From an uncultured virus (IMG/VR IMGVR_UViG_3300002170_000002) (Duplodnaviria; Heunggongvirae; Uroviricota; Caudoviricetes): a stretch of DNA of 20,000 nt. Of the stretch, positions 1 to 20,000 are shown piece after piece. The stretch lies in the IMG/VR virus record IMGVR_UViG_3300002170_000002, positions 45,786-65,785 of that record; one strand, given 5' to 3'. The notes under the pieces were generated by a model. The model saw nothing but the letters and a program-made list of their open reading frames with translations, made no database searches and had not been told where the DNA came from. The first letter of the stretch is position 1, and each line of letters begins with the position of its first letter. Both the position numbers and the translations under genes were made by a program.

Positions 1-782
1 GCCACCCTCCTATCATTGCGAAAGGCTTTGGTCTTGAGTACAGCTACCGTTACTAAGTTCCCATAGGGATTCTCTGCACTCTTGGCAATAACCTTTCTTT
101 TCTCATCAATGTAATCTCCTCTCTTGGTTTGTAGTCTAATAGAACACGTATGCTTCCATGCATTTCCTCCTGTTGTTTGGACTCCACCCCCATAGGAAAT
201 TACATCTCGAACTTGGTTGATGCCGATTAAAGTTGTACCATATTTTTTGCATAAACCTACAGCTTGTTTAGAGAAATTAGTGAGGGCTTTGGCTATCCCT
301 GCCATTGTATCCTCTTCAATGGTTTTCTCTAAAGCTTGTGCAGATACTAAAACCCCAATAGAGTCAATTACCATGAGAGATACTTCTCCTGTGTCCAACA
401 GCTCTATTGCTTTGGAGAATATCCATTCTGCACTTTGATTGGTGGGGGATAAGAGAATTAGTTTTGATATATCTACCCCTATCTTCTCTGCCCAGTTGGC
501 ATCTAAGGTATTCTCTGCATCAATATAGACTACACTTTTATCTGGGAATTTTCTTTGTGCATTGGCTACTAAGTCTAAAGAAAGGGTAGTCTTACTGCTA
601 CCTTCTCTCCCACTTATTTCCATTAAGATTCCGCTGGGGATACCTCCATACGTCATCCATTGAAGTTTGGGGGAAGAGAAGGGGATTTTATTTTCTGCAT
701 AATAGTTTTTAATTCCTAAGGTCGCTAACTCCTCCCCCATATCTTTATTAATCTTTGCTATTAAGTTGGTTAATTTACTCAA
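1..782 (-). CDS. recA: RecA-family recombinase (runs off the left edge, C-terminus missing)
   Basis: Not in the ORF track; translated by hand from TTG at 782 (AAGGTG upstream): MSKLTNLIAKINKDMG...IPFSSPKLQWMTYGGIPSGILMEISGREGSSKTT...VYIDAE...LMVIDSIGVL...LIGINQVRD...TTGGKAWKH. These are RecA Walker A/B and loop motifs. Confidence 0.95.
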   Translation of the reverse strand, partial: MSKLTNLIAKINKDMGEELATLGIKNYYAENKIPFSSPKLQWMTYGGIPSGILMEISGREGSSKTTLSLDLVANAQRKFPDKSVVYIDAENTLDANWAEKIGVDISKLILLSPTNQSAEWIFSKAIELLDTGEVSLMVIDSIGVLVSAQALEKTIEEDTMAGIAKALTNFSKQAVGLCKKYGTTLIGINQVRDVISYGGGVQTTGGNAWKHTCSIRLQTKRGDYIDEKRKVIAKSAENPYGNLVTVAVLKTKAFRNDRRV

Positions 783-812
783 CCTTTCTCACCTTTTCTC
801 TCCCCCTTTGTA

Positions 813-1070
813 TTACAGAAACTCCATCTCTTCAGGATTTAAGTCATACCCAACAACCTTAAACTCAGTACTTTCTCCCAACCCATAGTGGGCTTTCATA
901 TTGGCTTCTAAGTTATTGTAATAGGTGGCGGCAATCCTTGCATTCCTTAGGCTGTCATAAACCCTTGCTTTTTTATTAATGGTGGTGTCGTAGAAAATAT
1001 CTCCATCTGGTTGTCTATAAACGGCTATGACTCTGTATACCCTTCTTGGGAAGTGCTTAAACTCTTTCAT
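813..1070 (-). CDS. hypothetical phage protein (85 aa)
   Basis: AAGGAG RBS before the ATG, co-oriented and tightly packed in the operon. Confidence 0.8.
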   Translation of the reverse strand: MKEFKHFPRRVYRVIAVYRQPDGDIFYDTTINKKARVYDSLRNARIAATYYNNLEANMKAHYGLGESTEFKVVGYDLNPEEMEFL

Positions 1071-1081
1071 ATTTTTCTCCT

Positions 1082-1606
1082 TTAATCTTCAATTTTTTCT
1101 TTGTTTAGGCTTAACTGCTTCTCCACAATTCTGGAAGTGAGAATCTTCTTACAGCTGTTCATCATTTCCATGGCTGTATCTGCTCTGTGCTTTAGTTTCT
1201 TATGTGCATTACTATAAGCAATATTTAATAATCTTTCTTCTGTACTCTTTGCTTCCGCTGTAGATTTCTTGACTGTGTCTGTGCCTGTAGCTTTGAGTAG
1301 AGTGTCATTGTATTTATCTCGTACCATCTCTCTGGCTATGGCATCCTTTAGAGCCACACTCTCTGCCTTGGCTCCTGTGTAATAAACTAACATAGGAATA
1401 GTGAGAATCACTCTCTCTAATTCTGAATCCAATAGGTCTCCTTCTTCCATGAAGGAATACACTACACTCATAAAGCTATCTAACTCTTGGGCATATTCTT
1501 CTACTATCTTTTCTGTCAGTTCTTCTAATTGCTTATGAGATTCTTCTAACACAAAAGCTGTGTCTTTGTTTCTTTCTTCTGCTACTTCTTGGGATAATTT
1601 ATTCAC
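1082..1606 (-). CDS. helical/coiled-coil phage protein, possibly a recombination mediator (UvsY-like role, speculative)
   Basis: GGAGG RBS, GTG start, predicted all-helical, lies between recA and the resolvase; function inferred from context only. Confidence 0.6.
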   Translation of the reverse strand: MNKLSQEVAEERNKDTAFVLEESHKQLEELTEKIVEEYAQELDSFMSVVYSFMEEGDLLDSELERVILTIPMLVYYTGAKAESVALKDAIAREMVRDKYNDTLLKATGTDTVKKSTAEAKSTEERLLNIAYSNAHKKLKHRADTAMEMMNSCKKILTSRIVEKQLSLNKEKIED

Positions 1607-1627
1607 TTCTTTCCCTCCCCCATTATC

Positions 1628-1855
1628 TTAATCCATTAAGTCTGCTAAGGGGCTTACATAACGTACTGCATAGAATTCATCATTTCCATAAAAGTTGTCT
1701 GATTCTTCAATGGCTTCTCTGGGAATATAGTCATATTGTTCTTTCATAAAATCATACACTAATTGCTTTGCCTGTTCCCTTGAAAAACTTATCACAGGGC
1801 TTACGTTTACTAAAGAGCTATTAAGCACCCAGACTTCTTTATTCATATTGTTCAC
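1628..1855 (-). CDS. hypothetical phage protein (about 72-75 aa)
   Basis: AAGGAG RBS, overlaps the end of the resolvase gene. Confidence 0.75.
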   Translation of the reverse strand: MNNMNKEVWVLNSSLVNVSPVISFSREQAKQLVYDFMKEQYDYIPREAIEESDNFYGNDEFYAVRYVSPLADLMD

Positions 1856-2423
1856 GCAACCACACTCCTTTCTCTAATTTTCCAAACTCTCTGGCTAAAT
1901 CAAATATATTTGATAGGTCATATTTATAGTATTTCTGCTTCAAGGTTGCATTCAAGGGAATTACCTTTAACTCACCCTCCCTAACCATTTTCATAGACAA
2001 GGTTTTCCTTCCACTCAACCTATGTCTTGCTAATTCATCTACTGGTACTGCAAAATTTCCATCTTCCTGCCCAATAAACCAAAAGAAAAATAGTGAATAC
2101 ACCCCACCTATCTGATGCTTATTAATTAGCCCTGCCCATTGATTGGGTCTTATGTCTCCATTGTATCTGATATGGGTTTGCTTCGTTGTCTTACATTCTA
2201 CAAACAATAGAGTAGGTTCCTTGAAGGCTATAAAGTCTGCAATCTCACTGGTTTCTTGGAAGGTGGAAGAGAATCTATCTTTCGCATCCTTGATTCTATC
2301 TACACTACATCCTTCTACTTCATTAAAACCTGTACGAATTGCTTTCTCATATTGCTTCCACTCCTGTACTCCTCTTTTCCTTCCTCTCTTTCCTTGTTTT
2401 TTTGTTACCTTTTTCTCTGCCAC
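1839..2423 (-). CDS. RecU-like Holliday junction resolvase (PD-(D/E)XK nuclease)
   Basis: Motifs YEKAI, IADFIAF, FVECKTT and IRPNQW match the RecU E..D..ExK..Q pattern; near recA. Confidence 0.8.
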   Translation of the reverse strand: MAEKKVTKKQGKRGRKRGVQEWKQYEKAIRTGFNEVEGCSVDRIKDAKDRFSSTFQETSEIADFIAFKEPTLLFVECKTTKQTHIRYNGDIRPNQWAGLINKHQIGGVYSLFFFWFIGQEDGNFAVPVDELARHRLSGRKTLSMKMVREGELKVIPLNATLKQKYYKYDLSNIFDLAREFGKLEKGVWLREQYE

Positions 2424-2447
2424 TCTCTCACCTAATTAAATATCTGA

Positions 2448-2780
2448 TTATATATCTGTTGTAATAATTCTCTCATACTCTAACCACTGGTTGGCATCTC
2501 CTTGCTCTACCTTTGCTATTTCTAAAATAGAAGAGATTAATACTACCTCATCTTTATGGGAGAAGAGGAAACTTGTATATGCTCTATGCCAATACAATAA
2601 TAATATTCCTTCCCTCCCATCTTTTAGTGTAATTTTATCTCCCTCTGCCGCTGCTCTAAACGAGTTATCAGATGCACAAATACCTTGGTGAGCTTTTATT
2701 CTTGCCCTACCAAATCCCTTGCCATGAATATGTCGAATATGAGCCTTTGCTCTCTTTTTCTTCTTCTCTTTCTGCTCCAT
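2448..2780 (-). CDS. hypothetical protein (110 aa, basic N-terminus)
   Basis: Co-oriented ORF filling the operon. Confidence 0.7.
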   Translation of the reverse strand: MEQKEKKKKRAKAHIRHIHGKGFGRARIKAHQGICASDNSFRAAAEGDKITLKDGREGILLLYWHRAYTSFLFSHKDEVVLISSILEIAKVEQGDANQWLEYERIITTDI

Positions 2781-2784
2781 TCCC

Positions 2785-3153
2785 TTAGTGGATTTCTATA
2801 TCAGGAGATTGAGGTGGGTCTGGAAGGAAGCTGGATTGGTGGATGTCTCTTTCATGTAGAGGGGTCTTTCTAAATCTATCAATCAAGGCTCCTACTACTC
2901 CTCTCTCTACTCTGGGAATTGTAACCCAATATCTTTCCCAACAAATGGCTTGGTTGAACCTAAGTAGGGGGATTTCATAGACTACATCTTCTTTGTATTT
3001 TATAAGGATTGTTTCTCCATCTGATTCTGTACTGAATTCATCTAAGGAACCTACCTCGGTTTCAAACTCTTCTAAGGTTAAAGTTCTAACAGTGTTGTTC
3101 ATCTCTTGCATCTCCTCTGCTTCAATTCTCTTTAGTGCTCTTTTCTTATTCAT
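2785..3153 (-). CDS. hypothetical protein (122 aa)
   Basis: AAGGAG/GAGG RBS, start overlaps the upstream stop. Confidence 0.75.
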   Translation of the reverse strand: MNKKRALKRIEAEEMQEMNNTVRTLTLEEFETEVGSLDEFSTESDGETILIKYKEDVVYEIPLLRFNQAICWERYWVTIPRVERGVVGALIDRFRKTPLHERDIHQSSFLPDPPQSPDIEIH

Positions 3154-3373
3154 CCTCTTCTCCTTTGGTTCCTTTCCTTGTCTTTCTTACTACTCTCTCT
3201 CCTGTGTCTCTATCCACTTCATACCCCATTCTATAAGTCCATAGGGGGCAATCAGTTAGGATACATAACTCTACTTCTTTTCTTTGCTGGCAAGTACAAT
3301 CTAAGCATTTGGCTCTAATGGCTTGACCTCTGGTTAATCTCCTGCTTTTCTTAGGGGTTGTTTTCTTTGTCAT
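3146..3373 (-). CDS. small Cys-rich putative Zn-binding protein
   Basis: AIRAKCLDC...EVELC...CPLWTYRMG; GGGAG RBS. Confidence 0.75.
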   Translation of the reverse strand: MTKKTTPKKSRRLTRGQAIRAKCLDCTCQQRKEVELCILTDCPLWTYRMGYEVDRDTGERVVRKTRKGTKGEEDE

Positions 3374-3388
3374 AGTATCTCCCTTTCT

Positions 3389-4198
3389 TTATTTTGCTTC
3401 ATCACAGTAAATTTTATATCTACAGTATCTACAATTGGATGAACTGGGCTCTGCTATCGGTTCTTTGTTTAGAGCAAAAGCCTGCTCTGCAATCTGGATT
3501 CTTTTTAGGATGATATCTTTTTGTTCCTCTGTAGGTTCAAACACATAGGCTTTCTTTAGGCATCTATCCCTGTTCTCATAGAGAAACATAACCTTAGGGA
3601 TTTCAAAAGCGATAGAGTAAACGGTTGCTTGGTCATAATGGTCTGGGTCTACTGCTTTTCTCTTATCCCATTTCTTGGAGGTCTCTGTCTTTATCTCTAA
3701 AATAAATAACTCATCCATAAATTCAATGATACCATCACAACGAAAGGATAGGTGTCTTTCTTTATCAAATAATTGTAGCTCCAATCCTTCTCTGTCTCTG
3801 ATTTCTAAATGGTCTAAGTTATTCTCTTCAATATACTTCTCAACATCCACCCATTTAATCTTTGTAGATTGGGCAATCTGATGTTGTAATCTATCATGTC
3901 TATCTGTGCCACTCTCTGTAATTCCAATCATATGATGCTCTCTTGGAGTGGGGTCAGTCTCATACCCACTTCTTTTGTAGAACATATTCCTTGCACATTT
4001 CATAGAGGAAGGGGCATAGGCTGTGGAGGGTATTCTTTGTACATCCTGCTCCTGAATACTTTCCATGAGGGTTGAAAGAAAACTATACGCATATCCTCCT
4101 CTGGTTTGCTTATCCTTTCTCTCTTCCCTCCATTCTTCATACCCCTCTTCAGTAGTTTTATCCTGAAGTTGTTTGATTATGTCTCTTGGTTTAGCTAT
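3389..4198 (-). CDS. Cas4-like / PD-(D/E)XK exonuclease with four-Cys (Fe-S type) motif; start probably ATA at 4198, not ATG at 4066
   Basis: PSSMKCARN, GTDRH, RCDGII, LEIKT, YDQATVY and C-terminal CRYCRYKIYC; the frame stays open upstream of 4066 to an AAGGAG at 4214-4209. Confidence 0.85.
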   Translation of the reverse strand: MAKPRDIIKQLQDKTTEEGYEEWREERKDKQTRGGYAYSFLSTLMESIQEQDVQRIPSTAYAPSSMKCARNMFYKRSGYETDPTPREHHMIGITESGTDRHDRLQHQIAQSTKIKWVDVEKYIEENNLDHLEIRDREGLELQLFDKERHLSFRCDGIIEFMDELFILEIKTETSKKWDKRKAVDPDHYDQATVYSIAFEIPKVMFLYENRDRCLKKAYVFEPTEEQKDIILKRIQIAEQAFALNKEPIAEPSSSNCRYCRYKIYCDEAK

Positions 4199-4213
4199 GT
4201 CAATGCATCTCCT

Positions 4214-5263
4214 TTACTTTTCTCTTACGCCCATCACAACTATCTTCACTGTCTCATCTTTATTGTAAGCAAATAACATATCTTGATGTACCAGAATATA
4301 TATCTCTTCTTCTAATTCATCTAAGAAAGAGATGAAGGTCTTTAGATGCTCTGTGGCAAATGTAGCTTGCACTTCTTCTCCCTCTCCCCTTATATCAATC
4401 TCCCTGCATCCATTTTGTGCTAATAACTCCAGTCTATAAGGCGTTCTGTTGAACGATAGGACTTCGGGAGCGTTGTAGGTCATCTCAGAAATTGCATCTT
4501 TTAACTCGGTGCTGCTGACCTCCCAGAAGCCTTCTTTAGATAAGAAAACATTCTCAATATCCTGATAAGGGTAGTCTTTGGTAGGGTAGTTCCCACAATA
4601 GATAGAAGTATCTTCATGATTGATAGATAAAATATTCTCTGCATACTGTAAAATCTTTTCATCTCCTAAGAATGATTTCCCAATTTGATGGGGGATAAGA
4701 AAGCTCTTCGAGATAGGGTTATCCAACATCACCTTCGCAATGATGTAATTGTTCGTTGCATACACCCCCTCATTCGACACAAAAAGATTATTTAATTGGG
4801 GGATAGGAGAATCAGATAATTGTAATAACTTAGGTAATAGTTTTTGATTCCTCCCACCCTCTAATGATAGGTCTGCAATCTCTTTTATCTCCCCCTCTTT
4901 AGGAATAGGGGTTGCGGGTACAAATTCATTCCCTGTATCTACATAAGCAGGAAATTCATGAGAGCTGCTTCCTGTCTTTAGAGTAATAAACCCTGTCTTA
5001 TAACTAAGGGTAATCTCTTTGCTCTTTAGTTTTCTAAGAAGAGCTGTGAAGTCTTTGAAGTTAATTGATACGCTGGCTTCCCCTTCAAAAGGAATGTCAG
5101 CTAAGAAGATAGAAGTAACCTCTTGATTGGTTACAGAAAACTTTACTCTTCCTTCTCCCCCTTCTATCCCTAACATCTCTGCAATGGGGAGGAAAGAGAA
5201 AGTCTTAACAGAAATACTATCTCCTAATATCTTTAATTGTTTTACTAAATCATTTGCTTTCAT
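4214..5263 (-). CDS. divergent DNA polymerase III beta sliding clamp-like protein
   Basis: 349 aa; VTNQEVT, SINFKDFTALLRKL, VYATNNY (compare VATDG) and DYPYQDIENVF (compare FPDY..VI) recall DnaN; one small gene away from the polymerase. Confidence 0.7.
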   Translation of the reverse strand: MKANDLVKQLKILGDSISVKTFSFLPIAEMLGIEGGEGRVKFSVTNQEVTSIFLADIPFEGEASVSINFKDFTALLRKLKSKEITLSYKTGFITLKTGSSSHEFPAYVDTGNEFVPATPIPKEGEIKEIADLSLEGGRNQKLLPKLLQLSDSPIPQLNNLFVSNEGVYATNNYIIAKVMLDNPISKSFLIPHQIGKSFLGDEKILQYAENILSINHEDTSIYCGNYPTKDYPYQDIENVFLSKEGFWEVSSTELKDAISEMTYNAPEVLSFNRTPYRLELLAQNGCREIDIRGEGEEVQATFATEHLKTFISFLDELEEEIYILVHQDMLFAYNKDETVKIVVMGVREK

Positions 5264-5276
5264 CTATCTTTCCTTT

Positions 5277-5540
5277 CTACGAAATAAAGTAATCAGGTTC
5301 AGAAGTCATATCCGTTATCTCTATCACTCCTATCTTAATACCTTGTCTCTCTATCTCTTTTGCCATCACAGATGTATATAGTAGAGCTTGCTCAAAATCC
5401 ATACATTCTACATTTTCCCATGAGTGAGCAACATATTCATCTGTGTCATCTCCCTCATCAGCAAATACTTGTATCCAATAGTCTTTCGTGGTTTTTATCT
5501 CTTGCGCTAATCTGTTCTTTTTCAATCTTTTTTTATCCAT
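5277..5540 (-). CDS. hypothetical protein (87 aa)
   Basis: Start overlaps the polymerase stop (translational coupling). Confidence 0.75.
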   Translation of the reverse strand: MDKKRLKKNRLAQEIKTTKDYWIQVFADEGDDTDEYVAHSWENVECMDFEQALLYTSVMAKEIERQGIKIGVIEITDMTSEPDYFIS

Positions 5541-7746
5541 TTAGTTCTTCCCACAGCTCATCTGTCATTTCTCCTGTCCATCTACTTTCAATCTCTACAT
5601 CCACTGAGATGTCCATATCCATTTCTTTCCCTGAAGCTATCATACAATCTTCCAATATCTTTGCTCCTTCCTCTGCATATTCAATAGGAATCTGGGCTAA
5701 GATTTCATCATGGATAGGAAGAATAACTCTCCCACCAATCTCTCTAAATCTTTCATTCTCATCAATGAGAAGTAAAGCAATCTTTGTCATATATGCAGCT
5801 GTTCCTTGGACAATGGAGTTAACACATTGTCTCTCTGCTTTTGCAATGTATCCAGAATTATCTTTAATTATCCACCCAGCATCACTGGCTTCTTCTATTA
5901 GTTTGTCCATCTTTATCTTCTTTTCACTAAAGGGTTCTCTGGCATTTTGAATCCGATAATATCTCTTCTCCCAATACTGTCTGGTCTCAAAATCCGACTC
6001 CCCTTTCTTCTTTCTAATGGAAACTCTGGGTAAATTAATATCTGGCAATCTTCTCTTACTGCCCACATACGTATTAACATACCCGTATTGCTTTGCATGG
6101 TTAATAGAATCTTCCATGAAACTCTTTAGTTCGGGAAAGGCATCCATTACCTTGTCATAAATATCTTGGGCTGTGTCTCTGCTAATCCCTAAGTCTTGTC
6201 CGATGGATGTAACTCCCTTACCAAACATAATACCCAATACTACTGCCTTTGCATTACTTCTTCTTTCCTTCCCATCTGAAGTGTCATCTAAGCAATCTTC
6301 ATAAGGAACTCCGTAAGCTAAGGATGCCATGGCTGAGTAGATATCTTTCCCTTCCCTAAAAGCTTCTAACATTTTCTCATCATTCGACACATAAGCTGCA
6401 ACCACCATCTCTTGCTTGGAGTAGTCTCCAGAAATGAAGATATGATTTTCATCTGGAATTAAGGTCTTTCTGATAAACTTATCATGGCTGGGAATCTGCT
6501 GTAGGTTAGGGTCTTTGGAACTAAATCGCATGGTAACAGTTCCTGTAGGGTTCAGTCTGGTATGAAGCTTCCCATCTGCGCTAATCATCTCTGGTAGCTT
6601 CTCAATGAAGTTTTGTACTAAGGTAGTGTACCTTTTATATTCTAAAAGGGCTTGGGTGAAGGGAGTGCCTAAACTCTCTAACACAAACTTATCTGTGCTT
6701 CTGGGTTTCTTTTTGGTTAAAGTATGTTCATATCCCATGATGTCATACATCAATACTGCTAACTGTTCAGATGAATTGAAGTTAATCTTCTTGTCTAATT
6801 TCCCTTCCTCTTTCTTTTTCTCTATTTCTTCCTTGAAGGGGTAAAGAGATTCTAATATCTCTTCTTCGTGTCTTTTTATATTGGCTGTGTAAACATCTAA
6901 AAGCTTTTGGTTTAATTCATGGTCAATATTAAATCCCACATCCTCCATCTTAGATACAATATTTAATACAGGCATCTCTATATTCCAGAATACTTTTCCT
7001 ACTTGCTGTAGGTCTTTTTTATTGAAGAACGGATGCTGGAACTCATACAGCTTATAGGTCATATAGGTATCGTGAGCAGCATAGTATCTCATATTCTCAA
7101 TGGGAATTAAGTTTACTGGGATGTTCTTAAATAAATCCTTAAAGTAAATTGGGTCTCCTTTTCCCTCACAAAATTCATCATACAAATCCTTTAAGCTATT
7201 GCTCTTCTGGTTCTCATTCAGCATCCTCATGGCTGTGTAGGTGTCGTAATATGCTTCTAAATCCACACCAAATGTATGCCTAATAAATCTGGTATCGAAT
7301 GTGGTGTTGTGAAAGATGAGTTTCTCTTCCGAAATGGAAGAGAAGAAACGGGCAACCTCTTCTTCAGATAATTGCCCGTCAATTCTTTCCTGTGTAATGT
7401 AACTAATGTGATTGACAGGGATGTAAGCTGGGGGCAAGGTTGGGGTATACACACTGAATCCTACCACCTTATCACTAATGGGGTCTAATCCTGTGGTCTC
7501 AGTATCCAATGCGGCAATTCCATTACTTTTAATTTCATCTGCATACTTTGTTAGTTCTTCTACATCTGTTATTAATCCGTAATCATACCCTTTCTCTTCT
7601 AAAATAGAATCCTTACTTCTTAACTCATCCAATGCCTTTAGGAAAGCATTGGACTTTACTGTCGGTTGAGATTTCTTTCTCTCTTGCTTTAGTTTATCTA
7701 ATACATCTTTGGAATTTCTTCTTTCTAAGCTAAAAAATCCCGTCAA
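5533..7746 (-). CDS. polA: family A DNA polymerase with 3'-5' exonuclease, no 5'-3' exonuclease
   Basis: ExoI ALDTETTGL, ExoII FHNTTFD, ExoIII YAAHD; RFSSKDPNLQQIP; motif A GDYSKQE; motif B RSNAKAVVLGIMFG; NSIVQGTAA; motif C IHDEI. Confidence 0.97.
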   Translation of the reverse strand: MTGFFSLERRNSKDVLDKLKQERKKSQPTVKSNAFLKALDELRSKDSILEEKGYDYGLITDVEELTKYADEIKSNGIAALDTETTGLDPISDKVVGFSVYTPTLPPAYIPVNHISYITQERIDGQLSEEEVARFFSSISEEKLIFHNTTFDTRFIRHTFGVDLEAYYDTYTAMRMLNENQKSNSLKDLYDEFCEGKGDPIYFKDLFKNIPVNLIPIENMRYYAAHDTYMTYKLYEFQHPFFNKKDLQQVGKVFWNIEMPVLNIVSKMEDVGFNIDHELNQKLLDVYTANIKRHEEEILESLYPFKEEIEKKKEEGKLDKKINFNSSEQLAVLMYDIMGYEHTLTKKKPRSTDKFVLESLGTPFTQALLEYKRYTTLVQNFIEKLPEMISADGKLHTRLNPTGTVTMRFSSKDPNLQQIPSHDKFIRKTLIPDENHIFISGDYSKQEMVVAAYVSNDEKMLEAFREGKDIYSAMASLAYGVPYEDCLDDTSDGKERRSNAKAVVLGIMFGKGVTSIGQDLGISRDTAQDIYDKVMDAFPELKSFMEDSINHAKQYGYVNTYVGSKRRLPDINLPRVSIRKKKGESDFETRQYWEKRYYRIQNAREPFSEKKIKMDKLIEEASDAGWIIKDNSGYIAKAERQCVNSIVQGTAAYMTKIALLLIDENERFREIGGRVILPIHDEILAQIPIEYAEEGAKILEDCMIASGKEMDMDISVDVEIESRWTGEMTDELWEELNG

Positions 7747-7782
7747 TCACATTATCCCCCTTTCCTTCTTTTGTCAATCCTG

Positions 7783-8430
7783 TTAAAATCTGGGTCTACG
7801 TGTAGATTCCTCTTCTTCCTTTTCTTTTTCCCATCTTTGTTGCTCAGGGTTTCTTTCGATAGCAGTTACCATAGCATTAGCATCCATATGCCACACAGGA
7901 GAACCTTGTTTATCTAAGGAGATAACAGAATCTTTGTGCTCTGTCATATCTTCTTTATTCTCCCCTACTTTATCAAGTACATAGGTAGTTCTCTTATTTC
8001 CCTTTCGCCCATGTCTGGTGATTTCATAAGTGACTTTGGTGAGGTCTCCTTCTTTCTTCATCTCATCAATCAAGTTCAGATACCACTCATTCATCCCTCG
8101 CTCCCATACCTCTACCTGTTCTGTGTCATGGTTGTAAAGGTTGATGAAGATACGGTTGGTTGTAATGATTTCATCTTCACACATGGGGCATTCATCAATC
8201 GAATCTTCCCGCAAGCAATCTACTTTAGAGGGGAATTTGGACTTCTCATATTTGAATAGGTGGACTCGTCTGGTGCTTTCTCCAATCTCATCTTCATTGG
8301 AGTAGAGAAAAGTCACTGTCGCTTTGTCTTTATCATCTACCAAACGAAAGTAATTAATCTTTGGTCTCTCATCATCTACTGCATCAGGGTCTACCATTCT
8401 TTTAAGAAATTTATCACTAATCTTTGCCAT
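7783..8430 (-). CDS. probable gp32-like single-stranded DNA-binding protein
   Basis: YFRLVDDKDKATVTFL, H...C...CPMC Zn motif, IFINLYN..VEVWERG, YEITRHG..TTY; directly upstream of the polymerase; GAGGTG RBS. Confidence 0.7.
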   Translation of the reverse strand: MAKISDKFLKRMVDPDAVDDERPKINYFRLVDDKDKATVTFLYSNEDEIGESTRRVHLFKYEKSKFPSKVDCLREDSIDECPMCEDEIITTNRIFINLYNHDTEQVEVWERGMNEWYLNLIDEMKKEGDLTKVTYEITRHGRKGNKRTTYVLDKVGENKEDMTEHKDSVISLDKQGSPVWHMDANAMVTAIERNPEQQRWEKEKEEEESTRRPRF

Positions 8431-8435
8431 ATGTT

Positions 8436-9335
8436 TTACACCTCTCTTTTTATAATTCTTCTTTTGGTTTCTTGATTTTCAAATCTCTGCTTCTCAAACT
8501 CTTCTTCTGTAATACCTTTCGGTAGTTCATCTAACTCTTCATCTTCTGTTTTCTCTTCTACTACTTCATCAGGCTTAATTAATCTTGGCTGTCTTGGTAT
8601 CATAGGAACAAATGTTTCCTTCTTGGGGTTCCATTCATAAAATAACCCATCAATGTAAATCTTGGTCTTTCTCTCTTCTAAGGCTTTTTTCTCCACTAAC
8701 CTTTCATCATACCTCATACGACCAGTCAACCATCTATCCCTATTGATTCGGTATAATTGTCTTTCCCTTAGTTTTTGTAATCTTTTCCTCTCTTCCGCTA
8801 TTGTTAGTTCAATCAACCTCTTCATTCTTGATGGGGAAGGTGCAAGGAATCGATAACGCATATAGTAGAAGCCCCTTTTGGTTCTCCTAAAGTTCATAAC
8901 CCTTTTTCCGGAAGGGGTTTTGAAGAGCGTTCGGTATCTTTTGTCTTGCTCATTAAGCTTCTTCCATGTATCCTTATGAATCAGAACCTCTAAGTAATCT
9001 CCCTTAACAGTTCTGATAGCAAATAGAGCTCTGGTAGATGCTGGGAATCGTACATGGACTGCTTGCTTCTCTGAGATTGTGAAGTTATCCCACAACCACG
9101 TATAGTAAACATCCTCATGTAGCCACCCTTTCCGATTTTTTAATTCATCAGGTGGTACATCATTTGTTATCCTTAATTCTAATCCGTATTCTTTACATAG
9201 TTTTACAAAATATTGTAGAGCCTCTTTTGTGTCAACTCTTTTTACATTTTTATTCCTCCTTACTGGGTCAGGGGGCACACCCTCTTCAACATCCCCCAGT
9301 AATTTTCTCAAAGACATAGATACAATTTTTATCAC
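8436..9335 (-). CDS. hypothetical basic protein (299 aa)
   Basis: Long ORF with its own promoter; no recognisable motif. Confidence 0.8.
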   Translation of the reverse strand: MIKIVSMSLRKLLGDVEEGVPPDPVRRNKNVKRVDTKEALQYFVKLCKEYGLELRITNDVPPDELKNRKGWLHEDVYYTWLWDNFTISEKQAVHVRFPASTRALFAIRTVKGDYLEVLIHKDTWKKLNEQDKRYRTLFKTPSGKRVMNFRRTKRGFYYMRYRFLAPSPSRMKRLIELTIAEERKRLQKLRERQLYRINRDRWLTGRMRYDERLVEKKALEERKTKIYIDGLFYEWNPKKETFVPMIPRQPRLIKPDEVVEEKTEDEELDELPKGITEEEFEKQRFENQETKRRIIKREV

Positions 9336-9351
9336 CCCCTATCTTTCCTAC

Positions 9352-9380
9352 AGTATACCACATCTTTTATGAAATTGCAA
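9352..9380 (-). promoter_or_regulatory. sigmaA-type promoter with extended -10
   Basis: TTGCAA-17 nt ending TGTGG-TATACT upstream of the ORF at 9335. Confidence 0.8.
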
Positions 9381-9410
9381 ATATTATAGTGTGATAGAGT
9401 ATTTTGTTAA

Positions 9411-10313
9411 TTATTTGTTAGGGTAGATTTCATGTGCAGCAAAATGCCTATGAATATCAATGTCTAACATCTCACCCACATCTTTGAAGGGATGGGGAGC
9501 AGATAATTTCTTTACATACTTCTTATGGGAGATGGCTTGCTGAAGTTTTTCTGCTGCCTTACTTCCAGCTTCATCATTGTCTAAACAGATATTAATTAAT
9601 CTGTGATGGGAGTTCGCAAGATACTCTTCTTGTTCTTTGCTTCCTACCCCTTGTAAAGCTATGGCTGGGTAGCCCACAGACCACAGTCTTAGGGCATCAA
9701 AATACCCTTCCACTACAGTAATTTCTTTTTCATCCCTTACTTGGTATTCCCCAAATGAAATTTTAGGTACAGAAAAATCATAAGGTGTCCTGAAATAGAA
9801 TTTCTTAGAATCGATTCTTCTAACCCCATAGCTAATCAATTGTCCAAACTGATTGACATTGGGGAAAATAACTTCTCTATCTGTTTCCACAATATAGAAT
9901 TGATTAAATACTTCTTCTGTTACTCCCCTGAGATAGCAGTAGGTTTTTTCGTAATTGAATTCTAACTTATCCCTCTCTTGAATGAACTCTTGGATAGTTT
10001 TATATTCAGGTCGGAAAAATCCTCTCTGCAATTGAGCAAAATCTTTTAGTAAGTCTAAGTTCCATCTCCCTGATTCTTGGGCTTTATAGGATTCTTTTTC
10101 TTCTACTGTTAGAAAATCTGTGATATGTCCTTTAGCTTGACAGGTAAAGCAATGATACAGTCCTGTATCTAAATGAACTCCACAGCTGGCATTCTCTTCT
10201 TTACCCTCTGCATGATGGGGGCATTTAATCATTGCATTATTAGATACAATCTTCTCTACAGTAAATTCCAGATGTTCAATTAAATCTAAGATGGAGTAGT
10301 TACTCAAGTTCAT
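9411..10313 (-). CDS. DNA primase (CHC2 Zn finger + Toprim)
   Basis: CPHH...YHCFTC Zn finger; VIFP, YGVRRI, VVEGYFDAL, ICLDNDEAG and KDVGE Toprim motifs. Confidence 0.93.
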   Translation of the reverse strand: MNLSNYSILDLIEHLEFTVEKIVSNNAMIKCPHHAEGKEENASCGVHLDTGLYHCFTCQAKGHITDFLTVEEKESYKAQESGRWNLDLLKDFAQLQRGFFRPEYKTIQEFIQERDKLEFNYEKTYCYLRGVTEEVFNQFYIVETDREVIFPNVNQFGQLISYGVRRIDSKKFYFRTPYDFSVPKISFGEYQVRDEKEITVVEGYFDALRLWSVGYPAIALQGVGSKEQEEYLANSHHRLINICLDNDEAGSKAAEKLQQAISHKKYVKKLSAPHPFKDVGEMLDIDIHRHFAAHEIYPNK

Positions 10314-10758
10314 TATCTTGCTCTCTTTCTAATCTCTCCTTCTCTTCCAATCTTTTTTGTCTTTCTTCTTTGCCTTGATAAAATTGCTGACTTAGGTCAT
10401 CAGGGATTTCTCCCCTATCTACAGCTTCTAAGAATTTATCTTCATCTCCATAGTTCTCCAATACCCATGCTTCAAATAGTAAAATTTCAAACCCACTTCT
10501 TACACAATCCCTATGGGGGCAGTGATGACAATTAAAATTGCAAGGGGGTCTTATGTCCTCTAACCCTGTAGCATAATATCTTTCTGCTTCAAATTCATTT
10601 TCAACGGTTTCAAACTGTTCTCCACATTCTACACAGTTCATAACTCTTACATAGCCTCGCCTGACAACTCTGGTACGAATTACTTTTGTATCGGGGCTGT
10701 CACAATGAGGGCACGGCATGCTCTCCCTTCTTGTTGTTTTTTTACTCTTCTTACTCAT
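10300..10758 (-). CDS. NrdR-like Zn-ribbon protein with a second Cys cluster and no ATP cone
   Basis: MPCPHCDSPDTKVIRTR...RVMNCVECGEQFETVE matches the NrdR N-terminal ribbon; followed by CNFNCHHCPHRDC. Confidence 0.65.
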   Translation of the reverse strand: MSKKSKKTTRRESMPCPHCDSPDTKVIRTRVVRRGYVRVMNCVECGEQFETVENEFEAERYYATGLEDIRPPCNFNCHHCPHRDCVRSGFEILLFEAWVLENYGDEDKFLEAVDRGEIPDDLSQQFYQGKEERQKRLEEKERLEREQDNELE

Positions 10759-12038
10759 CAGAAAATACCATCTCCATATTTCTCCCTTAGCTCTATTAAG
10801 TCTTGCTCTTCGTTCGCTCTAATATCTTCATTGGTGCTATCCCTTTTGGGAATGAATGTAAAGATACCTTTATCTGGATTCCATGCATAGCGTACAGTCT
10901 CCCCAGAAGAGCCATCACGATTCTTAATAGGGGTAATTTCCATTGCCCCATCTCTTTGTCTAATGGCTATTACTTTACTTGCATTAAAGGCAAGACCATC
11001 GCTATCTCTGATATCCTCTAATTCAGGATGTCCATCTTCATCCTTCTTCTTTGCCCCACCTCGATTAGTTTGTACGGCTACAAGTACTGGCACTTGTAAT
11101 TCTACTGATAGAGCCATCAAATCCTCTGAGATGTTGGTTAGAGTAATGGTTTTTGTATCCCCTCTGTTGTATCTCTCATCTCGAATATAGGAAACCCCAT
11201 CCATTACAATGATGTCTAACTTGTGAAACTTTGCCCATTGCTTAATCTTGGTTACTGTTACTTTGTTTCCAAAATCTCTGGGGGTGGAAACATAGAAGTG
11301 ACCTTCCTTTTCCTTCAATTCTTTGATGTATTGTTCATACCCCTCTTGTAGCTCTCCTCTAATCAATCCTGAGTTAGAGAAATTTCTATAAGCTGTATCA
11401 AATCGATATCCCACCCTCTCCCCACTCATTTCTGGAGAAATAAATCCAACTGTGTAACCCATTTCCCATGCATTGGTTAGGGTTTTGATGAGGAAGTAAG
11501 ATTTCCCTTCTCCAGTTCTTGCTGTAACTACTGCATATTCTTCTCCTTTGTGCCACCCATTAATTAGATAATCTAATTCCTTAAACCCTGAAGGAATGTA
11601 GGTGGGGTTCTCTGACCTAATCAGCAATGAGTTAAGTCTCTTCTCTGCTTCTTTAATTAGGTCATGGGAATTGATGCTGTAGGTAGGGTTAAACTTATCT
11701 AAGTTAGTTTTAAGAAAGTCTACTGCTGCATTTGAGTCATCTACAAAAAGCTTAAATGTTTTCTCTAAGACAGGTCGTAGTTCATTGTAAAGATTCTCTT
11801 CTCTAATTCTGTCTACCAGATACTGCCTTCCCTCTTTCGTTTCTACTAAAGGAAATTCAGGGAACTTTTCTAAGAAGGTTGCTTTGTCTGGAACATTATT
11901 GTATTTTTCATTGTGTTTTACAATGAATTGGTATTCTTCGTTGTGCTTAGGGAAGTATTCAGAACTAAGGTCAAAATCTTCTATGATTGAAAAATCTTTT
12001 TCATCTAATATTTTGTTTAGAATTTGAATTTCAATCAT
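10758..12038 (-). CDS. DnaB-like (SF4) replicative helicase
   Basis: IPSGFKELD, Walker A ARTGEGKS, FISPEMS, IVMDGVSY, VQTNR, DIRDSD, KNRDG. Confidence 0.95.
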   Translation of the reverse strand: MIEIQILNKILDEKDFSIIEDFDLSSEYFPKHNEEYQFIVKHNEKYNNVPDKATFLEKFPEFPLVETKEGRQYLVDRIREENLYNELRPVLEKTFKLFVDDSNAAVDFLKTNLDKFNPTYSINSHDLIKEAEKRLNSLLIRSENPTYIPSGFKELDYLINGWHKGEEYAVVTARTGEGKSYFLIKTLTNAWEMGYTVGFISPEMSGERVGYRFDTAYRNFSNSGLIRGELQEGYEQYIKELKEKEGHFYVSTPRDFGNKVTVTKIKQWAKFHKLDIIVMDGVSYIRDERYNRGDTKTITLTNISEDLMALSVELQVPVLVAVQTNRGGAKKKDEDGHPELEDIRDSDGLAFNASKVIAIRQRDGAMEITPIKNRDGSSGETVRYAWNPDKGIFTFIPKRDSTNEDIRANEEQDLIELREKYGDGIF

Positions 12039-12715
12039 CTTCTGTCACTTCCTTTCAGTTCAATGATTTCACAAGAGCCTAAGATTCTGCTGGCAAGTCT
12101 ATCCCCTAATTCATATTTTAATCTCTTGGGGTCTATGTTGCTGGTGTAGATAGATGTTTTTTTTGACAATACTCTGGAATCCACAATAGATAAGATTAGA
12201 GATAAATCATACCCATCTATTTTTAATTTATTTGCCCCAATATCATCAAATACTACTACATCTAAATTAGCTAAACCTTCTTTCAACCCACTCATATCTT
12301 CTTTAGAGTTAAAGCTATCGTGGATTTGATTAATCAGAAGAGGCACATGAATGAAATACCCCCTCTTAACTAATCCATTTCCTGCCCAGATAGAATCAAA
12401 ATAACGAAGGAGCATCTTAATTGCAATGGATGTTTTCCCTGTACCTGTAGTCTTTCCCCAGATATAAATGTTATCACCATTTTTTACATGGTCTACAATA
12501 TTCTCTCTCCACTCATTAGCTTTCTTGTAAGCTTCTACATCAATCTTATCTGGGTATATGGGGTTGTTTGTGTATCTGGATTCTGGTATCCCTGAGTTAT
12601 CTAAGAGATACATCATCTCCAAATACCTTACACATCCTTGGTTGCATTCTTCTTTCTGCCCATAGAAGGGGCAAACTGATTTATACACACATCTTTCTCT
12701 GTCAAAAGGTTTAAT
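12035..12715 (-). CDS. DnaC/IstB-like AAA+ helicase loader; start probably ATT at 12715, not GTG at 12688
   Basis: Walker A GKTTGTGKT, Walker B VVFDDIG, IYTSN, GDRLASRI, LKGSDRR; N-terminal Cys cluster; AAGGAG 9 nt upstream of an in-frame ATT. Confidence 0.9.
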   Translation of the reverse strand: MKPFDRERCVYKSVCPFYGQKEECNQGCVRYLEMMYLLDNSGIPESRYTNNPIYPDKIDVEAYKKANEWRENIVDHVKNGDNIYIWGKTTGTGKTSIAIKMLLRYFDSIWAGNGLVKRGYFIHVPLLINQIHDSFNSKEDMSGLKEGLANLDVVVFDDIGANKLKIDGYDLSLILSIVDSRVLSKKTSIYTSNIDPKRLKYELGDRLASRILGSCEIIELKGSDRR

Positions 12716-12753
12716 GACTCATCACTCCTTCCTTTCGTTGTGACAGAAATATC

Positions 12754-13104
12754 TTACTGGTTGCCCTCCATTTCTTCATAGGCATCCATAATATCATAAG
12801 CTATTTGAGCTATGGTGTTGATAGCATACATTGCTTCATCTCGAGTTTTACATCCCATGCTCAAGTTAATTTCAAGTTTACTTCCACATAAGAAATAAAA
12901 TCTGGCTTCCCTTTGCTCTCCTTCTTCTTCCATTTGTAGAATGTGCTTCACACACTCATCAATATCTTCCACCACAGTCATCATATCCTTTACTTTGCGA
13001 AGGTTTTTGGAGTCGAAAAATTGCTCACTCGTATATATCTCTGCAAAAAAGATAACTGGGGTATCACCATTCATTCCATACAGGTGTAACTTTTGGTTGT
13101 CCAT
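12754..13104 (-). CDS. hypothetical protein (116 aa)
   Basis: AGGAG RBS, co-oriented. Confidence 0.8.
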   Translation of the reverse strand: MDNQKLHLYGMNGDTPVIFFAEIYTSEQFFDSKNLRKVKDMMTVVEDIDECVKHILQMEEEGEQREARFYFLCGSKLEINLSMGCKTRDEAMYAINTIAQIAYDIMDAYEEMEGNQ

Positions 13105-13117
13105 TTTTTTCTCCTCT

Positions 13118-13414
13118 CTAATAGTCTGTATCTTCTACTACGTGTCTTGGTATGCAATCATCTTCTGTGCAATAGTTTCCCGGGATTCTTTTTTCAATCT
13201 CTAAATAGGGGATAAAGAGCTGATTATTCTCCAAGATTAGTTCTTTAACTTTCGCCTGTCCATCCTCTCTTACATACATTTTCATTTGTGTATTCCATCT
13301 GTACCCTAAAGAGTACAGATATTGACTTGCATCCATTTCTGTTAGATAGGCTCTATGCTCCACATGACCTTCTTTGTTGCCCTTCTCATAGCAAATAACT
13401 ACATAGATGTTCAT
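13118..13414 (-). CDS. hypothetical protein (98 aa)
   Basis: AGGAGG and AAGGA upstream; first gene after the 13510 promoter. Confidence 0.8.
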   Translation of the reverse strand: MNIYVVICYEKGNKEGHVEHRAYLTEMDASQYLYSLGYRWNTQMKMYVREDGQAKVKELILENNQLFIPYLEIEKRIPGNYCTEDDCIPRHVVEDTDY

Positions 13415-13481
13415 TCCTTTTATTTTTTTTCCTCCTACATTTATTCAGCAAGGAGGGAGTCACCCTCCTCACTGTATCTAT

Positions 13482-13510
13482 ACTGTACCACATATTTTCT
13501 CTCTTGTCAA
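13482..13510 (-). promoter_or_regulatory. sigmaA-type promoter with extended -10, followed by a 5' hairpin (13451-13469)
   Basis: TTGACA-17 nt (ending ATATGTGG)-TACAGT; the hairpin reads AGGAGGG-TGACT-CCCTCCT on the minus strand. Confidence 0.85.
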
Positions 13511-13516
13511 GTTTTT

Positions 13517-15865
13517 TCACCTGACAGGGCATACTCCAGATGCACATTCAGGGTCAGACTCTATATCCAGTTCTAAATCTTCAAACTCCTCTTCATTCTT
13601 TTCATACTTCTGAATTAGGTTGGGGTTAAAAGGTTTCAGTCCTTTCTTCATCTCTTTATATTCTTCTTCTGAGATAGCTTCATAAGGCATGAGCTGGTAG
13701 AATCCTCCATCATCTGGTAAGAAGGAAATACCCACATAACTATCCCAATTATTCCATAGCCATTCCTCTACATCATCCCACTCATCTGGTTTTACAGTCA
13801 CAGTGATGGATGTATTTTGGTCTGTGTAGAAATCTTGGAACATCTTATAGGTTTCTAATTGCTCTACAGCTGTGAAGGAAGATTTGGTTCTGGTCACCCC
13901 ACTTTCCACAGGGAATTCTACTACTTTGGTATTTACATTTTCCCCTTCTTGCCCTACTTCATTCTTAACTACCCAACCCAATTCCTCACAAACTTTGACA
14001 AGAGGGTCAGCTGCGGAAATTCTGATTCTTCTGATAAAGAATGGGGCATGAGATGCATGAACTCCCGGGCTTACCCCTCCAAAAATCAAGCCTAAAGTAC
14101 CATTGGGGGCTACAGTGGTTACATTGGTGGATTCATTTAGGTTGTGGGTCTTGGCAATCTCTTTGTTAGCTTTATGAGCTACTTCTCTAAGGGAAGAGAG
14201 AATCTTTTCTTGTTCCTCTTTTGTAATATTCGTTCGCTCTACAAAATCTTTCCATCCAGTGATTCCACATCCAGTGAGTCTGTGTTCTTTTTGTACCCTA
14301 TCCCATGTGGGTAGTTCAAGGTCTACCAACGTCATTCTATACCCAGCTCTGGCTGATAGTTCTTGTGCCCTCTTAATCTTCTCTAAGTCATAACTTCCTT
14401 TCTCATCTACAAAAGAAGAGATATTTAGGGAGGTGAGGTTGCAGCATTGTCTGGACTTCAATAAAATTTCTCCACAAGCGTTGGTTCCAGCAAACTCAGG
14501 GAATCTTTTTCTGGCTGCTTCTCCATTAATGATTCCCGGCTCTGCTGACAGTACCATAGTTTGGATAATGTCTTTTAGTTTTTCTCTGGTAGGTTTCTCA
14601 TCAAATATAATACTGTTGTTTGACATCATTCTATGCAGTAGTTCTTCATTGGCTTTCCATTCCCCTTTCTTTTCATCTACCACATAGATATTATCTTTGG
14701 CATGAATCATTTCTTCATCATCTGGGTCAATAAAAGATATGCAAGCACTTCTTCTTACTGCTCCTGATACTACATTTTCTGCAATGGAAGTACAAATATC
14801 CAGTACATCAATGGGTTTTAATTTCCCCCCACTTTTAGTAATGACTTTGTGAATCTTGTTGAACATCTTTTGGAGAGGCTCACTTCCACTGGCAAATCCA
14901 CCAAACTTCATTAGTCTTTCTCCAGCAGGTCTTACATAATCATAGTCAATGATAAGGGTGTCAATAATTTTGTAAGCGTGCTGGGTATGAATTTCCATGA
15001 AGAAATCTAAGGCTTTGTGGAATCCTTCTTTGCTATCACCAATGGTTAAGGTGGCTACATTCTTATCTACAGTAAGCTGTGTGACATCTTCTCTGTCTTT
15101 CTTTTCTACAAAAGTCCATTGCTTATTCACCAAAGAAATGTCTGTGCGGAACTCTGGTAGTTTGTTTACGTATTTCTTTTGTGCCCCAATACCAATCCCC
15201 ACTCCCAACATGAGAACATAGAACATCTCTCCAAAAATATAGATATCGTCTACTGCTGTAAAAGAGCAGTTGAAGTTTTGTAAGGAAGATATTTTGGAGA
15301 CTGGGCTCCCACCTGTGAATAGAGTTCTCCCACTAAGCTGTTGTCTACCATGATAAATGTTGTCAAACAATTCTTCTGCTTCTTCTTTTGTGCTGTAGGG
15401 AGAAAGGCTAATATTATAATCGACTGCTCTGGCAATGGATTCCCAGAATCTTTCTCTTCTCCCCTCTTCAGGAAGGTATCTACTATACGTCCTGTAGAAG
15501 GTGAAGCTTGCTATTTCATTGAGGGGGTCAGGAAGATGTTTATACTTGCTAAGAAACTCTTCACTAAGAAATTTGTATTTCCTTTCCTTCCCCGCTTTTC
15601 TTAATCGATTCTTTTTAGAACGATACTCAATATAGTTCTTGGCTGTTTTGTAGAATCCTCCTGCCATTAACTTCTGCTCTACGAAGTCATGGATGTCATT
15701 AACGGAAGGTAAGCCCATTTCTTTGCAATCTTTCTCTACTTCTTTGGCAATTCCTTTTATTTTGTCGGCATCTATCTCTTCTACATCTGCTGAAATGATG
15801 GCATTTACAATTTTATCTTTGTCAAACTTTTCGGTCTTTCCATTTCTTTTTAGTACTTCTAACAC
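13517..15865 (-). CDS. nrdJ: class II (adenosylcobalamin-dependent, monomeric RTPR-type) ribonucleotide reductase with N-terminal ATP cone
   Basis: ATP cone VLKRNGKTEKFDKDKI...YIEYR; FYRTYSR, NFNCSF, VRPAGERLMKFGG, VRRSA, GTNACGEI, CNL, TTVAPNGT; C-terminal CASGVCP redox pair; no beta subunit gene. Confidence 0.93.
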   Translation of the reverse strand: MLEVLKRNGKTEKFDKDKIVNAIISADVEEIDADKIKGIAKEVEKDCKEMGLPSVNDIHDFVEQKLMAGGFYKTAKNYIEYRSKKNRLRKAGKERKYKFLSEEFLSKYKHLPDPLNEIASFTFYRTYSRYLPEEGRRERFWESIARAVDYNISLSPYSTKEEAEELFDNIYHGRQQLSGRTLFTGGSPVSKISSLQNFNCSFTAVDDIYIFGEMFYVLMLGVGIGIGAQKKYVNKLPEFRTDISLVNKQWTFVEKKDREDVTQLTVDKNVATLTIGDSKEGFHKALDFFMEIHTQHAYKIIDTLIIDYDYVRPAGERLMKFGGFASGSEPLQKMFNKIHKVITKSGGKLKPIDVLDICTSIAENVVSGAVRRSACISFIDPDDEEMIHAKDNIYVVDEKKGEWKANEELLHRMMSNNSIIFDEKPTREKLKDIIQTMVLSAEPGIINGEAARKRFPEFAGTNACGEILLKSRQCCNLTSLNISSFVDEKGSYDLEKIKRAQELSARAGYRMTLVDLELPTWDRVQKEHRLTGCGITGWKDFVERTNITKEEQEKILSSLREVAHKANKEIAKTHNLNESTNVTTVAPNGTLGLIFGGVSPGVHASHAPFFIRRIRISAADPLVKVCEELGWVVKNEVGQEGENVNTKVVEFPVESGVTRTKSSFTAVEQLETYKMFQDFYTDQNTSITVTVKPDEWDDVEEWLWNNWDSYVGISFLPDDGGFYQLMPYEAISEEEYKEMKKGLKPFNPNLIQKYEKNEEEFEDLELDIESDPECASGVCPVR

Positions 15866-15916
15866 CCTACCAACTCCTTTAATAATTTAGTGATAATTTT
15901 TTATTGCCCCTATTAG

Positions 15917-15955
15917 ATAGCAAAAGGAACCCCCGTTAAGGGATTCCTCTGCTAT
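15917..15955 (-). terminator. stem-loop, probable intrinsic terminator upstream of nrdJ
   Basis: Minus strand ATAGCAGAGGAATCCC...GGGGTTCCTTTTGCTAT is an imperfect inverted repeat with G-U pairs, just after the stop at 15970. Confidence 0.6.
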
Positions 15956-15969
15956 TTCTACTATTCTCC

Positions 15970-16494
15970 CTACAGTTCTGGGAGACCTTCTGCTACATCA
16001 CTTTCTTCTGTGTTGTTTTCTTCTTCTATGTTGTTTTCTTCTTCTGGGTTTGGAGGAAACTCCTCTTCGCCCATCATATCTCTAATTTCTTGTGCGGTAT
16101 TTTCGTCTACCATCTCATCTTCTGGTTCTCCTTCCTCGTCAAACCCTTCAATCTGGTTCGCAAGTCTCTGCATCACTTCAAATCCGTTTAGACCATCTGG
16201 GAAAATTTCTTCTACTGTCTTTTCTCCTCCCACATTCTTCTTAGCAAACTTGCATAGCTCATGGATATTGATATCTCTGGTCTGCATCTGGAGCAAGTTT
16301 CTAAAGGACATGAGGAGAACCTTGGCTACACTCTCTGTCATTCCTGAAGCCATTCTGTGGGTACCGTTCTCTGTTATTACATCCAAACAGTATCTGCCTT
16401 CATCCCTATCAACTCTGATGCAATGAATCTTTTCTGCAATAACTACAAACTCATGGTTGTAGGAAGTGATATAGGTTTTCATTTCTTCTCCCAT
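15970..16494 (-). CDS. hypothetical protein with acidic low-complexity C-terminus
   Basis: Globular N-terminal half, EEENN-repeat tail; start at 16494 or at the second ATG after GGAG. Confidence 0.8.
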   Translation of the reverse strand: MGEEMKTYITSYNHEFVVIAEKIHCIRVDRDEGRYCLDVITENGTHRMASGMTESVAKVLLMSFRNLLQMQTRDINIHELCKFAKKNVGGEKTVEEIFPDGLNGFEVMQRLANQIEGFDEEGEPEDEMVDENTAQEIRDMMGEEEFPPNPEEENNIEEENNTEESDVAEGLPEL

Positions 16495-16496
16495 CT

Positions 16497-16691
16497 CTAC
16501 ACCGTTCCCAGTTTGTCAGAATGTACCTTCATGACTTCTTTTACTACTCGAGAAGTAACTTCTTCAATCACTTCTTTCAGATTGTCTTTATCTTCTACTA
16601 CTACAACTTCTTTGTATTCAGCTCCAAAATAATCCTGATTATTCTTTAGTGTAATTTTTGTGCTGAACTCTAACTCTTTTACCTTTGCCAC
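16497..16691 (-). CDS. hypothetical protein (64 aa; start re-called to GTG at 16691)
   Basis: AGGAG RBS precedes GTG GCA AAG; the track start at 16745 lies inside the promoter. Confidence 0.7.
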   Translation of the reverse strand: MAKVKELEFSTKITLKNNQDYFGAEYKEVVVVEDKDNLKEVIEEVTSRVVKEVMKVHSDKLGTV

Positions 16692-16735
16692 TATTTTCTC
16701 TCCTCTCTTTCTTCTGTATTTCTTACGGTGTACAT

Positions 16736-16777
16736 AGTGTATCACATATTTTATCTTTTGTCAACTTTAAGTGGTGT
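16736..16777 (-). promoter_or_regulatory. sigmaA-type promoter with upstream ACACCACT box
   Basis: ACACCACT-taaag-TTGACA-17 nt (ending ATATGTGA)-TACACT. Confidence 0.8.
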
Positions 16778-16806
16778 GCTTGTACTTTACAATATTTTAC
16801 AGCTGT

Positions 16807-17289
16807 CTAATGAATTCCTAAGCGGTTCAGTCTCTTTATCTTTTCCTCCTTCTCTGGGTCATCTGTCTTGATATCAAACACTCCTCTCTTTAACCACTTC
16901 CTAAATTTCACTATCATGTGAACTTGGTCTCTTCTAAACCATCTTCCTTTGATTCCTTTAGCATCATAGTTCCTGTAATAGAAGGGGAGCTGGGGAGTGG
17001 TCTCAGGTTTCCAATACTCGGGGTTCTCGTACCAGTTATAGTAATGCTTGAACCTTGTCATAGAGATTCCTGTTAGATTGGGGATGTGCCAGTGAGCGAT
17101 AATAGGGAAACCAATTCTGGGTACTCTCTTATTCATCTCCATCCACTCAATTAGAACCTGATAATCTAAGGGTAAATCTGTATAGGGTCTTTCTAAGGAT
17201 TGATTGATGACTGTATGGCTTACTGTTTTCTTTCCCTCCACTTCATCTATCAAATTCCGTAGAAACTTCTTTACTAATTCATTCTCCAT
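16807..17289 (-). CDS. putative MerR/Xis-like winged-HTH DNA-binding protein
   Basis: IPNLTGISMTRFKHYYNW...LPFYYR...GRWFRRDQVHMIVKF resembles the MerR-type HTH plus wing; AGGAGG RBS. Confidence 0.5.
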   Translation of the reverse strand: MENELVKKFLRNLIDEVEGKKTVSHTVINQSLERPYTDLPLDYQVLIEWMEMNKRVPRIGFPIIAHWHIPNLTGISMTRFKHYYNWYENPEYWKPETTPQLPFYYRNYDAKGIKGRWFRRDQVHMIVKFRKWLKRGVFDIKTDDPEKEEKIKRLNRLGIH

Positions 17290-17313
17290 CTCCGTTCCTC
17301 CTTTTCTGCTTAT

Positions 17314-17356
17314 AGTATACCATATCTATTTAGGAAATGCAACCCTAAAAGTGGTG
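17314..17356 (-). promoter_or_regulatory. sigmaA-type promoter for the replication module, with upstream CACCACT box
   Basis: CACCACT-7 nt-TTGCAT-17 nt-TATACT. Confidence 0.8.
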
Positions 17357-17373
17357 GCTGAGTATTTTCTTTT

Positions 17374-17416
17374 ACACCACTTCTAAATTGCTTTTCAGTT
17401 TATTTGTTTGTATAAT
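17374..17416 (+). promoter_or_regulatory. divergent sigmaA-type promoter with upstream ACACCACT box
   Basis: ACACCACT-tctaaa-TTGCTT-17 nt-TATAAT. Confidence 0.75.
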
Positions 17417-17421
17417 AAAGG

Positions 17422-17603
17422 CAAGGTAGCAAGGAGTGGAATGTTAAAGACCCACTAACACCTACGGGAATATTCGGAACATATTCTAAACACAACTAAT
17501 CAAGGGATTTCGCATACTGTCCACAAACCTTAAAGAAGTTTGTGGATGAGAGGACTGCTCCTTGCTTACCTACTCTTGAGGTTCTCGATGAGCCTCTTTT
17601 TTT
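17422..17603 (+). ncRNA. putative structured small RNA (about 180 nt), family not recognised
   Basis: Bounded by a promoter and an intrinsic terminator; 5' AGGTAGCAAGGAG pairs with 3' CTCCTTGCTTACCT; internal hairpins; no long ORF. Confidence 0.6.
17578..17603 (+). terminator. Rho-independent terminator
   Basis: GAGGTTC-TCGAT-GAGCCTC followed by T7. Confidence 0.8.
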
Positions 17604-17898
17604 ATACCTTGAATCAATTATATATTTATACATAAGTATGAATAATTATATCACTTTATTATAAGTTTTTATTTTCTTGTGTGCATCTGTGTGTACATAA
17701 GGGTAAATGTAAAAACGTGAAGAGCTTAGATTTCAACGTTTAGTGATAAAAGCACTTTAGTCGGGTGGGGTGAATAAAATTCATTTCGCTATTTTTCAAC
17801 GTTTCTTATTTTTTAGGGTATTTTTAATTGTAGATAGTGTAGTCTATACAAGTAATGATAAAAGCTCACAAATGGCTTGATTTCAATGGTTACAGCAA

Positions 17899-17941
17899 AC
17901 ACCACTATAAAATTGACAAAACCCATTTTTGACTGTATAAT
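17899..17941 (+). promoter_or_regulatory. perfect-consensus sigmaA promoter with upstream ACACCACT box and no downstream gene
   Basis: ACACCACT-ataaaa-TTGACA-17 nt-TATAAT. Confidence 0.8.
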
Positions 17942-18056
17942 AAAGACACCCCGAAGGGAAAACACCCACCCGTAGGGTGGGATATAAATCTACCGCTGTA
18001 TTTAATAACTACTAAAACTATATAGCTGTTATTTACTGTGATATTTTTAGATGATA

Positions 18057-18106
18057 AAGTTATCCACAAATGTTAATGTATATGTTGATAACTTTGTGGA
18101 TAACTT
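18057..18106. promoter_or_regulatory. DnaA-box cluster, candidate replication origin element
   Basis: TTATCCACA 18060-18068, TGTTGATAA 18083-18091 (1 mismatch), TGTGGATAA 18095-18103; the outer pair forms a 14-bp inverted repeat. Confidence 0.7.
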
Positions 18107-18129
18107 AGGGGAATGAAGGATAACTACTA

Positions 18130-18165
18130 ACACCACTTGACAAATAGAAAGATATGTGGTATAGT
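18130..18165 (+). promoter_or_regulatory. sigmaA-type promoter with extended -10, convergent with the lysis genes
   Basis: ACACCAC-TTGACA-17 nt (ending ATATGTGG)-TATAGT. Confidence 0.8.
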
Positions 18166-18183
18166 ATAGATGGGGAGGAAAAG

Positions 18184-18213
18184 AAAAAGGAGATGAGCTA
18201 GTTCTCATCTCCT
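18184..18213 (-). terminator. Rho-independent terminator of the lysis operon
   Basis: Perfect 10-bp stem AGGAGATGAG/CTCATCTCCT with a U-tract on the minus strand, just downstream of the holin stop. Confidence 0.85.
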
Positions 18214-18250
18214 AATTTAATAACTTTACATTCAAGATGTAAAGAAGAAA

Positions 18251-18862
18251 TTAATCTCTGGATTGCGTAGGAATGTTTCCAGAACCTTCATCACCCAACG
18301 TTTCTCGAATGGCTTCTACGTCCTCATCATTACCTACATAATCCTCCTCTACTACATCCACAGGCACATCATGTGCATCCTCCCCAAATTCCTCTTTATA
18401 TCCTTCATCAGGGAGTTCTTCAGGATTTTCACAATCCTCTTGAATTGGTACAGCAACAGGAACTACCTCTACATCACCATACTTTTTAGATTCATTGATT
18501 TGAGATTCAATCTCTGATTCAATAAATACCGTAAAGTCTTTGTGCATCTTTTCAACAGCTGCCCTGCCTTCAGCATCTACTTGCTGTTCTACCAGTTTCT
18601 TAGTTCGATAGAAAGCTTCACGCATTGCTTCCTCATCAAACTTTCCTTCCTTCTTCAGTTCATCAACAAATCGTTGATTGGTGAAGTTAATGGAACGGGC
18701 AATGGTTTGTAGTACCATTTGTACATTTTCTCGTACATCTTCATTCTTAATATTCTCCGTTTTCTTTAGGAAGAAATTAAGAGCTACCAGTACCAGAGCT
18801 ACCAGTGCAGGAGAAAGTACAGCAATGGCAATTCCACCCAAAAATCCAACATCCAAATTCAT
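18251..18862 (-). CDS. holin (LL-H-like, single N-terminal TM) with long acidic tail
   Basis: N-terminal hydrophobic helix, then TNQRFVDELKKEGKF...IESEIESQI; AAGGAGG RBS; in the endolysin cassette. Confidence 0.75.
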   Translation of the reverse strand: MNLDVGFLGGIAIAVLSPALVALVLVALNFFLKKTENIKNEDVRENVQMVLQTIARSINFTNQRFVDELKKEGKFDEEAMREAFYRTKKLVEQQVDAEGRAAVEKMHKDFTVFIESEIESQINESKKYGDVEVVPVAVPIQEDCENPEELPDEGYKEEFGEDAHDVPVDVVEEDYVGNDEDVEAIRETLGDEGSGNIPTQSRD

Positions 18863-18888
18863 AACATTACCTCCTTATATTTTATTTT

Positions 18889-19215
18889 CTAACCCTTAGC
18901 ATTAAAGGGAACAGGAATAAATTCATTTTCCCAATCTTTTATCTTTCTATTATCTGCAATAAAAGCATTTACTGTACTCTCATCTTCCTCTTTTCCTACC
19001 CCAACTTTAATGAAGGTATAATAAGGATAGATGTTTTCATTCCCTACATAGATGATTCTCTGGAATAGTTCTGTAGGAGTCATCCCATAGTCAAATTGTA
19101 CAGCACCACTCACTTCTTTAATGATTTGATTCACATATTTTTGGTGGGATGCCTGAAGAGTAAATACACCAAATCTGGGTTGCATCTTGAGCAACTCTAC
19201 TTTTCCTGAAGCCAT
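18889..19215 (-). CDS. stand-alone homolog of the endolysin C-terminal (CD27L/CTP1L-like) domain; exact start uncertain
   Basis: Ungapped alignment with the endolysin C-terminus, 13 of 45 residues identical. Confidence 0.6.
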   Translation of the reverse strand: MASGKVELLKMQPRFGVFTLQASHQKYVNQIIKEVSGAVQFDYGMTPTELFQRIIYVGNENIYPYYTFIKVGVGKEEDESTVNAFIADNRKIKDWENEFIPVPFNAKG

Positions 19216-20000
19216 TTCGTGACCGCCGCATCTGTTTCTTTGCGATTTTCGCCCGACAAATGAATCGTCGCCTTGTCGTCTTTGGGCCCGCCTACCTGGA
19301 TGATCTCCTTGTAGTACGCCGGATTGACTCGGCTTGCATCCACCAGCACCGCTCCTTCCACCTGCGAAACGATGCGCAACACACCGCCTAAGTCTGCCGT
19401 GCTTTTTGCGTACACGCCGATGTGGTAGGGCGTGGGCGTGTCCGGTGCAGGAGTTTCGGGCTCATCGACTACAAGCACCGGATCAAAGCGGTCGAGGTTG
19501 TAATCCTTGATGCGCTTCGTCAGCGTCTGTGCATACGTCGGGCTGGTCGCATACGTGCCGGTCAGCGCATTGACCGCTACTTCCCACGACTTCGCTGTGT
19601 AGACGGGCTTATAAAGCTGTACCCGTGTCGGCGTTGATCGGAAAAACTCGCCATGATCCTTGACGCTTTCTTCCCACGAATTGTATTTTCTAAAAGCGGC
19701 ATCGACCTTGACGTACTGGCCGTTCACAAACTCGCTTGTGCTTTTCGTGTACTTCTCGCCCGTCCACGGTGCGCTTGCCTTGATGCCAAAAAGATTATTC
19801 GCTTTCCGGGCCAATTCCGAATTTCCGTTTGCACTTTCGACCATACCTTGCGCAATCGTCACGCTGGGCAAGATGCCCGACTTCTTGTAGTCCGCCTGTG
19901 CCAAAGGTGCAAGAAAGTCTATAAATTCTTCCGGCGTCCACTCCTTATCGCTCGACTGATGATAAAAAGCCGCAAGTGTGTCGGCTGTGGCTTCGGCTAC
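19197..20000 (-). CDS. endolysin: GH73 glucosaminidase + Pro-rich linker + CD27L/CTP1L-like C-terminal domain; N-terminus lies beyond the window
   Basis: GILPSVTIAQGMVESANG, ANNLFGIKA, FRKYNSWEESVKDH, YATSPTY; frame open to the right edge (VAEATADTLAAFY..., resembling the end of an Amidase_3 domain); C-terminal IIQVGG...SGENRKET. Confidence 0.9.
   Translation of the reverse strand, partial: VAEATADTLAAFYHQSSDKEWTPEEFIDFLAPLAQADYKKSGILPSVTIAQGMVESANGNSELARKANNLFGIKASAPWTGEKYTKSTSEFVNGQYVKVDAAFRKYNSWEESVKDHGEFFRSTPTRVQLYKPVYTAKSWEVAVNALTGTYATSPTYAQTLTKRIKDYNLDRFDPVLVVDEPETPAPDTPTPYHIGVYAKSTADLGGVLRIVSQVEGAVLVDASRVNPAYYKEIIQVGGPKDDKATIHLSGENRKETDAAVTKWLQEK

Follow-up and report, generated by a model that had tools for sequence, protein, structure and literature searches.

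Our analysis points to a probable small RNA gene in the early control region of an uncultured phage, predicted to produce a ~181-nt transcript (17423..17603, plus strand; start placed from the -10 spacing, end at a T tract) whose first nucleotides pair with the region just upstream of its own terminator. The window analysed here is a 20-kb stretch of DNA that ends a linear virus record of 65,785 bp (G000); in it, a 160-aa ORF and the holin gene are separated by 962 nt, the third longest gap in the genome, and this gap contains the candidate. A first-pass annotation had proposed a structured noncoding RNA with its own promoter and terminator, of a possibly new family; a stand-alone small RNA gene belonging to no Rfam family stands as the best reading, on the Rfam null, the relationship of its promoter to a second promoter in the gap (P3) and a shared CACCACT motif, although transcription itself is predicted from sequence. 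We judge it quite likely that the candidate gene is transcribed.

The gap lies upstream of the genes for RNR, helicase loader, helicase, primase, SSB and polymerase, and the minus strand of the window as a whole encodes RNR, a DnaC-like loader, a DnaB-like helicase, primase, SSB, DNA polymerase, clamp and a Cas4-like nuclease, then holin and endolysin. Because the closest cultured phage polymerases, at 33-38% identity, are those of Clostridium phage phiCTP1 and Streptococcus phage Dp-1, we infer that the host belongs to the Firmicutes; host-directed searches found no close named host. At least half of the words of 16800-18300 are present in 14 runs, and when two possible source runs are set aside, the runs with these words represent eight studies of biogas, digester and wastewater samples. 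At the end of the window (19000-20000), the endolysin gene has 49-52% G+C against 37% for the genome, differs from the endolysin of the sister phage described below and is matched there by many other contigs, a pattern that suggests a recent swap.

Next to the candidate is a divergent gene (16807..17289, minus strand) for a 160-aa protein with a MerR-like helix-turn-helix, an assignment that is a lead only, given its weak scores (best Foldseek E 0.11, to MerR-family rows); a single-sequence fold of the protein reached a pLDDT of 38 and is unusable. We considered this gene as a conserved partner of the RNA and rejected the idea, as the RNA is absent from 15 distant homologue loci, where the helix-turn-helix gene sits mostly inside an operon. 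The association of the two is thus local. The leftward early operon has its own divergent promoter, PL (17314..17342, minus strand). The RNA had also been described as transcribed opposite to every gene, which holds within the window; the gap, however, contains two more plus-strand promoters, and in the sister phage three plus-strand genes lie 0.8-3 kb downstream, for a PD-(D/E)XK protein, a ThyX-like ORF (matching genome positions 37854-38535) and a Mom-family protein. Since the sister phage carries these genes there, the plus strand is a normal direction of transcription in the gap.

The promoter assigned to the RNA, P1 (17388..17416, plus strand), is of the sigma-A type, with TTGCTT at 17388-17393, a 17-nt spacer and TATAAT at 17411-17416; it and all other motifs listed in the first-pass annotation are present where that annotation had placed them. 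A consensus scan omits P1, whose -35 has only 3/6 matches, and the scan overall is not enriched (44 sites vs 52.8 in shuffles). The stretch containing P1 (17375-17423) is the genome's best match to P3 (17913..17941, plus strand), a promoter with 12/12 consensus positions: 32 of 49 positions are identical and the next best match reaches 28 of 49, among all 49-nt windows on both strands of the 65.8 kb. P1 therefore reads as a paralogue of P3, which faces a group of DnaA boxes and has no long ORF behind it in the window. Between the sister phages, P1 shows 0 differences over 17388-17422, and P3 retains identical -35 and -10 elements while five of its spacer positions differ. The sequence TATAATAAAG has three genome copies where 0.7 are expected, all in one 550-nt stretch, at 17411 (+), 17936 (+) and 17663 (-).

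A further motif, CACCACTT (17375..17382, plus strand), sits 5 nt ahead of the P1 -35 and is seen again at four more promoters in the region; it is likely to be a binding site for a phage or host factor. Of the 15 genome copies of CACCACT, five fall within 16776-18131, placed 4-6 nt before the -35 of P1, P3, PL and a promoter at 16764 and overlapping the -35 of a promoter at 18137. An inverted pair of the CACCACTT motif occupies 17349-17383, between the back-to-back promoters PL and P1; as a candidate operator for the MerR-like neighbour, it could allow that protein to regulate both PL and P1. Facing P1 is a convergent promoter-like site, P2 (17658..17685, minus strand; TGCACA-16-TATAAT, then AAAG; 10/12 consensus). 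No minus-strand terminator-like site occurs between P2 and the leftward operon, so a putative P2 transcript would run antisense to the whole RNA. Directly behind the RNA's terminator is a stretch of 86% A+T (17597..17677), itself inside a 141-nt run that is invariant in the sister phage (17538-17678), and farther on are three DnaA boxes (18057..18106), two of them perfect and the third with a single mismatch, which the sister phage retains in rearranged form (L071 2272-2321). Two of these boxes are 3 bp apart, as in the clusters described for T5 (bioRxiv 10.1101/866236). With five promoters (PL pointing left, P1, P3 and the one at 18137 pointing right, and P2 facing P1), a shared CACCACT, an AT-rich stretch and DnaA boxes, the gap is, as judged by these motifs, a control region.

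Several other features of the gap were recorded along the way. P3 drives a second noncoding stretch (17913-18056) toward the DnaA boxes, and this stretch has two small GC hairpins, one terminator-like, whose minus-strand sequences are C(UUCG)G and C(UACG)G; at 18046, the sister phage carries an insertion of 142 nt. Farther along, 18131-18213 resembles an emptied cassette, in which a promoter and a ribosome site are followed by a two-codon frame, and in the sister phage, sequence similar to the 18137 promoter precedes the Mom-family gene, with the PD-(D/E)XK and ThyX-like genes immediately before it on the plus strand. The 28 nt at window positions 17868-17895 recur as a perfect direct repeat at G000:C1:35078-35105, ~28.6 kb away, each copy in a long noncoding gap; the repeat is kept in the sister phage (G001:C2:32295-32322 and 2977-3004) and could be a recombination or protein-binding site.

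Folding of the predicted transcript upheld most of the anatomy that had been proposed for it. The closing stem pairs 17424-17439 with 17555-17571 over 16 bp, three pairs longer than first drawn, with pair probabilities of 0.89-1.0 except at one bulge-slip pair. Its 5' arm (17424..17439, plus strand) includes AAGGAG (17431-17436) and its 3' arm (17555..17571, plus strand), which is invariant in the sister phage, includes the anti-SD sequence CTCCTT. Within this clamp, the hairpin first described as GAATAT/ATATTC (17468-17486) is present as a 7-bp hairpin with a 7-nt, GGA-bearing loop (17467..17487, plus strand); its pair probability is 0.78-0.87 here and 0.62-0.69 in the homologue, where its sequence is invariant. 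The hairpin placed at 17520-17546 is likewise present, as an 11-bp hairpin with a 9-nt loop at 17529-17537 (17518..17548, plus strand), whose arms resemble DnaA boxes with 2 and 1 mismatches. By contrast, the proposed TGTTA/TAACA hairpin (17442-17460) was not borne out, with a pair probability of 0.07-0.09 and pairing that is broken in the homologue. The expected terminator follows the closing stem (17578..17603, plus strand) as a 7-bp stem (17578-17596; pair probability 1.0) and seven T residues (17597-17603), and is invariant in the sister phage. Around 60% of 17440-17516 is unpaired, in A/C-rich linkers.

The 186-nt stretch has a fold z of -3.75 on the plus strand, where none of 200 shuffles folded as well, and of -2.49 on the minus strand; for the 150-nt core without the terminator the values are -3.81 and -3.23. 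With folding adjusted for composition, 11 of 2188 genome windows fold better. The interior alone has a z of -0.96, and of -0.58 without the 17520-17546 hairpin, and so is not unusually structured; it is the closing stem and the 17518-17548 hairpin that account for the fold signal. The genome has one other long-range duplex that matches the closing stem in strength (-26.9 vs -25.3 kcal/mol), and the stem taken alone is near chance level for one genome. Because a duplex of similar energy exists elsewhere, the stem is persuasive not by its energy but by its register with promoter and terminator: it starts at the predicted start site and stops 6 nt before the terminator. Among 41 modelled pairs, 6/6 non-Watson-Crick positions are G-U on the plus strand, a count biased by the taking of helix ends from the plus-strand fold. 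GGA occurs seven times in 150 nt (P 0.01 vs 5000 dinucleotide shuffles, a post hoc comparison); only 2/7 copies, at 17476 and 17552, are fully exposed and neither is ANGGA, the two ANGGA are paired or partly paired, and one GGA is lost in the homologue. The genome's most stably folding windows (z -5.9) lie elsewhere, at G000:C1:27480-27690, in a long palindromic stretch inside an 84-aa ORF.

A gapped DNA pattern run over GTDB returned 58 loci, of which one was real. This sole real homologue, L071 (G001:C2), is in a 39.7-kb contig of a sister phage that is 95.6% identical over the region; its assembly is labelled Gammaproteobacteria, presumably through mis-binning. Inside the RNA, L071 has four substitutions, G17439A, A17457T, T17515C and T17518C, and its copy of the 9-nt loop 17529-17537 is exactly inverted. 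G17439A removes the last pair of the closing stem, and T17518C makes the hairpin arm less like a DnaA box and improves its pairing. The collection of homologues and covariation check suggested by the first-pass annotation thus yielded a single near-identical sister, in which 43 of the 46 modelled pairs are invariant, but two are broken, one shows a consistent change (U-G to C-G) and 0 are compensatory. Inversion of a loop between inverted repeats is a described product of template switching (PMC8794818), and the consistent pair change could stem from the same event; programmed inversion by an invertase was considered and rejected, since the 9-nt flip matches the template-switch loop inversions described in that source.

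Promoter, 3' arm and terminator show 0 differences between the two phages. The element has accumulated 5 events in 208 positions vs 34 in 541 for the rest of the aligned gap (Fisher p 0.04, with boundaries set post hoc and substitutions that cluster), and its divergence of 2.4% is similar to that of the RNR gene (69/2349). Beyond the terminator, the invariant run 17538-17678 goes on for another 75 nt, to the P2 -10.

Other RNA and mobile features were observed in the two phages. At G000:C1:35457-36975, a HEARO RNA (123.9 bits; L123 16742-16975) lies upstream of a 421-aa ORF that we take to be IscB-like; the sister phage's own HEARO copy is elsewhere, at an interruption of the RNR region (L121 7738-7947). 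At G000:C1:23497-24112, two matches to group I introns (L123 3497-3754 and 3876-4112) lie between two ORFs that are presumably pieces of a terminase gene. Upstream of its lysis genes, the sister phage encodes a reverse transcriptase (L121 18811-19593; RVT_1, E 4.6e-18) that is cut by the contig end and lies 6.8 kb from the RNA element. Its motif GLPIGNYTSQ is, we presume, of the DGR type, and it has no VTG or NAxxH. A tblastn search of G000 with this protein gave no hit, G000 being a linear contig that lacks the junction behind the endolysin, where a reverse transcriptase could lie.

The first-pass annotation had also drawn attention to a mini-ORF, MLKTH* (17441..17458, plus strand), whose ribosome site AAGGAG is held in the 5' arm of the closing stem, and computation agrees: at full length the SD has a probability of 0.0 of being unpaired in both copies. 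It is half open until the 3' arm is made and fully paired in the finished RNA, and no co-transcriptional hairpin that would hide it in the nascent RNA is predicted. In L071, A17457T (TAA to TTA) converts the stop of MLKTH* to Leu, so that the same frame stays open for 31 codons and ends just after the loop of the 17520-17546 hairpin begins; both T-to-C changes fall within it at synonymous third positions. Frames of 31 open codons arise in 15% of shuffles. The spacing from GGAG to ATG is 4 nt, and a spacing of at most 4 nt is found in 3 of 43 phage genes with GGAG. The 31-residue peptide has a GRAVY of -0.45, a best 17-residue window of 0.03 and no hydrophobic helix, and has no homologue among proteins of 23-74 aa nor in the protein collection.

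No tRNA, 6S RNA, ribozyme or riboswitch could be assigned at first reading, and neither Rfam nor ARAGORN (0 genes) gave a match at the element. No Rfam 15 family, be it tRNA, 6S, SRP, Y RNA, riboswitch, ribozyme or CRISPR repeat, reaches its gathering threshold there, so the strong hit that would remove the novelty is absent; over the whole window there are two matches at E<=1, neither at the element, and over 17250-18260 at E<=10 there are 14, all far below threshold. Particular classes were compared and set aside on specific features. In 6S RNA, two long irregular stems form a rod with a bubble at its centre; the fold here, a 16-bp stem closing a multiloop, has no such rod, and Rfam returned no 6S row. 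A riboswitch or attenuator is at odds with a terminator of pair probability 1.0 and with the lack of any plus-strand ORF of at least 50 aa before 18263, save a shadow frame, and a MITE or IS relic with a single-copy element that has no target duplication at its stem ends. In retron ncRNAs, a terminal inverted repeat closes the RNA and the cognate reverse transcriptase is encoded adjacent; the 16-bp terminal stem matches this outline, but no retron-type reverse transcriptase is adjacent. The candidate is like retron msr-msd RNA and 6S RNA in its size class of 150-190 nt and in having its ends paired as a terminal stem.

Other known systems offer partial likenesses. The GGA excess, seven in 150 nt with one in a hairpin loop, recalls the CsrB/RsmZ sponges; unlike them, the candidate has no repeated short hairpins and no ANGGA loop, and with 2/7 GGA exposed and none in an ANGGA hairpin loop, it was rejected as a Csr/Rsm sponge by the test as PMC7652899 defines it. 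That source describes the CsrA antagonist of B. subtilis as a protein, FliW. Like the type I toxin mRNAs with a long-distance interaction (LDI), such as aapA/IsoA and hok/Sok, in which a far-downstream anti-SD locks the SD of a short ORF (PMC6733600), the candidate has an SD computed to be occluded by an anti-SD, a short ORF and a convergent promoter-like site of 10/12, which no minus-strand terminator-like site follows; unlike them, its ORF, open in one of two copies, is broken in the window copy, its peptide has no homologue and no metastable hairpin to hide the SD is predicted. Most type I toxins are hydrophobic (PMC8309996), and the candidate fails the test for a type I toxin because the peptide (GRAVY -0.45) is not and has no transmembrane helix. 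In lambda, OOP is a small RNA with its own promoter that runs against the early genes, a promoter tied to replication control (PMC12197685). The candidate shares this arrangement, but OOP overlaps the cII mRNA, whereas here no ORF of at least 50 aa overlaps the RNA, which would overlap only the leader of the hypothetical P2 transcript, if P2 fires, and which has a closing stem. The noncoding PE1-T transcript of lactococcal phage c2, for which a role at the origin has been proposed, likewise comes from a host-type promoter in a noncoding region heading the early genes (PMC7150918); our candidate differs in running away from the early operon, in having its own terminator and 5'-3' clamp, and in belonging to a phage that encodes its own replisome genes. 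The comparison with c2 is one of geometry, with a putative origin here and no sequence link expected. The phage sRNA section of PMC12197685, which gives base pairing as the usual mode, covers phages of Proteobacteria only.

Beyond L071, searches for relatives were negative. In blastn the element gave one weak hit among phages (E 0.4) and E 0.6 among plasmids; DNA patterns in IMG/VR gave 0 hits in one case, 0/9 real in another and 0/1 real for the promoter pattern, and in JGI metagenomes 0/31 were real. Scans anchored on proteins (HTH, holin, RNR, 174-aa ORF, helicase) reached distant relatives only or none. A two-sequence covariance model recovered only its own two copies in 28 sources, found nothing in 15 other phage records and nothing at the 15 distant HTH-homologue loci, where the best score, 15.1 bits, was a terminator-only match; homologues that have diverged would escape both the exact patterns and a model built on two sequences. 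An exact-motif text search of the literature returned nothing relevant, and the phage structured-RNA catalogue PMC10690425 has no match in six of its nine supplementary files (all but files 1, 2 and 4, which may hold alignments). The sequence of the element thus appears undescribed. Phage small RNAs that have their own promoter and terminator and lie next to an early control region are already a known kind, and because there are two near-identical copies, no covariation and a transcript that is only predicted, the label of a new family is not warranted.

To look at expression, we used assembled contigs of three RNA-labelled runs and one DNA run over 15800-19400 (4 of 24 runs). Contigs of the RNA-labelled run X16 cover 15947-17294 and resume at 18347, those of X18 extend up to 17307, and neither of these two runs has depth over 17373-18340, contig gaps of this kind being uninformative. 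RNA-labelled X20 gets no farther than 17453 and includes other noncoding pieces as well, so it may contain DNA; contigs of the DNA run X13 extend to 17603. The element is not fully spanned in any of the three RNA runs. RNAs that are short and structured often drop out during library preparation or assembly. In two studies the RNA contigs break off at 17294 and 17307 while the DNA contig runs on, which weakly suggests that transcription from PL begins close to the predicted position.

How the element acts is open to several readings, among which we place first, tentatively and at less than even confidence, a stable, end-protected early RNA that binds a host protein. On this account, host sigma-A RNA polymerase would transcribe a ~180-nt noncoding RNA from P1 early in infection and release it at the intrinsic terminator. 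Its first base is computed to pair with the region just before the terminator, forming a 16-bp clamp that would hide both the 5' end and the ribosome site, the latter being chance or vestigial. The clamp would yield a long-lived RNA, calculated to expose ~75 nt of A/C-rich sequence with little stable folding, along with a loop that carries GGA, and it would be as a molecule, not as an mRNA, that the RNA might bind and titrate a host RNA-binding or defence protein. A clamp from the first nucleotide is a design of stable RNAs. This reading ranks first because a cis-acting or short-lived antisense RNA would not need a clamp and because the linkers have no notable phage target; P3 paralogy, CACCACT, the register of the stem, the plus-strand G-U pairs, conservation in the sister phage and the GGA excess also count for it. 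Against it are the lack of covariation, an interior that is not significantly structured, a divergence like that of RNR, the exposure of only 2/7 GGA and the absence of the RNA beside 15 distant HTH-gene homologues and from 15 other phage records; the invariant run that continues 75 nt past the terminator fits a constraint at the DNA level and so also speaks against a stable RNA.

That same run, which spans the 3' end of the RNA and the P2 -10, counts for the next reading, possible but less probable, that the transcript would act in cis on a control or origin region, transcription from P1 into the AT-rich stretch opening or timing an origin or opposing P2, whose putative transcript would cross the element in antisense and enter the early operon, a geometry like that of lambda OOP. 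A 962-nt gap upstream of replication genes with 86% A+T behind the terminator, three DnaA boxes 450 nt on that are kept in the sister phage, and a P2 that converges without an intervening minus-strand terminator-like site would all suit such a role, as would the analogies with c2 PE1-T (PMC7150918) and lambda OOP (PMC12197685). A cis role, however, needs no 16-bp 5'-3' clamp, and the origin is itself a deduction; P2 has a 16-nt spacer and no CACCACT, in AT-rich DNA where such matches are common (44 vs 52.8 shuffled), and T17518C worsens DnaA-box likeness while improving pairing. It is unlikely that the transcript is instead an mRNA for the 31-residue protein, intact in the sister and prematurely stopped here, with its SD locked by the 5'-3' stem as in type I toxins and an antisense RNA made from P2. 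The SD is paired in the finished RNA and half open before the 3' arm, a lock like the LDI of PMC6733600, and the L071 frame is open for 31 codons within the clamp, with two synonymous T-to-C changes and a convergent promoter; but the peptide is hydrophilic, unlike most type I toxins (PMC8309996), and without a homologue, and no nascent hairpin hides the SD. A coding role is weak because the window copy stops at codon 6, the SD spacing is a short 4 nt, and a frame of this length has a P of 0.15 in shuffles.

We give about the same low credence to there being no functional RNA at all, the inverted repeats serving as protein-binding or cruciform sites in DNA or marking a gene cassette emptied between promoter and terminator. 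The same gap does hold another emptied cassette (promoter 18137, two-codon frame), the minus strand is almost as well folded once the terminator is removed (z -3.23), the genome has a stem of similar energy elsewhere, and the loop inversion shows that the hairpin behaves as a DNA inverted repeat whose loop orientation is tolerated. Set against this, the stem is in exact register with start site and terminator, the wobble pairs favour the plus strand, and promoter, 3' arm and terminator are invariant while nearby spacer positions vary. Less probable still is a trans-acting sRNA whose open A/C-rich linkers pair with host or phage mRNAs: the phage sRNAs that PMC12197685 describes usually act by base pairing, and ~60% of 17440-17516 is unpaired, but the three open segments match phage start regions no better than shuffles do (fractions 0.18, 0.75 and 0.38; 40 shuffles each), the longest genome match is 12 nt and the anti-SD tract is buried, these comparisons covering phage targets only. 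At the speculative end, we hold it improbable that the element represents a new class of Firmicutes-phage clamp RNA, a stable decoy that would titrate a host RNA-binding or defence protein and perhaps a dual-function peptide/noncoding gene that switches between sister strains; its partners might then be a Csr-type regulator, reached through GGA motifs, or a reverse-transcriptase defence system, through the retron-like outline.

Were the element untranscribed or active only in cis, it would be an ordinary part of a phage control region. If it is a stable decoy or an origin RNA, it would contribute a mechanism of host takeover or replication control in the little-studied Firmicutes phages of anaerobic digesters, for which the two natural alleles, with the loop flipped and the ORF open or shut, provide a ready comparison.

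Follow-up and report, generated by a model that had tools for sequence, protein, structure and literature searches.

Why would a phage carry, overlapping the end of its lysin gene, a second reading frame that encodes another version of the lysin's own C-terminal domain? The question is raised by a 20,000-nt stretch of DNA (here called the window), the final 20 kb of an uncultured virus's linear record of 65,785 bp; the end of the window is also the end of the contig. A preliminary description, made from the letters of the window, offered two answers. The small frame might be a separate, divergent gene that supplies a free binding domain to the enzyme as a partner or regulator. Alternatively, it might be what was left of the phage's original, AT-rich lysin after a GC-rich lysin replaced it.

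The observations behind these proposals were reproduced. The small ORF aligns without gaps to the lysin tail with 13 of 45 residues identical, the two are homologous by BLASTP (E=4e-4), and their Smith-Waterman score was reached by only 2 of 5000 shuffles. The two frames do overlap, by the last 19 nt of the lysin frame (P0002, with its stop codon at 19197-19199), and P0002 itself runs off the end of the window. The step in composition is also real. The GC content is 0.55 in the lysin ORF, against 0.36 in the small ORF (~0.35-0.36, with a GC3 of 0.30) and 0.28-0.44 per kb in the rest of the 65,785-bp record, whose last ~800 bases stand at 0.54. Searches of Pfam and PHROGs returned no meaningful match for the small ORF or for the domain that ends the lysin, and the Atlas features of the small ORF were uninformative (0.75).

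Table 1. Features at the lysin end of the window and on contig L007 (window positions unless stated)
Feature	Position	Strand or frame	Basis
Small ORF (orphan, P0001)	18889-19215	(-)	108 aa as called
Holin of the AT-rich phage	18251-18862	(-)	phrog_13712, E=1e-18; directly downstream of the small ORF
3' junction and lysin stop	19197-19204	(-)	X5 contig departs at 19204; sequences of P0004 and P0008
Cassette part in the window	19197-19434	(-)	238 nt common with L007, 1 mismatch; GC 0.556, GC3 0.64
Foreign cassette in L007	6804-7073 of L007	270 nt, in frame after residue 385	GC 0.56, GC3 0.64
Candidate orphan starts	ATG 19215, TTG 19194, ATG 19185	(-)	anti-SD pairing -6.2, -4.3 and -2.8 kcal/mol; all weak
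Donor-family amidase end, GH73 and linker	19435-20000	(-)	PF01832, E=1.4e-31 (glucosaminidase domain of P0002); linker as in donor P0072

The preliminary description had also pointed to the clostridial endolysins CTP1L and CD27L, and the structural comparison bears this out at the level of predicted models. The model of the lysin-tail domain (pLDDT 92.5) and that of the small ORF (pLDDT 84.2) have strands and helices in the same order. For the lysin tail, Foldseek places CTP1L (4cu2) first, with E=2.5e-5 and a TM of 0.76, and VIA-align gives CTP1L (5a6s) a Z of 12.1 (rmsd 1.7, 79 aligned), CD27L a Z of 10.7, and the next unrelated entry a Z of 7.1. For the small ORF, the three best Foldseek matches are all CTP1L (best E=6e-3), and the CTP1L binding domain is again best by VIA-align (Z 8.5, rmsd 2.4, 75 aligned), though a dephospho-CoA kinase (7.8) and CD27L come within 1 of it and so tie with it. 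The support is weaker for the small ORF than for the lysin tail, and its assignment is backed by the sequence homology between the two domains, which are 22% identical. The two models are not fully independent, because each folding alignment held rows of the other type. Sequence searches of the PDB gave no link to CTP1L or CD27L; the link is visible by fold only. As modeled, then, both domains hold the binding-domain fold of the CTP1L/CD27L type.

The intact lysin and the foreign cassette

A cluster-mate of the small ORF, P0004, extends upstream in frame with a different N-terminus, and this N-terminus is the linker of a longer protein. That protein, P0008, has 489 aa, an Amidase_3 domain (PF01520) and a glucosaminidase domain (PF01832), and is 97% identical over all of P0004. 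Its cluster has 57 members, of which 15 are listed; 13 of these are 489 aa long, and the remaining two are P0010, a hybrid, and an N-terminal piece of 91 aa. In all 13 of the 489-aa lysins compared, the last 101 residues are identical to residues 8-108 of the small ORF at 96-101 of 101 positions, reaching 101/101 in P0008. The first few codons of the small ORF are DNA of the GC-rich cassette described below, read in another frame. In a run from another study (X5), a contig tracks the window between 18307 and 19204 before passing into the native linker; this is the uninterrupted allele. Judged by its sequence, the small ORF is the tail of the phage's own intact 489-aa lysin.

This leaves almost no room for an old, divergent paralogue that was maintained to supply a free domain to the GC-rich lysin, a reading to which we attach next to no probability. 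Such a gene would account for the homology, the shared fold and the overlapping frames, but it should be divergent, and the small ORF is not. The separately called homologues that were found are only P0001 itself, P0004 (which begins in native linker) and P0003, all at least 95% identical to the tail; there is only one free allele. Other short members of the cluster (P0022, P0045, P0049 and their kin) are N-terminal pieces or start inside the amidase domain, and none is a clean free binding domain. The domain is fused in the 13 listed lysins and also in the more distant P0006, P0007, P0009 and P0064; it is not conserved as a separate gene. Nor does the donor-type locus L001 carry a free domain; there, a methyltransferase follows the lysin. 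The proposal of a separate, divergent partner gene is not supported and is largely refuted, since the same sequence occurs fused in intact lysins. Fused relatives are also half of what the preliminary description said would favor a remnant, the other half being a lack of expression here.

How the tail came to be separated is seen on a metagenome contig, L007, that represents the same phage. It is 100% identical to bases 1-4621 of the genome and 99.9% identical to window 18212-19434, and it bridges the gap between the two ends of the 65,785-bp record. Its gene order runs from the native catalytic domains to an in-frame GC-rich cassette with a stop, then to the stranded native domain, then to the holin. 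The lysin that it encodes is P0010, a hybrid of 474 aa that has also been recorded from a contig of 66,784 bp. The first 385 residues of P0010 are native (367-383 of 385 identical to the 13 intact alleles), with a GC of 0.39 and a GC3 of 0.31; the stranded native domain has nearly the same composition (0.35 and 0.30), well below the GC3 of the cassette that lies between them. Here, the breakpoint is in an interdomain linker, the frame is kept, and composition changes in a step, which is what a shuffled lysin should display. P0002 and P0010 each have a complete binding domain at their end.

Lysins of 434-443 aa make up the family of the cassette, whose linker has an identical sequence in P0063, P0076 and P0082. 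The two donor-family loci examined are GC-rich (0.53). In trees of 23 chosen lysins and the small ORF, the catalytic part of P0010 groups with the native P0008, P0011 and P0013 (100/99), whereas its binding domain groups with the donor family (100/99, in a tree whose bootstrap is not fully settled). Trees and identities together thus give the two parts of one protein discordant ancestries. The donor-type binding domain is also found, 83-86% identical, on a quite different amidase-plus-glucosaminidase backbone in P0065 and P0067; this third backbone marks another, independent shuffle, and the domain must have moved more than once. The exact donor DNA had no match (0) in a pattern search of viral contigs, a genome scan with P0063 gave only two amidase matches at 33%, and GenBank phages held no match to the cassette domain and covered at most 52% of P0008. 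The lysin type suggests that the host is a Firmicute.

The native linker ends at the 5' junction, and native sequence picks up with the very next codons at the 3' junction; it seems from this that no native gene sequence was lost. The bases of the 3' junction read K-V-E in the orphan frame, where the intact alleles have K-E-E. None of the 22 complete donor-family proteins stops at the last residue of the hybrid, and past the stop the lysin frame continues for 22 sense codons. A single base change in native DNA may have created the stop, cutting off a tail of 22 out-of-frame residues.

In terms of sequence, an intact allele, a hybrid allele, both junctions and the discordant ancestry of the two parts are all in hand. 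We consider it highly probable that they record a recent natural swap of binding domains, in which the old native domain was stranded intact behind the new one, rather than an evolved partner gene. The ancestral lysin would have been one gene of 489 aa, with Amidase_3, the GH73 glucosaminidase, a linker and a binding domain of the CTP1L fold. Into its linker would have come, in frame, ~270 nt from a GC-rich phage family, carrying a short linker and a homologous but divergent binding domain, and deleting essentially nothing. This would yield the 474-aa hybrid, which pairs the native catalytic domains with a foreign binding domain. The native binding domain, pushed out of frame behind the new stop, would be the small ORF. 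The recombination would presumably have been non-homologous, in a shared host or host lineage, and very recent, and the new domain would be expected to change the wall polymer that the enzyme holds. The second idea of the preliminary description thus survives in part. The small ORF is a remnant, but not one left by replacement of the whole lysin, since the 270-nt insertion exchanged only the binding domain and L007 keeps the native catalytic domains.

The shuffling of lysins is, of course, well documented, though it is usually inferred from distant mosaics. This locus displays one concrete route, insertion into a linker with the old domain left in place, because the parent allele, the donor family, the junctions and the displaced domain have all been kept. 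It also provides a natural matched pair, a 489-aa parent and a 474-aa hybrid with catalytic parts that are 95-99% identical, in which the effect of a binding-domain swap could be measured.

Junctions, assemblies and the end of the window

Might the hybrid, cassette and orphan together, be a chimera of assembly or library preparation, with the intact 489-aa lysin the only one that exists? In the same runs, lysins of the donor family are abundant and polymorphic (binned depths reach ~2100, versus 83). The hybrid records possibly represent one community, as a single sample may have given L007, the window and the 66,784-bp contig, and a single campaign X1-X3. Such a chimera would, however, need two junctions that have only a few shared bases and yet fall in frame at a domain boundary. 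To our knowledge, k-mer assemblers do not create pairs of junctions of this kind. Further, the 3' junction is common to the window, L007 and four contigs that encode P0001. A 22-kb phage contig from run X1 has the junction bases of the window up to 19203 with 0 differences, and a contig from X3 is identical to window 18347-19231. Measured from the stop, the X3 contig extends 32 nt past the 3' junction; measured from the last base common with the intact allele, it extends 27 nt, and its bridge is borderline because 27 nt falls below a 31-nt rule. We therefore regard a chimera as quite improbable. These comparisons set assembled contigs against the window only, in 4 of the 24 listed runs (X1, X2, X3 and X5), all labeled as from a biogas fermenter or an anaerobic digester. 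Scans of viral contigs with P0001, P0008 and two DNA patterns from the sides of the junction returned no match, in a set that may omit records near the window's genome.

The last part of the window requires a different account. The window diverges from L007 at 19435, at the edge of the 238 nt common to both, and its remaining 566 nt (19435-20000) are absent from L007 and group with the donor family (100/97). Most likely, these 566 nt are a detour that the assembler took, through the shared cassette, from the phage into a co-occurring donor. Thus, what the preliminary description took for the GC-rich endolysin of this phage is probably not its lysin beyond 19434, where L007 has native, AT-rich catalytic domains. 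The locus is a caution in this respect: the GC-rich "replacement lysin" at the end of this contig is probably an assembly detour.

The window could instead be a real second recombinant, in which homologous recombination, using the 238-nt cassette, also exchanged the native catalytic domains for those of the donor. Only 19435-20000 would be concerned, and the idea is compatible with the domain swap favored above. The cassette is a plausible substrate for such recombination, and passages of PMC9371310 describe exchange of the whole lysis cassette between Lactococcus phages and prophages. Pieces encoding a GH73 domain identical to that of the window occur at phage-like depth in X1 (74-96, versus 83) and X2 (58, versus 63). 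These depths suit a second recombinant no less than a detour, and for this reason a second recombinant keeps a real, if distinctly lesser, chance. In X3, however, such pieces have a depth of 4-6, versus 36 for the phage contig, in an RNA library where this is weak evidence. The switch also sits at the edge of a shared repeat, the contig ends only 566 nt later, and among the pieces listed none joins phage DNA to 19435. Last, the 65,785-bp record, listed as 100% complete, is without the 2.2-kb native block of L007, where two ORFs lie together with the lysin's catalytic part, and has no Amidase_3 at all.

Possible expression of the stranded domain

If the small ORF is a stranded tail, it need not be made. 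Its three candidate starts pair weakly with the anti-Shine-Dalgarno sequence, when set against a median of -8.75 kcal/mol for the 24 genes of the window, -12.5 kcal/mol for the strong site of the holin, and -17.7 kcal/mol for the native lysin. Weak sites do occur, as 4 of those 24 genes score -4.5 or weaker. A hairpin over the orphan starts was considered as an argument and set aside, being not stronger than in shuffles (z +1.57). Presumably the orphan is expressed at a low level or not at all and will decay in time, although decay is not yet visible, because its frame is fully intact.

An internal start within the lysin must also be considered. The statement that the lysin linker of the window has no ribosome binding site with a start codon was upheld: two in-frame start codons are present, and neither has a Shine-Dalgarno match (-0.7 and +1.9 kcal/mol). 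The native linker is a different matter. Its Met just before the binding domain (window 19183-19185, the third candidate start of the orphan, at -2.8 kcal/mol in the window allele) is kept in all four native amidase-plus-GH73 clusters (P0007, P0008, P0009, P0064) and is absent in P0006. It lies 1-2 residues ahead of the positions aligned with CTP1L residue 195 and CD27L residue 186, where the free domains of 5a6s_B and 4cu5 begin. Because this Met is both conserved and close to those free-domain starts, the native gene may already use it as an internal start, and intact lysins may make a free domain. In the cassette linker of L007 (6813-6830), a GTG stands in frame just before the donor domain, preceded by a weak match to the Shine-Dalgarno sequence (-5.4 kcal/mol), and donor P0032 has a Met at that site; an internal start may have come along with the cassette.

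The same insertion has a bolder version, which we think unlikely. The orphan might still be translated and co-assemble with the hybrid, giving a heteromeric lysin that is newly arising from two genes and combines both binding specificities. The intact frame, starts that lie at the lysin stop or within 11 nt of it, and the conserved Met speak for it. So does a passage of PMC4777826, in which purified free binding domain joined the complexes of a CTP1L start-site mutant and modulated lysis. Against it stand the weakness of the three starts, the loss of the Met in P0006, and the 22% identity of the two domains, whereas CTP1L oligomers are built from identical ones. Further, the arrangement is seen in 1 of the 15 listed cluster members, and so the free-domain arrangement bears no sign of conservation. 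It is similarly doubtful, in our judgment, that a single step, the insertion, made a functioning system of two genes out of a one-gene, CTP1L-like lysin, with the native domain made from its old internal start, hetero-oligomerizing with the hybrid in a complex that binds two wall ligands. Were this so, the birth of a heteromeric endolysin would be directly observable, as a cheap way for a phage to try a new binding domain while retaining the old.

Known systems and the neighboring genes

The closest known relatives, CTP1L (5a6s, 4cu2) and CD27L (4cu5), share with the lysins described here a C-terminal binding domain of ~80 residues, of the same fold, behind catalytic sequence; the lysins here differ in carrying two catalytic domains, Amidase_3 and GH73. 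The enzyme here would thus act in the manner of modular Gram-positive lysins, with a binding domain of the CTP1L/CD27L fold. As passages of PMC4777826 describe it, CTP1L makes its free domain from an internal Shine-Dalgarno site and start within one gene and forms 2:2 heterotetramers, while the activity of CD27L and of CS74L is independent of the free domain. The free domain of CTP1L is thus an identical copy from the same gene. Here, the free frame encodes a different domain in another frame, stranded by an insertion and lacking a strong site.

The stranding is also what distinguishes this locus from the endolysin shuffling described by Smug et al. and Oechslin et al. Passages of these reports (bioRxiv 10.1101/2022.12.27.521992; PMC9371310) present endolysins as a hotspot of contemporary mosaicism, with recent exchange of modules between unrelated phages, and the recent exchange seen here, with the donor-type domain on other backbones, is of the same kind. 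The shuffling set out in those passages proceeds by replacement or by exchange of whole cassettes; here, there is insertion without deletion, and the parent allele, donor family, junctions and displaced domain are visible. Titles and abstract openings in the literature, with most subscription papers outside their scope, gave no account of an insertion that left the displaced domain behind.

A division of labor between two reading frames is, of course, known from PlyC, in which the catalytic subunit depends on another subunit for binding. According to a passage of PMC9371310, two gene products make up PlyC. If the orphan is made, catalytic and binding parts would lie in separate frames here too, but the lysin here has a binding domain of its own and the split is not conserved. 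A two-CDS lysin of Streptococcus phage Javan424 (L012 1495-2901) was rejected as a precedent; it is split early, into 324 and 1080 nt that lie 3 nt apart, and not before its C-terminal domain. The CD16/50L domain is described in PMC9045149 as CWB2-derived, dimerizing and polysaccharide-binding, and as anchoring the enzyme to wall remnants. The cassette domain is likened to CWB2 (PF04122) through its Atlas features only, which match CW_binding_2 clusters at 0.83-0.84 as a lead, and neither domain here has a Pfam match.

Several features of the neighborhood may be recorded. The C-terminal tail of the holin is long and very acidic, extending ~75 residues past the PHROG match (window 18251-18500). 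Facing the holin end are two sigma-70 sites on the (+) strand, at window 17913-17941 and 18137-18165, which match the consensus at 12/12 and 11/12 positions; in total, promoter-like sites are no more numerous than in shuffles. A terminator-like hairpin lies at window 18188-18213. The strain in X5 departs from the window at 18137-18307, between the holin and the large intergenic region, making this a second variable spot. On L007, positions 2985-4082 hold a tail-region ORF of 365 aa, the C-terminus of which presumably resembles retroelement target proteins; no repeat matching it was found in the genome or L007, so the idea of a diversity-generating retroelement was dropped. Finally, window 13517-15865 encodes a ribonucleotide reductase with an ATP cone and the insertion domain of the B12-dependent (class II) enzymes, within a replication module that includes a family A DNA polymerase.
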